DNA of 64,000 nucleotides from a candidate division FCPU426 bacterium (GTDB lineage: Bacteria; Oederibacteriota; Muellerivitia; Muellerivitales; Muellerivitaceae). The stretch is from the NCBI GenBank assembly GCA_963771075.1, contig CAVYSE010000028.1:128001-192000 (forward strand), given 5' to 3'. The number at the start of each line of letters is the position of its first letter. Position 1 is the stretch's first letter. The translations under genes and the position numbers were made by a program. Under the pieces are notes generated by a model. The model searched no databases and was not told the DNA's origin. It saw nothing but the letters and a program-made list of their open reading frames with translations. This document shows, piece after piece, positions 1 to 64,000 of this stretch.

Positions 1-1264
1 CCAGGTGGATCGGTTCATTCCCCACCTCATAATACCGGTCAAAAAGCACCTCCCCGGTCGGCAGTCCGAGGGACTCGGAGGTTTTGGGGGCCACTGAGGG
101 AATACTCAAAAAATGATGCTTGGACATCATGGATTTGATGTTCCCGCCTAAAATATTCACCATTTCTTTCAACGCGTCCTCGGAAAGCTCGGCGGGTACG
201 AGACCCTTTCCATCTCCGAACAAATAACTCGCCGAATCGGCGGCGGTTTTATCCGTGACCGTCAGGCGGACCATTAGGTTTCGGGCCCCGAGGATCCGGA
301 TATAAGCTGAGATTAAGGACGTGCCGGCGCGGAACCCTTTTTTGCCCGTCCCGATCGGGGTCTTTCCCATCATCGTGGCCCAAAGATCCAGCAGGAACCG
401 GTCGATCGCCTCCAGATTCAGGGCTCCTTCCACCGACACCGCTTGGCGCACATGGTAACCCACGACCTGATCGCCGTAAGGCAGGCTGTTCAGGCTGCCT
501 CCCAGAAAAAGCGCGGTCTCCGAAGACCCCAAAAACAGAATGCCCACCGCGCCAAGGGATTCCCGGCAGCGGGTCAGGACGCTTTTCTTCATGTCCGTCT
601 CGAAATAGATCATGACGTTGCGCATCAGGAGAAGGTCGACCGGTTTCTCCTCCAGCCACTTTTCTTTCAGGTTGATGTTCCTGAATTCCACGCTGAGCCG
701 AATTTCATCTTTTACTCGATAGTTGGAACCTACAGGCTCCATATAACGTTCCAGGTACTGGGGCGGGAGGCCGCGCCGGCTTTCCACGCCGTTATAAATC
801 CCGGATCGGGCTTGTTCGAGGACGGTCTTGGAAAAATCGCTGGCGATGATCCGAAAGTCCCAGTCCATCAAATAGGGGAACTTGTCATGGATCATCATGG
901 CCAGGCTGTATGGCTCCTGCCCGGTCGAGCAGGCGGCGCTCCAAAGGGTCAGGGATTTCGAATCTTTTTTGCGATGGACGATCTCCGGCAAGACCCGGCT
1001 TTCGAGAATCTGGAAAAAGGCCGGATCCCTGAAAAAATAGGTTTCTCCCGGCACCAAAGACTCCACTACCTTTTGGGAGAGGCTTCCCTGCGGATCCTTC
1101 TCGATGGTTCGCATCAGATCCTGCATAGAGGAAACTCCCCAGGTTTCCAGGTTCGGTTCCACCAGGGACAAGAGCAGATCATCCCGGTCGTTTTCCAGAT
1201 TGACCCCGCATTGAGCCAGGACCAACTGCCGAAGAGTCTCAAAAAAAGAGGTCTGAACGCTCAT
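1..1264 (-). CDS. cheR: CheR chemotaxis methyltransferase fused in frame to a C-terminal CheX-like phosphatase domain (runs off the window edge)
   Basis: Hand translation from the ATG at 1264 (ATGA overlap with the cheB stop) shows no stop down to base 1. CheR motifs GETYFFRD, WSAACSTGQEPYS and MRNVMIYF are followed after ~AVSVEGA by the CheX-like DALKEMVNILGGNIK...LSIPSV. Absent from the ORF track because there is no stop in the window. Confidence 0.85.
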   Translation of the reverse strand, partial: MSVQTSFFETLRQLVLAQCGVNLENDRDDLLLSLVEPNLETWGVSSMQDLMRTIEKDPQGSLSQKVVESLVPGETYFFRDPAFFQILESRVLPEIVHRKKDSKSLTLWSAACSTGQEPYSLAMMIHDKFPYLMDWDFRIIASDFSKTVLEQARSGIYNGVESRRGLPPQYLERYMEPVGSNYRVKDEIRLSVEFRNINLKEKWLEEKPVDLLLMRNVMIYFETDMKKSVLTRCRESLGAVGILFLGSSETALFLGGSLNSLPYGDQVVGYHVRQAVSVEGALNLEAIDRFLLDLWATMMGKTPIGTGKKGFRAGTSLISAYIRILGARNLMVRLTVTDKTAADSASYLFGDGKGLVPAELSEDALKEMVNILGGNIKSMMSKHHFLSIPSVAPKTSESLGLPTGEVLFDRYYEVGNEPIHL

Positions 1265-2331
1265 GGTTTCTTTCCCTGTGGAACAGCGTGGTATCCCTCG
1301 ACCCAAACCGCTTCCGCAATCTCCGCCGCGATCGACCCGACGTCCAGAACCTTGTCGGCCAAGCGGGCTTTCGCCACCACTCCTGGCATGCCCCAAACCA
1401 CGCTGGAAGCCTCATTCTGGACCAGGATGGAAGCCCCTTGGGCCCTCAATTTTTCCGCACCCCTAAACCCGTCTTGGCCCATGCCGGTCAAGACCACCGC
1501 CAAGGCATTGGGTCCCATCACCTTGGCGGCGGACTCAAAAAGCACGTCCACCGAAGGCCGGCATGAATTGACCGCGGGCCCCTGGTTCAAGGCGATTCGA
1601 ACGCCTTCCGGGGACGGCCGCAGCTCCATGTGATGGTCGCCCGGAGCCAATCGGACCATGGGACCCTCCAGCCGTTCCCCATCCCGCGCTTCGCGGACAT
1701 CCAATCCTGTTTGGTGGGCCAACCGAAGCGCCAGGGTTTCGGTGAATAACGGGGGAAGGTGTTGGACGATCAAGATGGGCACTTTCCAGGGGGAGGGAAG
1801 CCCGCCCAATACCGTCAAGAGCGCGGCGGGCCCCCCCGTGGAGGATCCAATGAGTACCGCTTCGGGCCTGGACTTGCGTGGGAGCTTCATCTCTAAGGAC
1901 CCGGCCGTGAATCCTTCGGGGGATCGCTTCAACAGGGCCTTCATTTTGGGGATCAGGCTTTGCCGGATCTTATCCAGAGCCTCCTCCCGGCTGCCGCTTC
2001 CCTCGGGTTTTTCCTCGTAATCCTGGGCTCCCAGCAAGAGGGCTTCCACCGTGGTCTGGGCTCCCAATTTCGTAAGGCTGGAATACATCACCACGAGCAG
2101 GCGGGGATACAGGGACCTTATTTGCTTGAGGGTTTGCAAACCGTCCATTTCGGGCATCTCGACGTCCAGCAACACCAGGTCGGGATGGAACAGGGGTATG
2201 ATTTCCAGGGCTTTCCGGCCGTCCGGAGCCGTGCCCACGACGGTGAGCTCCGGGTCCTCATCCAGGACCCGGACTAGGGTCTGCCGGACAACCACCGAAT
2301 CGTCGACCAGCAGCAATCGGGCCTTAGCCAT
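1261..2331 (-). CDS. cheB: Chemotaxis response regulator protein-glutamate methylesterase
   Basis: N-terminal receiver (LVDDS, LLDVEMP) plus methylesterase motifs GSSTGGP, VQHLP, RPSVDVLF, LTGMGQDG. Confidence 0.97.
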   Translation of the reverse strand: MAKARLLLVDDSVVVRQTLVRVLDEDPELTVVGTAPDGRKALEIIPLFHPDLVLLDVEMPEMDGLQTLKQIRSLYPRLLVVMYSSLTKLGAQTTVEALLLGAQDYEEKPEGSGSREEALDKIRQSLIPKMKALLKRSPEGFTAGSLEMKLPRKSRPEAVLIGSSTGGPAALLTVLGGLPSPWKVPILIVQHLPPLFTETLALRLAHQTGLDVREARDGERLEGPMVRLAPGDHHMELRPSPEGVRIALNQGPAVNSCRPSVDVLFESAAKVMGPNALAVVLTGMGQDGFRGAEKLRAQGASILVQNEASSVVWGMPGVVAKARLADKVLDVGSIAAEIAEAVWVEGYHAVPQGKKP

Positions 2332-2710
2332 GGGGTCCTTCCCCGAGGAGTCCGATCAACTCCAGCTTCTTTTTAAGCACATCCTTCGTGAAAGGCTTGG
2401 TCACATACTCGTCGGCGCCGGCATCGAACATTTTTTCCATGTTCTGCGCCTGGGCCTCGCTGGAAACCACCACCAGGCGGATCTTCCGGTACTCCGGGCG
2501 CGAGCGTACGGCCATAATGAATTCATACCCGTTCATCTCCGGCATATTCCAATCCACCAGGACCAGGTCCAACGCTCCGGACTTGCCCAGCAGGTCCATG
2601 CCCTCCAGTCCGTTTCCCGCTTCCTGGACCTCAAACCCCAGTTCGCCCATGATCTTCTTGAGGATCATGCGCATGGCCTTGGAATCATCCATAATCAAAA
2701 CTGATTTCAT
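2324..2710 (-). CDS. cheY: Single-domain response regulator CheY
   Basis: 128-aa receiver: IMDDS, LVDWNMP, YVTKPF; lies within the che operon. Confidence 0.93.
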   Translation of the reverse strand: MKSVLIMDDSKAMRMILKKIMGELGFEVQEAGNGLEGMDLLGKSGALDLVLVDWNMPEMNGYEFIMAVRSRPEYRKIRLVVVSSEAQAQNMEKMFDAGADEYVTKPFTKDVLKKKLELIGLLGEGPHG

Positions 2711-2755
2711 CTTTTCCGTTCCTCTTGTTGGACTTGGAAAAATCCCTTTTTCGGT

Positions 2756-4261
2756 TTAAACCTTGAACTGGCCCACCAGGGCCTGAAGGTCGGAGGCGGT
2801 CCGGTAGAGGTCCTTCGCCGCGGCCTGGATATCGGTCGCGCCCTTGGAGGTACTCTTGGTGGCCTGGGCCACCCCCGAGATGTTCCCCGCGATCTCGGTG
2901 GAACCCCGGGCCGCCTCCGCCAGGTTTCGGCTCATTTCGGTGGTGGTGGCCGCCTGTTCCTCCACCGCGCTGGCGATGGTCGTGGAGATGTCGTTGATCT
3001 TGGAAATGATCTCACTGATCTTGCCGATGGCCTCCACAGAAACATGGGTGCTGTTGCGAATGGACTGGACGCGTTTCTCGATGTCCTCGGTGGAACGCGC
3101 CGTTTCCTTGGCCAATTCCTTGATCTCATTGGCGACGACGGCGAATCCACGCCCTGCTTCACCGGCCCTCGCCGCCTCAATGGTGGCGTTCAAGGCCAGC
3201 AGGTTCGTCTGCTCATTGATCGAAGTGATCACCTTCAAGACTTCGCCTATTTCGGCGCTGGCCTGGCCCAGCTGTGTCACGTGGGAATTGGCGTCCTTGG
3301 CGATCCGCACCGCGGACACGGCCACCTGGGCGGCTTCGCTGGAGTTTTGGGCGATTTCCTTGATGCTGGAGGACATGCCCTGGGTGGCCGAGGACACCAC
3401 CTGCAGGTTCTGGCTCACCTGGCGGGCTCCGGCGGAAACCGCGTTGGCCTGGGAGGAAGTCTCCTGGGCGGCCACCCCCACCACGGTCGCGGTCTCGGTC
3501 AGCTGGCCGGAGGAGGCCAAAAGGGAGCGGCCCGTTTCCACGAAGGATTGGACCAGCCTCTGCATCCTCTCCGCGAAAAGGTTAAAGGCCCCCGCGATCT
3601 CGCCCAACTCGTCCTTCGAATCCAACTCCAGGCGCTTGGTCAAATCACCCTCTCCCCGGGCGATATCCTTTAACCGGTTGAGGAGTTGGTAAAGGGGGAC
3701 CGTCAGCTGTTTTTGAAGCGTGGAAGCCACTAGGTATGAAATCAACATGGACAGGAGCCAAACCGCGACCGTTAATCCGAGGAACCGGTAGAAGCGGGCG
3801 CTCATATCGGCCATGTCCGACTCCAGGAAGAGGGTCCCGGATTTTTCCCCGGCCATTTGAATGGAGTGGAAATATCGGATCGTGTTCCCCTTAAACTCAA
3901 ACCCCTCGTTCCCCAAAGGCGGCAGGGTCGCCTGGCTATCCTGTTTGGCGGACCGGTAACTGGCGAAGGTATTGCCTTTGGAGTCGTAGAGGCATGCGGT
4001 CAGGATGTGGGGGTTGCCCTTGAGGGTCGCCAGTAAATCGCCCGCGGTCTTGGTGTCATTGAAGGCCAGGGCCGCAGTGCTGTTGTCCCCGATCACCTGG
4101 GCAAGATTCTCCAGATTCTGTTCCATGACGGTCGGGTAGGTCACCCTTTCCAGCAAAATGAAGGCCAGGCAGGCGGTCACCAGCGACACCGAAGCCGTGA
4201 CGGTGGTGATGAACATGATCTTGCGGGCAATCCCCATGTCTTTGAAATTAATAGTGAGCAT
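2756..4261 (-). CDS. Methyl-accepting chemotaxis protein with YfiN-like (CHASE8-type) periplasmic sensor and HAMP domain
   Basis: Two TM segments flank [17 protein letters not shown]...[18 protein letters not shown] (GDLTKRL...[11 protein letters not shown]); signalling hairpin [35 protein letters not shown]. Confidence 0.93.
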
Positions 4262-4346
4262 TCTTTTACCCCCAGCCGATTCTGTGACGATGTCGATTAC
4301 AGGTCAATGTCCGTTTCCCCGGAAGGAATTCCAGGAAGTGTAGCAC

Positions 4347-4937
4347 TCAATTACCTTCATATATTTTACATATTTGCAACAATTTAGAGCTTATCGAAAG
4401 ACCCGCCTTCTTGGCGGCCCCCACGTTTACCATCAGGGAAATTTTCGATCCCACCATATCAAAGAGAATATCCCCGCCTTTGAAAGGAAAGTTCTCGATC
4501 TCCGACACCGTCAAGACGCTGGAACCTTTTAATCCCGCGAGGATGGTTGAAACCCGGTCCTTTTCGCTGTAGCAAATGAAAAGAATTTGGCACTTTTTAA
4601 GGGAAGCCGCAGTACCCGCCCCAAATGCGGCGAAACGCTTGAGCTTGATGGGATGACCCCCGGCCTTTTTGCCATTGACGGCTGAATCCAGGACATCCCC
4701 AAAGGGATCCTCTCCCAATACTCCGATCACCAGGGGAGCGCCCGCCCCCGGCATGGCATCGGGAGGCCAGGTCACGAAATTGGCGAATTGGTAGAGGGCT
4801 GCCGCCTTGACGGAGTATTCGGAAAAATTGGCCTTGGCCGGGATACCCCCGGCCAGGAGCGCGAGAGATCCGATCGCCATCATGAAGGCTTTCCGCTTTT
4901 TTGAAAAAGTTAACTTTTTCAAGAGTCCCTCTTTCAC
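4347..4937 (-). CDS. yfiR: YfiR family (DUF4154) periplasmic regulator
   Basis: Signal peptide, then EYSVKAAALYQFANFVTWP, IGVLGEDPFG, CQILFI, LTVSE and GLSISSKLL, the YfiR family pattern. Confidence 0.9.
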   Translation of the reverse strand: MKEGLLKKLTFSKKRKAFMMAIGSLALLAGGIPAKANFSEYSVKAAALYQFANFVTWPPDAMPGAGAPLVIGVLGEDPFGDVLDSAVNGKKAGGHPIKLKRFAAFGAGTAASLKKCQILFICYSEKDRVSTILAGLKGSSVLTVSEIENFPFKGGDILFDMVGSKISLMVNVGAAKKAGLSISSKLLQICKIYEGN

Positions 4938-6088
4938 GAAACGCTTAATAGTTCACCACCACTTGGCCATAAACCCGCGGGACAATCTGGGTAGGATTGA
5001 CCCCAATGGTTTGAATGGTTTCAGAATGAGTGCCCTCCAGGTCCATCCCCCACAATCCCAGGGTGAGCTCTTCATCAACCTTCAAGGTCGATCCCACATT
5101 CACCCGGGTGTAGGGAGAGAGGGTGGGGAGAGCAGGGCTCAAATTGTTATCAGTCTGAAATGTGGCGTCTACCCAATAGCAATCCCCATTCAGTTTCCAA
5201 CCCGGCAAGGCTTCCCAACTGACCCGGCCACTGACGATATTGTGGGGAGGGGTGGCCCCCAATTCGGAGTTGGAGGAATTCACCATAGCTTGGTCATAGT
5301 CCTCGTAGGTGTAAGCCAGGGCGAATTGGAACGTCTTCACCGGGTTCCATTTAGCGCTCAATTCACCACCCCAAATATCCCCGGAGCCGTTGTTTTGCGC
5401 TTGATAAATGGGAATTTGATTAGGAGCCAATGTATTGCTGATAGTTCCCCCGGCTGGAGAATCGAAGGTTCCCGTCACCCACTCAAAAGACACCAGTTGG
5501 GAATAGCTGTTATAGAAACCAGCCAAATCTAATGAAAATTCCTTCGTTAAGTTGGCGCGATAGCCCAACTCGTAGGCCGTTAAAACCTCGGATTGTAAAT
5601 TGGAGTTAGGTATCAAAGCTACGTAATCCCCCGGGATCGGGGACTCGGTGACATAAATATCCGACGATTCCAAAGCCTGGGAGGGAATCCTCACCGCCCG
5701 GGATACCGCCCCCCAGAGGGTGTCTTTCGAATCCGGGGTAAAGAGAATACGTCCCGAGGGCTGCCATTCCCAACCCGTGTAGGAGTTGTTCTCAGCTTTG
5801 ATCCCGCCCGTCACGTAAAGCAGGTCCGGCGCCAGGGTGAAACGATCCTGGAGGAAAACATTGTAGATGTTGAGGCTCTGGTTCGACGGGGTGTAATACC
5901 AGTAGACGGGATTCAGGAACTGGTCGGAATAATTGCGGAAACCGCCCCCCCAAGTGATCTCGTTCCAATCGTTCAAATGGAACCGATGCTGCCCCTCGGC
6001 GTCGAACTGGCCCAGATTGGTGATGGTAGGTGCTATATACCCGCTGATGGGTGTTTGCTGGCTTTGGTTATCATAACTGTAGTAAACC

Positions 6089-7501
6089 CACTCTTGTCCT
6101 AAATAAAGGACTAAAAAAAGACACCTCCGACTGAAGTAGAATTGGGTTAGTCGACAAGCCCAAAGCGACGGTTACCAGCCGTCGCTACTTCAAACATCCG
6201 GAGGCGTATTTCGATGGTACCACCAACCAGTCTTTTTGCCCAAGTGTTGAAAATTGTGGATCGCACGGCTTTTGAACGAATTGTGCGGGAGTTTGAAGCC
6301 GAAAAACACGCCAAGGGGTTCAGTTGCTGGAATCAGTTTGTTTCCATGCTTTTCTGCCAGATGGGAGCCGCCCATTCCTTGAGGGAAATCTGTGGTGGCC
6401 TCCACACGGCCCTTGGGAAATTGACCCATTTGGGTCTTTGCGAAGCACCCACTAAATCCACCTTGGCTTACGCTAACGCCAACCGTCCTTGGCAGGTTCA
6501 GCAAAGTCTTTTCTACCATCTGCTATCGAAGTGTCAGCTACAGGCGGCCATCTCGAAGAGGAAATTCAAGTTCAAGAATCCCCTCTACAGCCTGGACTCC
6601 AGCACCATTGATCTTTGTTTGTCAGTCTTCGACTGGGCAAAGTTCCGTAGGACCAAAGGGGCCATCAAACTCCATCTCTTGCTGGATCATCAGGGATACT
6701 TGCCCTGCTGGGGACTCGTAACGGAGGGAGGCGTGCATGACGTGAAAGTGGCTCAAAAGCTGGATTTTCCGGTGGATTCAATCGTAGTGATGGATCGGGG
6801 ATATGTGGATTTCTTTCTTCTGGCCCGATGGACGTTCCAAGGCGTGTGGTGGGTGACCCGTGCCAAGATCAACATGGCCTACGAGGTGGTGAAGAACCTG
6901 CCGGTTCCGAAAACGGGCAACGTCCTGAAGGACCAAGTGATACGGTTAACAACGTTTCGGTCACAGGAAGCCTACCCGAAAGAGATGCGACGAGTGGTGG
7001 TATGGGACGAAGACCAGAAGCGGGAACTCGTATTCCTTACCAACCACATGGGTTTTGCTGCCTCGACGGTGGCGGCCATCTACAAGGAACGTTGGCAGAT
7101 CGAGTTGTTCTTCAAGGCTCTCAAGCAGAACTTACGGGTGAAGACTTTCGTAGGGACCACTGAGAATGCTGTTCAGACGCAGATTTGGACAGCATTGATT
7201 GCCATGCTGCTGTTGAAATTCCTTCAACTGAAGAGCCATATCGCCTGGAGCCTGTCCCACTTGGCGGCCATGCTGCGGATGAATCTATTGACCTACCGCG
7301 ATTTGTGGGCTTGGTTGGATGCACCATTCCTGGTGGCGAGATTGGAACCGGCGGAAAAACAGATGGAATTAATACCCTCGTGATTTGGACAGCATCCGGA
7401 CGAAAGGGGGGGGCTTATCCCTGGAAATTCACAAACCTGTCCAAAATCGCTTGTTTTTCTTGGGGGGCAGCGGTCAGATTGAGTTGTTTAGGATAGCAGT
7501 G
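6089..7501 (+). mobile_element. IS4-family insertion sequence, 1413 bp
   Basis: Imperfect terminal IRs CACTCTTGTCCTAAATAA / TTGTTTAGGATAGCAGTG (14/18), flanked by a 9-bp direct repeat TAGTAAACC at 6080-6088 and 7502-7510. Confidence 0.93.
6214..7383 (+). CDS. IS4-family DDE transposase (DUF4372-type N-terminus)
   Basis: SLDSSTI, VVMDRGY and the IS4 Y-R-E-K signature YKERWQIELFFK; intact 389-aa ORF inside the IRs. Confidence 0.95.
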   Translation: MVPPTSLFAQVLKIVDRTAFERIVREFEAEKHAKGFSCWNQFVSMLFCQMGAAHSLREICGGLHTALGKLTHLGLCEAPTKSTLAYANANRPWQVQQSLFYHLLSKCQLQAAISKRKFKFKNPLYSLDSSTIDLCLSVFDWAKFRRTKGAIKLHLLLDHQGYLPCWGLVTEGGVHDVKVAQKLDFPVDSIVVMDRGYVDFFLLARWTFQGVWWVTRAKINMAYEVVKNLPVPKTGNVLKDQVIRLTTFRSQEAYPKEMRRVVVWDEDQKRELVFLTNHMGFAASTVAAIYKERWQIELFFKALKQNLRVKTFVGTTENAVQTQIWTALIAMLLLKFLQLKSHIAWSLSHLAAMLRMNLLTYRDLWAWLDAPFLVARLEPAEKQMELIPS

Positions 7502-8605
7502 TAGTAAACCAACGCCTGAATTTGCGAATCGTCTTTGAAACTTCTGGTCCATTGCCCTTGTAAATAAGCGTTTTGATCCACAGAGGTGTTTTGATCCATA
7601 AGCGGTTGACTATTGGCAATATTCCATAAGGGAAGGGAAATAGTGGCTATCTGAAGGTAACTAAAATATCCTTTTTGCGCTCCCCCCTGGATATTCAGGT
7701 CATTGCCTTCCTCTCCATGGTAATCCAACCGGAAACTTGCCCGGCCGTCGTTCCATCCGTCGTTCCACAGGCTTCCGTTGCTATCCTCGTTGTATTCTTG
7801 GAAAGGCTGATAATAGGAGGCATGTGCATCGATTTTATAAAAAAGGCTGTCGCCCAAACTGCCTCCATAGCGAGCCGTTTGGACGCTATCCATGGGAAGA
7901 CCCTGGGCTTGTGCCACGGCCGTTCCAGTGGAATAAACGGGCATCCCCTCCGAGGTCGAAAGGTATAACCCCTGGGCCGTTTTGGCGTCCTTGGTGATGA
8001 TGTTAATCACGCCGTTGATAGCGTTGGAGCCCCAAAGTGCGCCTCCGGGCCCTCGAATCACTTCGATGCGGTCTATCTCTTCCAGTGGGATATCCAATTC
8101 ACTCCAATTCACCCCGCCTGTGATGGGTTGGTAAACGCTTCGGCCGTCGACCAGCACCAGCATCTTATCGTTGTATTGGTCGTCAAAACCCCTGGCGCTG
8201 ATGGCCCACTGGTTATTGTTTTGGCGGGCGACCTGGACACCGGGAACCATGGTCAGCAAGTCGGGGATCGAACGGGCCCCGCTTTGCTGGATGTCCTCCT
8301 GGGTGATGACGAAAATAGCCGAGGTGGCGTTCATCAGGGATTCGGCCTTCTTGGAGGAGGAGGTCACCACCACGTTCAACCCCATCAGGCTTTCCAAGCT
8401 GACCTGGGTCAGGTCCTGGGTGGGAGCGGGCGTCGCGGCGGCTGGCGCACCCTGGGGAGTGTCGGCCAAAGTGGCCACCGGCGTGGCCTGCTCCAGGGCT
8501 GGCTTCACGTCTTGCGCCGGGAGGAATCCTGTCTGGGCGAGGCTCAACAAGAAGCCCAGGACTGGGATTTTGATCCACAGAGATCTTTTCATAGCGCAAT
8601 CTCCT

Positions 8606-9058
8606 TTAACGATTATCCAACCGCAAGACTTCTTCCAACCGCAGGGCTAATACCAATCCCCCGCCCCACGGGCAGGCTCCCCGAATGAGACGCCTCACTT
8701 GGGAGGGGACGGTCGAAGGCGGTTCCTGGAACCGCTCCGGGTCCATCTCCACCACATCTCCAAGCTCATCGACCATCAAACTGACCGGTTCCCCCGGCAT
8801 TTTTAATACCAGGTGGGCGGGACGGGAGGGCGTTTTCGTCCCTATGCCCAAGCGATGGTTCAAGCCGATAACGGTTAAAACCTGGCCCCGCAGGTTCATG
8901 AGGCCCTTTACTTCGGGGTGGGCCAGCGGCACCGACGTGACCGCCCCTCCCCGCACCACTTCAGCCACGTTCAAGGCCTCGATTCCAAAGGTCATGTCGC
9001 CCGCCTTAAAAAGACAGAAGGGTTGGGGTCCGTTCACGGGCATGCCGGGGGAGGTCAT
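8606..9058 (-). CDS. cheW: Chemotaxis coupling protein CheW
   Basis: VPLAHPEVKGLMNLRGQVLTVI and LMVDELGDVV; overlaps the cheA stop. Confidence 0.93.
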   Translation of the reverse strand: MTSPGMPVNGPQPFCLFKAGDMTFGIEALNVAEVVRGGAVTSVPLAHPEVKGLMNLRGQVLTVIGLNHRLGIGTKTPSRPAHLVLKMPGEPVSLMVDELGDVVEMDPERFQEPPSTVPSQVRRLIRGACPWGGGLVLALRLEEVLRLDNR

Positions 9059-11256
9059 GCGATTCCCAATCCTTCAAAAAATTCGGGCTGGTTCCAGCCC
9101 TTTTCGCCCCCGGCCCGAAGGGACTCCAACCGGAGAAGGCCTTCCAGGTCCACTAGGTCTGTCGATTGGCCCCCGATCGGCAGGGTTCCCCGGATGCCCG
9201 GGCGGCCCAAGCAATCGGATATCTCCGCGGAAGGGCTTTCAAGAATATCCAACGCTTCCTCCACCTCCAGGGCGAAGGTTTTTCCCTTATGGGAGCAAAC
9301 AACAGCTTGCGTTTTTTCATCCGGCTTTTTGGATGGGCCCACGAAGGAATCATCCCTCGACAAAAGCCGGGCGGATCTTAACAGTAAAAGAAGCTTGCCC
9401 TCATGGGGAACGGTTTCCACAGCGCCGGTGGATTGGACTTCCTCCGGCAGGAACGAAGCCAGCCTCAGGACCGATTCCAGGTCCAGGGCAAGGCGGTCCA
9501 TCGAAGCGGTCTTAAAAACCAAAAACTTGCGGGAAACCCCTTCCTGGGAAGTTGGGTCCGTACGGGCCTGCGGAACGGACTCTGATTCACTAAGGGTTTT
9601 AAGGAATTCAATGCCGGCCTTTTGGGCCAATCCGCGGACATCCAGGATCAGGGTCACCCGCCCATCCCCCAGGATCGTGGACCCCGACCAAACGGGGATG
9701 GTCTTGAGGTGATGGCCCAGCGGCTTCACGACTACCTCTTGGAAATCGCCAACGCCCTCCAGGAGCAAACCAAAATCACCGCGGTCATAGTTCAACACCG
9801 CGATATAGCGGGTTCGCTGGGCCTGGTTGGTATCCGGTGGAAAGGCGAGGACTTCCCGCAGGATGACCAGCGGAAGAAGTTTCCCCCGCAACCGATAAAC
9901 AGGCGCTTGATGGATTTTATTTAACTCCTTGGACGCCTTTTCGGGGTCCAGACGGATCAATTCCTTGAGGGCGGCCCGGGGCAAGACAAAGGTCTGACCT
10001 CCGGTTTCCACCAGCAGGGCGGGAAGCACCGCCAGTGTCAGGGGAATTCTCAGGCGGAAAAGGGTGCCTTGGCCTTTTTTCGATTCCACCTCCACCTTGC
10101 CGCCCATACGGTCCAGGTTGGCTTTGACCACATCCATCCCAACCCCCCGGCCCGAGAATTGGGTGACTTCCTTCGCGGTGGAAAAACCCGCTTGGAAGAT
10201 CAGCTGGGAAGCCTTTTCCATGTCCAGATGGGCGGCTTCTTCTGCGGTAATCAGTTTTTCCTGCACGGCCTTCGCTCGGATCTTCTCAAGGGAAAGACCC
10301 GCCCCGTCGTCGGAAACCTCGACCAGGACCTGGCCCGATTCATGGGAGGCCTTTAACCTCAATTTTCCATCGGGGGACTTCCCGGCCTTTTGTCGATTCT
10401 CCGGGCTTTCCAACCCATGGTCGACGGCGTTGCGCACCAGATGGGTCAAGGGATCCCGGATCAATTCCAGAAGACCCTTATCCACCTCGGTTTCCCCGCC
10501 GATCATTTCCAAAACGACTTTCTTGCCGCAGGCGTCCCCTATATCCCGCACTAACCGGGGAAACCTGTTCCAAAGCACCGAAATGGGCTGAAGCCTCGCT
10601 TTCATCACCTTTTCCTGCAAGCGCATGGAAAGGTCGCTGAGGGGCTGGAGGCGGGAGATCCATTGTGGATTTTTTTCAGAAAGCGCCCATTGAAGGGCTT
10701 GGTTGCGGGCCAGGACCAATTCACCGCTGAGATTCATCAAGTGGTCCAATTGGGCCACATCTATCCGCAACGCCGTATCCTCGATAACGGAGGGGGTGGA
10801 TGACGATCCCTCCGGGGTTTTGGGGGAAACGGAAGCGGAAACTTGGGAAGAATCGGACGGAAGGGTTGGTGAAAGTTGGGCAAGCGCCTCCATTCGGGAA
10901 AGAATAGAGGAATCATCGGCTTTGCCTTCGGTCTGGTCGGTTTCCACATGGGATAGGATTCGGCGAATGGAGTCCACCAGGGCGAGCAGACCTCCGGTCA
11001 TGACCCGGGTGATCTTGAGTTTATCGGCCCGCAGGAGACTAAGAATGTTTTCACCTGAATGGGCCAGCTTAGCCAGTCGGGCATAGCCAAGAAATCCGCT
11101 GGTTCCCTTGAGGGTGTGGAGCGTTCGATAGATCTGGGCGAGTTTTTCCTTGTCAGAGGGGTTCTTTTCATAACTCATGAGATCCCGCTCGAACTTATCC
11201 AACCCCTCGTAACTTTCGAGGAGAAACTCTTTTGTTATTTCATCCATTTCGGCCAA
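9055..11256 (-). CDS. cheA: Chemotaxis histidine kinase CheA with an additional C-terminal CheW-like domain and no evident P2 domain
   Basis: Hpt YRTLHTLKG, dimerisation LDHLMNLSGELVLARNQ, HATPase HLVRNAVDHG / DDGAG / GRGVGMDVV, P5 domain, then a second CheW-like region. Confidence 0.96.
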   Translation of the reverse strand: MAEMDEITKEFLLESYEGLDKFERDLMSYEKNPSDKEKLAQIYRTLHTLKGTSGFLGYARLAKLAHSGENILSLLRADKLKITRVMTGGLLALVDSIRRILSHVETDQTEGKADDSSILSRMEALAQLSPTLPSDSSQVSASVSPKTPEGSSSTPSVIEDTALRIDVAQLDHLMNLSGELVLARNQALQWALSEKNPQWISRLQPLSDLSMRLQEKVMKARLQPISVLWNRFPRLVRDIGDACGKKVVLEMIGGETEVDKGLLELIRDPLTHLVRNAVDHGLESPENRQKAGKSPDGKLRLKASHESGQVLVEVSDDGAGLSLEKIRAKAVQEKLITAEEAAHLDMEKASQLIFQAGFSTAKEVTQFSGRGVGMDVVKANLDRMGGKVEVESKKGQGTLFRLRIPLTLAVLPALLVETGGQTFVLPRAALKELIRLDPEKASKELNKIHQAPVYRLRGKLLPLVILREVLAFPPDTNQAQRTRYIAVLNYDRGDFGLLLEGVGDFQEVVVKPLGHHLKTIPVWSGSTILGDGRVTLILDVRGLAQKAGIEFLKTLSESESVPQARTDPTSQEGVSRKFLVFKTASMDRLALDLESVLRLASFLPEEVQSTGAVETVPHEGKLLLLLRSARLLSRDDSFVGPSKKPDEKTQAVVCSHKGKTFALEVEEALDILESPSAEISDCLGRPGIRGTLPIGGQSTDLVDLEGLLRLESLRAGGEKGWNQPEFFEGLGIA

Positions 11257-11599
11257 GAAACTCTCCCAAATTCCACTCAGTAACCGTTAAAAAAACCTCA
11301 AACTTTTATCGAGAAAACGCGAAGATCGTGAAGAAAAGCAAAGTATTGTTTGACCCTATAATTTAAAGGTTAAACCTTATCCTTTAGGTTAACCGGGATA
11401 AGTATTAAACCTCTGCAACATGCAAACTTCACCCTAAAAACCAGCACTAAAATCAACATTTTATATAAAGATTTCCAAATTGAACTGTTTCAAAAGTGCA
11501 TTTATCTCCGACACGCCCTTGTGGGATAAAGGGGCGGCCGTTAACCTGAAGACCTAAAACCATTTTCCATGCGGATGATGAGGAAAGGTCATTCATTTC

Positions 11600-12562
11600 A
11601 TGACGGAAATAGAAAAAGCCGCCCGAATCATCCAAGAAGGCGGTTTGGTGGCCTTTCCCACCGAAACGGTTTATGGTTTGGGCGCCGATGCCCTCAATCC
11701 CATGGCAGTGGCCCGCATCTTCGAGGTTAAACACCGCCCTCAATTTGATCCCCTTATTGTTCACGTGGCGGATCTGCGCCAAGCCGAGATATTGGTTAAA
11801 AACCTGCCTTCTCGGGCGGTGAAATTGGCCGATGCCTTTTGGCCCGGTCCCCTGACCCTGGTTTTGGAAAAAAGCCCCTTGATTCCCGATTTGGTCACCG
11901 CTTCCCTTCCCACCGTCGCCCTACGGGTGCCGGATCATCCCCTGGCCTTGAGCCTGATACAAGAGTCGGGCAGGCCCATCGCGGCGCCCAGCGCGAACCC
12001 TTTTGGAGGCGTCAGCCCCACGACCGCCGGTCATGTCCATAAATCCTTGGGCGGGAAAGTAGACCTCATCCTGGATGGCGGAGCCTGCCGCGTGGGTGTG
12101 GAATCCACGGTCCTTTCCCTTACAGGGGAAATTCCCGTTTTACTTCGTCCGGGCGGGGTCAGCCTGGAGGATCTTCAATCCCTCCTGGGCGAAGTGGCTC
12201 TGGCCCAGGAAGGGTCCCTTCCCCAGGCCCCCGGCCAGCTTCCCAGCCATTACGCGCCTTGCACTCCCCTTCGATTTCTCGACCGGCTTCCCTCCCAATC
12301 TTTTAAAGGCCAATGGGGGCTTCTCACCCTACAACCCATCAAGGAAAACCATTCCTTTGAGGTGATTGAATGTTTATCGGCCGCGGGCGACCTTCGGGAA
12401 GCGGCGGCCAATCTTTTTTCATCCTTGCGGAAATTGGACTCGATGGGATTGGACGGGATCCTGGCCCTTTCCGTCCCCGAGATAGGATTGGGGCGGGCGA
12501 TCAACGACCGACTGAGGCGAGCCGGCGCCCAAACGGATCCGTCCCGCCCAACCCAGTCCTAA
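11600..12562 (+). CDS. sua5: L-threonylcarbamoyladenylate synthase, long Sua5 form
   Basis: VAFPTETVYGLGA, FWPGPLT, AAPSAN, GVESTV and the SUA5 linker PGQLPSHYAP. Confidence 0.96.
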   Translation: MTEIEKAARIIQEGGLVAFPTETVYGLGADALNPMAVARIFEVKHRPQFDPLIVHVADLRQAEILVKNLPSRAVKLADAFWPGPLTLVLEKSPLIPDLVTASLPTVALRVPDHPLALSLIQESGRPIAAPSANPFGGVSPTTAGHVHKSLGGKVDLILDGGACRVGVESTVLSLTGEIPVLLRPGGVSLEDLQSLLGEVALAQEGSLPQAPGQLPSHYAPCTPLRFLDRLPSQSFKGQWGLLTLQPIKENHSFEVIECLSAAGDLREAAANLFSSLRKLDSMGLDGILALSVPEIGLGRAINDRLRRAGAQTDPSRPTQS

Positions 12563-12969
12563 CTGGAATGATCCGATACCGGCGTAAGTTCTTCCGGTGG
12601 CAGCAGTCCCAGAAGACTTCCGACCATTCGATCGATATCGGAATCGGTTTGAAAAGGAGGATCATTCTTGAAAAAGCCTTCCGATTGGAAACATCGGGCT
12701 AATCGATCCTCCAAATCCGCGATCATTAGGACCTTCATGTTGGAATAAAGGCCCCGGAGGCGCACCATCAATTCCAGGACATCGGGACAAGCCCCGTCCA
12801 GGTCCATGATGAGAAGGTCATAACCCTGGGCTTCAAGTTTGTTCCAGGCTTGGGAAATCCTCTCAACCCCTTCGGTTTCAAAACCCAGTTCCCCAAAATA
12901 ACGACATCCCTGGGAGCGCGCACCGGGCTTGGGTTCCAAGACAAGAATTTTAAAATCATTCAGTGGCAT
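12559..12969 (-). CDS. Atypical receiver-like domain protein
   Basis: KILVLE...YDLLIMDLDG...KVLMIA resembles a REC fold without the acidic pair; GAGG-preceded ATG at 12969. Confidence 0.5.
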   Translation of the reverse strand: MPLNDFKILVLEPKPGARSQGCRYFGELGFETEGVERISQAWNKLEAQGYDLLIMDLDGACPDVLELMVRLRGLYSNMKVLMIADLEDRLARCFQSEGFFKNDPPFQTDSDIDRMVGSLLGLLPPEELTPVSDHSS

Positions 12970-13159
12970 GGTTTCCTCGGGCATCGCTGTTTGGATGAAT
13001 CGGACATGAAACTCCGACCGCCTTATGATGCCTAATGGTTGTCTAAACATTTATGTTCAATGTCATAAACAACAGGACAAATCCGTTTGGAGGCCTGTGT
13101 TAAAGAGGGGCGAAAGAGGCTAAAATTTCGTTGTTTTCATCCACCGGACGGAGGATTTC

Positions 13160-14128
13160 ATGCGTTATCGTCGTCTTGGACAAACTGACCTGGAGGTTTC
13201 CGAAATCAGCCTGGGTTGCTGGACCCTGGGAGGTTTGAATTGGGTCAACGGTTCCCCCAACGGCTGGGCCAACGTGGATGAGGCGGAGGTCAAACGGGCC
13301 ATCGATTACGCCCTGGAGCAAGGGGTGAACCACTTCGATAACGCGGATGTCTACGGGAACGGGCGGGCCGAACAGATGCTCGCGCGGTTATTAGGCGACC
13401 GGACAAAAAAAGTCTCCATCGCGTCCAAGATCGGCTGGTTTCCGGGGACGGCGGCCCATGCCTACGAAGCCGCCCATATCCGCCACCAGTGCGAACAATC
13501 CCTGATTAACCTGAGGCGGGATGTCATCGACCTTTATTATTTCCACCACGGGGACTTCGGCCCGAATGACCGGTACCTGGATGGAGCCGTGGACACGATG
13601 GTTAAATTAAGGAAAGAGGGAAAAATACGCCTGATCGGGCTATCCTCCTATTCCCACAAGGATTTCGAGAGGCTGGTTCCCCAAGTGAAGCCCGATGTGC
13701 TTCAAAGCTGGGCCCACATCATGGATGACCAGTTTATCCGGGAAGGCTCCCCGGTCCGAAAACTGTTGGATGGGCGGAAAATGAGTTTCGTGGCCTTCTC
13801 CCCCCTAAACCAGGGCCTGCTGTTGGGCAAATTCGATCCTAAAAATCCCCCCCAATTCGAGGCCGGGGACCATCGGCTCGGGGACAAGCGCTTCACCTCC
13901 GAAAACCTATTGGACCTCCAACCCAAAATCGAAAGACTGAAAACCCGGTTCGGTTCGGACGTGAGGGACCTGGCCCGGGTCGCCTTGCAGTACCTTTTGG
14001 CCGAGCCGGTGACTGCCTGCGTTATCCCGGGTTTCCGGAATCTCCACCAGGTGCAGGTCAATCTTTCGGGGGCGGAGAGCCCCCTGACGGCGGAAGACCT
14101 GGCCTATATCCGGCAAACTTTTGTTTAG
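13160..14128 (+). CDS. Aldo/keto reductase
   Basis: LGQTDLEVSEISLGCW, FDNADVYG, SLINLRRDVIDLYYFH, GKIRLIGLS, FSPLNQGLL. Confidence 0.94.
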   Translation: MRYRRLGQTDLEVSEISLGCWTLGGLNWVNGSPNGWANVDEAEVKRAIDYALEQGVNHFDNADVYGNGRAEQMLARLLGDRTKKVSIASKIGWFPGTAAHAYEAAHIRHQCEQSLINLRRDVIDLYYFHHGDFGPNDRYLDGAVDTMVKLRKEGKIRLIGLSSYSHKDFERLVPQVKPDVLQSWAHIMDDQFIREGSPVRKLLDGRKMSFVAFSPLNQGLLLGKFDPKNPPQFEAGDHRLGDKRFTSENLLDLQPKIERLKTRFGSDVRDLARVALQYLLAEPVTACVIPGFRNLHQVQVNLSGAESPLTAEDLAYIRQTFV

Positions 14129-14184
14129 CGGATGGGGTTAAGCCGTTTTCACGAATAGTTTTTATAAAACTACCGGAGGAAAAA

Positions 14185-14742
14185 ATGAAAAGAATATATT
14201 GGATTTTAACTTTTGCTCTGCTTTTTCAATCCCAGGCCCGCTCCCAGGATAACAGCGACACGGCGAACAAGGCCGCCATGGAAGCCGCGATTGTCTCGCC
14301 TTGGTTTTTGGGAATCAGCCTGGGCGCGTCCATCCCCTCGGAACAATGGGACCCCAACTTCCCCCTCGGCGGAGGGGGCGTCCTATCGGGGGGTTACCGG
14401 TTGAATACCGCCCTGGCCCTTCAGTTGGATTTGAACCCCTGGTTCTACACCGGCGGGGGGGATACCCTGACCGACTCCAGGATATTTTGCGATTTGCGGG
14501 TCAGTTTCCCCAGCAAAGGCTATGTCACCTATTTCCTCATCGGGCCAGGCTATGACGTTCAAGTGGCCAATAACGACGGCTATAACACTTCAACCCTAGC
14601 CGGAAATTTGGGTTTGGGGGCTCAATTCGATATTCACTCGGGGGAGCATATCTTTATCGAGGGCCGCTATGACATCTTGTTTTATAAGAACCTCAACCAG
14701 CAAGATGTACCTATTCTTTTTGGCCTGATGGAAGATTTGTAA
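14185..14742 (+). CDS. Secreted small outer-membrane beta-barrel protein
   Basis: Signal peptide; alternating Gly/aromatic strands (NLGLGAQFDI, IFIEGRY). Confidence 0.65.
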   Translation: MKRIYWILTFALLFQSQARSQDNSDTANKAAMEAAIVSPWFLGISLGASIPSEQWDPNFPLGGGGVLSGGYRLNTALALQLDLNPWFYTGGGDTLTDSRIFCDLRVSFPSKGYVTYFLIGPGYDVQVANNDGYNTSTLAGNLGLGAQFDIHSGEHIFIEGRYDILFYKNLNQQDVPILFGLMEDL

Positions 14743-14769
14743 CCGTCCAGGCAAAAGTCAAACCAAACC

Positions 14770-14858
14770 TCAACACAAAGAAACAAATTTCTTTTGCCAT
14801 AAGCCTTCGGTTTTATCGACTTCAAAATAACAAGCCACCCTTTGAGTCTTTGAGTTGG
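14770..14858. repeat. Degenerate inverted-repeat mini-element
   Basis: CAACACAAAGAAACAAA ... CTTTGAGTCTTTGAGTTG arms around an AT-rich core, intergenic. Confidence 0.45.
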
Positions 14859-14892
14859 ATTATTTAAACAGCATTAAGGAGATAGAAAAGCC

Positions 14893-16413
14893 ATGGCATC
14901 CCAAACGGCCTACGAAGAACTCTTGAAACGCATGAATGAGATCGCCCTCTTAGGCAACACGGCGGGCGTGCTGGGCTGGGACCAGGAAGTTTACATGCCC
15001 TCCGCCAACGCCCCTTACCGGGCGGAGCAGGAATCGCTCCTGGCGGGGATGATCCACCAGAAATTCACCGATCCCCGGGTGGGCGAATGGATCGCGGCCG
15101 CGGAGGCCTCGAAAGATCTCACGGGTGACGCCCTCTCCGACAGCGCCATCAATTTGCGGGAATGGCGCCGTTCCTACGACCGATCCAAGAAACTACCCCA
15201 ATCCCTGGTCGAGGAGATGGCCCGGGTTTCCTCCAACGCCCAGGTGGAATGGGTGGAGGCCCGGAAAACCAGCGACTTCAAGCGGTTCCAGCCCTGGCTG
15301 GAAAAGATCCTCAAACTCGTCCAGGAACAGGCCAAACACTACGGCTACCAGGACCATCCCTACGATGCCCTGTTAGAGGATTACGAACCCGGCCTGACCA
15401 CGAAAAAGCTCGACGCTTTGTTCCCCCCTTTAAGGGATAAGCTGTCGGCCCTCTCGGCCAAAATCACTTCCTCCCGTCGCCAACCCGACCTTTCCATTCT
15501 CAAACGGCCCTGCCCAGTGCCCGCCCAACAGGCCTTCTGCCGAAAATTGGCCGAGTCGATCGGTTTTGATTTCAACCGGGGACGCATCGACGTTTCCGCC
15601 CATCCCTTCACGACAGGTCTGGGGCCCGGGGACACGCGCATCACCACCCGGTTCGAGGAAACCAACTTCGAAAACGCCTTTTTCTCCACACTGCACGAGG
15701 CCGGCCACGGCATCTATGACCAGGGTTTGCCCTCGAGCCTGGACCTTTACGGCACGCCCCGCGCCTCTGCCGTTTCCCTGGGCATCCATGAGTCCCAATC
15801 CCGCCTGTGGGAAAACCTGGTGGGACGGAGCCTGGCCTTCTGGAAGTATTTTTTTCCGGAACTTCAAAAATCCTTCCCAGGGACCTTCGACGACGTGACG
15901 GTGGAGCAATTCCATTTCGCCATCAACCACTCCGCGCCCTCCCTCATCCGCACCGAGTCGGATGAGGTAACCTACAACCTGCACGTTTGCCTGCGCTACG
16001 AGATCGAGACCAGCCTCCTCGCGGGAAAATTGGAGACGGCCGAGGTGCCTCACCGCTGGAATGAATTAACGAAAAAATACCTGGGAATCACGCCCCCCAA
16101 CGACGCACAGGGCTGTTTGCAGGACGTGCATTGGAGCCACGGCAGTTTCGGCTATTTCCCCACCTATACCCTGGGAAACCTCTACTCCGCCCAGTTCTTC
16201 GCGGCGGCGGACCGGGAAGTCGGGCCCCTGGTCCCGGGATTCGAAAGGGGCGATTTCAAAGCCTTGAAAGGATGGCTCAACCAAAAAATCCACGCCGAGG
16301 GGCAAAAATACCTGGCGGGGGATTTGTGCGGGAAGGTGACGGGAAAACCCCTCAGCCCCGAGCCCTTCCTGGACTACCTGGGGAAAAAATTCGGGTCGTT
16401 ATACGGGTTTTAA
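14893..16413 (+). CDS. Carboxypeptidase M32 (Taq carboxypeptidase family)
   Basis: HPF, DTRITTR, HEAGH (HEXXH), HESQSR, IRTESDE, GCLQDVHW, GYFPTY. Confidence 0.96.
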   Translation: MASQTAYEELLKRMNEIALLGNTAGVLGWDQEVYMPSANAPYRAEQESLLAGMIHQKFTDPRVGEWIAAAEASKDLTGDALSDSAINLREWRRSYDRSKKLPQSLVEEMARVSSNAQVEWVEARKTSDFKRFQPWLEKILKLVQEQAKHYGYQDHPYDALLEDYEPGLTTKKLDALFPPLRDKLSALSAKITSSRRQPDLSILKRPCPVPAQQAFCRKLAESIGFDFNRGRIDVSAHPFTTGLGPGDTRITTRFEETNFENAFFSTLHEAGHGIYDQGLPSSLDLYGTPRASAVSLGIHESQSRLWENLVGRSLAFWKYFFPELQKSFPGTFDDVTVEQFHFAINHSAPSLIRTESDEVTYNLHVCLRYEIETSLLAGKLETAEVPHRWNELTKKYLGITPPNDAQGCLQDVHWSHGSFGYFPTYTLGNLYSAQFFAAADREVGPLVPGFERGDFKALKGWLNQKIHAEGQKYLAGDLCGKVTGKPLSPEPFLDYLGKKFGSLYGF

Positions 16414-18134
16414 TAAGGGCGCCGCTCAGGCGCGGCCTGAACTCCGGTATTGGCGGCCATTTTCGCTTTTTCCTCCTCCACCAAAACCCGCCGGAGCATC
16501 TTTCCCACCAGTTGGTTCTTGGGCAGGCTGTCCCTGAATTCCACGTCCCGGGGAACTTTGTACTTGGCCAGGCGGTCCTTGCAAAACTCGATGATTTCCT
16601 TCCTCGTGCAGGGGACGCCCGGTTTCAGGACCACGTAGGCCTTCAGCTTGTCCACCAGGACCCGGTCCGGGACACCGGCCACCACGCAATCCAGGACCTT
16701 TTCATACTTAAAAAGCACTTCCTCGACTTCCCGGGGATAAACGTTCTCGCCGCCCACCTTGACCATGTCCTTCTTGCGATCCACGACGGAGAAAAACCCT
16801 TCCTCGTCCATGACGGCGATATCCCCCGTATAGAGCCAGCCGTCCCGAAGGGTGCGTTGGGTTTCCTCGGGCTGGTTCCAATAGCCTTTCATGACCTGGG
16901 GCCCCTTAATGACCAATTCCCCCGCTTCCCCCGGCGGGAGAACCCGATCACCGGTTTCCAGGTCCATGACCCGCGCCTCCGTACCCGGCAGTGGAACCCC
17001 GATCCGACCCACCTTGCGTTTGCCGAAAACCGGGTTGCAATGCGTGACGGGCCCGGCCTCGGTGAGCCCGTACCCTTCTACCAATTTACCGCCGGTGAGT
17101 TCCTCGAACTGCCGTTGGACTTCCTCGTGCAGGGGCCCGGCCCCCGAGATGCAGGCTTTGATGCTCCGCACGTTGTATTTCTTCACCTGGGGATGGTTGT
17201 TGATGGCCGCGTAAAAGGCCTGCACCCCCGGCAGCACCCCCACCTGGTACTGATTGACCGTTTCCATGACCTGGACGACATCAAACCTGGGCAAAAGCAC
17301 CATGGCGGAGCCGAAGGCGATGGCGGTGTTCATCCCCACCGTCATGCCATAGCAATGGAAGATGGGAACCGCGACGAGGAAAATTTCCTGGCCCCCTTTC
17401 AACATCCAAAACCAGGACTTGCACTGGTAAGCGTTGGCCACAAGATTGCGGTGGGTCAGGATGGCGCCCTTGGAAAGGCCCGTGGTGCCGCCCGTGTACT
17501 GCAGGAGGGCGACGTCATCGACCTGGATGGTTCGCGGAAGTTTCGGCGGGGCCTTGGAAGACCGGCCCAATTCTTTCGTGAAGGATTTGAAAAGGGCGTC
17601 CTCCGGCCATGGCACCCAGGTCTTGTTCCTGAGGGACTTGAGCTTGAATAACCACCTCAGGGGAATGGGGAAATAATCGTTGATGCGGGTAAGCCAGGCT
17701 TTTTTCAACCCGCAGGCGGCCGACACTTGCCGCAGGATAGGCGCGAAACGGTCGAGGGAAACCACGTATTGGGCGCCCGAATCCCTCAACTGGGCGGAGG
17801 TTTCATCGGCGGTGTGGAGGGGATTCAATTGGGTGAGGATGGCCCCCGCGCGGAGCGCGCCGTAAAACGCGATCACGCAGGGCGGACAATTGGGAAGATA
17901 AAGCGCCACCCGTTCCCCGGGCCGCACCCCTTCCCGGATCAAGGCATTCGCGAATTGGTTGGCCTTTTCATTGAGTTGGCCATAGGTGATACGGGTTCCG
18001 AAATAATGGATGGCCGGGCGGTGGGGATATTGGCGGGAGATGCTTTCCAAAAAATCGGGAAGCGTCAGTTCCGGGTATTGGAGGTTTTTGGGAACCTGCT
18101 CGTCGTAGGATGAAAGCCAGGGCATGGAGGCCAT
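16410..18134 (-). CDS. fadD: Long-chain-fatty-acid--CoA ligase
   Basis: AMP-binding QYTGGTTGLSKG, EGYGLTE, GPQVMKGYW, GWLYTGD, DRKKD. Confidence 0.93.
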   Translation of the reverse strand: MASMPWLSSYDEQVPKNLQYPELTLPDFLESISRQYPHRPAIHYFGTRITYGQLNEKANQFANALIREGVRPGERVALYLPNCPPCVIAFYGALRAGAILTQLNPLHTADETSAQLRDSGAQYVVSLDRFAPILRQVSAACGLKKAWLTRINDYFPIPLRWLFKLKSLRNKTWVPWPEDALFKSFTKELGRSSKAPPKLPRTIQVDDVALLQYTGGTTGLSKGAILTHRNLVANAYQCKSWFWMLKGGQEIFLVAVPIFHCYGMTVGMNTAIAFGSAMVLLPRFDVVQVMETVNQYQVGVLPGVQAFYAAINNHPQVKKYNVRSIKACISGAGPLHEEVQRQFEELTGGKLVEGYGLTEAGPVTHCNPVFGKRKVGRIGVPLPGTEARVMDLETGDRVLPPGEAGELVIKGPQVMKGYWNQPEETQRTLRDGWLYTGDIAVMDEEGFFSVVDRKKDMVKVGGENVYPREVEEVLFKYEKVLDCVVAGVPDRVLVDKLKAYVVLKPGVPCTRKEIIEFCKDRLAKYKVPRDVEFRDSLPKNQLVGKMLRRVLVEEEKAKMAANTGVQAAPERRPY

Positions 18135-18231
18135 TGGGGCGCCTTTAGATCGGTTTTGGATAATCCCGGATCAGCCGCCGACATTATGAAACGGCCCACG
18201 CGGTGGCGGAATAAAAATTTTTTTCGGCGGC

Positions 18232-19986
18232 CTAGGCCCTGTTTCTGGAAGCGCTCAACCCGACCCAACCCACCAACAGGAATTCCAACGCCACAAAGGC
18301 GCAGACGTAAGGTAGCCCGCCCTTGGAGAACCCGTAACTGTGAAGCCCCACACCCAGGATGAAGTTGACTCCGTACCAGGCCATCAAAACGCCCAGAAAA
18401 GCTGAGACTACGCCGATCGTAAAACCCACATCCTTCAGCCAGCCCGAGAGCCTCCCATGGAGGATGGCGACATAACCCAGAAGGGCGATCAAGGCCCAGG
18501 TTTCCTTGGGGTCCCATCCCCAGAACCGGCCCCAGGAATAATTGGCCCAAACCCCCCCCAGGATGGTCCCCGCCGCCAACAACACTACCCCCACCTGCAC
18601 CACCCGGTACAGAAGCCGGGTTTGCCGTTTCAGCCTTTCCGGGTCCTTCCCGTGTTTCCAGATGGTCCAGAGGCAGACATGGCCGATCCCCAAGGAAAGC
18701 AGGAAGGCCGCGTAACTTAAGGTGATGGTCAAGACGTGGATGGTCAGCCAATAATTGCTCCGCAGGACCGGCTCCAGGGGTTGGATGGAAGGGTCCAGCA
18801 CCGTGGGGACGTTGTCCGCCAGTACGAACCCGACGACCGCCATAACCGAACCCGCAACGGCAAACTGCCGGTTCTTGAAGATGAGCTCGAAGACCAGAGC
18901 GAAAACCGTCATGCCGAAAGTCACCCAGATCAGCGACTCGTACATGTTGGAAACGGGGGGCCGTCCCGCGATCATGCACCGCAGGGTGAAACCATAGGCG
19001 CTTAAAAGAATGCCCCCGATGAACAGGACAAAACCCGGCCAATAGGCAAAACGCGCGCCCATTAAGATGGAGAGGCCCATCAGGAGAAAGGCGCCCAGCT
19101 GGATGATCCAGGCCCAACGGAAGGGCTTGGCGGAGTTGTACTGGATTTCGAGGGAGATCTTGCCCGGGTCGGGCCATTCCTTTCCTCCCACCTGCTGGAG
19201 CAATTGGTAAAATTGGTCGCAAGCTTGGGTGAAATCAGCGGCGTTCCCCGCCTTGTAGGACAACATCAGTTGGGCGAAAGAACCCAACAGTTCCTTGGCC
19301 GAATCCGGCATCTTGGCCCCGTCCCTTTGGTAAGCCTGCCGGAAATCATCCAGCGAGGCCCACTTTTGGGTTCCCGGATTGGGCAGGGGGATGATGGCGA
19401 GGGCCGACCCTGATTCGATCTCTTCCAACCGTTGCAGGCGTCCAAAGACCGCCAGGGCTTCCTTGTCCACCGCGTTCAGGCTTATCTTCTTTTCCTGCTT
19501 TTCATAGCATTGATTGGCATAGGCGATAAACCCGTCGTTATGGACCAGGGAAACCGGCATGGCCCTTTTCTGGTCTTTCGGTATGCCCAGCATGTCCTTG
19601 AGACCCAGGTTCTCCACCAGGACGCACTCTTTCATGTCCCAGGGGCCCGGTTGGGCGATCCATTGCATGAGGGTGTCGAGTGAATCCCGGCCCTCGAATC
19701 GCTCCCTTCCGGTCACCATGCGGACGCTTTCCCGCGCGAAGGTGTCCAAAGGCTTGACCCGCCCCCCATCCTGGATGGGAATTTTCCCCAGGGCGGAAAA
19801 ATCCATCGGCTCCGCGAACACCGGAATACAAAAGGCCAACAGCAAGGCGATTGAACCGCGAAGGCGCGAAGAAAGGCAATATTCCGATAAAACCTTTAAA
19901 CCATATTTAAGATTAACCCCGATCATGGTTGTTGGGATTTCTTCGCGGTTTCGCGGCGAATATTTTTCGTTTTCTTTTTTAGGCAT
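18232..19986 (-). CDS. ccsA: System II cytochrome c synthase CcsA (extended form)
   Basis: GRVKPLDT N-domain, GRPPVSNMYES, PVLRSNYWLTIHV, WWD motif WANYSWGRFWGWDPKETW, GLHSYG. Confidence 0.94.
   Translation of the reverse strand: MPKKENEKYSPRNREEIPTTMIGVNLKYGLKVLSEYCLSSRLRGSIALLLAFCIPVFAEPMDFSALGKIPIQDGGRVKPLDTFARESVRMVTGRERFEGRDSLDTLMQWIAQPGPWDMKECVLVENLGLKDMLGIPKDQKRAMPVSLVHNDGFIAYANQCYEKQEKKISLNAVDKEALAVFGRLQRLEEIESGSALAIIPLPNPGTQKWASLDDFRQAYQRDGAKMPDSAKELLGSFAQLMLSYKAGNAADFTQACDQFYQLLQQVGGKEWPDPGKISLEIQYNSAKPFRWAWIIQLGAFLLMGLSILMGARFAYWPGFVLFIGGILLSAYGFTLRCMIAGRPPVSNMYESLIWVTFGMTVFALVFELIFKNRQFAVAGSVMAVVGFVLADNVPTVLDPSIQPLEPVLRSNYWLTIHVLTITLSYAAFLLSLGIGHVCLWTIWKHGKDPERLKRQTRLLYRVVQVGVVLLAAGTILGGVWANYSWGRFWGWDPKETWALIALLGYVAILHGRLSGWLKDVGFTIGVVSAFLGVLMAWYGVNFILGVGLHSYGFSKGGLPYVCAFVALEFLLVGWVGLSASRNRA
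19856..19957. mobile_element. ~102-bp palindromic MITE-like element inside the 5' end of ccsA
   Basis: Arms CCGCGAAGGCGCGAAGAAA (19856-19874) and TTTCTTCGCGGTTTCGCGG (19938-19956) are 17/19 complementary; AT-rich core; GAA on both sides. Confidence 0.6.
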
Positions 19987-21439
19987 TGGCTTCCCCTTTT
20001 TTCCACGCGGGATTCTTGAACCAAAACATCAGGATGATCCCGAAAATCATGACCAGGCACCCGCCGTACTTTAAGACCAGGCCCGGGTCCCTGCCTACGG
20101 CGAAAACCGACACGAATTTCCCGTCCGGTTCCTTCGAATAGCTGGCCTGGAACACGGTGTATCCCCCCCGGTGGAGGGGATGGTTCATGTAAATCTGGGT
20201 GGGAACCTGGATCCCTTTCTCGGGGTCGAGCACATAAACATCGCTGGCGTAGGAGGCGGGCTTGTCCGTTCCCGGATCCAACCCCAGGTTGAACTTGACC
20301 AATTCCAGCCCGAAAGGAAGGTTCTGCTGGCGGGGGCCAAAAGCCACCGAGAAGGGCTTGCCGCCCAGGGTAAAGGTTTGCTGATTTTGATACCCGATCC
20401 AACCCTCGTGTTTTTCCGTCCCCCTCAAAATCTCATAATGCAGGGCCGGCTCAGGATCCCGCTGCTCGGGAAGGGGCTGGGGGTTGTATTGCTCGACCGG
20501 GACCGCCCTTTGCATTTTTTCCACCACCTTGAACTGCATGTCCATCCACCCCGTGGCGGTATCCACCCCCATCTTGAGAGGTTCAATGGAGGACCATTCC
20601 CCGCGATGGCGGATTTGGTATTTCAACACCGCCTGAGGGTACTCCAGCAGGGCAAGCGCGTTGGGAGGGAAGGCATGGGCGAATTTCCTGACCTTTTCTT
20701 TCCAATCCGCGATCGTCACGTAATAAACCGAGGCCGGGCCCAGGTCGACCTGCCCGTAATCCCGGTCTCCCAGGAAGAGCCATTGATCCTGGTTCACGAA
20801 GGAGCTGGCCAACACCACATGGATTGCGGGGGTGCGGATTTGCGGGTCCTGGGGGGCTTGGGCGCTGATGCTTTTCTGGGCGTTGAAGTAATATTGATTC
20901 ACCACCGCCAGGCCGCCATTTCCCAATTTGAACATTTTGGGATGGTCCGGGCTCGGGGGGCCGAAGGGAAACTGGGCCGAGAAACTTTCCGGTGCATTTT
21001 CCCCCTCTTGGGTGTAAAAGGTGGGTTTGTCTTCCTGGAAAACCTGCCCCGATTCCCCCTCGTTCAAGGCGATCTGTCCGTCATTTCCCCATTGCTGGGT
21101 CACCAGCGACCCCAAGAGAATGAAGATGATCCCCAAATGGGTGATCACGAAGCCGGTCTGGTGTTTTTTCCAGGGGTACCGGGATAGGGCCGAGCAAAGC
21201 ACATTGGAACCAAGGAGCATCAAAAAGGCGGCGAACCACCAGGTCGTGTAAACATAATGCTTGGCCGCCCAGGTGGAATACCGGGATTCCACGATGGTTC
21301 CGGCCGCCAACAAAACCGCCAGGATGAATAAAAGGGGAACCGCGAGTTGAAGGGATGACAGGATTTTAAAGGCTTTTTTGAGGAAAGAGCGCAACCAGGA
21401 ACCTCCGGTGATCAAGCGGGGGCTTATCTTAGGAGCCAT
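19979..21439 (-). CDS. ResB/CcsB-like cytochrome c biogenesis protein
   Basis: LSSLQLAV...GTIVES, GFVITHLG (conserved His), MNHPL...YTVFQASY, DPG...KYGG; adjacent to ccsA. Confidence 0.88.
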   Translation of the reverse strand: MAPKISPRLITGGSWLRSFLKKAFKILSSLQLAVPLLFILAVLLAAGTIVESRYSTWAAKHYVYTTWWFAAFLMLLGSNVLCSALSRYPWKKHQTGFVITHLGIIFILLGSLVTQQWGNDGQIALNEGESGQVFQEDKPTFYTQEGENAPESFSAQFPFGPPSPDHPKMFKLGNGGLAVVNQYYFNAQKSISAQAPQDPQIRTPAIHVVLASSFVNQDQWLFLGDRDYGQVDLGPASVYYVTIADWKEKVRKFAHAFPPNALALLEYPQAVLKYQIRHRGEWSSIEPLKMGVDTATGWMDMQFKVVEKMQRAVPVEQYNPQPLPEQRDPEPALHYEILRGTEKHEGWIGYQNQQTFTLGGKPFSVAFGPRQQNLPFGLELVKFNLGLDPGTDKPASYASDVYVLDPEKGIQVPTQIYMNHPLHRGGYTVFQASYSKEPDGKFVSVFAVGRDPGLVLKYGGCLVMIFGIILMFWFKNPAWKKGEANA

Positions 21440-21626
21440 AGCGGGTCAAAACAAGGCTTATGGGAACCTAATCATTCACCTCATGCCGACACTCTTTAAG
21501 GCATTTTTTAGGAGGTCTGTATAGTCCCGATTTCTTTGGCCCTTTGGCCAAAGGGGGACAGAGGCATTTACTAATAGCAGTAAAACCGAAAAACTAATTT
21601 CCAGAGTTGTCCTTATGCCCAGGCCA

Positions 21627-22055
21627 CTAGGGATTGACTGCCTGCGGCATTCGGAATACCGGTGTGGGGGTTGGGTCGGGTAAGGCGGGAAGACGCAAAT
21701 AAGCCCTTAAGCCCTTCACGAATTTCCGGAGTGGATCGCTATCCGGGTTAAGTTCCGATGCCTTTTGAAAGTTCTTCAGGGCTTCTTTGTAATCTTTTCT
21801 CATGTAATAAATGGTCCCGAGGGCCTGGTAAGCGGGCCAATAGGTGATGTCCTCATCTATCGCTGAATTGTAATAAGAAATCGCCAAGTCATATTGTTTT
21901 TTTTCAAAGGCCTGAGTCCCCATCCGTACGTAATCGGGCGCGTGTTCTTGTGCGAAAAGTATGTACGATACTAGAAAAAAACAGGACCCCGTCAAACATA
22001 AAACGAGGAATCGGATGGACTTTAATTTTGACTTTCTCAAGGGCAACTCTTTCAT
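21627..22055 (-). CDS. TPR-containing secreted/membrane protein
   Basis: Hydrophobic N-terminus, TPR-like helices (AYQALGTIYY...ALKNFQKASELNP), PTPTP tail. Confidence 0.75.
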   Translation of the reverse strand: MKELPLRKSKLKSIRFLVLCLTGSCFFLVSYILFAQEHAPDYVRMGTQAFEKKQYDLAISYYNSAIDEDITYWPAYQALGTIYYMRKDYKEALKNFQKASELNPDSDPLRKFVKGLRAYLRLPALPDPTPTPVFRMPQAVNP

Positions 22056-22150
22056 AGGTAACTGATTTTAGACGTTTTTACTTAAATCCTTGATAGTACA
22101 AGCGGCCTAGTCTTTCATCAAACCGGAACGCCCCTCATTTTTGGAGAATG

Positions 22151-23207
22151 CTATAAGTTGAAGTTGAGCCCCACATTAATTGGAAATTCGATGATGGTGT
22201 AACCGGGTGTTTGATAAGACAAGTTTAAAGCGGATACCGTCTCTGTCGCCCCACCGACCAAGATGAAATTAAATTTCCCCTCCGCAAAAAAATTCATGTT
22301 GTTTCCAGCTGGAAACTGGACCCCACCCCCTATTTGAGCCATGGGACAAAGGGTAGAGGAAGAGGGCATAGAGTAACCGTAACTATATTCAACCGTTCCA
22401 TTATATGTACCCCAATTCCGTCACCGACCCAGAGTTAGAAATCAAAGCAAACCCTAGCCCTCCGAGCAAGTACGGTTGGGTTTGGTTGCCGCCCCCCTCC
22501 CCCAGTCGATACTTTACTGCTGCGGCAATCTCGATATTGGTCTGATTGATCGTTTCTGTCACTCCCTCGTTTTCGCCGTATAGTGGGGCAGAATAATTGA
22601 AATTAGCGCCATAGGCGTAAACAGCCCCGTTAACGCCGATGGATAAATTGGAACCCATGGGAAAATAAACTCCCAGTCCGCCTCCGAAGCCGATCCCGAA
22701 CCCTCCTGCTAAAGACGGGAGGGTCATTCCAGTTCCCAAACTGCTAGGAAGTAGATCGGAGCCGCTCAAAGGTAAAGCCCCGCCAATCATTATGTCCAAT
22801 TCCGTTTTCTTTTCGCCGCCAGTGGCACCCCCAACAGCGGAAAAATTACTCGTTGGGAGCGAGGGATTAGCAGGATTGGAATTGACCTGGGTTTGAAGAT
22901 ATTGAATGACCGGGTCCAACTGGGTCAGGCTCGGGTTGAGGGTCTTGGCTCTCTGGTAGGCGGCCAAAGCTTCCGGTTTTTGGCCCAGATAGTAATAGCA
23001 ATTCCCTAAACCCTGAAAGGCCGCCGTGTTGGAGGGATCCAGCGTGGTCGCGTATTTGTAATAGGTAATGGCCTTGGTGTAATCCTTGGCGGCGTAAAGC
23101 TGGTTTCCGTAATTGAGGTAGGCGGCAGCGTTGGGAGTTTGGGCGGAGAGAGGAATCTGGATAACAAAAATCATGAGAATAAAGGCAACGGCCAACAATC
23201 GTTTCAT
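22151..23207 (-). CDS. TPR + outer-membrane beta-barrel protein, split by a frameshift near 22410
   Basis: Signal peptide, TPRs, then barrel strands. The reading continues in another frame (WGTYNGTVEY...PINVGLNFNL) to a typical barrel C-terminus. Confidence 0.72.
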
Positions 23208-23386
23208 AAAAACCCTCCAAATCAAATTTACGGGTAAACACAGCAAACAGGAACGAAAGGAATCTATTTCAATTTAAGCTAAAACCAAAAAAGTTTTAAA
23301 CGTTTTAACGCCACCCAAAAGCAAAAGGATTATACCACCCCCAAAAAGGGCTAAAAATCAGGAAAATTCGATTACCTCAGCGGGTT

Positions 23387-24124
23387 TTAAGGAATGGATT
23401 CCTGAACAGATTCACCCAGGTAAGCTTCTTTCACCTTTGGATCAGCCAAAACCTGGGCGGCGGGACCTTCCAACAGGATGGACCCTGTCTCCAAAACATA
23501 GGCGTAATTCGAAATTTCAAGCGCTAATTGGGCGTTTTGCTCCACCAATAGAATGGTCGTTCCATCCCGATTGATCTTTCCGATGATCTCAAAAATCAAC
23601 TCGATCGCCTGAGGAGCCAGTCCCAAGGAAGGCTCATCCAATAAGAGTAGCTGGGGCCGCGCCATGAGCGCCCGCCCAATGGCCAGCATTTGCTGTTCCC
23701 CACCGGAGAGGGTTCCGGCCGATTGGCCCCTTCTTTCCGAGAGCCTGGGAAAAAGGGAAAAGACATGATCCAGGTCCTTTTTTATTCCCGGCTTGTCCTG
23801 GCGGACGTAAGCGCCCAGGTCCAGGTTTTCTTCCACATTCAGGTTGGGAAAGATCCCCCGCCCCTCCGGGCATTGGACGATGCCCATCTTCACCCGAAGA
23901 TGCGGTTCTTTGCCGGATAAACTCTGGCCATGAAAGAATATATCGCCTTCCGTCGGCTTCGTTAAACCCGATATGGACCGAAGCACGGTGGATTTACCCG
24001 CCCCATTGGCCCCGATCAAGCTCACGATGGAACCCGAATCCACATGAAGGTTAACGCCCCGAAGGGCCTGGATGGACTCGTAATAAACACTTAGGTTTCG
24101 AATCTCAAGCAGGGGGTGGGTCAT
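23387..24124 (-). CDS. livF: Branched-chain amino acid ABC transporter ATPase
   Basis: GANGAGKST, PEGRGIFP, LSGGEQQMLAIGRALM, LLLDEPSLGLAP, LLVEQN. Confidence 0.94.
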   Translation of the reverse strand: MTHPLLEIRNLSVYYESIQALRGVNLHVDSGSIVSLIGANGAGKSTVLRSISGLTKPTEGDIFFHGQSLSGKEPHLRVKMGIVQCPEGRGIFPNLNVEENLDLGAYVRQDKPGIKKDLDHVFSLFPRLSERRGQSAGTLSGGEQQMLAIGRALMARPQLLLLDEPSLGLAPQAIELIFEIIGKINRDGTTILLVEQNAQLALEISNYAYVLETGSILLEGPAAQVLADPKVKEAYLGESVQESIP

Positions 24125-24909
24125 TTCTTTTTCCCCAGATAGGCTTCAATCACCTTAGTTTCGTTTTGAATTTCCTTGGGTGTGCCTTCCGCGATTTTGA
24201 TCCCGTGATCCATCACGTGGATGCGCTCGCAGATTCCCATGACCACCCGCATATCGTGCTCAATCAACAGGATGGAAAGTTGGAACTCATCCCGGATCTT
24301 GCGGATGACCCGGGTGAGCCAAAGGGTTTCCTGTGGGTTCATGCCCGCCGCTGGCTCATCCAAGAGTAATACCTTGGCACCCGTGGCCAGGGCCCGGGCG
24401 ATCTCCAGTTTTTTCTGGTCGCCATAGGGCAGGGCGCCCGCGAGCGTTCCGGCTCGGTGGGTCATTTCCAGGACCTCCATCAGGCGATAGGTTTCGGAAG
24501 CGAACCGGTTCTCCGCCTCGTGGAAACGTTTGGCCTGTAATAGCGCCGCGGGAAGGCTGTAGGGATCCTGATGGTGGAAAGCCACTTGGATATTGGCTTC
24601 CACCGTGAGTTCCTTGAAGAGGCGAATATTCTGGAAGGTTCGAACCAGGCCCAGGTGGGTAATCTGGTGGGTTTTGAGTCCCCGCAAGGAGTGTCCGTTC
24701 AGGAGGATCTCCCCGGCTTGGGGCCGGTAAATACCGGAAAGCAGGTTAAAGACGGTGGTCTTTCCCGCCCCATTGGGCCCGATGAGCCCCGCCAATTCCC
24801 CCTGGCGCAGGACAAGCGAGAAATCATCCACCGCCACCAACCCGCCGAAGGATAGGGTGATGTTTTCAGCTTCCAGGACCGTTTCCCGGCCGTCATGTTT
24901 CTTGATCAA
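24121..24909 (-). CDS. livG: Branched-chain amino acid ABC transporter ATPase
   Basis: FGGLVAV, GPNGAGKTT, RTFQNIRLF, LPYGDQK, LLDEPAAG, IEHDM; start uncertain (TTG at 24909, or ATG at 24896 with an indel). Confidence 0.93.
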   Translation of the reverse strand: MIKKHDGRETVLEAENITLSFGGLVAVDDFSLVLRQGELAGLIGPNGAGKTTVFNLLSGIYRPQAGEILLNGHSLRGLKTHQITHLGLVRTFQNIRLFKELTVEANIQVAFHHQDPYSLPAALLQAKRFHEAENRFASETYRLMEVLEMTHRAGTLAGALPYGDQKKLEIARALATGAKVLLLDEPAAGMNPQETLWLTRVIRKIRDEFQLSILLIEHDMRVVMGICERIHVMDHGIKIAEGTPKEIQNETKVIEAYLGKKK

Positions 24910-25295
24910 AAATCACCCCACCCAAAGTATGGGACAACAGGTCATGTCCAGGCAACGAAAACCCAACTTCCATCCCAAAGACGCAAGACACTCAGGACCT
25001 CTTGATTTCATACAACCATGAAAAAATTGATTTGCCTGGTGGAGTCCCCCGGGCAAGCCCGTGGAAATTCCACGAAGTCCATGACGACCTTCCATAAAAA
25101 TCGACTTTCAATGAAAATCGGTACAAGCTTCCAGCTTTTTAAAAAAATTCGTCTTTTCTTTGCGGATTAGTGTTGGATGGGCTTTTTTCTTTAAGTTGAT
25201 CTATAACGGCAACAGTTTATCCCAAGAAGGTTGGGCTTGACTCTTCCCCCGCGAAAAATGTGAATTGGAAGGCTGGACTTCAGCCCGGACGCTGG

Positions 25296-25301
25296 TAGAA
25301 T
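25296..25301 (+). promoter_or_regulatory. Extended -10 element upstream of the HAD gene (possibly leaderless)
   Basis: TGGTAGAAT ends 8 nt before the ATG at 25310; no Shine-Dalgarno. Confidence 0.45.
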
Positions 25302-25309
25302 CCCGCCGC

Positions 25310-25981
25310 ATGAAATCCCTCATCTTCGACTTCGACGGCCTCATCCTGGACACCGAAACGGTGATTTTCCAGGTTTGGAATGAGATCTACGCCACCTATG
25401 ACCGGCAATTGGCCTTGTCCGATTGGGCCTTTTGCATCGGCACTTCCCATCATGCTTTTGACGTATACGGCGACCTGGAGAAACAGATAGGAAAAGCCCT
25501 TCCCCGCGAGGAGATCAAGAAACGGCATCAAACCCGCGCCCAGGAATTATTAAGGGAAATGAAACCCCGCCCGGGGGTCCTGGAATACCTGAAAGAAGCG
25601 CAAAGACTGAACCTTTCCCTCGCGGTGGCTTCCAGTTCCCACCGGGATTGGGTGGAAAACCACTTGGATCAGCTTCATTTGAGGGATTATTTCCAGGTGG
25701 TCCGGACCGCGGATGACGTCAGGAAGGTCAAACCCGACCCGGAGCTGTATCTTTCCGCCTTGGAAGCCCTGGGGGAAAAACCCGGAGATGCCATCGCCTT
25801 TGAGGATTCCCCGAACGGCATTCGGGCCGCCCAAGCCGCCGGGCTTTTCTGCCTGGCGGTTCCTAATTCGGTGACAACCCGGTTGGACCTAACCCACGCC
25901 GACGACCGCCTGGAGTCCATGGCCGACCTACCCTTGGCGGACCTATTGGATCGGGTGGAGCTTTCCCGCGCAAAAGCCTGA
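25310..25981 (+). CDS. HAD-superfamily phosphatase (subfamily IA)
   Basis: IFDFDGLILDTE, ASSS, KPDPELY, FEDSPNG. Confidence 0.93.
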   Translation: MKSLIFDFDGLILDTETVIFQVWNEIYATYDRQLALSDWAFCIGTSHHAFDVYGDLEKQIGKALPREEIKKRHQTRAQELLREMKPRPGVLEYLKEAQRLNLSLAVASSSHRDWVENHLDQLHLRDYFQVVRTADDVRKVKPDPELYLSALEALGEKPGDAIAFEDSPNGIRAAQAAGLFCLAVPNSVTTRLDLTHADDRLESMADLPLADLLDRVELSRAKA

Positions 25982-26064
25982 GACTTTACCACCCAGGTAC
26001 AAAGACACCCAGAAAAACAAAAACAGATCCTGATTTTTACCGGTCTTCACAAAATTGTTTTTCC

Positions 26065-26721
26065 TTAACGCTTCGCGATGAGGATATTGGTCATGCCCCA
26101 GGGCTGGCGGAAATCCAGGGGCGTCAAAAGGGGCAGGAGAAAAGCGGGCGTCTTATTCGGGACGGTCATGCCGTGGGAAAAGGCCTCCATCACTTTCAGG
26201 CCGTTTTTTTCCAGCAAGCCCTTCAAATAACTTAACGAAAATTTCAAAGCGGAGCGTTCTTCCGCGACCAGCGCCGAAAAGAGACACATCAAGGGGTTCG
26301 CCCGGTTCGGTTCCATCACGACCACATATTTGCGGCTGACCCGGCGCATTTCCGAAAGGACCTTTCCAGGGTCCTCCACATGGTGTAAAAGCGCGTGGCA
26401 AAAAACCACGTCGAAGGCCATATCCTGGAAAGCCAGCCGGTTGGCGTCCATCCCGAATTTACTGTCCAAGGGGTTGGCTTGAAGCATCGCTTGAGAGTAG
26501 TCCACGCCCACGGTTTGGCAAATCTCACTGAAAGGCTGGGAGAAAAACCCATTACCACACCCCAGGTCCAAAAGCCTCTGCCCGGGTTGAATCTTCACGG
26601 TTTTCCGGATTTCCATGATTTTTGAAAGGGCGTAATGCCGCACGACCGGATGGCCGGGCGGACGGCGTTCGGCCAAGGCTTTTCTTTCCCAGTAATCCTT
26701 CTGAAACAAACCCTGGCTCAT
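26065..26721 (-). CDS. Class I SAM-dependent methyltransferase
   Basis: LLDLGCGNG, GVDYS, FDVVFCHALLHH. Confidence 0.9.
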   Translation of the reverse strand: MSQGLFQKDYWERKALAERRPPGHPVVRHYALSKIMEIRKTVKIQPGQRLLDLGCGNGFFSQPFSEICQTVGVDYSQAMLQANPLDSKFGMDANRLAFQDMAFDVVFCHALLHHVEDPGKVLSEMRRVSRKYVVVMEPNRANPLMCLFSALVAEERSALKFSLSYLKGLLEKNGLKVMEAFSHGMTVPNKTPAFLLPLLTPLDFRQPWGMTNILIAKR

Positions 26722-27566
26722 TCCGGGTTGGATTTCTGGAAATAAAAAAGATAGGAGCACAGCACAAAACCCGCCAGGGAAAAGCCGATCCAAAGGGTGA
26801 CCAAAAGATCGGTCGCGTCCCCCAGCAAGGCAGGTAGCTTTACCGAGGACAAGGCCAGGATCCCCAACAGGAACATGAGGAGGGTCGCCGCCTCCGGACT
26901 TAAAAGCGAAACCGGGTTAAAGCAAGAGATGAACCCCTTCAAGTATTTCTTGTCATTGAATTTGACCCGGGCCAACGGCAAATGGGGTGTGAGTTGGCGG
27001 ACCCGATATCCAAATAACCCGTAGGCCCCGATCAAATAAACCATCGCGAATACGATCCCGTAATCCAACCCTTCCCCCCCCTTCACGATCAGGGTGATCG
27101 CGGATAGCCCGAGGGTCGGCAGAAAAAAAGATTGAAAGAGCGAAAACAGGGTTTCCAGCTTCTGGATCTTTCTCAAGAGGCCCGGCTCCTCAATGACGAA
27201 TCCGAATCCAACGGCTCCCCAGGGGTAATAATGCCAGATGCCTTCCGGATTTTGCTGGAGGTAAAGGGAACCCAACAGTTCGAAGAGCCGGTTCGGGTTG
27301 GGAAAGGCTCCCGATGGTGGTTCAATGGGCTTGGGAAGAGATGGATCAGGGCTTGCTTCCCCCTTTTCCGGGGCGGCCAGGGGCCCGGAAGATTCCAGAG
27401 CCGCTGCTTCTGTGGCTTTTCGGGTAGCTTCTTCCGCCGCCTTTTGGGCTTCCGCCTGCTTTGATTTCCATTTGGAGAACACAAGGCCGCAATACTCACA
27501 GTCCAGCCTAGTCTCCGGCTGTTCAAAACCACAGGTTGGGCATTTCATCTGTTTTCTTTCCCTCAT
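26718..27566 (-). CDS. Membrane protein with N-terminal zinc ribbon
   Basis: CPTC...CEYC followed by a low-complexity linker and about four TM segments; overlaps both neighbours. Confidence 0.65.
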   Translation of the reverse strand: MRERKQMKCPTCGFEQPETRLDCEYCGLVFSKWKSKQAEAQKAAEEATRKATEAAALESSGPLAAPEKGEASPDPSLPKPIEPPSGAFPNPNRLFELLGSLYLQQNPEGIWHYYPWGAVGFGFVIEEPGLLRKIQKLETLFSLFQSFFLPTLGLSAITLIVKGGEGLDYGIVFAMVYLIGAYGLFGYRVRQLTPHLPLARVKFNDKKYLKGFISCFNPVSLLSPEAATLLMFLLGILALSSVKLPALLGDATDLLVTLWIGFSLAGFVLCSYLFYFQKSNPE

Positions 27567-27880
27567 TTACCCAGGGTCATGCAAAGTCCACCCGCCACCA
27601 CCAGCGCCCCGCCCCACCATCTCTCGGGAGGGATGGTTTCCTTGAAGACAAAATAGCTCAAAACTTGGGATATCACGAAAAACAAAGTGATATAAACCCC
27701 CAGAAGCCTCCCAAAGTCCCATTTGGGGAGATTCACGGTCAAGCCATACAAGAATAATACCCCCGCGCCGAGCAAAAACCCCAGGATTCTTCCGGATTTC
27801 AGTCCCCATCGCACCAAGGCATCACCCCCGCTTTCCAGCAGAGCGGCCAACGCCAAAACAATAATGACCTTTAAATCCAT
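27563..27880 (-). CDS. Small multi-pass membrane protein (YnfA/SMR-like)
   Basis: 105 aa, four hydrophobic helices, LLESGGD, FGRLLGVY. Confidence 0.7.
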   Translation of the reverse strand: MDLKVIIVLALAALLESGGDALVRWGLKSGRILGFLLGAGVLFLYGLTVNLPKWDFGRLLGVYITLFFVISQVLSYFVFKETIPPERWWGGALVVAGGLCMTLGK

Positions 27881-27986
27881 GGTTTCTTCCTTTTCATTAT
27901 TAGTCTTCAAGAATCCAAACCTATTTTCCACCCCCACGATGCGCCCCCAAAAACAGTGAATCGTGGTGGTGAAAATTCGGTTTTTA

Positions 27987-29903
27987 TTACCACTTCTGGG
28001 TAGCGGTGGTTTCCCTTAGGGATAGAACAGGACAATATATTCCCTTGTCTTCCCGCTCCCACCAATCTCCGGTCGAGGCCTTTTCTTGATCGGTGGAAAA
28101 CCGGTAATCGTAAATCAGGGCTCGTACATAACGAGGTGGCCCAGTCGGAAAGGGATTATCTCCCAAGAGCTTTAACACCTCCGGCTTGCCTCGGAGCAAT
28201 GCCGTCTCCAGGTTCAGGAACCAGGGGTTCTCATTCAGGTTGCCCAGGGCCGCGAACCACAACTGCCAATCCAGTCGGGGCTGGTGGGGTGCCGACCAGT
28301 GGGGAGGAACCCGCAGGTCCCCGGGCTTGTAGCGGTAACCGTAGGCTTTCCAAACCCGGCCATCCTCGCTTCCCTCCAGAATGATCTCCGGCCGTTCAGT
28401 GGTCATGACCGCGAATAGGCCATAGCCGTTGACCGTCTCAAAAGGCGCCGCGGCGTCATAGACAGCCGCGAGTATCCAAGGCCATCGGATGGACGCCTTG
28501 AAGGAAAAGGCTATTTGCATCGTACTGAGAAGCAATACGAAAACTAAAAATACGGATTGAATCCACTTCGGCCAAGCCCAAACATCCGGTCGGGTGTTTT
28601 TTGATGCGTCATCCTGAAATAGGCGTCGAATGACGCCCGGCCAGGCAGCGTCCTCCAGGAAGAAAAGGCCCAGTCCCGCCGAAACCCAGTTGAAGAAGCA
28701 GTAATTCCCCGTCAGGGCGATCAAAACCTGCAAGGCCAACCAAAAACCGAAGGCATAGGGTTTGAACCGCCGGGGGCCCCAGAGGGCAAAAGGCACGACC
28801 AGTTCCGTGAAAAACACGAAAAGACAGGAGGCTTTCTGGAACCAAACGGGGAGGTGGTCCATGGACCAAGCGAGGGGCGTGGGTAGGGGCTGGGTATGGT
28901 AATGGAAACAGAGGGCCGTCAGGTTTTGCCAGGAAGGGTCCCCGCTGGAAAGCTTCACGACCCCAGCGCAAAAAGCGAGCCGAAAAAGGAGCCATTGGAA
29001 CAGGAAGACCAGGATGGGCGAGGGGTTGGATTTTCCAGTGAAGCCGGGTTTCCAAACCAGGGGGGATGCCAGGAAGGAAAGGAACCCCGCCTCGAGAAGG
29101 AGGATGTCCCATTGGAAATTGAGGAAATCCTGGCCCACCCTCACCAGGGAAAGGTAAAGGGCCCAAAGGAGAAATAGGCAAAGGGCCGGGGCGATATCGA
29201 TTAAAAGAAGGATCGAGCAAAGGACTCCCGCCCAGTATAGGGCGTGTAAAAAAGCGTCGCTGGTATTGAGCCAGCAAAGACTCGGAAAAGTCCAAAAACC
29301 AGCCCCACCCAGCTGGTTCTTGACTTCGGAAAGGAATTGGGAGGCGGGAAAGAGCCCCGAGCTTCCGATCAGGCCGTCCAGCTGGGAACCGAGGGAAAGG
29401 AAGGCCGCCAGGAAAGCCAGGGCCAGCATTTTGACGAAAAGCCAGCGGGAAACCTGGTAGGTAGGTGGTTCATCCGCCGGGGCCAAGCCGCAGGACCCGG
29501 CTCTGGAAAACCAGTTCCGATGGGAAGCCACGAATCCATAGGCCTTTTCGGAAACAAAGGCGAGTCCGGGAAATTGCTCATAGGCCCGGGAAAGCCAACC
29601 CCAACCCGACCGAAAGGACAGGCCCCGGAAAACCGCCTGGGCGCCCGACGAAACCTTTCCGTCCGGCTCGATCAACTGGACCGCCTTCTGAAATTGATCC
29701 TTGGAAATTTCAGGAAACAAACCCGCCGCTTCCTGGTAGGGCCGGTAATCCACCTTCTCCCCGGTGAGGAACCTCCATCGCTTGATCCAAAGCCGGCAAA
29801 ACCCGCAATCCCCGTCGTAAACCATGAGCGGTTTGGCGGGTCTGGGGGTATCGGAAAGGAGTCGGGATGGGGATGGGGGAACCAACAAATCTTTATCCTG
29901 CAT
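27987..29903 (-). CDS. Lipase maturation factor family protein with N-terminal DCC1-like (DUF393) thiol-disulfide domain
   Basis: YDGDCGFC, then LMF motifs FQWDILLLEAG, HYHTQPLP, TGNYCFFN, YGLFAVMT, PHQPRLDWQLWF. Confidence 0.9.
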   Translation of the reverse strand: MQDKDLLVPPSPSRLLSDTPRPAKPLMVYDGDCGFCRLWIKRWRFLTGEKVDYRPYQEAAGLFPEISKDQFQKAVQLIEPDGKVSSGAQAVFRGLSFRSGWGWLSRAYEQFPGLAFVSEKAYGFVASHRNWFSRAGSCGLAPADEPPTYQVSRWLFVKMLALAFLAAFLSLGSQLDGLIGSSGLFPASQFLSEVKNQLGGAGFWTFPSLCWLNTSDAFLHALYWAGVLCSILLLIDIAPALCLFLLWALYLSLVRVGQDFLNFQWDILLLEAGFLSFLASPLVWKPGFTGKSNPSPILVFLFQWLLFRLAFCAGVVKLSSGDPSWQNLTALCFHYHTQPLPTPLAWSMDHLPVWFQKASCLFVFFTELVVPFALWGPRRFKPYAFGFWLALQVLIALTGNYCFFNWVSAGLGLFFLEDAAWPGVIRRLFQDDASKNTRPDVWAWPKWIQSVFLVFVLLLSTMQIAFSFKASIRWPWILAAVYDAAAPFETVNGYGLFAVMTTERPEIILEGSEDGRVWKAYGYRYKPGDLRVPPHWSAPHQPRLDWQLWFAALGNLNENPWFLNLETALLRGKPEVLKLLGDNPFPTGPPRYVRALIYDYRFSTDQEKASTGDWWEREDKGIYCPVLSLRETTATQKW

Positions 29904-30046
29904 GCTTCTTATTCTATAGGGAACATCAAGGTTGGGGGATAGGGGTGATTCTTTATTCTTGGAATAAAGGGGCATATACTTTTAACCAAGCTTGTCGGAC
30001 GTTGGGTTCCGATTTTGGTTTCAGCGCCATCGCGAGGGGAGGTTTT

Positions 30047-30910
30047 ATGGATGACCATCGCTTGATGTACTACTTCGGCAATGAACCCTATACCCGTTTC
30101 GTGATCTTCCTGGTGTTCTTTTCTTTGATGGCCCTTTGGCAGAAATCAAGCCGTTTCCGCCCCCTGTCCGTCCCGCTCAAGGAAAGGTGGCTTAGCCACC
30201 TGGGTTTGGCCTTCGTCAACCTGCTCCTGTTCCGCCTGCTGTTTTCCGGGACCGCCCTTTGGGCCGCCTATTGGGCTGCCCGGCACGGGTTAGGCCTTTT
30301 CCGCAAGGTGGAAGTTCCCTTCCTATTCTCCCTCATCTTCACGGTGGTTTTCCTGGACTGGATGGTTTACTACCTCCATCGGATGTTTCACGCCCTTCCT
30401 GTGCTATGGCGGGTCCACCGCATCCACCACACGGACCCGGACGTGGAAGTTTCCACGGGAGTCCGGTTTCATCCTTTCGAAGTGATCCTCACCATGCTTT
30501 GGAAAGCGTTTTTTATCGTCCTCCTGGGCGCCCCCTTGTCCGGTGTTTTCGTTTATGAGGTCATGGTGATGGCCGCGAACCTATTCAACCATTCCAACGC
30601 GCGCCTTCCCAAACTGTTGGAATCCTGGGTTCGTCTTTTATTCGTGACGCCCGACATGCACCGGGTGCACCATTCCCTGGACCCGCGGGAGACCAACTCT
30701 AATTTCGGTTTTATCTTCAGCTTTTGGGACAGGGCCCTGATGACCTATAGGGTCGCCCCGGAAAAAGGGCAGGAGGGTGTCCTGCTCGGGCAGGAAAACC
30801 TGAGGGCGCCCCAGGATCAAACGATCGCGAACCTGCTCAAACAACCCTTCCTAAACCCCGAGGGACAATTTAAATGGTCCAACCTTTGGGGTAAACCTTG
30901 GGTTCATTGA
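30047..30910 (+). CDS. Sterol desaturase / fatty acid hydroxylase family protein
   Basis: His boxes HRMFH, HRIHH, HSN, HRVHH; RFHP; NFG...FWDR. Confidence 0.92.
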   Translation: MDDHRLMYYFGNEPYTRFVIFLVFFSLMALWQKSSRFRPLSVPLKERWLSHLGLAFVNLLLFRLLFSGTALWAAYWAARHGLGLFRKVEVPFLFSLIFTVVFLDWMVYYLHRMFHALPVLWRVHRIHHTDPDVEVSTGVRFHPFEVILTMLWKAFFIVLLGAPLSGVFVYEVMVMAANLFNHSNARLPKLLESWVRLLFVTPDMHRVHHSLDPRETNSNFGFIFSFWDRALMTYRVAPEKGQEGVLLGQENLRAPQDQTIANLLKQPFLNPEGQFKWSNLWGKPWVH

Positions 30911-32745
30911 CCGGAAACGATAAAAGCCGGGTTGCAATAACCCCGCGTTTGCAAAAACGGCGCGGAAAGAAGATATTTGGCATTGTTCGAGATTGAATTC
31001 GTTTTAGCTTGTTCAAAAATATTCTTTTTGTCCTTCCCTGGCGCCTTTGCTTCTTCCTGTAGGATTTTAGTGTTGTTTTCTTTTTTCCCTGGAATTTCGA
31101 AATAAATCCAGGTATCCCCGACCCTCCCGGTGGGAGCCAACCCGAGAACCCAGCTTTGGGCGATTTCCCGGGTGGGGAGATAGGCCAGGGGAGCGATTTG
31201 CAGGAAGGACGCGTTCACGGCATAAGTTGTCCCTCCCTGAGGTCCTTTTAAATCTTCCTGGGTCCAGGGCTCCCAATCCAAGCCATAAACCTGCGGGTCC
31301 ACCGCCCCGTAATAGGCCAACCGCACCCTTCCCCAATTTCTTATTTTCGCTTCCCCGGCCAGCCGCTTTAAATCCTGTCCCCAATCCAGGTTGGAATCCC
31401 CGAGAAGGAACATTTTTTGTTGCGCTGGGACCCAGTCATTGAAATAGCTCAAAGCTTGTGGCGCCTGAAGGCCCACGCTTAAACCTTGCCACACGACCAG
31501 GCCCCAAGCCGCCATTTGCCAGGCCTTTTGATTTTTCCCATGATCGGCCTGGACCATCCAGGCCCAGGCCCTGCCCGCCAGGAGGAATAGGAAAGGAAAA
31601 GCGGGAAGCAGGTAGCGCACACCCAAATTGGGCGCCCCTAAAAGGGCAACGGAAAAAAGGAGGGGCGATACCCATTGCCAGCCTGGAACCAAAACTCTTT
31701 TTTTAATCGCGAGCAGGACGAAAAGACCCAGCAAGAGCAGGATAGGAATCGGTTCCTTGACGGCAAACGCGCAGGGTAAGTAAAGCCATTGGTTTTGAAA
31801 GCTTTCCCGACCCAAGAAGAAAACGGGGTGGGGGCTGGCCGCGAAAACCAGATCTTCCCTAAGTTTTTCTGCTAAGGAATTCCAGGGCCAAGGATGGTCC
31901 GGCAGGCTGAAAGTTCCCGGCAGGTATAAAAGAAAAAGGGCGCATCCCATCCCCAGCGCCACCAGGGCCCAACGCTTCCCTAAGGACCGAACCAACTTTC
32001 CGTTGAAAAAACGGGGCTTGAAGCTTTCCCTCGCGTAGAACCATTCCAACAAAGCGAAAAGGGGGATGAGGACCAAAGCATAAAATTTACATCCCATCGT
32101 CAGGCCGGCCACGAACCCCGCCGTGAGGGGCGCCTCCAAGGTAGTTTTGGCCAGGGCCCTTTGGAAGGCCAAAACGGACAAAAACATAAAAAAGGTGGGC
32201 GCGATATCCGTTTTCGCCAAACCGGAGAGAGTCCCCAGGAGGGGGTCAAAGGCCCAAAGGAACAAGGCCCCCGCCAGCCACCAAGGCTCCTTGCCCAATA
32301 AACAAAAAATCAGGAAACCCGCGCCTAGTCCCAAGCCCAGGCTGGTGAGCCGGGCCCGAAGGGCGACGGCCTCCAATTTGTGCCTGTTCCATTCAAATAA
32401 AAATCGATGGGCCCTATCCAGGACATCTCCCAAGGCTGAGGCTTCAAGCCGAAGCCCAAGACTTGGGTGCGCCAATTCCATATGGGAATCCGCAACCGTA
32501 ACGGGATAGGTTTTCAGGTCCATGAAAAGAAGGGGCCAGGAGGTCAGTGCCCCAGCCAGGGGAGGATGGTTATGGGGGGTGTGGGTGTCGCCTTGGGTCA
32601 GGTAATAATAGCCGTTCGTGATGTCGGTGGGCTCGTCAGCCGTCAGGGAATATTCCAGGATACGCGGAATCACCTGAGCGCAAAAAGCCAGCGAAAAAAG
32701 AAGATAAAGGGCCAAGGGCCAGAAATTTTGCCGGGGAAGCTTCAT
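30904..32745 (-). CDS. GT-C (ArnT/PMT, GT39/83-like) membrane glycosyltransferase
   Basis: TADEP, HPPL, multiple TMs, GVRYLLP, DSNLDWGQDL. Confidence 0.82.
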   Translation of the reverse strand: MKLPRQNFWPLALYLLFSLAFCAQVIPRILEYSLTADEPTDITNGYYYLTQGDTHTPHNHPPLAGALTSWPLLFMDLKTYPVTVADSHMELAHPSLGLRLEASALGDVLDRAHRFLFEWNRHKLEAVALRARLTSLGLGLGAGFLIFCLLGKEPWWLAGALFLWAFDPLLGTLSGLAKTDIAPTFFMFLSVLAFQRALAKTTLEAPLTAGFVAGLTMGCKFYALVLIPLFALLEWFYARESFKPRFFNGKLVRSLGKRWALVALGMGCALFLLYLPGTFSLPDHPWPWNSLAEKLREDLVFAASPHPVFFLGRESFQNQWLYLPCAFAVKEPIPILLLLGLFVLLAIKKRVLVPGWQWVSPLLFSVALLGAPNLGVRYLLPAFPFLFLLAGRAWAWMVQADHGKNQKAWQMAAWGLVVWQGLSVGLQAPQALSYFNDWVPAQQKMFLLGDSNLDWGQDLKRLAGEAKIRNWGRVRLAYYGAVDPQVYGLDWEPWTQEDLKGPQGGTTYAVNASFLQIAPLAYLPTREIAQSWVLGLAPTGRVGDTWIYFEIPGKKENNTKILQEEAKAPGKDKKNIFEQAKTNSISNNAKYLLSAPFLQTRGYCNPAFIVSGQ

Positions 32746-32819
32746 GGGACTCGTTTATCGACCGGGACGGTTACCGAAAAAAAACATGTCCGGGCATCAG
32801 CCTAGCCATCCTCCCCCGG

Positions 32820-33548
32820 TTATTGGGCCGTGGGAGTTTCTTCGGGGGTCGGGGTGGGCGTGACCTGGCTCTTTTCGTAGAACTTCTCGAATTGTTTCGC
32901 CGAATCCGCGTCCTTGCAATCGGAGCAGTCGCGAATCACCATTTGCTTGACGGTGTCGTAAAGCACCGTATCCGAGACGGTGAATAAACTTCGGTTTTCC
33001 TCTTCGGTTTTCTTGCCGCAATCGGTGGTCACCTTCAGGATCGCCAGGTGGGGCTTCAGCCATTGGACCACCGAGATCTTCGCGGTCTCGTAGGACCAGC
33101 CGTGGAACTTGATGCGGTCGTAGAGTTTCGACTCCAACGCCTCGGTCACGTCCAGGGTCTTGCCCAGCTTGATATCCACGAAGTAAGTCCTCCAGGTCCC
33201 TTCGATGATTTCCATGTTGATGAAGATCTTTTGGTTGTCCGGGGACCAGTTGAACTGGATGGAATCCCAATGGGGAGTGAAGGTGTCCTTTTCGGTTTCC
33301 TGGATCAAGGGCGGAACGCCCTCGCGGATCTCAAAATGCCGAAGGGTTTTCTTATCGACCAGGCTGATGGGATAGCGGAAAAAGACCCGGTCGCCTACCC
33401 GACGGTCGATGACCTGTTCCACCACGACGCGATACTGGCCGTCGGGGGATTGGGAAAGGTAAACCTGTTGGCCGGCCCGGGCCTGCGCCGGAAGCAATAT
33501 CGCCCCGGTCAACATAAGCGTCCAAAGGGAGGTCAGGGCCTGTCGCAT
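32820..33548 (-). CDS. Secreted hypothetical protein
   Basis: Signal peptide (AQARA), SPDG / WSPD beta-propeller-like turns, PTPTP tail; co-oriented downstream of tonB. Confidence 0.65.
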   Translation of the reverse strand: MRQALTSLWTLMLTGAILLPAQARAGQQVYLSQSPDGQYRVVVEQVIDRRVGDRVFFRYPISLVDKKTLRHFEIREGVPPLIQETEKDTFTPHWDSIQFNWSPDNQKIFINMEIIEGTWRTYFVDIKLGKTLDVTEALESKLYDRIKFHGWSYETAKISVVQWLKPHLAILKVTTDCGKKTEEENRSLFTVSDTVLYDTVKQMVIRDCSDCKDADSAKQFEKFYEKSQVTPTPTPEETPTAQ

Positions 33549-33573
33549 GAAATTTTCTCCTTAACATCATTCG

Positions 33574-34176
33574 TTATTGGTCGAACTTAAACCGATAGGG
33601 GATCCGGAGGCGGACCGCGACCGGCTCGTCTCCCGCGTAAGCGGGGGCGAAAAGCGATTGCTGGGCGGCCGCCAGGGCGGCCTCGTCACAGCCATAACCC
33701 AAACCCTGGATCAATTGCACCATTTTAACCGCACCTGTGGCGTCGATGTCCACTTGTAAAATCACCACACCCTCGATATTGGCCCTTTTCGCCGCCTCCG
33801 GATAGACCGCCTTCACCTGGTTGATGAAATGGGGCAGGCGGCTGACCTCGGCAATCGAGCGGTAGGGGCCCGTGCCGTTCCCGGGAAAATCCGCCGGGCC
33901 CGGGGAAAGGGCCGGTGGGGAAACTGGTTTTTTCTCGGGTACTTTCAGGGGAGTCGTCCGATGCTTGAAAAAAGGTTTTTGCCAAACCTCGTCTTCCGGG
34001 ACAGGCGGGGCAAGCGCCACGGGCGAGTTGGCGCCGGAGAGGTCCAACATCAGAACATTCAGATCCAACATCCGGCTTCTTCCCAAAAAAAGCAGTAAAG
34101 CGATGAAAAACAGATGTGACGCCAGGGAAACGCCCCAGGGGCCCAGGGGAACGGAAAGCAGGACCCGGGACCTCAA
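33574..34176 (-). CDS. tonB: Energy transducer TonB
   Basis: TM with SLASH, Pro-rich linker, YPEAAKRANIEGVV...GYGCDEAAL. Confidence 0.9.
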   Translation of the reverse strand: MRSRVLLSVPLGPWGVSLASHLFFIALLLFLGRSRMLDLNVLMLDLSGANSPVALAPPVPEDEVWQKPFFKHRTTPLKVPEKKPVSPPALSPGPADFPGNGTGPYRSIAEVSRLPHFINQVKAVYPEAAKRANIEGVVILQVDIDATGAVKMVQLIQGLGYGCDEAALAAAQQSLFAPAYAGDEPVAVRLRIPYRFKFDQ

Positions 34177-34577
34177 GGGTTCACCACCCCCAGGGCGATC
34201 TGGGTGACTCCCGCCTGTCGGGCCAGGTCCAAAAGTTCCACCACCTTGCCATGGGTCACCTGGGCGTCGGCCGAGAGGACCAGGCGCAGGTTGGGGTTGA
34301 GCGCGGCGGCCTCCCGGAGGGCCTGGGCCAGGGCGGGCTTATCGGTTTTTTTATTCTGGTAAAAGATCTCCCCTTTGAGATTGAGCACCAGGGCCTGGCT
34401 GGCCGGGGCGGTGGGGTTGGCCGTGAGGGCCTTGGGAACCTTGACCGGGACCGAGGGAGTGGAAATGAAACTGGCCGTCAACATGAAGATGATCAGGAGC
34501 ACCAGCATGATGTCCACCAGCGGCACCACGTTGATCTGCGTGATGGCCTCATCCGAATCGGGGCTGATGTGGGCCAC
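34173..34577 (-). CDS. exbD: Biopolymer transporter ExbD/TolR
   Basis: INVVPLVDIMLVLLIIFM, ADAQVTHGKVV. Confidence 0.92.
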   Translation of the reverse strand: MAHISPDSDEAITQINVVPLVDIMLVLLIIFMLTASFISTPSVPVKVPKALTANPTAPASQALVLNLKGEIFYQNKKTDKPALAQALREAAALNPNLRLVLSADAQVTHGKVVELLDLARQAGVTQIALGVVNP

Positions 34578-34579
34578 GG

Positions 34580-35203
34580 CTAGCGCTTTTTCTTTCCGGA
34601 ATAAGCGAGAAGCAGGCGGGAAAGGCGGTCGGCGGACGCCAGGGATTTCTTGATCCGGCTTTGGAAATAGTTATAGGCCGCCACTGCGGGAATGGCGATC
34701 AAGAGACCCACCGCGGTGGCCACCAGCGCCTCGGAAACGCCCCGCATGACGACAGTGGGACCGGAGGTTCCCGCGATGGCCAAGTCGTTGAAAGCCTTGA
34801 TGATCCCCAATACCGTCCCGAACAGGCCGATGAAGGGCGCGTTATTGCCCAACGTTCCCAGGACCAGAAGGTTCTTTTCCATCAGCATGCGTTCCTGGAG
34901 GCGCTGGCTTTCCATCACCTGTTCCAGGGCCTCGGGGTCCAGGTCCAGGTTGTCGAGCCCCGCTTTCAAAACGGCCCCCTCGGCGGAGGGAGAAGCCACC
35001 GCCAGCTTTTCGGCCTGCTTGAAGTCCCCCTTGGCCAAAAGTGCCGGGGCTTGGGCTTCCAAATCACCGGTTCCCTGGGACCGTTTCTTGAACTCGCGGA
35101 ATTTTTGGTAAATGACGGCGATGGACCAGAGGGAAAGGAACAAAAGGATGTAGAGAACCCATTCGCCCCCCAGGAGGGCGAAAGCCTTGATGGCTTGAAG
35201 CAT
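34580..35203 (-). CDS. exbB: MotA/TolQ/ExbB proton channel protein
   Basis: APFIGLFGTVLGIIKAF, GVSEALVATAVGL, AIPAV. Confidence 0.92.
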   Translation of the reverse strand: MLQAIKAFALLGGEWVLYILLFLSLWSIAVIYQKFREFKKRSQGTGDLEAQAPALLAKGDFKQAEKLAVASPSAEGAVLKAGLDNLDLDPEALEQVMESQRLQERMLMEKNLLVLGTLGNNAPFIGLFGTVLGIIKAFNDLAIAGTSGPTVVMRGVSEALVATAVGLLIAIPAVAAYNYFQSRIKKSLASADRLSRLLLAYSGKKKR

Positions 35204-35307
35204 GAAAACCTCATGAAAAAGAAATATTAGAGCCGCCGATATTAGCACAGGAGGTACCGCAATTCAAAAGGCACACCAATACAGCCATCCGAATCGATTC
35301 AAAAAAA

Positions 35308-35338
35308 GAAAAGCCCGAGAAATGATCTCGGGCTTTTA
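35308..35338. terminator. Intrinsic terminator after the NHL lipoprotein gene
   Basis: AAAAGCCCGAGA-AATGA-TCTCGGGCTTTT hairpin with an A-tract on the left (U-tract on the minus strand). Confidence 0.8.
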
Positions 35339-35372
35339 AAAATCACGCGGACTTTCTTTTTTAATAATTAAA

Positions 35373-36668
35373 TTAGGGGCCGAAAACTTGGATCAAGTTA
35401 TTGTCTTGATCCCCCACAACAATTTGTGTGGGCGCGCCGGGCGGCGTACCAGGTACTTGAATCAAAGCTATGCAAGAGGGCATGAAGGGTAAATATTCAT
35501 GGTATCCATTGGGAGAAACGGAACCAACCGGAACACCCCAGGTTCTTACTTCCGAGGCGGTGTAATTGCCGGTAATTTGGTATTCCTCAACTTGCCCGCC
35601 ATTCGCCGTGTCAGAAACATAAATGTCCTCACCTGGGTAATTGGCATTACCGTCAACGAAAAAACCGTTAGGATTAAGGCTATCCACAGCCAGCCCGTTG
35701 ATCACGCACCCGGTGGTAAGAACCCATTGGCCCACCAGGTAGGTTCCCCCGTTGGCATATTCGGCCACGACGGAAGGGGTATAACCCGAGTCTCCGACAA
35801 ACAGGTTATCGTACGCGTCAATCGCCAAGGCCACGGGTTGACGAAAAGGAAATTTGGCCGTGCTTCCATTCCAACGGTGTTCCCATGCGGTGGCTGGCAC
35901 ACCTCCGTTCTGCCAGCCTCCTGGTCCCATTTCATCCACATAGTCATTTCCCGTGTCCGCGACAAAAAAATTGCCCTGGCTATCCGCGACAAGGGCTCTT
36001 GGGGATTTATAGGCATAAGCGTCATAACCGGTGTTCCAACTGGGGCAAACAAAACCTGTGGAGCAATAGTAATTATTCAACCAACCGCCCTCATAAAGAA
36101 CCGCCGAACCGCCTGGGGAAGAATCTAAAATACCCCACCATCCCTTAGGGAAAAGCCCTCCACCCCCTCCGCCTTTTGTAAAGGCAACCCCCATCGGAAG
36201 TTGCGCTATTATCGTTGATGGAGCAGACCACGGAACGGGAGTTGGAGTTTGGGGGCCTGGTACACCCGGGGGAACAGGCGGACAACCTGTGGCTAATTCA
36301 TTTCCTCCAAAACCAGCGGAGGGTGGTCCATACGGGGGAATAGAAAGAACTCCATTAGCGGTATTTATCGAATAACTTGGAAACAAAGTAATGCCCGGCG
36401 ATCCTTCCATGACGTAAATAACATTACTAGTGCCATCGTAGTAGATACCATTGGGGGAAGTGGACGCGCCGTAATTATTAATAAAAGTCGGCGTAGGCGT
36501 AAGCACCCCCGAAAGGGTTATCCCCCCGCCTGAAATCGTGGGTGCGGGTTGGGTCCCCCCTGAACCGGAACTGACCGGAGGCTTGGTCGGATTGTTGTTG
36601 TTGTCACTACAGGCCAATGGCAAAACCAAGCTGACCAGAATCAGGACAATGAAAAGGGATTGTTTCAT
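35373..36668 (-). CDS. NHL-repeat (beta-propeller) lipoprotein
   Basis: Lipobox PLAC; repeats PRALVADSQGNFFVADTGN, PVALAIDAYDNLFVGDSG, IYVSDTAN. Confidence 0.8.
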   Translation of the reverse strand: MKQSLFIVLILVSLVLPLACSDNNNNPTKPPVSSGSGGTQPAPTISGGGITLSGVLTPTPTFINNYGASTSPNGIYYDGTSNVIYVMEGSPGITLFPSYSINTANGVLSIPPYGPPSAGFGGNELATGCPPVPPGVPGPQTPTPVPWSAPSTIIAQLPMGVAFTKGGGGGGLFPKGWWGILDSSPGGSAVLYEGGWLNNYYCSTGFVCPSWNTGYDAYAYKSPRALVADSQGNFFVADTGNDYVDEMGPGGWQNGGVPATAWEHRWNGSTAKFPFRQPVALAIDAYDNLFVGDSGYTPSVVAEYANGGTYLVGQWVLTTGCVINGLAVDSLNPNGFFVDGNANYPGEDIYVSDTANGGQVEEYQITGNYTASEVRTWGVPVGSVSPNGYHEYLPFMPSCIALIQVPGTPPGAPTQIVVGDQDNNLIQVFGP

Positions 36669-36789
36669 TTTGGCCTCGCCATTCCTTTATCTAAACAGGG
36701 TTTCCTAATTTTACCCTGCTTTTTTAAAAACCAAAAACCTATCCGCCCGAATCGAACCCAACTTTCAATAAAAACACAGGCAGAACGGC

Positions 36790-37587
36790 CTATTGAACCC
36801 CTACCGTCGCTCCAACGTACAAATTGAGCCCGTCTCCCTCAATGGAATTAACACTGGACCCGTTTAAATTATCCAGGTAAAGGTTGTTTAAATTATTCGT
36901 GGTTCTGGCCGCCCCACCGACCTGGTTAAAGCCCGTCCAACGTTGGAATACCCCGCCAAGGACGGAAAAGTTGTTGTCCAAGTATATTTCCAACCCAGCC
37001 CCTAATGTAAAACCAAGGCCCGAAAAAGTTTCGTTATCCGTTGTCAACACAGTGGTTGAAGTTCCGCTGAGAAGACTGGACCCCTGCTGAATCCAAAGCC
37101 AGGGAAAGCTCAACCCCAGGTTCACGAAAGGTTGGGTGGGTAATTCCGTAAAAAAATACCTTTTTAAAGTGAGGTCAATGGACTGCAAACTCGCGGGGGT
37201 GTTAAACGTAACAGAGGATGAATTTACCCAGGTAGCCGTATGATCGCTACGCCAAAAACTGACTTCAGCCGCCCAAGGCCCTTCTCGATGGCCAAGCATG
37301 GCGCCCCAGCCAAAGTTACGACCTATGGACGGAATAATATCTTGTTCTGGATTAGAAAAAATTGACACTGGATTTGTTGAGGTAACCGTAGAGGGAGATT
37401 GCAAAAACTGGGTTCCTATAAAATTTCCCCATTGGTCAAGTGTAGCGGAGTTACCCATAAACCCAATATATGACCTGGTTTTGATGAAATCGGCTTCGGA
37501 AGTTTCTTCTTGTGCCAGAACCTGGCAGGTAAAACCTACGGAAAAAATCAATGTGAATATCGTAAAAAGGCGTTTTCTTTGATTCAT
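36790..37587 (-). CDS. Outer-membrane beta-barrel protein (paralog of 40083-40829)
   Basis: Signal peptide; strands QPFVNLGLSFPW, GFTLGAGLEIYL, LYVGATVGVQ. Confidence 0.75.
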   Translation of the reverse strand: MNQRKRLFTIFTLIFSVGFTCQVLAQEETSEADFIKTRSYIGFMGNSATLDQWGNFIGTQFLQSPSTVTSTNPVSIFSNPEQDIIPSIGRNFGWGAMLGHREGPWAAEVSFWRSDHTATWVNSSSVTFNTPASLQSIDLTLKRYFFTELPTQPFVNLGLSFPWLWIQQGSSLLSGTSTTVLTTDNETFSGLGFTLGAGLEIYLDNNFSVLGGVFQRWTGFNQVGGAARTTNNLNNLYLDNLNGSSVNSIEGDGLNLYVGATVGVQ

Positions 37588-37734
37588 CCGCTACTGTCCC
37601 TCCCTGAATTTCATGGAGCTTGTTTCAATATGACATTTACCAAGCTTTATAGCGGTTATTGTAACCCAAGCTTTGGTGGAATTAACAGGAAATCTTAGGA
37701 AAAGAGGGCTATTTGAAGAGGTTTTGGACGCGAA

Positions 37735-38977
37735 TTAGGGGTTAAAGACCAACAGGGATCCGGTCCCGTAGCTGTAATTATTGGTCGCCAAACCATTGTT
37801 GTTCCAATCGGAAACAACGATTTGGCCATTGCTAAGAAAGGCGATTCCATCTGGGCTGGAGAAGGTTTGGGCGCCCGTACCACCCGCCAAATAGGTCAAA
37901 AGTGCTCCATTCGGATGCGAATTGATCCACCATACTGTTGCCCGCATCACAGGCATAAATATTATTGGCCGAATCCACCCCCAGCCCGAAAACATTGGAG
38001 TAACCATCACTAAAGATATCCGTGGAAGCGAAAATGGACCAGGTGGAGGACGAGCCGTTTAACATTTGAATTTGTTCGTTGCCCGAATCGGCCACATAGA
38101 GATTGTTATTGGAATCAATCACAAGTCCACTAGGAGTGTTAACTGCCCCGACGCCGGAAGTCCAAGAAGTCACGAGGGTAAAAGATGATCCCGAATAGGT
38201 ATAAACATCTATTTGGTTGTTTACAGCGTCCGACACGAAGATGGTAACTCCCGTAGTATCCACCGCGATACCTTCGGGCCCGGATAAGGACCCTGCCCCC
38301 GCGATGGTCACCGCTCCGGCGGGAATCCAACCCGACGTAAAGGCGTAAACCGCTCCCGGGCTTCCCCCATCCAGCACAAAGGTAGTTCCGCTGTTAAAGG
38401 CGATGCCGTAAGGCTCTGTAAAATTCACTGTCCCATATTGGGTGATTGTGCTTTGAACCACGCCTGAAGTATTTAGAACCTGCACTTGGGATACGGTATC
38501 TTCACCTTCCGCGACAAAACAAGCTGGGAGTGGAGTTATACGCCACCCCGTTGGGGTACTGGATGCCCGAGGGTATCCATTGGGCGATAACATGTTGACC
38601 GGAGTAACGCTTACGAAAGGCGTGCTGGTGGGCCAGGGGGTGATCGTGTTGGTGGGCGTGATGGTGTTGGTGACCGTATTCGTGCCCGTGGGGATGTTCG
38701 TGAAAGTCGGTGTGTTTGTATAAGTCCCAGGGGTAGGCGTAAGGGTGGGAGTCGAGGTATTACCGTTCACGTTCGTGGCGGTGGCCGTCGCGGTCATTGT
38801 CGGCGTGGCCGTGATCGTCGAGGTATAGCCCGCCCAATTGGTGGCCGTGGGGGTGAAGGTGGGCGTGGGGGCGGGGCTGGTGGGCGAGTTTCCACAGGAC
38901 CAAGGGAAGGCCAGGACCCCGAGCAGGGAAAACAAGATAAACCAGTTTTTCATTTCCATTCCTCGCGTCTTCTTCAT
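37735..38977 (-). CDS. NHL-repeat lipoprotein with Thr/Pro-rich stalk (frameshifted)
   Basis: Lipobox PWSC, TPT repeats, NHL repeats (PEGIAVD...VSD, PSGLVIDSNNNLYVADSGN). Frame change near 37912 gives ...SPDGIAF...LLVFNP; a compensating indel pair at ~38525-38595 hides QYPNGVAYN. Confidence 0.78.
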
Positions 38978-40076
38978 GGGGCGAAATTATAAATGGTGTT
39001 GTTGCCGGAATCGGCCACGTAAACCTCGTTGGTGGAATCCACTGCCACGGCCACCGGGTTTACCAATGAATTATTGGCGTTGAAAGAGAACGATGGCGAA
39101 TTGGTAAAGCTGCCGAGGGGAGACCAGAGCTCAACGGTCTTGTTGCCGGTGTCAGCCACGTATAAATTCCCGGCCGTATCCAGGGCCAATCCGTTGGGCT
39201 GATAAAAACCGGTATAGGTCCAGGTGAAGCTTGCGCTGGAAGTGTACACGTTCACGGAGTCATAGGTGCCCGAGCCCGGATGGGTGCCTTGAACATCAAG
39301 GGCGACATAAAGATTATTGGCGCCATCCACTGCGATTCCCGCAGGGGTCGTTCCAGAAGGGAAAGCTAAGGGACTTCCGCTGGTGTAGGTACCATAGGAG
39401 AGAGGATTACCCTGGGGCGACAACTTCACGATTTGCCGGTTGCCCGAATCGCTCACGAAAAGATTCCCCGTCCCGTCCAGCGCCAAACCCTTGGGATTGC
39501 TAAAACTGCCCGTTCCGTTGTTCGTGAAGGCGTAAGGTAATTGCCGTTGCCATCAAACACCCCGATACCCGCCGAGCCCGCCACGAACAAGATCATCCTG
39601 GCCGAACGCCGATTCACGGCCATGGCCAACGGGCTGTTGAAGTTGATAATCCCCTTCCCTTTTCCGCCCGCTCCCCAGGAGGTGACCAGGCTTCCGGTGT
39701 TGGTGAATTTTTCCACGCGGTTGTTGCCGGTATCCGCTACATATAGGTAGATAGTAGGGGAATTCTGGACCGCTAAAGCCGAGGGATGGTTGAACGTATA
39801 GGAACCAAACGCCGAGGTCCAGCTTACAGTCACGTAGGGATTAGGCGTATTCGTAAGGGTCGGAGTGCCGGTGACCGTGGCGGTAGGGGTGAAGGTGAAG
39901 GTCGGGGTAAAGGTCAGGGTGGGGTTGCCCGCCTGGACGGTCTGCAGGGGAGCGGTAAAGGTCGGCCCCGTGGGATTGGCCGAACAAGCCAAACCTAAAA
40001 CCACCGCGGAAACTCCCAGGCAAGCCAAGAGCAGGAGAAGCAGACCGTTTCGCAGGTTGGAATGTTTTTGTTTCAT
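38974..40076 (-). CDS. NHL-repeat lipoprotein with Thr/Pro-rich stalk (frameshifted)
   Basis: Lipobox GLAC, TPT repeats, YVADTGNNRVEKF. Frame change near 39530 joins to FSNPKGLALDGTGNLFVSDSGN...IYNFAP. Confidence 0.8.
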
Positions 40077-40082
40077 GTTCGT

Positions 40083-40829
40083 TTACTCGAAACCGACGGA
40101 GGTGCCCAGCGTAAAGACCAGGCCGCTCCCGTCATTGCTTGGGTTGTAGGTGCTTTGGGTCAAGATGTTATATTGTTGGGTCACCCCCGCGAATTGGGAG
40201 AAACTTGCGAGACGTTGGTAAACCCCGAATTGAAGGGCGAAATGCGGGTCGAAATAATAATCCGCACCCAGCCCAAAATCGAAAGCCAAGCCGGCCAGGG
40301 TCACTGAACCGATATCCCCATAAGCGTCCATGTCCGCGTTGGCGACCGTGATCCAAGGAAAGCCAACCCCAAAGTTCACGAAGGGCTGGATGTTTTGTTC
40401 GGTGAAAAAATACCTTTTAAAATCAACGTTAATGGATTGGTAAGTGGCCGAACCCTCGAACTGGGAAATGGTCGCGGAGGGGTTATTGTTGGGAAAATTA
40501 AGGGTGGCGGGGCCGAAGATAGCCGTGTGGTTGGAGGACCAATAACTGACTTCCACCGCGTAGGCATCCTCCCGATGGCCCAAAAGAAACCCGTAACCGA
40601 AATTCTGCTGGAGGGAGGGAAGAAGAAAAACCTCATAGGAAGGGATATCCGACCGGGCGTAATTGCTACCCGAAAACTCGCCCGTATTGCTCACGGTGAT
40701 CGAGGTTCCGACGACCCCGATATAGGTGCGGGTATGGATGATATCGTTGGGATTGTCCGCCAAAAGGGCGCCCGCGAAGAGGGTAAACACCCCAAGACCT
40801 GTCGCCAGGGCTAGCAAGTTGAATTTCAT
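40083..40829 (-). CDS. Outer-membrane beta-barrel protein (paralog of 36790-37587)
   Basis: Signal peptide; strands QPFVNFGVGFPW, FDFGLGADYYF, FTLGTSVGFE. Confidence 0.75.
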   Translation of the reverse strand: MKFNLLALATGLGVFTLFAGALLADNPNDIIHTRTYIGVVGTSITVSNTGEFSGSNYARSDIPSYEVFLLPSLQQNFGYGFLLGHREDAYAVEVSYWSSNHTAIFGPATLNFPNNNPSATISQFEGSATYQSINVDFKRYFFTEQNIQPFVNFGVGFPWITVANADMDAYGDIGSVTLAGLAFDFGLGADYYFDPHFALQFGVYQRLASFSQFAGVTQQYNILTQSTYNPSNDGSGLVFTLGTSVGFE

Positions 40830-40985
40830 GCTTATCAAAATCCTTCGATTACTTCTAAATCTCCCGCAGCTATTAGAAGCGGGGGCCACACACCGTTGGA
40901 ATAAGGGCGACATTGTAGCCGATTTCCCTTAAAAACCAGCTTAAAAAGATGCCGCTCTTTGGACGGCCCATCACCCGGGAGGGTG

Positions 40986-41699
40986 TCAACTTTTTTGGCC
41001 TTTATTCCGGGAAATCCAAATTCCGAGCGTTATCAGGCCCAGGCTTAAAAGAATAAAGGGCCAAACCGGGAAAGCGCGGTCCCCAAGGGACCATCTCATA
41101 TATAGGTAGGGCACCCAAGTGGCCAGGGCCAAAAAGTTCAAGTTCGCCGAGGCGTTCCGGGAAGGGGCCGGAACAGGTTTTTTTTCTGACTCCTGGGCCT
41201 GGCCGGGGGGAGTCAGACCGCCCGCCTGCCCTAGGTCCGCCACCTGGCGGTTGATCCGGTGGATTGCCACGACATTCTCGGAGATGGTCTGGTAGGAGAT
41301 CCAAAGGGATCGGATATTGAGGGCCAAAGCCAGGACCATCAGGCTTCCATGGATCCAGGGAGCCAGGAAACCAGCCGCCACAGCCCCTCCCGCCGCCACA
41401 GCCGCCGCCATGGCCAGGATGGAAAGCATCAGGCTGGGATAGGCGCGGTTCTTGTATTCCTTGGTCTTCTCGACCCACTCCCCGCTCAAGCCCGTCTCCA
41501 AGACCTTCTTCTTGATGGTTTTACCGCTACCGATGAAGAAACCAAAGATCAGGCATTGCAGGAGCACGATGAGCAGGCCCAGAAAAAGCCCCCAAAGGGC
41601 GTGCAGGGGGATCGGTAATAAATGCCCGAACCCCGCTCCCAAGGTCACGATAAATAATAGAAGAAAGGTCGCGCTGACGCTGAGAAAAACTGTGGGCAA
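40986..41699 (-). CDS. Hypothetical multi-pass membrane protein
   Basis: About six hydrophobic segments, no recognised motif. Confidence 0.6.
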   Translation of the reverse strand: MPTVFLSVSATFLLLFIVTLGAGFGHLLPIPLHALWGLFLGLLIVLLQCLIFGFFIGSGKTIKKKVLETGLSGEWVEKTKEYKNRAYPSLMLSILAMAAAVAAGGAVAAGFLAPWIHGSLMVLALALNIRSLWISYQTISENVVAIHRINRQVADLGQAGGLTPPGQAQESEKKPVPAPSRNASANLNFLALATWVPYLYMRWSLGDRAFPVWPFILLSLGLITLGIWISRNKGQKS

Positions 41700-41781
41700 G
41701 AAGAAACCTTCTTTTTATAAAAGGGGATGGGAAACCTAATCGTGCCGGGCTTGGGCGAAAGACGCCGGAAGAACCGACCGG

Positions 41782-42462
41782 TTATTCCTTCAACCACTCC
41801 ACCTGACCGCCGTCAATATGATAGACACAGCCCACGATTTTCAACAGGTCGCCCTGCTCCAACTGCCAGAGGGTGGGGCTCTGCTCGCGGATGGTCCGCA
41901 TGGTGTTGATCACGTTGGTGCGAACCGTCGCGTCCAGCCGCTGGGTTTCGGTCAGGCTGGTCGCGGTGACCGCCTCAACCGCCGGTTGAAGGCGCCCATT
42001 CAGGTCCTCCAGGTTGAGGGACCGCCACAAAACCTCACTGGCCTTGGGATGATCGTGCTCCTTGATCGCTTGCTGGAGGGCCGTGCAATCGGTATGGCCC
42101 ATGACGACCAGCACGGGGCAATGAAGACGGGTGGCCCCGTATTCAAGGCTTCCCAGGATGACTTTGTCTACGATGTTACCCCAGGCCCGGTTCACGTAAA
42201 GCTCCCCAGGCTTCATGTGGAAAACGACCTCAGGCGGCACACGGGAGTCCGCGCAACTGACGACCATGGCTTTCGGCAGGCCGCTTTTATACTTCAAATG
42301 GGCCATGTGATATTCATCACCGTCCTTGAGGGCCTTCATGATCTCTTGTTGGGTTTTTTGGACGTCGGCCGGAGCCAGTTCGCCGGTTCGCTCCCGGGCG
42401 CCCAAGGGGTGAATCGACAATAGAACCAACAATAGCCCCCCCATCCATAAAGCCCTGACCAT
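41782..42462 (-). CDS. Beta-class carbonic anhydrase with signal peptide
   Basis: Zn ligands CADSRV and HTDC, GSLEYG; hydrophobic N-terminus. Confidence 0.9.
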   Translation of the reverse strand: MVRALWMGGLLLVLLSIHPLGARERTGELAPADVQKTQQEIMKALKDGDEYHMAHLKYKSGLPKAMVVSCADSRVPPEVVFHMKPGELYVNRAWGNIVDKVILGSLEYGATRLHCPVLVVMGHTDCTALQQAIKEHDHPKASEVLWRSLNLEDLNGRLQPAVEAVTATSLTETQRLDATVRTNVINTMRTIREQSPTLWQLEQGDLLKIVGCVYHIDGGQVEWLKE

Positions 42463-42727
42463 ACCGCCCTCCCGCCTTCTGAAATAATGAACCGCAGGGA
42501 AATTATATTCCCAAGAAGCTGCCCATCCCATCGGAAAGAACAGCTTTCAAGGCGAAAGACGGGAAGTTCTATGCCGTTTCGCCAGCAGGAAAGAAAAAGG
42601 GCTCGGAATGGCCCTTTATCGAAAAACCTCCTTCCCAAAGAGGGATGGCGGAGAACCGCCCGAAAAAGAATTTTCATTCTCCTGAAGCCCTGTTTACAAT
42701 AACCGCTCCATTTGAACGGGGGAAACC

Positions 42728-44002
42728 ATGCTTGATCCAAAATATGTGCGTGAACACGAAGCCGAAGTCCGCAAGGCCCTGGAAGATTGCCGTTCCAAGG
42801 TGGATCTCTCCCTTTACTTGGACCTGGACCGGCGCCGCCGGGACCTGATGATCTCGGTGGACAAGCGCAAGGCCCGGTTGAACCAGGCATCCGAGGAGAT
42901 GGGAAAGCTAAAAAAAGAAGGCAAGGATATTTCGCCCTTCCAGGCCAAGCTCAAGGAACTCTCCAACGAAATCCAGCAAATGGACGCCGAAATCGCCTCG
43001 GTGGAGAAGGATTTCCATGAAATCGAGCTTCAGGTTTGCAACCTTCCCCATCCATCCGTTCCTGTCGGCGGGGAGGAGGCCAACCAGGAAATCCGCCGGG
43101 TGGGCGAACCGAAGAAATTCGACTTCAAACCCAAAAGCCACGACGAGATCGGTACGGCGCTCGGCATCCTCGATTTTGAGCGGGCGGCTAAAATTTCCGG
43201 CGCCCGGTTCTTCACGCTCGCTGGGTTTGGCGCCAAGCTGGAACGCGCCCTCACGAACTTTATGCTCGACCTTCACGCCCGAAAGGGTTACCAGGAAAGG
43301 GTGGTACCCCACCTGGTCAATTACGATTCCATGGAGATGTCCGGCCAATTCCCCAAATTCATCGAACAGGCCTTCGCCATCGAGAAGGACGGATTCTACC
43401 TGATCCCCACCGCCGAGGTTTCCCTGGCGAACCTGCACCGGGGCGAAACCTTTCCCGCCGGTTCCCTTCCTAAAAAATACATGGCCTACACTCCCTGCTA
43501 CCGCCGGGAAGCGGGCAGTTACGGCAAGGACACCAAGGGCCTGATCCGCCTGCACCAATTCAACAAGGTGGAGCTGTTCCAGTTCGTGGAGCCGGACAAG
43601 AGCATGGAGGCTTTGGAATCCCTGACCGGGGACGCGGAGGATGTCTTGAAAACCCTGGGTCTCCCCTACCGGGTCGTGGTCCTGGCCACGGGCGACAAGA
43701 GTTTCAGCTCAACCAAAACCTACGACCTGGAAGTCTGGCTCCCCAGCCAAAACACCTACCGGGAAATTTCCAGCTGTTCCAACTGCACCGATTTCCAGGC
43801 GCGACGGGGCGGCATCAAGGTCAAGCGGGAGGGCGGCAAGCCCGAACTGGTCCATACCTTGAACGGCTCGGGTCTCGCGGTGGGCCGGACCTGGCTGGCC
43901 ATTCTCGAGAATTACCAGCAGGCGGATGGCACCGTCACGGTGCCCGAAGCGCTTCAACCTTATATGGATGGTTTAAAAACTATTCCTCTAAAAAAGTCTT
44001 GA
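42728..44002 (+). CDS. serS: Serine--tRNA ligase
   Basis: N-terminal coiled coil, LIPTAEV, CYRREAGSYGKDTKGLIRLHQFNKVE, EISSCSNC, HTLNGSGLAVGR. Confidence 0.98.
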   Translation: MLDPKYVREHEAEVRKALEDCRSKVDLSLYLDLDRRRRDLMISVDKRKARLNQASEEMGKLKKEGKDISPFQAKLKELSNEIQQMDAEIASVEKDFHEIELQVCNLPHPSVPVGGEEANQEIRRVGEPKKFDFKPKSHDEIGTALGILDFERAAKISGARFFTLAGFGAKLERALTNFMLDLHARKGYQERVVPHLVNYDSMEMSGQFPKFIEQAFAIEKDGFYLIPTAEVSLANLHRGETFPAGSLPKKYMAYTPCYRREAGSYGKDTKGLIRLHQFNKVELFQFVEPDKSMEALESLTGDAEDVLKTLGLPYRVVVLATGDKSFSSTKTYDLEVWLPSQNTYREISSCSNCTDFQARRGGIKVKREGGKPELVHTLNGSGLAVGRTWLAILENYQQADGTVTVPEALQPYMDGLKTIPLKKS

Positions 44003-44190
44003 TAGGACTTGGCCTCCCCGCTCCCCAATATGGGATAAAGTCCGTCTTTAATTTAAGAAATTACAAATAAAACCTTATTTTTCTACCCCTTCCGCTCCTA
44101 AATTTCCAACCCCGCACCAGAAACCCCTAAATCCCCGGGAGGGTTCTGCTACAATACAGGCTGTTTTTAAGCCAACGGAGGAAGCCCCGA

Positions 44191-44385
44191 ATGCCGGAAA
44201 AAAACATGAAACCGATGAATGCCGTGCAACCCCGAATGTCCAGCGCCGGAAAACTGACGCTAGGTGTGGGAGTGGGTGTACTGGTGGCCGGTTACATGTT
44301 CCTGGCCACGGGTTCCATGACTCTGGCCCCCGTCTTGATCATCGGGGGGCTAATCACGGTCGGGATCGGCATTTATAATCTTTAA
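44191..44385 (+). CDS. Small two-TM membrane protein
   Basis: Strong RBS GGAGGA, upstream TGCTACAAT, hydrophobic hairpin (TLAPVLII). Confidence 0.65.
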   Translation: MPEKNMKPMNAVQPRMSSAGKLTLGVGVGVLVAGYMFLATGSMTLAPVLIIGGLITVGIGIYNL

Positions 44386-44403
44386 ACTCGAGTTAAGGTT
44401 TTC

Positions 44404-44928
44404 ATGTTTCCCCAGCCGCCCCAGTTGGTGCCAAGCGAGATTTGCCTGGAGTGCCCCGTTTGTTGCAGGTTCCCTGAAAAAAACGCCGCTTTGTCGCCCT
44501 TTTTTTTCCCGACCGAGCGTCAACCAGTGGATGCGATGCCTGTAAACGGTTCTTTTCGGGAGAAGGCGAAGGGCCTTCCCTCAAAGGCGGAACTTGTTCC
44601 TTGCGAGCATGGGTTCGCCTGTTCGTTTTTTGATCCTGGGGATCACACGTGCCGAATTTATCCGGCCCGCCCCCTGGATTGCGCGATGTACCCCGCGGTG
44701 GTGATGCAAAGTAAGGACCACCGCACCGTTTTGTTGGGCGCGGACACCAAATGTCCGGCCCTGTCGCGGAGTGAAGTGTCCGCGAAGCTGAAAAATTACT
44801 TAAATTGGATACAGCGATACTTGGAAAGCGCCGATCTCTCCTCCCTGATTCGTCAGAATCCTCAGTTCATCAGTGTCTACCAGGAAGAGGTGGTGGAGGT
44901 GCGCGAGCTGTCGCTGGGAAAGGCTTAA
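44404..44928 (+). CDS. YkgJ-family cysteine-cluster protein
   Basis: CLECPVCC, CSFF, CRIYPARPLDCAMYP. Confidence 0.85.
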   Translation: MFPQPPQLVPSEICLECPVCCRFPEKNAALSPFFFPTERQPVDAMPVNGSFREKAKGLPSKAELVPCEHGFACSFFDPGDHTCRIYPARPLDCAMYPAVVMQSKDHRTVLLGADTKCPALSRSEVSAKLKNYLNWIQRYLESADLSSLIRQNPQFISVYQEEVVEVRELSLGKA

Positions 44929-44931
44929 CAT

Positions 44932-45678
44932 ATGGTCGCCACTTTACAGGCGCTCCAGCCCCCCCGGGCCATGCGCTGGGTGACTCGCTGGAGATGGATT
45001 TCGATTAGTTCATTTGTCCTTTGTGTTCTTACATACTTTTTGCATTGGTGGGGGATGGTTTTTTTTGGGATCCCGCTCCTATGCTTTGGGATTTATAGCT
45101 TCACGGTCGCCCAGCACAGAAGCCGAATCGTGGGCGAGGGGAGCGAGGGCGAGGCCATGACGGCCAAGGTCCTGGACGGCCTGCAAATGGACGCCAAGGT
45201 CCTCCATTCAGTGCAGTTCCAGTCGGGCGACAAGGCCCGGGAGCTGGACCACCTGCTCATCACCAACAACACCATGTTCGTCATCGAAACCAAGTACCTG
45301 CGGGGCCGCATCGCCGGAGAGGTTCTCGACCGAGAATGGACCCTCCATAAAAGGGCCCGCAAGACCCGATCCCGTTACAAACGGGGTTTTTATAACCCCT
45401 TAAAGCAGGTCGCGACCCAGATCTACCACCTGCGAAGCCACTTGGAAGCAAATCTGCCGCCCCGCTGGGCCCAGGAATGCTCCCAGATATGGATCCAAGG
45501 CGTGGTGGTTTTCGCCCATCCCCAGGGCGACGCCTCGGCGGTGGTCAGCCATGAACATGGGGTTGTGGAATTGCCCAACCTGCCCCAATACCTGGCCAAT
45601 TACCGCCCACCTTCCAGGGCCCATCGCTTGAGTTACGGCCTGCGCCGAGAAATCGCGCGGGTCCTGACGGGCCAGTAA
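44932..45678 (+). CDS. Membrane-anchored NERD (nuclease-related) domain protein
   Basis: Two N-terminal TMs, GSEGE, ELDHLLI, FVIETK, NPLKQ. Confidence 0.85.
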   Translation: MVATLQALQPPRAMRWVTRWRWISISSFVLCVLTYFLHWWGMVFFGIPLLCFGIYSFTVAQHRSRIVGEGSEGEAMTAKVLDGLQMDAKVLHSVQFQSGDKARELDHLLITNNTMFVIETKYLRGRIAGEVLDREWTLHKRARKTRSRYKRGFYNPLKQVATQIYHLRSHLEANLPPRWAQECSQIWIQGVVVFAHPQGDASAVVSHEHGVVELPNLPQYLANYRPPSRAHRLSYGLRREIARVLTGQ

Positions 45679-45684
45679 ACCTGA

Positions 45685-45711
45685 AGCCCCGGAAAACCCG
45701 GGGCTTTTTTA
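45685..45711 (+). terminator. Intrinsic terminator
   Basis: AAGCCCCGG-AAAAC-CCGGGGCTT followed by a T-tract. Confidence 0.8.
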
Positions 45712-45725
45712 TTTCTGAGGCTGAC

Positions 45726-46649
45726 TTGCCTACCCTTCCCCATGCCGATTTTTTTGACCGCATCGAGCCCTTGAACCCAAATCAAGACAATGGGTTGGAT
45801 TGGTCGGAATCTCCCTTCGCGAACACCACATCCCTAAGCGGTTCCCTTCCTTCCTTTCTGATATGGCAGGATGAATTCGCCTACGCCTGGGCCGTCAAAA
45901 AAAACATCCATTTCATCCTGGCTCATTACAACAAATATGTTTATATGCCTGTCCCCCCCCAGCCCGTCACCGAGGAATCCTTGGCTTGGGCCTTCAGATA
46001 CATGGCAAGCGTGAACGGCCCTGGGCCCGGCATCTCCCGTATCGAAGGCGTCACCCATTTGGGGTTGAAAAAGCCTCCAGTGGGCCCTTATCAGCCCCGG
46101 CCTATCCTGACCGAATATATCTACGACCGGTCCCATGTCGCTTCGCTTCAAGGCAACGACTTCCGTTCGCAAAGGGCTTTATTGAACCACCTGTTAAGGG
46201 AAGAAAATGTGCTTTTCCGCCCCTACCGCTCATCCGACCTGAAAGCCTGCTGCGAATTGTTTGAGCTTTGGAAAGGCCAGCGCCTGCCCGCCCTACAAGG
46301 CCAAATGGGGGAGAAAATGATCTTGTCCGCCCAGAAGGCCCACCTTCGGGCCCTTCTCCAAGGTGAAAGGGTTGGAATGTCCTCCTGGGTGGTTTTTGTC
46401 GGGGAAAGGCTGGCGGCCTATACCTCCGGCGCCCCCCTCAACCCCGAAACTTACGGGATCTTCCTCGAGGTGGCGGACCTTTCCGTCAAGGGCCTTTCCG
46501 CCTATGTTTTTACCACCCTTTGCCGCCAGTTGGAGGGATACCGCACCGTGAACACAGGGGACGCCGAGGGCCTGCCCCATTTGGCGGAATCGAAGGAACA
46601 TTGGCATCCCATCAAGAAGCTTGCCTTATACGCGCTGGACCCCCTATAA
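45726..46649 (+). CDS. Stand-alone DUF2156 (aminoacyl-PG synthase catalytic-like, GNAT fold) protein
   Basis: EYIYDR...LQGNDFRSQR, FLEVADLSVKGLSAY, VNTGDAEGLPHLAESKEHWHP (divergent N-x-x-D-x-G-x-x-L-x-x-K pattern). Confidence 0.72.
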   Translation: MPTLPHADFFDRIEPLNPNQDNGLDWSESPFANTTSLSGSLPSFLIWQDEFAYAWAVKKNIHFILAHYNKYVYMPVPPQPVTEESLAWAFRYMASVNGPGPGISRIEGVTHLGLKKPPVGPYQPRPILTEYIYDRSHVASLQGNDFRSQRALLNHLLREENVLFRPYRSSDLKACCELFELWKGQRLPALQGQMGEKMILSAQKAHLRALLQGERVGMSSWVVFVGERLAAYTSGAPLNPETYGIFLEVADLSVKGLSAYVFTTLCRQLEGYRTVNTGDAEGLPHLAESKEHWHPIKKLALYALDPL

Positions 46650-46710
46650 AAATGAAGACGAAACCGGGATTTTGGTAAATTGGTCCGGCTTTTCACGAAT
46701 TGGAGGCCCC

Positions 46711-47241
46711 ATGGCGAAAAAATTGAATGTGAAATTTAAAAAAAAATCCGTCCAGCGGCTGAAAAAAAGGAACCCATCCGCGCTGAGCCGCCAAGCCCAC
46801 CCCGCCCAACCCTCCCACCGGGTGCGGGTAGACTGGCACCAGTACTTCATGAACATCGCCACCGAGGTCGCCACCCGTTCGACCTGCGACCGCAAGCATG
46901 TGGGTGCGGTGATTGTTAAGGATAAGACGATCCTCTCCACCGGCTATAACGGAAGTGTCCGGGGCCTGCCCCATTGCGACGACGCCGGCCATATGATGGA
47001 AGACAACCACTGCGTGGCCACAATCCACGCCGAGGCCAACGCGATTATCCAGGCCGCCCGCAACGGGGTGAGGGTGGAAGGGGCCGACATCTACGTGACT
47101 GCCTCTCCCTGCTGGAATTGTTTCAAGATGGTGGCCAACGCGGGCATCAAATCGATCTATTACGGCGAGTTTTACCGGGATGACCGCATTTTCGACGCGG
47201 CCAAGAAATTGCGGCTTATTGTGGTGCAGATCAAACCCTGA
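46711..47241 (+). CDS. dCMP deaminase family (ComEB-like) zinc deaminase
   Basis: RSTCDRKHVGA, GYNG, HAEANA, SPCWNC. Confidence 0.92.
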   Translation: MAKKLNVKFKKKSVQRLKKRNPSALSRQAHPAQPSHRVRVDWHQYFMNIATEVATRSTCDRKHVGAVIVKDKTILSTGYNGSVRGLPHCDDAGHMMEDNHCVATIHAEANAIIQAARNGVRVEGADIYVTASPCWNCFKMVANAGIKSIYYGEFYRDDRIFDAAKKLRLIVVQIKP

Positions 47242-47435
47242 ATATTTCCCTTTGAAATGGCAAAACAAAATCCCAAAAGGATTTTTGTCCCCTGACGAAG
47301 GGAACAATAGGGAGGCCTGGGGAAACGCCCCTTTTCAAACGACTTTTTTGAATTCAAGGTTGTTCAATAATTGAATTCGGATACAATGAGCAACCCTGAC
47401 AAACGGGAGGCAACCAAGGTAAAATCTTTCCGGTT

Positions 47436-47522
47436 GGAGGGTTAGTCCTAATTGGTAAGGCAGTGGACTTGAAATCCACCGGGGGAAACCCCTTGCAGGT
47501 TCGAGTCCTGCACCCTCCGCCA
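47436..47522 (+). tRNA. tRNA-Ser(TGA)
   Basis: Acceptor GGAGGGT/ACCCTCC, anticodon arm GTGGA-CT-TGA-AA-TCCAC, long variable arm, GGTTCGAGTCC, G73, encoded CCA. Confidence 0.96.
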
Positions 47523-47544
47523 ATTTTAAAAATAGAAGGACGAG

Positions 47545-47658
47545 AACCCGGGACGGTTTCGGGGAAACAGGCGTTTCCCCGGCGGTTAAAAAGGTGAACA
47601 CGTGGGGAACTTACCATGTGGGCGCAAAACGCGGTTCGACGATCTGCACCCTCCGTCA
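47545..47658 (+). repeat. tRNA-associated structured repeat, copy 1, ending in a degenerate copy of the tRNA 3' end
   Basis: AACCCG...CGGGGAAAC-AGGC-GTTTCCCCGG; CTGCACCCTCCGTCA (47644-47658) vs tRNA CTGCACCCTCCGCCA. Confidence 0.7.
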
Positions 47659-47874
47659 ACATTAAAACCACCGCGAGGAGTTACAAGCTAGGAGTGAGTA
47701 ACTAAAATTTCCTAACCCAAACTTCAAACTCCTTTCTGTTTTTCCGGAGAGGTAGGCGAGGGCTTTGCCCCTGCAGAAGCGGGACTCAACTATTAAAAAG
47801 GAATAAAACGATAATTTTCGTTTGGTCCAGGCGACGGAGACGACTTACAGTCGCTCGGATCAGTTTAATATTAC

Positions 47875-48004
<130 letters not shown>

Positions 48005-48022
48005 GTTATTAGGACAGATTCA

Positions 48023-48116
48023 AACCCGGAAGGAGTTCGGGGAAACAACCGTTTCCCCGGCTGTTCAATGGGGTAACGTAGGGAGGACTTCCCCAATGAG
48101 CCCTTCGCGCGGGTTT
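48023..48116 (+). repeat. tRNA-associated structured repeat, copy 2
   Basis: AACCCG...CGGGGAAAC-AACC-GTTTCCCCGG...CGGGTTT, closely resembling 47545-47587. Confidence 0.7.
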
Positions 48117-48308
48117 CAAGCCATCCAGCAGTAAAAAAATACTGTTATAAAATTTTCAGCGGAATTTGGCACCCCTCTTCTACTTATATGTTTCAAAAAC
48201 CAATAGGGGCCCAAGGGGTTGTGCCGTCCTCCACCCGGCCCAAAATCCTTCCCCTCTTTAATGTGGTTATCAGTTAAAATGCTTCAATTCACTTTTTGGG
48301 AGACGACC

Positions 48309-48941
48309 TTGAAACGTTACGCTTCTTTCCTTTCCACTTTCGCGTTATTGGGCTTTTTAACCTTGCTCCTGCCCGCTTGCGGTGGAAACGAAATCAAAGG
48401 CCAAAAGCCTCCCGAGACCGTTCTTAATTCCGATTCCACACCCACGCCGGAAGCCACCCAAGATTTCACGCTGGGCGCCAATCCAACCGCCACCCCCCAA
48501 GTCAGTTCCGGTGAGGACATGGACACCGCTTCTAGAAAATTAAGCAAATCGGTCGCCCGTTCCTATGCGGAGAAAATCGCCCGCGTCAAAGCTTCCCAAT
48601 CCACCCAAAGCATCCAGGTATTGACCACCCCAACTCCTGAAATGACGCCGACCGCCGAGCCTGTCATGACCCCAACCGCCGTTGCCGCGCCCGCGCCACC
48701 GATGGAAACCACCACCAATACCCATCCGCGGAAAGGCCCCCATTGGATCCTTTGGCTGATCATCCTGATCCTTTTGGGCGGCGGCGCCTACTGGTACTGG
48801 CTGCGCAGCAAAGAGGACGATAACACTCCCTACCAGCCCCATCCCCCGGTGGGAGGACTTTCGCCCGTCAGCGGCTACACCGTCCGGAAAAAACCGGAGG
48901 CCCCTAAAAAACCTTCCTTCTGGAAGCGGAAACTTTTTTAA
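48309..48941 (+). CDS. Pro/Thr-rich putative lipoprotein with a C-terminal TM helix
   Basis: TTG after GGGAGA, lipobox LPAC, TPTP repeats, WILWLIILILLGGGAYWYW, basic tail. Confidence 0.65.
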   Translation: MKRYASFLSTFALLGFLTLLLPACGGNEIKGQKPPETVLNSDSTPTPEATQDFTLGANPTATPQVSSGEDMDTASRKLSKSVARSYAEKIARVKASQSTQSIQVLTTPTPEMTPTAEPVMTPTAVAAPAPPMETTTNTHPRKGPHWILWLIILILLGGGAYWYWLRSKEDDNTPYQPHPPVGGLSPVSGYTVRKKPEAPKKPSFWKRKLF

Positions 48942-48960
48942 TCCCCTCCGCCCATTCAAA

Positions 48961-49596
48961 ATGATCGTCCCTTCGGAGCCTGAACGGTTTTTGGAGATTC
49001 TCCAGAAGGACCGCTGCCCCCTCTGCGTAATGGTCCAGCAGTACGGTTTCGACCATTTGAAATCCCTCCTCGAAGAAAGCGTGACCGACCCACACACACG
49101 CGACAGGCTCCATGCCTCCAACGGATTTTGCAACCGTCACGCTTGGCAAGGGGTCCATCAGCGGCAGGCCTTGGGGCTGGGACTGATTTATTCCGGTCTG
49201 TTGGAAAGGGGTATGAAAGCCCTTCTTCATCCACCCCGTTTCTGGAAAAGAACCCGGCCTCAAATTTGCCCAATCTGCCAATCCGAGGCCTCCTGTGAGC
49301 GGGTTTACGCCCGGCAATTCCTGGCGGGATGGTCCCAGTCCGAGTCGCTTCGCCAAACCTTCAAGGAAAAAGGCGTCCTTTGCGTGCCCCATTTAAGAAT
49401 TCTCTTGTCCCTGAAGGCCTCCCCGGCCGTGCGGGAGGATTTAAAACAACAGGGCCTGGCGGCCCTGCAAAGGGTCGGGAAAGATTTGAATGAATTCCTC
49501 GCCAAACAGGATTATCATCGAATTAAGGAAAAGTCCGGTGCGGAAGGCGATGCCTGGGTCCGGGCCGTGAGGTTAACTTGCGGCGAACGGGAATAA
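48961..49596 (+). CDS. DUF6062-like Cys/His protein
   Basis: Two repeats of CPxC ... CxxH (CPLC/FCNRH and CPIC/LCVPH). Confidence 0.7.
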   Translation: MIVPSEPERFLEILQKDRCPLCVMVQQYGFDHLKSLLEESVTDPHTRDRLHASNGFCNRHAWQGVHQRQALGLGLIYSGLLERGMKALLHPPRFWKRTRPQICPICQSEASCERVYARQFLAGWSQSESLRQTFKEKGVLCVPHLRILLSLKASPAVREDLKQQGLAALQRVGKDLNEFLAKQDYHRIKEKSGAEGDAWVRAVRLTCGERE

Positions 49597-49664
49597 CCCA
49601 TACCCCACCAAGGTAACCCCTTTTCCTTATTGTTCCGGAAACCGTAACCATCGGGAGCCCAAAC

Positions 49665-50108
49665 ATGGCCGAGCCCCTCCAATACAAGAACAACAAAGAC
49701 TGGGGTGTCACGGACTATTATTTCATTGACCTGGTGGTCATGCTGGCCTCTTCGGTGAAGATCGACCTGGGCGAACTTCCCCATCCCTATTACAAAGATA
49801 AGGACATCAACCTCGCCCGGGCCAGAATCACCATCAACATGATCTCCTCCCTGGTCAAGAAAACCGGCGGGAACCTGAACATCGAGGAGAAAAAAGTCCT
49901 TCGGGAAGTGCTGGAAGATCTCCAAAAAACCTACGTGGAAAAAAGCCAGGAACCCGTCCGTTCCTCCGGCCCCACCAACCCCAAGACGCCTAGCCGGCCC
50001 TTGATCCCCACCCCTCCGGCCACGAACACCACAACCAACGTGAAGGACTGGATTCACCTCGTCCAGCAGGAAATCGCCAAGAAAAAACAGGCCCCTCCGC
50101 CCAAATAA
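49665..50108 (+). CDS. DUF1844 domain protein
   Basis: LGELPHP, LARARITINM, KTGGNLNIEE...LQKTYV. Confidence 0.75.
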   Translation: MAEPLQYKNNKDWGVTDYYFIDLVVMLASSVKIDLGELPHPYYKDKDINLARARITINMISSLVKKTGGNLNIEEKKVLREVLEDLQKTYVEKSQEPVRSSGPTNPKTPSRPLIPTPPATNTTTNVKDWIHLVQQEIAKKKQAPPPK

Positions 50109-50117
50109 ACCCTTGTT

Positions 50118-51242
50118 CTACCTTTTCAAGCTTCTCCCCTTCCACCGGCCCCCGCCGGTCATGAACCAACGCGCGGAATTTAACCCGATGAGGGCAAAGA
50201 GGAAAGACCCCAGGGGATGAAATAAAACCGACACCCGGCTCATTTTATAATGCCATGCTTGGAACCACCGGACGCACCACTGGGCGCAAGCCAGGGTGAG
50301 CGCCGGGAAAAACCATTTCGAATCCGGCCCCAGAAATAACAAAAGGTATGGTGCCATACCGATCCCAAGTAGCACCCCCAGCACCCCCGCCATCCTCGGG
50401 ACCGAGAAACCGGCGGCCGGAAACATGTTCTTCGAGAACCCCTCCCAGACCTCCCGGGCGCTTCCATACATTCGGCAATGGGTGAATCCGCTTCCGTCCC
50501 CCAGCAACACCCGGAAACCACCCCGAACCAACGCCCTTCCCAAGCTCAAATCCTCCACGATCTCATTTTTAACGGCCCCATGGCCTCCCGTGGCCCAATA
50601 AGCTTTTTCCCTCACAAGAATGAACTGCCCCCCGACCCCCGCGAACTTTCGGAAGAAACTCCGCGGATTCAATGCCCAGGCCCCCGGTAGATAGGCCACG
50701 AGAGAATAAACCATGACCGGGACCACCAGTTTTTCCATCCAGGTTTCCGTGACCTGCTCATTCATCAGGGAAAGGACATCCGCATCCCGGTTCAAAGCGA
50801 AGTGGACCGACCTCTTGAGCATATCGGGGTCATGCCAGGTATCGGCATCGGTGAAGAGAAGCCAATCTCCCTTCGCCTTGGCCGATAGCTGATGGCAGGC
50901 CCAGGGCTTGCCGAGCCAGCCTACTGGAAGCTCCTTCCCCGCGAAGACCCGCAGGCGTTTATCCTGGCGCGCGTAAGAACGCAGGAGCGGCATGGTCCGG
51001 TCCGTGGAGCGGTCATCCAAGACCAATATTTCATAATCCGGGTAATCCTGACGTAGGAGGCTTTCAAGAAGGGGCCGGATGCGTTTATCCTCGTTTCGGG
51101 CGGGGACAAGAATGGATACCTTGGGCCACTTTTTGCGGGCCGCCGGCACGCCCGGGACTTTTTCAAAAAGAAGAATGTTCTGCCAAGCGCAAAAGAGCAG
51201 CCACAGGGAGATCAAAAACGCCGAAGCGAATATCAATTCCAT
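50118..51242 (-). CDS. GT2 glycosyltransferase (carotenoid/hopanoid glucosyltransferase-like)
   Basis: SILVPARNE, DDRSTD, GWLGKPWAC, FTDAD, EIVED, RMY...GFSKN. Confidence 0.88.
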   Translation of the reverse strand: MELIFASAFLISLWLLFCAWQNILLFEKVPGVPAARKKWPKVSILVPARNEDKRIRPLLESLLRQDYPDYEILVLDDRSTDRTMPLLRSYARQDKRLRVFAGKELPVGWLGKPWACHQLSAKAKGDWLLFTDADTWHDPDMLKRSVHFALNRDADVLSLMNEQVTETWMEKLVVPVMVYSLVAYLPGAWALNPRSFFRKFAGVGGQFILVREKAYWATGGHGAVKNEIVEDLSLGRALVRGGFRVLLGDGSGFTHCRMYGSAREVWEGFSKNMFPAAGFSVPRMAGVLGVLLGIGMAPYLLLFLGPDSKWFFPALTLACAQWCVRWFQAWHYKMSRVSVLFHPLGSFLFALIGLNSARWFMTGGGRWKGRSLKR

Positions 51243-51269
51243 CTCCTTTTCAATGGCTTGTCATGGCAT

Positions 51270-51300
51270 AAAAAAAGGGAGGCTCCCTTGGGAACCTCCC
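51270..51300 (-). terminator. Intrinsic terminator after ahpC
   Basis: Minus strand GGGAGGTTCCC-AA-GGGAGCCTCCC followed by a T-tract. Confidence 0.8.
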
Positions 51301-51321
51301 CTTCCCTTTTAAGCTTGAACC

Positions 51322-51846
51322 TTAGTTTAAGGTTTTCTTTCCGGGCGTCCAGTTGCAACCCGTCAGCTTGCCGGTCTCGAAGGCGGCCAAGGTGCGGATG
51401 GTCTCATCCACGTTGCGGCCGACCGCCGTATCGTTGATCGTGGCGTGCTTGAGGTTCCCGTCCGGATCGATGACGAAGGTGCCGCGCAAGGCGATCCCCT
51501 TATCCTCGATTAGGACGCCGTAAGCGCGGGAAATATGGTGGGCCGTGTCCGCCAAATGGGGGAACTTCAACTTGCCCAGGGTCGGCGATTCCTGCCAGGC
51601 CTTGTGACTGTACACGCTGTCGGTGGAGCAGGTGATAACCTCGGCCCCCAACTTCTTGAACTCCTCGTATTTCTCATTGAAACCCTGGATTTCGGTCGGG
51701 CAAACGAAGGTGAAATCGAGGGGATAAAAGAACAACACCACCCACTTTCCCTTGTAATCGGAAAGCTTGACTTCCTTGAACTCCCCGTTCGGCAACAGGG
51801 CCTGACCCTGGAAATCCGGCGCTTTTTGTCCCACTTGTACTGACAT
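51322..51846 (-). CDS. ahpC: Typical 2-Cys peroxiredoxin
   Basis: FYPLDFTFVCPTE, RGTFVIDPDG, GRNVDE, C-terminal GCNW. Confidence 0.95.
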   Translation of the reverse strand: MSVQVGQKAPDFQGQALLPNGEFKEVKLSDYKGKWVVLFFYPLDFTFVCPTEIQGFNEKYEEFKKLGAEVITCSTDSVYSHKAWQESPTLGKLKFPHLADTAHHISRAYGVLIEDKGIALRGTFVIDPDGNLKHATINDTAVGRNVDETIRTLAAFETGKLTGCNWTPGKKTLN

Positions 51847-52018
51847 GACGTCCTCCTTGAAATAATAAACGGTTTTTATGCCCCCGGGGCGTCAACCCCT
51901 TCAGCGGTTTTAGGCGCGGGCCTGAACCGACAACCCACCCCATTTGATCCATCCCTCCCGCAGGGAGAAACCCCCGAAAAAGCTTTGGGAGTCATCCCGC
52001 AGGGAACGGAAAATATCC

Positions 52019-52492
52019 CTACCCTTCCTCAAGTCCCCGCTTGCCTTGCCTTTTTCCGGCGCATTCCCGGCAAGTGCCCCTGAAATGCACTGAATAATCC
52101 AACACCTCGAAATGAGCCGATCGCGCGGGGGATAACCGCAAGGGTGGCAATGATTTTTCTTCCAGGTCCATCACCTTGTGGCAGGAAAGGCATGTCAGGT
52201 GATGATGCCTTTCGGTATTGGGGTCATAACGGGCAGCCGAACCCATGTGGCTCGCCTTATGGATCACCCCCATATCGACCAAGGTATCCAGAACCCGGTA
52301 AACAGTCGTTCGGGACAAACTGGGCATTTGGGCCGTGACCGCCTCAAAAACCTGGTCCGCCGTGGGATGGTCCTCCCGGACCGCCAGGGACTCCAGGATG
52401 ACCCGGCGCTGTACGGTCAGGGGCACCCCCTGTTCCCGGCACAATTGCTCAAAGTGAGCCATTTTTTCCTGGGAAAACTGGGGGGATTTCAT
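52019..52492 (-). CDS. perR: Fur-family regulator, PerR-like
   Basis: TVQRRVIL, DHPTAD, TTVYRVL, HHHLTCLSC, CREC; upstream of ahpC. Confidence 0.82.
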   Translation of the reverse strand: MKSPQFSQEKMAHFEQLCREQGVPLTVQRRVILESLAVREDHPTADQVFEAVTAQMPSLSRTTVYRVLDTLVDMGVIHKASHMGSAARYDPNTERHHHLTCLSCHKVMDLEEKSLPPLRLSPARSAHFEVLDYSVHFRGTCRECAGKRQGKRGLEEG

Positions 52493-52499
52493 AGATGGT

Positions 52500-52528
52500 A
52501 ATATATACCATTTGATATTTATTGTCAA
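52500..52528 (-). promoter_or_regulatory. Sigma70-type promoter of perR, probably leaderless
   Basis: TTGACA-17 nt-TATATT, then 7 nt to the ATG; no SD. Confidence 0.75.
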
Positions 52529-52933
52529 CTCCCAAAAGGCACCTTGGGATGCCGGTACCTTGTTCCATCGGGGTGGAAAAATCCAGGGATAGGGGATTAA
52601 TTCTTTGTTAAGCGAAGACGCTTGAAAAGGCGTCGGGTGATCCGGGGCCAATTTTTCCACCGATCGGTTACCATCCGGTCCGCTCGAGAAGTCTTTAGTC
52701 GCCCCTACGGGGAGTGATCCTGTGAGGCCAAACCCTCTCCCCATCAATTAGGGGCCGCCCCTCCCCTATCCTCCATCCGGTTGAAAAACGCGGGGCCGAC
52801 TGATATAGATGGAAGGGGCCCAGGGGCCATTTTCCGTTCCCTACCGGACAAATCCCGAGTGACTTGGATCGTTTCCCGAGATTTTGCGGCGCCTTGGTCG
52901 TTCATGAAACAATTTAAGGAAGGAACCACATCC

Positions 52934-53356
52934 ATGCCTGAAGGCGAATATCCCATCAAGCTCATATCCGTGGAGGAAGCCAATTTGCTCCTTCCCCGGA
53001 TACGCAGGGCCCTGGCTTCCCTGCGCGAACTTCGGCAAAGAGTCCTTCGAACCCAAGCCCAGATCGAGATCGAGGAGATGACGGGATCGGGGCCCGATCG
53101 GAATTTGTCCCCCTCCGCCGAGGCGGCCATCGCCAGCCAAATGGCCGGCCTGCAGGACTTAAGCCGCCACTTTGAGGGTTTGATGGAAGAGCTTCAATCC
53201 CAGGGCGCCTTTTTGAAGGACTTGGAAACCGGTTTGGTGGATTTTTACAGCCGCCGCGGCCCGGATATTATTTTCTTGTGCTGGAGGGAAGACGAGAAGG
53301 AAGTCGGCCATTGGCATCCCCTGGAAGGGGGATTCCGGAACCGCCAACCCCTCTAA
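52934..53356 (+). CDS. DUF2203 family protein
   Basis: VEEANLLLP, LKDLETGLVDF, LCWRED...HWH...GFRNRQPL. Confidence 0.85.
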   Translation: MPEGEYPIKLISVEEANLLLPRIRRALASLRELRQRVLRTQAQIEIEEMTGSGPDRNLSPSAEAAIASQMAGLQDLSRHFEGLMEELQSQGAFLKDLETGLVDFYSRRGPDIIFLCWREDEKEVGHWHPLEGGFRNRQPL

Positions 53357-53486
53357 GCCGGCCTTTCCCGTCCGGGTTTAACCTAACCTCCCCTTCCCTT
53401 GCGAAAATCTTGCTCTTAAGATGGGGTGCTTTTGAAGCGTCCTTTCCTGTTGATGGAAGCCTCAATTAATCCCAAAGGGGAATTTT

Positions 53487-55490
53487 ATGCCTTCAAATTT
53501 CGACTCCGCCGACCAATCGGCCATTAATGCCATCCGCCTTCTGGCGGTGGATGCCACCCGCCAGGCCGGCTGCGGCCATCCCGGCATGCCCATGGGCATG
53601 GCCCCCGTCGCCCACGTGCTATGGTCGCGCTTCCTCAAGCACAACCCCTCCAATCCCCATTGGTTTAACCGGGACCGTTTCGTTCTTTCGGCGGGCCACG
53701 GTTCCATGCTCATATATTCCCTCCTGCACCTGCATGGCTACGGACTTTCTCTGGAGGACTTGAAAAATTTCCGCCAATGGGGCAGCAAGACCCCCGGCCA
53801 TCCCGAATACGGCCATACCGAAGGCGTGGAAACCACCACCGGCCCCCTTGGACAGGGTGTTGCGACCGCGGTGGGAATGGCCATGGCCGAGCGGATTCTC
53901 GCGGCCCGCTTCGGGGACGAGCTGGTCGACCACCGCACCTGGGTCATCGCCTCGGATGGCGACCTGGAGGAAGGGGTGTCCCACGAATCCTGTTCCCTGG
54001 CCGGGCACCTGAAGCTCTCCCGGCTCAAGTTGATCTACGACGATAACCACATTTCCATCGAGGGCGACACCAACCTGGCCTACAGCGAGGATGTTTTGAA
54101 ACGCTTCGAGTCCTACGGCTGGCATACCCTGCGGGTCACGGACGCCAACGACCTGGCCGAGGTGGAAAAGGCCATGGCGGAGGCGGTGGCCGAGAAGGAA
54201 AGGCCGACCCTCATTGCCGTCCGAAGCCACATCGGCTATGGCAGCCCCCTGCAGGACAACGCCAAGGTCCACGGCAGTGCCTTACCCCCGGATATGATCA
54301 AAGCCACCAAGGAATTCTTTAAATGGCCCCAGGAACCCGCTTTCTATATCCCTGAGGAAGCCAAAAAACGCTGTTTGGAATCGATGGAAAAAGGGAAAAA
54401 AGCCGAACAAGCCTGGAACCAAAAAAGGGACACCTACGCCAAGGCCGAACCGGAAAAGTTCCGCCCCTTTGAACAGGCTCTGGCCAAGGAACTGCCGAAG
54501 GATTTGGACTCCAAGCTTCCGGTCTTCCCCGCGGACGAGAAGGGACTGGCCACCCGATCGGCTTCCGGCAAGGTCCTGAACGCCATCGCGAAGGAAGTTC
54601 CTTATTTTTATGGGGGCTCAGCCGACCTGGCGGGTTCCAATGACACGACGATCGAGGGCGGCGGGGATTTCCTGGCCGGCCAATACCAGAACCGTATTTT
54701 CCATTTCGGCATCCGGGAACACGCGATGGCCGCCGCCTTGAACGGCATGGCCCTGCACGGGGGAGTGATCCCCTTCGGCGGGACCTTCCTGATGTTCAAC
54801 GACTATATGAAGCCCGCCTACCGGCTGGCCCACCTGATGGGCATTCAATCCATCTTCGTCTTCACTCACGATTCCATCGGCCAGGGTGAGGACGGCCCTA
54901 CCCACCAACCGGTCGAAACCCTTGCCGCCATGAGATCCATCCCCCATTCCTGCGTTATCCGCCCCGCCGACGCGAACGAGGTTACCTACGCCTGGAAAGT
55001 GGCCCTTGAGCGCAAGAACGCTCCGACCACCCTAGTCTTGACCCGACAAGCCGTTCCTATTTTCGACCGCTCCAAGTTGTCGCCCGCTTCGGGCCTCTTA
55101 CAAGGCGCCTATGTCCTGTCCGAAGCCAGGGAGGGCAAACCGCAGGTGATTCTCATCGGAACCGGTTCGGAGGTTCAACTTTGCCTCAAGGCCCAGGAAA
55201 TACTGGAAAAGGACCGCATCCCAACCCGGGTCGTGAGCGCTCCCTCCCTGGAACTTTTCTCAGCCCAATCGGATGACTACCGTGAGCAGGTGCTTCCTTC
55301 CGCGGTCAGGGCCCGCGTGGTCGTGGAAGCCGCGACTCAATTCGGTTGGCACCGCTGGGCGGGGGACAAGGGCCGATTCGTGACCCTGGAGCGGTTCGGC
55401 GCGAGCGCGCCCGGGCCCGTGGTTATGAAGAACCTGGGTTTCACCCCCGAAAAGGTGGTGGAAGCCGCAAAGGACAGCCTCAAAAGCTGA
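53487..55490 (+). CDS. tkt: Transketolase
   Basis: [63 protein letters not shown]. Confidence 0.98.
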
Positions 55491-55526
55491 CCGCATAACC
55501 TTGATTCCCATATATGAAAGTACGGC

Positions 55527-56102
55527 ATGTTCACCACCAGCCACGCCATCCTCAACTCCGCCCTATTAGGCCGGAAGGATAAGCCCGGTCGTCATGGACC
55601 CGCCTTTTGGGGAGCGGTGGCCCCAGACCTGCCGATGCTCCTTTTTTTCTTCCTCATTCCGGCCCTGGGCCATCTGGCCCATCTTTCCCTTCCCAACCGG
55701 TTTTATTACTTTCCCTATTACCGTTCCTTTATTGACTGGGCCCATTCCGTTCCCCTGGCCCTAGCCGGCTTTCTCCTGTTCCTTTGGCTCAAGAAAGAAT
55801 GGGGATGGATCTTTTTCCTAAGCATGTTCTTGCACGACCTGGAGGATTTTTTCGTCCACGCAACCTACCCCCACGAGCATTTCCTGCCCTTCAGCCACTG
55901 GAAATTTTATGGTCCCCTGTCTTATTTCGATCCCGCCTATCACGGGGCTGTTGTGGCCCCCATCGAATGGGCTTTGGTGATTCTTTGTTCCTGGATTCTG
56001 TATAAAAGGGACGTTCAACCCCGGGTTCAGCTTCTCCTCTTAACGGTCGTCATTTTCCAGGGAACCTGGTTGGTCTACGCATTCACAAGTTTTCACTGGT
56101 AG
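55527..56102 (+). CDS. Membrane protein, metal-dependent hydrolase-like
   Basis: TSHAI, GAVAPD, AHS, LHDLEDFFVH, HFLPFS. Confidence 0.65.
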   Translation: MFTTSHAILNSALLGRKDKPGRHGPAFWGAVAPDLPMLLFFFLIPALGHLAHLSLPNRFYYFPYYRSFIDWAHSVPLALAGFLLFLWLKKEWGWIFFLSMFLHDLEDFFVHATYPHEHFLPFSHWKFYGPLSYFDPAYHGAVVAPIEWALVILCSWILYKRDVQPRVQLLLLTVVIFQGTWLVYAFTSFHW

Positions 56103-56215
56103 TTTTTCACCCCAATAAGTCTTTCGAATTGAGGGTGATCAATTTAAGCTTGAATTTGAATTGCCGAATGTGGGAAAGTCCCGCAGGATTATTTCACTTC
56201 AACCGGGGGGATTTC

Positions 56216-56815
56216 ATGAAAGTGGTTTGCTTTGACTTGGAGGGTGTGCTAATCCCTGAATTTTGGGAGGAGTTCTCGAAATTCACGGGGATTCCCGAAC
56301 TCATGAAAACGACCCGGGACGAGCCCGATTACGACAAACTGATGAGGATGCGGATCGGGATATTGAAAGAACACAACCTGGGCATCAAGGAAATCCACCA
56401 AATCGTCTCAAAGATGGAAGCCTTGGAAGGCGCCAAGGAATTTTTGGACTGGTTGAGGACCAGGGCGCAGGTGGCCATATTGACCGGAAGCTTTTACGAC
56501 TACATCGATCCGCTTATCGAAAAAATTGGAAATCCCTTCACCTTCGCCAACTCCCTGGTTCTCGACCCAAAGGGGATGGTTGTGGATTACAAGCTCCGGG
56601 AGCCGGACGGTAAAATTGAGGTCATTAAGCGCTTCAAGGAAACTGGGTTCGGCACCATCGCAGTGGGGGATTCCTTCAATGACGTCAAGATGCTCAAGGA
56701 AGCCGATACGGGTATCCTCTTCAAGGCCTGCGAGGCGCTGAAACAGCAGGAACCCCAAATGCGTCGGGCGGAATCCTATGAGGAATTAAAAGGGATATTG
56801 GAACAACTCCTTTAA
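56216..56815 (+). CDS. thrH: Phosphoserine phosphatase / homoserine phosphotransferase
   Basis: CFDLEGVLIPE, TTRDEPDYDKLM, GDSFND. Confidence 0.9.
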   Translation: MKVVCFDLEGVLIPEFWEEFSKFTGIPELMKTTRDEPDYDKLMRMRIGILKEHNLGIKEIHQIVSKMEALEGAKEFLDWLRTRAQVAILTGSFYDYIDPLIEKIGNPFTFANSLVLDPKGMVVDYKLREPDGKIEVIKRFKETGFGTIAVGDSFNDVKMLKEADTGILFKACEALKQQEPQMRRAESYEELKGILEQLL

Positions 56816-56889
56816 GAATGTCGGGAACAAATTCAACGAAATCGTGTCCAATCCTATAAAGACGGGCCAATATCCGGAGGGGGTTTTCC

Positions 56890-58260
56890 ATGAGAATCGC
56901 TTACATCTTGCTTTGTTTGATTCCCTCGCTTGGGTTCAGCGAAGTGGCTGTGACGGCCTACAACGACAACTTGGGGGTCATTCGGGAAACCCGGCCCTTT
57001 GAGTTGAAAGAAGGAACCCAGGCCCTTCGATTCCAGGATGTGGCCTCCCAGATCGACCCCACCTCCGTGGCCCTCAATGGCCCCGAGGGATTCCAGGTGC
57101 TGGAGCAGAATTACGATTACGACCTGGTCTCTTCCGACGTCCTCCTCCAAAAATACATTGGCGAAACCCTTTCAGGCTTCGACAAGGCCGGCAAGGCGTA
57201 CGAGGGAAAGCTTTTTTCCTTCGATGGGAACCAGTTGGTCCTGGGACTCAAGGACGGCGGGGTACAGATGCTCAACCGTTCCGAACTGGTGCGCCTCGAT
57301 TTTCCCGACCTTCCCGGAGGCTTGATCCTTAAACCCACCTTGGTTTGGAAGGTTAACTCCCCCTTATCGGGCGAGAAACCCCTGACCCTCACCTACATGA
57401 CCACGGGCTTGAGCTGGCATTGCGAGTACGTCGCCAAGGTGTCGCCGGACGAGAAAAAACTGGACTTGAACGGCTGGGTATCGCTGGATAACCAGTCCGG
57501 GGCCAGTTATAAGGAAGCCCGCCTGAAGCTCGTGGCGGGGGATGTGAACCGCGTTCAAGCGCCTCCCCGCCCGATGATGATGAAGGCCATGGCTGCCATG
57601 CCCATGGCTGACGGCAATGTCCAATTCGAGGAAAAATCCTTTTTTGAGTACCACCTCTATACCCTCCAGCAACCTACGGACCTTTTGGATAAGCAGGTCA
57701 AGCAGGTTCAATTGCTCCAGGCTTCCAGCGTTCCCGTGCAAAAGAAATACACTTACGACGGAAGCCGGGACGATAAAAAGGTCAAGGTCACGTTGGAACT
57801 GGATAACAAAGAGGCCAACGGCATGGGCATGCCCTTGCCTGCGGGAAAGATCCGGGTCTATAAAGCCGACACCGACAAGACCGACCAATTCATTGGGGAG
57901 GATTCTATCGACCACACCCCCAAGGACGAAAAGGTTCGGGTGAACATGGGCAACGCCTTCGATGTGGTGGGGGAACGGAAGGTCATGGCGGTGCGTCGCG
58001 CCGGGTCCCAAACCAACGAACAGGACATCGCGATCACACTGCGCAACCATAAGAAAGATGACATCCAGGTCGTGGTGACCGAGCATGCTTGGGGCGATTG
58101 GCAGGTGACCCGGAAAAGCCAGGCTTTCCGCAAGAAAGACGCTTCCACCCTCGAGTTCGACGTGCCAGTCGCGGCCGATGGAACCGCCACGGTTACCTAC
58201 ACCCTCCACATCGGCACCCTGGAAGGCCCCCAACCGGCCGATGCCCCGGATAACCCTTAA
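56890..58260 (+). CDS. Secreted DUF4139/DUF4140 family protein
   Basis: VTAYNDNLGVIRE, IDPTSV, EQNYDYDL, LSWHCEY, FFEYHLY, PLPAGKIRVY. Confidence 0.88.
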   Translation: MRIAYILLCLIPSLGFSEVAVTAYNDNLGVIRETRPFELKEGTQALRFQDVASQIDPTSVALNGPEGFQVLEQNYDYDLVSSDVLLQKYIGETLSGFDKAGKAYEGKLFSFDGNQLVLGLKDGGVQMLNRSELVRLDFPDLPGGLILKPTLVWKVNSPLSGEKPLTLTYMTTGLSWHCEYVAKVSPDEKKLDLNGWVSLDNQSGASYKEARLKLVAGDVNRVQAPPRPMMMKAMAAMPMADGNVQFEEKSFFEYHLYTLQQPTDLLDKQVKQVQLLQASSVPVQKKYTYDGSRDDKKVKVTLELDNKEANGMGMPLPAGKIRVYKADTDKTDQFIGEDSIDHTPKDEKVRVNMGNAFDVVGERKVMAVRRAGSQTNEQDIAITLRNHKKDDIQVVVTEHAWGDWQVTRKSQAFRKKDASTLEFDVPVAADGTATVTYTLHIGTLEGPQPADAPDNP

Positions 58261-58335
58261 TTTAAGCCGCTATTTCCCAGTGTTTTATTAACTTCCCTTA
58301 CTCATCTTGAACGCCCTTTTGCCGTTAGGTTCTTT

Positions 58336-60852
58336 ATGCGGTTGCGTCCAATCCCAAAATTTATCAGTCGATTATTTCCCGTCCTGATTCTGATTTTCCT
58401 CGGTACGGCTCCACCCGTCCAGGCTGGAATTTCCAGCCAAGGGACCGACTTTTGGGTCACCTTTCCCCAGGGTGTCAGCGCCAATGACATGCAATTATTC
58501 ATCACCAGTGCGTTGGGAGCCTCCGTTACCATCCAGGCCCCGGGCCCGGGTTTTAACACAACCGCGACCGTGGCCCCGGGCGGCGCGGCCACCATCCTTC
58601 TCCCCCCCTCGCTCGAAGCCACCGCCACCGACGGGATCCAATCCATCGGAATTCAAGTGACCGCCTCGAACCTGATATCCCTGTATGGTTTTAATTACAT
58701 CCCCCAGGGGACGGGCGCTTTCCTGGCCCTTCCCGTGGAGGCTCTGGGGACCCGTTATTTGGTTTCTTCTTATTACAACGAATCGTATGAAGGCAACTCG
58801 ATCCTGGGGAGCGAGTTCGCGGTCGTGGCCGCCCAGGACTGCACCCACGTCACCATCACGCCCCGGGTTAACTTGGGAACCCACCTCGCCAATACCCCTT
58901 ACGGAGTGACGTTGGGGCAGGGCCAGGTTTACCAGCTTCAAGACCAGCTGTTGAACACGGACCTGACGGGCACCCTCATTACTTCGGATAATCCCGTGGC
59001 CGTCATCGGCGGACACCTCTGTGCCTACGTGCCGCTCTATACCCCATCCTGCAACCTTCTTGTCCAGCAGTTCTGGCCCACGCAATGGTGCGGCACCCGT
59101 TTCGTGACCATGCCCTTCTACTCCAGGTCGAACGGGGACACCTTCCGGGTCCTGGCCACGGCCGACGGGACCAGCGTTCAAATCAACGGGATGATCGCCA
59201 GCTTGAACCAGGGCCAATGGTACGAGACCACCGCCAGCGTTCCCCTCTACGTCACCGCCAATAATCCGGTCTACCTGGTTCAATACGCCAACGGCCAGGA
59301 ATGGGACGGCGATCCGAACGCGGACCCCACCATGATTTCCATCCCGCCCATCAGCGAGTTCGCCTCGAATTACCAGGTGGCCAACGAGTCCCTGAGCTTC
59401 ACCGGTAATTACGAGAACCTGCTGGCGCCCACCGCATCGGCGGCTTCCATCTCCATTGACGGGACGGCCTTTCCTTCCGCTTATTGGACCCCCATTCCCG
59501 GGAGCGGCTATTCGGGGATTCAAGTTTCGGTGGCCGTGGGTGTACAACGTTCGACCGGACCCGTCCCCTTTGGGGTGATCGCCTATGGTTTCGGTTCCGC
59601 CGACGCTTATGGCTATCCGGGCGGGGTTTCTTTCACCAGCAACACACCGGTTCCCACCCAAACGCCCGGGGCGCCTTGCTTTACCCTCACCTTCAGCCCC
59701 ACCCCCTCGATGACCTCCACATCCACCCCCAGCCTTTCCCCGACCATTACGCAAACCCGCACAGCCACCTCTTCCCCTACCCCAACCTCAACGCCCACTT
59801 CAACGCGTACTCCCACCCTAACCTTCACCCGCACCTTCACCTCCACCCCCACCGTTACTTCCACTCCCAAGTTCACGTCCAGCCCTACCATCACGGGCAC
59901 CCCAACCGATTCCCCAACTCCTACCGAGACGACCACGGTAACCCTTTCCCCGACATTCACTCCCACGGGCACCTGTACCCCCACCCTCACTCTGACGCAA
60001 AGCCCCACACCTTCCAATACTTCAACCTGGACTTCGACTTTTACCCCAACGGGAACACCCACCTTCTCCCCAACTCCCACGACAACACCATCCATCACGG
60101 TTAGCCCCAGCCCTACCCCTACGGGTTCTCCCACCTCAAGCTGGACCCCATCTTCCACCCCAACTCCCAGCCTAACGCCAAGCCCAAGTTCCACTATTAC
60201 CGGCATTTTCACGGAGACCTATACTCCGGCGATTACCGTAACTTTGAGCTCAACGCCCTCTCCAACCTTTACCCTTTCGGCATCCCTTACCCCCAGTTGG
60301 ACCCTATTCACTGCGACTCCAACCCGGACAGCAAGCCCTACCCCCACTCTTATCCCTACCTTATCAAATACGATCACCGACAGCCCCACCGGAACGCCCT
60401 CGCCCATTCCCACAACCACTTCCCCACCCTCTCCGATGCCGACCTCAACTTCGGACCCTACCTTAACCCCAACCTCATCGGCCACTGTTTATCCCTTTCC
60501 AACCCCATCCGCCACTCCCACGCCAAACGACTCGGTGACGACTGCAGCTTCCCCCACCTCCACGCCCAATTGGAATACTTGCCCGATCGAAGTATGGCCC
60601 GACCCCTTCAACCCTGACCATGCGGTGGGAGGCGTATTGAAGGTGTCTTGTCTGCCCCCCGGTGCTTATGTGGATTTCTACACCGTCTCGGGTGAAAGGG
60701 TTCAACGGGTCCAGGAAACCAACGGATTGGCCCTGTGGAGCGGGCTCAACCGGTATGGTTCTCCCGTCTCAAGCGGAATTTATTACTACGTTGTTATTTC
60801 TGGCGGAAATACGCTTCTGGAGGGAAAAATTCTTCTGTCGAGGAACGAATAG
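58336..60852 (+). CDS. Secreted IgGFc-binding-domain protein with Thr/Ser/Pro stalk and FlgD-Ig/T9SS-CTD-like C-terminus
   Basis: [47 protein letters not shown]; long TPT region; WPDPFNP...YTVSGERV...SSGIYYY...KILL. Confidence 0.82.
59650..60570 (+). repeat. Low-complexity Thr/Pro/Ser coding repeat (mucin-like stalk)
   Basis: Dense ACN/CCN/TCN codons within the 58336-60852 ORF. Confidence 0.85.
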
Positions 60853-60893
60853 TGGGGGGAAAGCCGGAAACCGAAACGCCCGGAAATCCATCC

Positions 60894-61779
60894 CTACTTT
60901 TTCAGCTTTTTCCCCGCGGCGGCGTCCAGCAAAAAGTCGAACTGGCCATCCGTGGGGCGGATGTATTGGATCGGATATTTCGGAGGGTCCTTCGGGCCTT
61001 CCAAAACTTCCTTCACCCTCTCCGCTTTCTTGTCCCCTTCCACCAGGACCATCACCATGCGGGCGGCGTTCAAAACCGGAAGGGTCAGGGTCACCCTTTC
61101 CTTGCGTTCGGCATCGACCTGATAACCCACCACCCATTTATCCGTCTCGTTCAGGTACTGCACGCCGGGAAACAGGCTGGCGGTATGTCCGTCCTCGCCC
61201 ATTCCTAAAAGGACAAGGTCAAACCTGTGGAATTTTGGTTTCCGTCCCGAAAAATTTCAATAGCCTCGTTTCATAAGCCGAAGCCGCCTGGTCCACCGGC
61301 AAAACGCCCTTGGTCATGGGAAAAATATTTTCCTTGGGGATTTTCACCTTGGACAAGAAGGATTCCTGGGCCATCCGGTAGTTGCTGTCCGGGTGGTCCA
61401 AGGGCACATGGCGTTCGTCCACCCAGAACACGAAGGTCTTTTCCCAGGGCATGAGGTTCAAGACCGGCTCCTCGGTGAGCTGCTGGAACAATCCCTTGGG
61501 AGTGGTTCCCCCCGAGAGGGCCAGAATAAACCTTCCCCGGGCATCCACCGCTTCCCGGGCCCGCATCATCACGACCGGAGCGGCTTCCTCGAACAAAATT
61601 TCCTTCGTGGGATAAACCCGGACTTCGGGGTTAAATACGGGAACCTTCGGCCTCGATGGGGTTTTGGGGGTGTCTTTTAACGCGCGGGAATGGGGTATCT
61701 TTTTTACGACGGTCATTTTATTTTTGGCTTTGGGTTGGCTTTTCTTCTTGAGGACGACGGCTTTCTTGGCTGGGCTCAT
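60894..61779 (-). CDS. pgl: 6-phosphogluconolactonase, split by a frameshift near 61225
   Basis: LSGGTTP, FWVDERHVP...DSNY in the first frame; RFDLVLLGMGEDGHTASLFP and RVTLT in the second. Confidence 0.9.
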
Positions 61780-61945
61780 ATTTTCATTTCCCCCGGGAAC
61801 AGGAAGGGCCGGGCCTGAACTCCCGAATCCAACGGCCCGGCGGGGGATAGGGGAAAAGGAGGAGGCAACCTCCTAACCTTCGCATTGTAGCAACGGGAAG
61901 AGCCCCATTCCAACCGGCGGAGGGCTTGTCGAGGCGATTGTTCCG

Positions 61946-63049
61946 TTAAATCCGTGCCTTTTCCAGTATGGAGCTCGCCACTTTCATCATCTTTTCAAAA
62001 GCGGTGTCGGTTTCCAAATGCCGCAAGCCCAGGGAGAGCAGCTCATAGGTGTGCAGGTGCTCGAAAGTGACCGTGCGCGAGAAGGTCGTCCGGCTTTCCA
62101 CCTGGGCCCGGGCCTTGACGCTAAAGGGATCCTCCGCCCGGTCCACGGTGAAAAGGCCGGGTTTGTCCCCGCCCGTGGCGAGACCGACGGAATAAATACG
62201 GTCCTTGAGTTCGTCCTGGACGGGAACAGGTTCAAGTCTCACGAAGACCTCGCCCTGGGGCCCGTTAAATTTCAACTCTTTCGGATTGGAAGCGATCGGG
62301 GGACCCGCGTAACGCCATCCCAGCTGGGCGGCCAGCCAGCAGGCCAGGTAAAAGGGCCTCACGGGTTGGGCCGGAGCCCCGAACTTCACGGTGACTTCCC
62401 TTATCCGGGGAAGGTATTGGGCCCACTCCCCGTCGAACAATTCGGCGATGAGCGCCCGCCAGCGGTTCAGCCTCACCCAGTTCAGGTCCCCCAGGTGGAC
62501 GCGAGGATAGGTCCCCTTCCAGGTTTCGGCGAGGGTCACCAGTTGATTCACGAAGCCAGCGAAGCGGGAGGAATCCACCCAGACCCGGGTGGATTCTCCG
62601 GCCATCTGGCTGAAAAAGGGATGACGGGGTGCCAGGGCCCCCGGCCACCAGAATTCCACCGGGAGATCGGGCAATAGGTTCGAGAAGGCCAGCCCGTAAA
62701 GATGTTCCATGGCGTCGGGCCGGGCCACCAGCTGCACCAGCTCGCAGCAAACCCTTTTCTCTCGCTCTTGGAACAGGAAACAATGGCCAGAAAGCATGGG
62801 CGTGACGGAGGGAAGGGGTTCCTCACCGTCCTCTTCCCCCGGGCGCACCAATAGATACCGGCCCGGGTGGATCTCCGCCAGGTGGTGCAGGGTCCTTTCC
62901 ACCCGGAAGGCATCCGTGGGGTTCTCGGTGTAGGACACCAGGTTGGTGGTATAGACCCGCTGAAGCCCCAGGTCCTTTTCCTTATCCCCGGGCAGGGCCT
63001 TCCATAATTCGGCCAGGTCCTTCTCGATCCGCTGGGCTGTTAACGCCAT
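61946..63049 (-). CDS. opcA: Glucose-6-phosphate dehydrogenase assembly protein OpcA
   Basis: HPGRYLL, CCELVQL, LLPDLPVEFWWPG, VDS, DLNWVRLNRWR; directly downstream of zwf. Confidence 0.92.
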   Translation of the reverse strand: MALTAQRIEKDLAELWKALPGDKEKDLGLQRVYTTNLVSYTENPTDAFRVERTLHHLAEIHPGRYLLVRPGEEDGEEPLPSVTPMLSGHCFLFQEREKRVCCELVQLVARPDAMEHLYGLAFSNLLPDLPVEFWWPGALAPRHPFFSQMAGESTRVWVDSSRFAGFVNQLVTLAETWKGTYPRVHLGDLNWVRLNRWRALIAELFDGEWAQYLPRIREVTVKFGAPAQPVRPFYLACWLAAQLGWRYAGPPIASNPKELKFNGPQGEVFVRLEPVPVQDELKDRIYSVGLATGGDKPGLFTVDRAEDPFSVKARAQVESRTTFSRTVTFEHLHTYELLSLGLRHLETDTAFEKMMKVASSILEKARI

Positions 63050-63065
63050 AAAACACCTCGAAAGT

Positions 63066-63189
63066 CAGTCCGCAGCCGGCAATCCACTGCCGACAAAGAC
63101 AAAACGTTCTATTAGATTTTCTTTGCGGTCACCGCAAAGGTGACGGTTTTTCTCTTTTCCTGTCGACTGTCAACTGCGAACTGCCAACT
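63066..63189. repeat. Intergenic element with heptamer tandem repeats and a central hairpin
   Basis: CTGTCGA-CTGTCAA-CTGCGAA-CTGCCAA at 63160-63187, roughly inverted heptamers at 63066-63086, hairpin CTTTGCGGT-C-ACCGCAAAG at 63121-63139. Confidence 0.6.
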
Positions 63190-63193
63190 TCCT

Positions 63194-64000
63194 TTAAAGG
63201 TGCCGCCATTCCCGCCAGGGCTGGCCCAGCAGGGCGTTCGCGGATTCCGGCCCCCAGGTGCCCGCCTCGTAATTGGGGAAATATTCCTTGGGCCGGGTGG
63301 TCTCCCAGGCGTTCAAGATCGGCATCACCGCGCTCCAGGCCGCCTCGGCCTCGTCCCCGCGGATGAAAAGGGTGGCGTCCCCCAGCATGCAGTCGAGCAA
63401 AAGCCGTTCGTAGGCCTCGCTGGTGCCTTCCGCGAAGCTGGTGTTGTAGCGGAAGTCCATGTTGACCGTGCGCACTTCCATCGTCATGCCCGGCACCTTG
63501 GTCTCGAATTTCAGCGTGATGCCCTCGTCCGGCTGGATGCGCACCACCAAAACGTTCGGCGAGAGCTCGCCCAGGTTGCCTTTGAAAAGCAGGTTGGGCG
63601 GTTCCTTGAATTGGATGGCCACCTCGGTGGCGCGCTTGGGAAGCCTCTTTCCCGAGCGCAGGAAGAATGGCACCCCATGCCAGCGCCAGGTATCGAGGAA
63701 GACTTTCACCGCCGCGTAGGTGGGGGTGGTGGAAGAGGGCTTCACCCCCTCCTCCTCCCGGTAGCCCGGTACCTTTTCGCCCGCCCAAAAAACCCGGGCC
63801 GTACTGGCCCCGCACCGCCCATTGTTCCACTTCCCCCTCGGGGATGGGGCGAATGGAGCGCAAGTATTTTCAGTTTCTCGTCCCGGATGGCGTTGGCCTC
63901 GAAGGCCGCGGGAGGTTCCATGGCCACCAGGCACAATCACCTGCAAGAGATGGTTCTGGAACATGTCCCGCATGACTCCCGAGGATTCGTAATAGCCCGC
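63194..64000 (-). CDS. zwf: Glucose-6-phosphate dehydrogenase, 3' part, with three apparent +1 indels
   Basis: YYESSGVMRDMFQNHLLQ, AMEPP, IRDEK, VRGQY, WRWHGVPFFLRSGKRL, RIQPDEG, AYERLL; the motifs step through all three frames between 63785 and 63935. Confidence 0.95.
   Translation of the reverse strand, partial: AGYYESSGVMRDMFQNHLLQVIVPGGHGTSRGLRGQRHPGRETENTCAPFAPSPRGKWNNGRCGASTARVFWAGEKVPGYREEEGVKPSSTTPTYAAVKVFLDTWRWHGVPFFLRSGKRLPKRATEVAIQFKEPPNLLFKGNLGELSPNVLVVRIQPDEGITLKFETKVPGMTMEVRTVNMDFRYNTSFAEGTSEAYERLLLDCMLGDATLFIRGDEAEAAWSAVMPILNAWETTRPKEYFPNYEAGTWGPESANALLGQPWREWRHL

Follow-up and report, generated by a model that had tools for sequence, protein, structure and literature searches.

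How might a chemoreceptor be set from the outer membrane? The question is raised by an operon in a 64,000-nucleotide stretch of DNA from a candidate division FCPU426 bacterium (hereafter the window), where open reading frames and Pfam matches give the order cheA, cheW, receptor, yfiR, MCP, cheY, cheB and cheR-cheX, with every gene on the minus strand. The features discussed below are:

9055..11256, minus strand: cheA, F5-like, with Hpt, dimerisation, HATPase and two CheW domains (Pfam)
8606..9058, minus strand: cheW (Pfam PF01584)
7511..8592, minus strand: 5' part of the TonB-dependent receptor gene (Pfam Plug, E 5e-26; best NCBIfam match NF053590)
8359..8415, minus strand: conserved N-terminal peptide DLTQVSLESLMGL, then the TonB-box-like strand NVVVTS; a candidate YfiR-docking tag
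6089..7501, plus strand: IS4-family insertion sequence, 1,413 bp, with terminal inverted repeats and a match to NF033592
4945..6088, minus strand: 3' part of the receptor gene, beta-barrel (Pfam PF00593, E 3e-27)
4347..4937, minus strand: yfiR-like periplasmic protein (DUF4154, PF13689, E 3e-35; TOL_0243 family)
2756..4261, minus strand: chemoreceptor, TM-CHASE8-TM-HAMP-MCPsignal (Pfam), about 38 heptads
2324..2710, minus strand: cheY, single receiver domain (Pfam)
1261..2331, minus strand: cheB, REC and methylesterase (Pfam)
1..1264, minus strand: cheR-cheX fusion (Pfam), leaving the window and ending about 20 nt past its edge
33574..35248, minus strand: exbB-exbD-tonB operon (Pfam), unlinked to the receptor-yfiR-MCP module

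A sequence-only reading of this DNA had placed the genes from cheW to cheY in one orientation, with 13 nt between cheW and the receptor and 7 nt between the receptor stop and the yfiR start, and the measured spacing agrees with it throughout (the yfiR start is called as GTG, with an in-frame TTG at 4922 as a possible alternative). A scan for promoters and terminators gave a signal no better than chance, or below chance. The HMM scan detected CHASE8, DUF4154, Plug and MCPsignal, and the YfiN-like periplasmic domain ascribed to the MCP was recovered as CHASE8 (E 7e-18, 65 bits against a Pfam cut-off of 27); the MCP sequence also holds both motifs that the reading had quoted, ACLYD among them, and, at residues 63-67 (4075-4061), AALAF.

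The receptor was likewise recognised correctly by its Plug and barrel domains, but its gene is not intact. The 5' part encodes a signal peptide, a linker, the conserved peptide, the TonB-box-like strand, the plug and the first barrel strands; its ORF then runs on into an IS4-family element of the opposite strand and stops at 7474, giving a Plug half of 372 aa that is separated from the barrel half. The element encodes a DDE transposase at 6214-7383 (NF033592, 273 bits against a cut-off of 115) and is flanked by a 9-bp target duplication (6080-6088 and 7502-7510), so that transposase, inverted repeats and duplication are all as in IS4 elements. Without it the receptor frame is open over 741 aa, with both parts sharing one frame when joined at the empty site. 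The genome holds 10 near-identical full copies, and an assembly artefact was rejected because each of the 10 has its own 9-bp duplication. The gene is whole in related genomes and, in other samples, in DNA near-identical to this, and the empty-site allele occurs in contigs from three of the four sequencing runs compared (X1, X3 and X5, from three studies). An intact ortholog is present in a congener (L067), and the window's own genome carries a second receptor-yfiR-MCP module, intact, on contig C5.

The triad also recurs more widely. Among 41 CHASE8 loci of the family, 11 have an MCP output and 28 a kinase output; all 11 CHASE8-MCP loci adjoin cheA, and 10 of them have both receptor and yfiR, the eleventh having neither gene. 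Seven family genomes together hold 10 loci where receptor, yfiR and MCP follow in this order next to cheA, which is more than chance. The sequence-only reading had staked itself on a YfiN-like sensor and on a triad kept with che genes in relatives, and since both were found it stands on these two points. Three of the 10 triads are damaged, by the IS in the window, a split receptor at L091 and a yfiR frameshift at L084, which suggests either dispensability or assembly error. A 701-aa YfiR-MCP fusion at L084 was rejected as Rosetta-stone evidence because the MCP has retained a separate ATG and the usual end of yfiR is found in a different frame; the ORF has the look of a frameshift or of an error in assembly, and P0004 resembles it.

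F5 and F8 are chemosensory classes in the scheme of Wuichet and Zhulin, which passages of PMC10746217 and PMC9321776 cite. With classes assigned by gene order, CheA domains and hand-counted heptads, and F5 defined as in the relevant passage of PMC10746217, the window shares with F5 the AW...BR order, a CheA with an extra CheW domain and a 38-heptad MCP (134 residues past the tip, 19 heptads per arm), and the C5 module shares with F8 the A.W.M.W.R..B order and about 34 heptads. Both depart from these classes in having two envelope genes next to a cognate MCP whose CHASE8 domain is of the protein-sensing kind, and the family differs in that flagellin was not found (0 of 31 genomes). This is not a lack of flagellar genes, a reading that proved wrong, as flhA and fliM are present in 27 of the 31 genomes; the absence of flagellin does make it probable that the output is not ordinary flagellar swimming.

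In most genomes the output of the receptor-YfiR-CHASE8 front end is a histidine kinase, as in the cultured Fulvivirga imtechensis (L144), and receptor sequences suggest that this front end was joined to the two che classes (F5-like, 38H; F8-like, about 34H) repeatedly. On the receptor tree, an LG+G4 quick tree of 19 of the 28 available rows with hypotheses tested after the tree was seen, a single origin was rejected for all MCP-linked modules (AU p 3e-45) and for the F5 pair (AU p 5e-53), but not for the F8 group (AU p 0.22). The sensor tree does not resolve single from multiple origin of the MCP-linked modules.

Several of these parts are already known, being catalogued in NCBIfam or noted in silico in 2012. 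The window shares with YfiBNR of Pseudomonas aeruginosa a DUF4154 periplasmic protein, a TM-CHASE8-TM-HAMP sensor with an AAVVF-type patch (here AALAF) and an outer-membrane partner, all encoded in the operon. The output there is GGDEF, whereas here it is MCPsignal within a full che operon; the partner there is the Pal-like lipoprotein YfiB, whereas here its place is taken by a beta-barrel that carries a peptide near its N terminus, and no ORF of the Pal/OmpA-like lipoprotein kind is among the operon's Pfam matches. The switch of output to an MCP/CheA cascade that the sequence-only reading claimed is borne out by the domains and the operon, but it is not new, as MCP and kinase outputs of YfiR/YfiN-like pairs are given in silico in the Discussion and Table S4 of Malone et al. 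(2012; PMC3375315), the table including Polaromonas. The same text leaves unanswered the input of many YfiR-sensor pairs that lack YfiB. Pairs of receptor and YfiR beside kinases, which the earlier reading mentioned, are catalogued as an NCBIfam trio of the same gene order (NF053590, TOL_0244 TBDR; NF053591, TOL_0243 YfiR-like; NF053592, kinase near YfiR-like), in which a kinase stands where the chemoreceptor stands here. The window YfiR scores 126.9 bits with NF053591 (cut-off 125); NF053590 is the best receptor match, at scores below its cut-off of 645 (428 for the ortholog at L067, 476 for the paralog at L007), and NF053592 the best match of the MCP sensor half (residues 11-230; 174.7, below the cut-off of 194). 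At a kinase-type family locus, receptor and sensor likewise score under the curated cut-offs. The literature search found no title or abstract opening describing receptor and YfiR together, and no tested mechanism for the trio in the papers searched. In cell-surface signalling by FecA-FecR-FecI, a TonB-dependent receptor signals inward through an N-terminal periplasmic element, as is proposed here, although in our case STN domain, anti-sigma and ECF sigma were not detected and their roles would fall to a soluble adaptor together with a phosphorylation cascade.

By homology with YfiR-YfiN genetics, YfiR likely binds the CHASE8 domain of the chemoreceptor. The AAVVF of YfiN, the counterpart of AALAF, was mapped genetically as the YfiR site (section of PMC3375315), and one YfiR surface is described as serving both YfiB and the predicted YfiN contact (section of PMC4655355). 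All 36 sensors at yfiR-bearing loci keep the Leu-x-Phe core of the motif, all three full-length sensors of yfiR-less loci have lost it, and this joint loss of binding motif and yfiR supports an action of YfiR on the MCP sensor. The window YfiR aligns over its full length with solved YfiR as a weak match (E 0.13). YfiR of YfiBNR has four conserved cysteines, which the window protein lacks; copies here have a single conserved Cys column (33 of 36), and a single Cys lies in the last 150 aa of 25 of the 36, against three in the window copy. We looked for a solved relative of the CHASE8 domain and of the PF13557-type barrels discussed below and found none.

On the outer-membrane side, the peptide motif is present in 57 of 64 receptors from distant yfiR loci (background 0.4% per sequence window) and in none of eight unlinked receptors of the window's genome; it is in 27 of 27 family receptors, a circular count because the motif was derived from them. 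At least 519 yfiR-like matches were found, and among the 65 distant yfiR loci that have enough sequence upstream, 9 show no TonB receptor within 3.5 kb. The peptide is common to TonB receptors and an unrelated PF13557-type barrel family, in which yfiR lies directly downstream of six of six barrels with the peptide and none of 69 without it, a contrast that amounts to about one event because the former could form a single clade (AU p 0.49) and the latter are mostly kin. The peptide probably arose once on these barrels. Those that bear it lack a TonB plug, which means that gating by TonB cannot hold generally. Co-folding of the congener receptor with YfiR gave weak support (0.57 against 0.31 for the best control). 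Scores in this range are wrong in more cases than not, unless the pairing is likely beforehand: of 157 solved pairs 116 attained the mark, against 2 of 215 mismatched pairs, and scores passing at 0.60 or below comprised 18 of the 157 solved pairs and both mismatched passes. Contacts agreed by at least 79% between runs and partner pLDDT was at least 86; the co-fold returned no interface, so the peptide as the contact does not follow from it. The common peptide and the predicted complex tentatively point to the receptor as the partner of YfiR, as had been claimed, but the partner need not be TonB-dependent, and a surface ligand acting via TonB becomes one of several possible inputs. That YfiR binds the N-terminal peptide itself we consider somewhat probable.

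On balance we lean towards a partner-switching relay across the envelope, formed by receptor, YfiR-like protein and CHASE8 chemoreceptor. YfiR would bind the periplasmic AALAF patch, the receptor's short peptide would draw it away, and its withdrawal would reset CheA-CheY phosphorylation. Ligand and TonB might gate exposure of the peptide through the adjoining TonB box, a step we hold to be a little less probable than even. More speculative is the generalisation that the peptide (DLTxLSLEELMxL, about 15 residues) is portable and serves as a general YfiR docking tag on unrelated outer-membrane barrels. In TonB receptors, where it directly precedes the TonB box, it would be exposed by a movement that ligand and TonB drive, and YfiR would then be stripped from the CHASE8 sensor, which sets a kinase, cyclase or chemoreceptor. 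Such partner switching would be an input mode unlike small-molecule or binding-protein sensing and would let the pathway sense molecules that do not themselves get to the chemoreceptor, in a lineage with motor and hook and without flagellin. The cassette is also a candidate input for YfiR-sensor pairs without YfiB across many phyla, and the common peptide makes it cheaply testable by binding.

Alternatively, the receptor might import a small molecule for binding by YfiR or CHASE8, with no receptor-YfiR contact. The receptor resembles Cir, the ortholog's TonB-box-like strand aligning with Cir TMVVTA; the exbB-exbD-tonB operon shows that the genome encodes a Ton system, both barrel families could form channels, and the YfiR fold resembles a periplasmic ligand-binding domain (section of PMC4655355). 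We nevertheless think import unlikely, as it leaves unexplained why one periplasmic peptide occurs on two unrelated barrels solely when yfiR adjoins, the co-fold signal exceeds its controls, and a crude BLAST annotation of the family modules showed no inner-membrane uptake genes. The interchangeable barrels could instead be mere anchors of the peptide, the signal being barrel assembly, turnover or membrane spacing and no outside ligand being involved, in line with the proposal that YfiB responds to the geometry of the envelope (section of PMC3375315). This too seems rather doubtful: relative to the congener, dN/dS is 0.13 for the receptor (90% identity), 0.12 for yfiR and 0.06 for the MCP, the whole receptor being under purifying selection, and tandem tagged receptors (four at L110, two at L069) suit many ligands better than one anchor. 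That receptor and yfiR merely travelled along with the gene for the sensor and have lost any action on the che pathway is very improbable, for although the window receptor is knocked out, copies at L091, L084 and L083 are damaged, a third receptor of the window's genome is split and the che cluster at L082 has neither gene, seven triads within che clusters are intact, dN/dS is low, the sensor motif decays solely where yfiR is gone, and three studies hold the IS-free allele. With its signal peptide, tag and plug, the 372-aa remnant could be an ungated decoy or a degradation target, and the IS allele alongside the IS-free alleles provides a natural knock-out.

On the minus strand of the window, the gene order proposed in the sequence-only reading (cheA-cheW-TonB-dependent receptor-yfiR-MCP-cheY-cheB-cheR-cheX) is confirmed, as are the spacings of 13 nt and 7 nt around the receptor, and a Pfam scan bears out both family assignments well over the cut-offs: the MCP sensor is of CHASE8 type (TM-CHASE8-TM-HAMP-MCPsignal) and its neighbor is a YfiR protein (PF13689). 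CheR and CheX are fused (window 1-1264), as they are in the congener; they are separate genes at L084, another family locus. The receptor gene does lie between cheW and yfiR, but it is split by an IS4 element that had been overlooked:

6089-7501, transposase on plus strand: IS4-family element of 1,413 bp, with terminal inverted repeats, an NF033592 match and a 9-bp target duplication

Without the element, the receptor frame is open across 741 aa. Because the genome holds 10 full, near-identical copies (eight identical, two at 99.9%), each with a separate 9-bp duplication, the insertion is real and recent, and it accounts for the break. The break is not general among related DNA: in the comparison of four of 21 listed sequencing runs, contigs of X1, X3 and X5 (three studies) lack exactly 1,422 bases, which equal the element plus one duplicate, with the empty-site joints anchored on their shorter sides by 144, 39 and 48 letters, respectively. 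No empty-site joint was seen in X7, and no element-to-flank joint among the pieces listed (131 more lie beyond these); the best-matching run may be the source sample. As predicted from its sequence, the receptor remnant in this assembly retains the signal peptide, N-terminal tag and plug.

The module of receptor, yfiR and CHASE8 sensor gene, known here from sequence, is real and conserved. The congener (L067) has the same operon with an unbroken 752-aa receptor at 90% identity, and simple codon counting puts dN/dS at 0.13 (receptor), 0.12 (yfiR) and 0.06 (MCP); contig C5 of the window's genome carries a second, intact module (cheA, cheW, 740-aa receptor, yfiR, CHASE8-MCP, cheW, cheR, cheY, cheB). 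The sensor region matched at 41 places in 29 of the 31 family genomes, and all 41 loci were fetched and annotated by BLAST against reference domains. The output is an MCP at 11 loci (8 genomes), with cheA within the fetched stretch at all 11, and a histidine kinase at 28, with cheA at none; the other two are fragments. The proposed association with che genes in relatives is upheld, with receptor and yfiR directly upstream at 10 of the 11 MCP loci (seven intact; the window, L091 and L084 damaged) and both lacking at the remaining one, L082. Both are present at 24/28 kinase loci. Outside the family, a YfiR scan yielded at least 519 confirmed matches, and the best 80 were used, less two that repeated family contigs. 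In 64 of these 78, a kinase gene follows yfiR; two have an MCP gene there, one a GGDEF gene and eight another or a cut gene, and three have none. A receptor lies within 3.5 kb at 64/78, or 56/65 where upstream room existed. Of the two MCP cases, one lies in a che cluster of a Phycisphaerales MAG and the other in a Spartobacteria MAG, without nearby receptor or che genes. These counts indicate that the cassette is common and its MCP version rare.

Several variants were also seen. A Chthoniobacter MAG (L110:1562-16499) has cheR, cheW, an MCP, yfiR, four tandem tagged receptors, a second yfiR and a CHASE8 gene. In the window's genome, contig C3 holds a third receptor-yfiR pair (L008:9868-12755) in which the receptor is split into a pair of ORFs and YfiR carries a fused TPR repeat, with no adjoining CHASE8 gene, and contig C7 an orphan yfiR (L009:9422-10015) adjoining neither receptor nor sensor.

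In Malone 2012 (PMC3375315), the site at which YfiR binds YfiN is mapped to an AAVVF patch; the window MCP sensor has AALAF at the matching place. All 36 family sensors accompanied by yfiR keep the Leu-x-Phe core, and the three full-length sensors lacking yfiR (L081, L082, L093) have lost it, a loss to which general divergence contributes, since two of the three are on long branches. Two more loci scored as yfiR-less keep the core, L083 being a fragment and L104 a gene at a contig edge. At the Phe position, 72 of 76 rows of the distant set (the window among them) have Phe and three have Tyr.

The receptors carry DLTxxSLExLxxL immediately before a strand aligning with TMVVTA of Cir, which we take to be a TonB box. 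This motif occurs in 27/27 family receptors, a circular count since it was drawn from them, and in 57/64 receptors at distant yfiR loci, the seven misses being near-matches; its background rate is 0.4%. Two of the 11 plug proteins in the window genome have it, both yfiR-linked; the third yfiR-linked protein, encoded by a split gene, narrowly fails to match, and none of the eight unlinked ones has the motif. The same peptide begins a 362-aa PF13557 barrel at L118:

L118:8684-9769; also L201, L243-L246: tagged PF13557-type barrel subfamily upstream of yfiR

Strict matches occur in 76 of the best 119 listed homologs of this barrel. yfiR is the next gene in 6/6 peptide-bearing PF13557 barrels with context (five by pattern, L245 by eye) and in 0/69 without the peptide, four of which have <400 nt downstream; L209 (a 5'-cut gene beside yfiR) and L213 (a fragment) were left out, and 15 of 45 matches in one listing had no loci and fell outside this count. 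The peptide-bearing barrels may form one clade, and would therefore add a single independent case to that of the receptors rather than six. Co-folding of the congener receptor with its YfiR, at 0.57 versus 0.31 for the best of three controls (contact agreement at least 79%, partner pLDDT at least 86, no interface given), weakly supports a receptor-YfiR contact; the mark was passed by 116/157 solved and 2/215 mismatched pairs, and among these passes 18 of the 157 solved pairs and both mismatches scored 0.60 or less. That the peptide is a ligand-gated YfiR tag is a tentative proposal.

We consider a partner-switching relay the best reading of these genes, motifs and co-occurrences, and a somewhat probable one. 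YfiR would sit on the CHASE8 patch, fixing the MCP state, and an exposed receptor peptide would draw it away, analogous to YfiB, whose surface on YfiR overlaps the predicted YfiN site according to a section of PMC4655355. After YfiR removal CheA-CheY would respond, with adaptation by CheB and CheR. YfiR-CHASE8 binding, YfiR-peptide binding, the gating and the sign of the output are what we infer. Import of a small molecule followed by sensing seems unlikely, and marginally more so a barrel that is a passive anchor reporting envelope state; that these are passenger genes is very improbable. The relay would work like YfiBNR, but the module lacks GGDEF output and the four-cysteine pattern, its operon contains no YfiB, and it is not a member.

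The sequence-only reading knew of no characterized receptor-YfiR pair that feeds a chemoreceptor. MCP output is named in the Discussion of Malone 2012 (PMC3375315), with Polaromonas in Table S4, NCBIfam already curates a receptor/YfiR/kinase trio with a kinase as output, and the module here is a variant. A term search found no 'TonB' in the Malone 2012 text and its eight searched supplements, and a literature search of titles and listings, covering few subscription journals, turned up none that treats a receptor together with YfiR.

The window CheA has two CheW domains, the gene order is AW...BR, and the MCP extends 134 residues past its tip (19 heptads per arm); such a CheA, order and length are among the F5 features in a section of PMC10746217. 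The C5-type MCP has no HAMP match, ~34 heptads by our own count and a C-terminal tail. Its che gene order is presumably that of F8. A passage of PMC9321776 pairs 34H with F8. In several genomes, paired genes for a PAS kinase and a sigma-54 regulator lie upstream of F8-like clusters (C5 module, L007 1-3241; relatives L070, L073, L074, L082). The F8-like cluster of G018 (L083:7246-17626) holds a decayed cassette, with a CHASE8 fragment, a receptor fragment, a displaced yfiR and a different MCP instead. In a simple-model tree of 19 of 28 receptor rows, the MCP-linked receptors are scattered among the kinase-linked ones, and their grouping as one clade is rejected (the test was made after a tree had been viewed). 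This implies either more than one exchange of outputs or recombination of parts.

We count three cheA-like genes, six MCPs and four TonB domains in the window genome; an exbB-exbD-tonB operon lies at window 33574-35248. A cluster on contig C7 (~6700-49200; L197-L199) encodes a full hook-basal-body, MotAB stator, FliM, FlgK and FlgM. This genome gave no match for Flagellin_N, Flagellin_C (PF00700), FliD or FlgL, and none of the 31 family genomes, of which 17 reach 90% completeness or more, matched Flagellin_N (PF00669); 27/31 carry flhA, and 27/31 carry fliM. The lineage apparently has a motor and hook without a filament, judging by gene content, although a divergent flagellin could exist in the family; FliM may be the CheY target, and ordinary filament-driven swimming is doubtful. 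The flgE gene (L199:7056-9180) is in pieces through frameshifts, as a pseudogene or an assembly error. Elsewhere in the window, an 838-aa protein (58336-60852) contains an IgGFc_binding domain.
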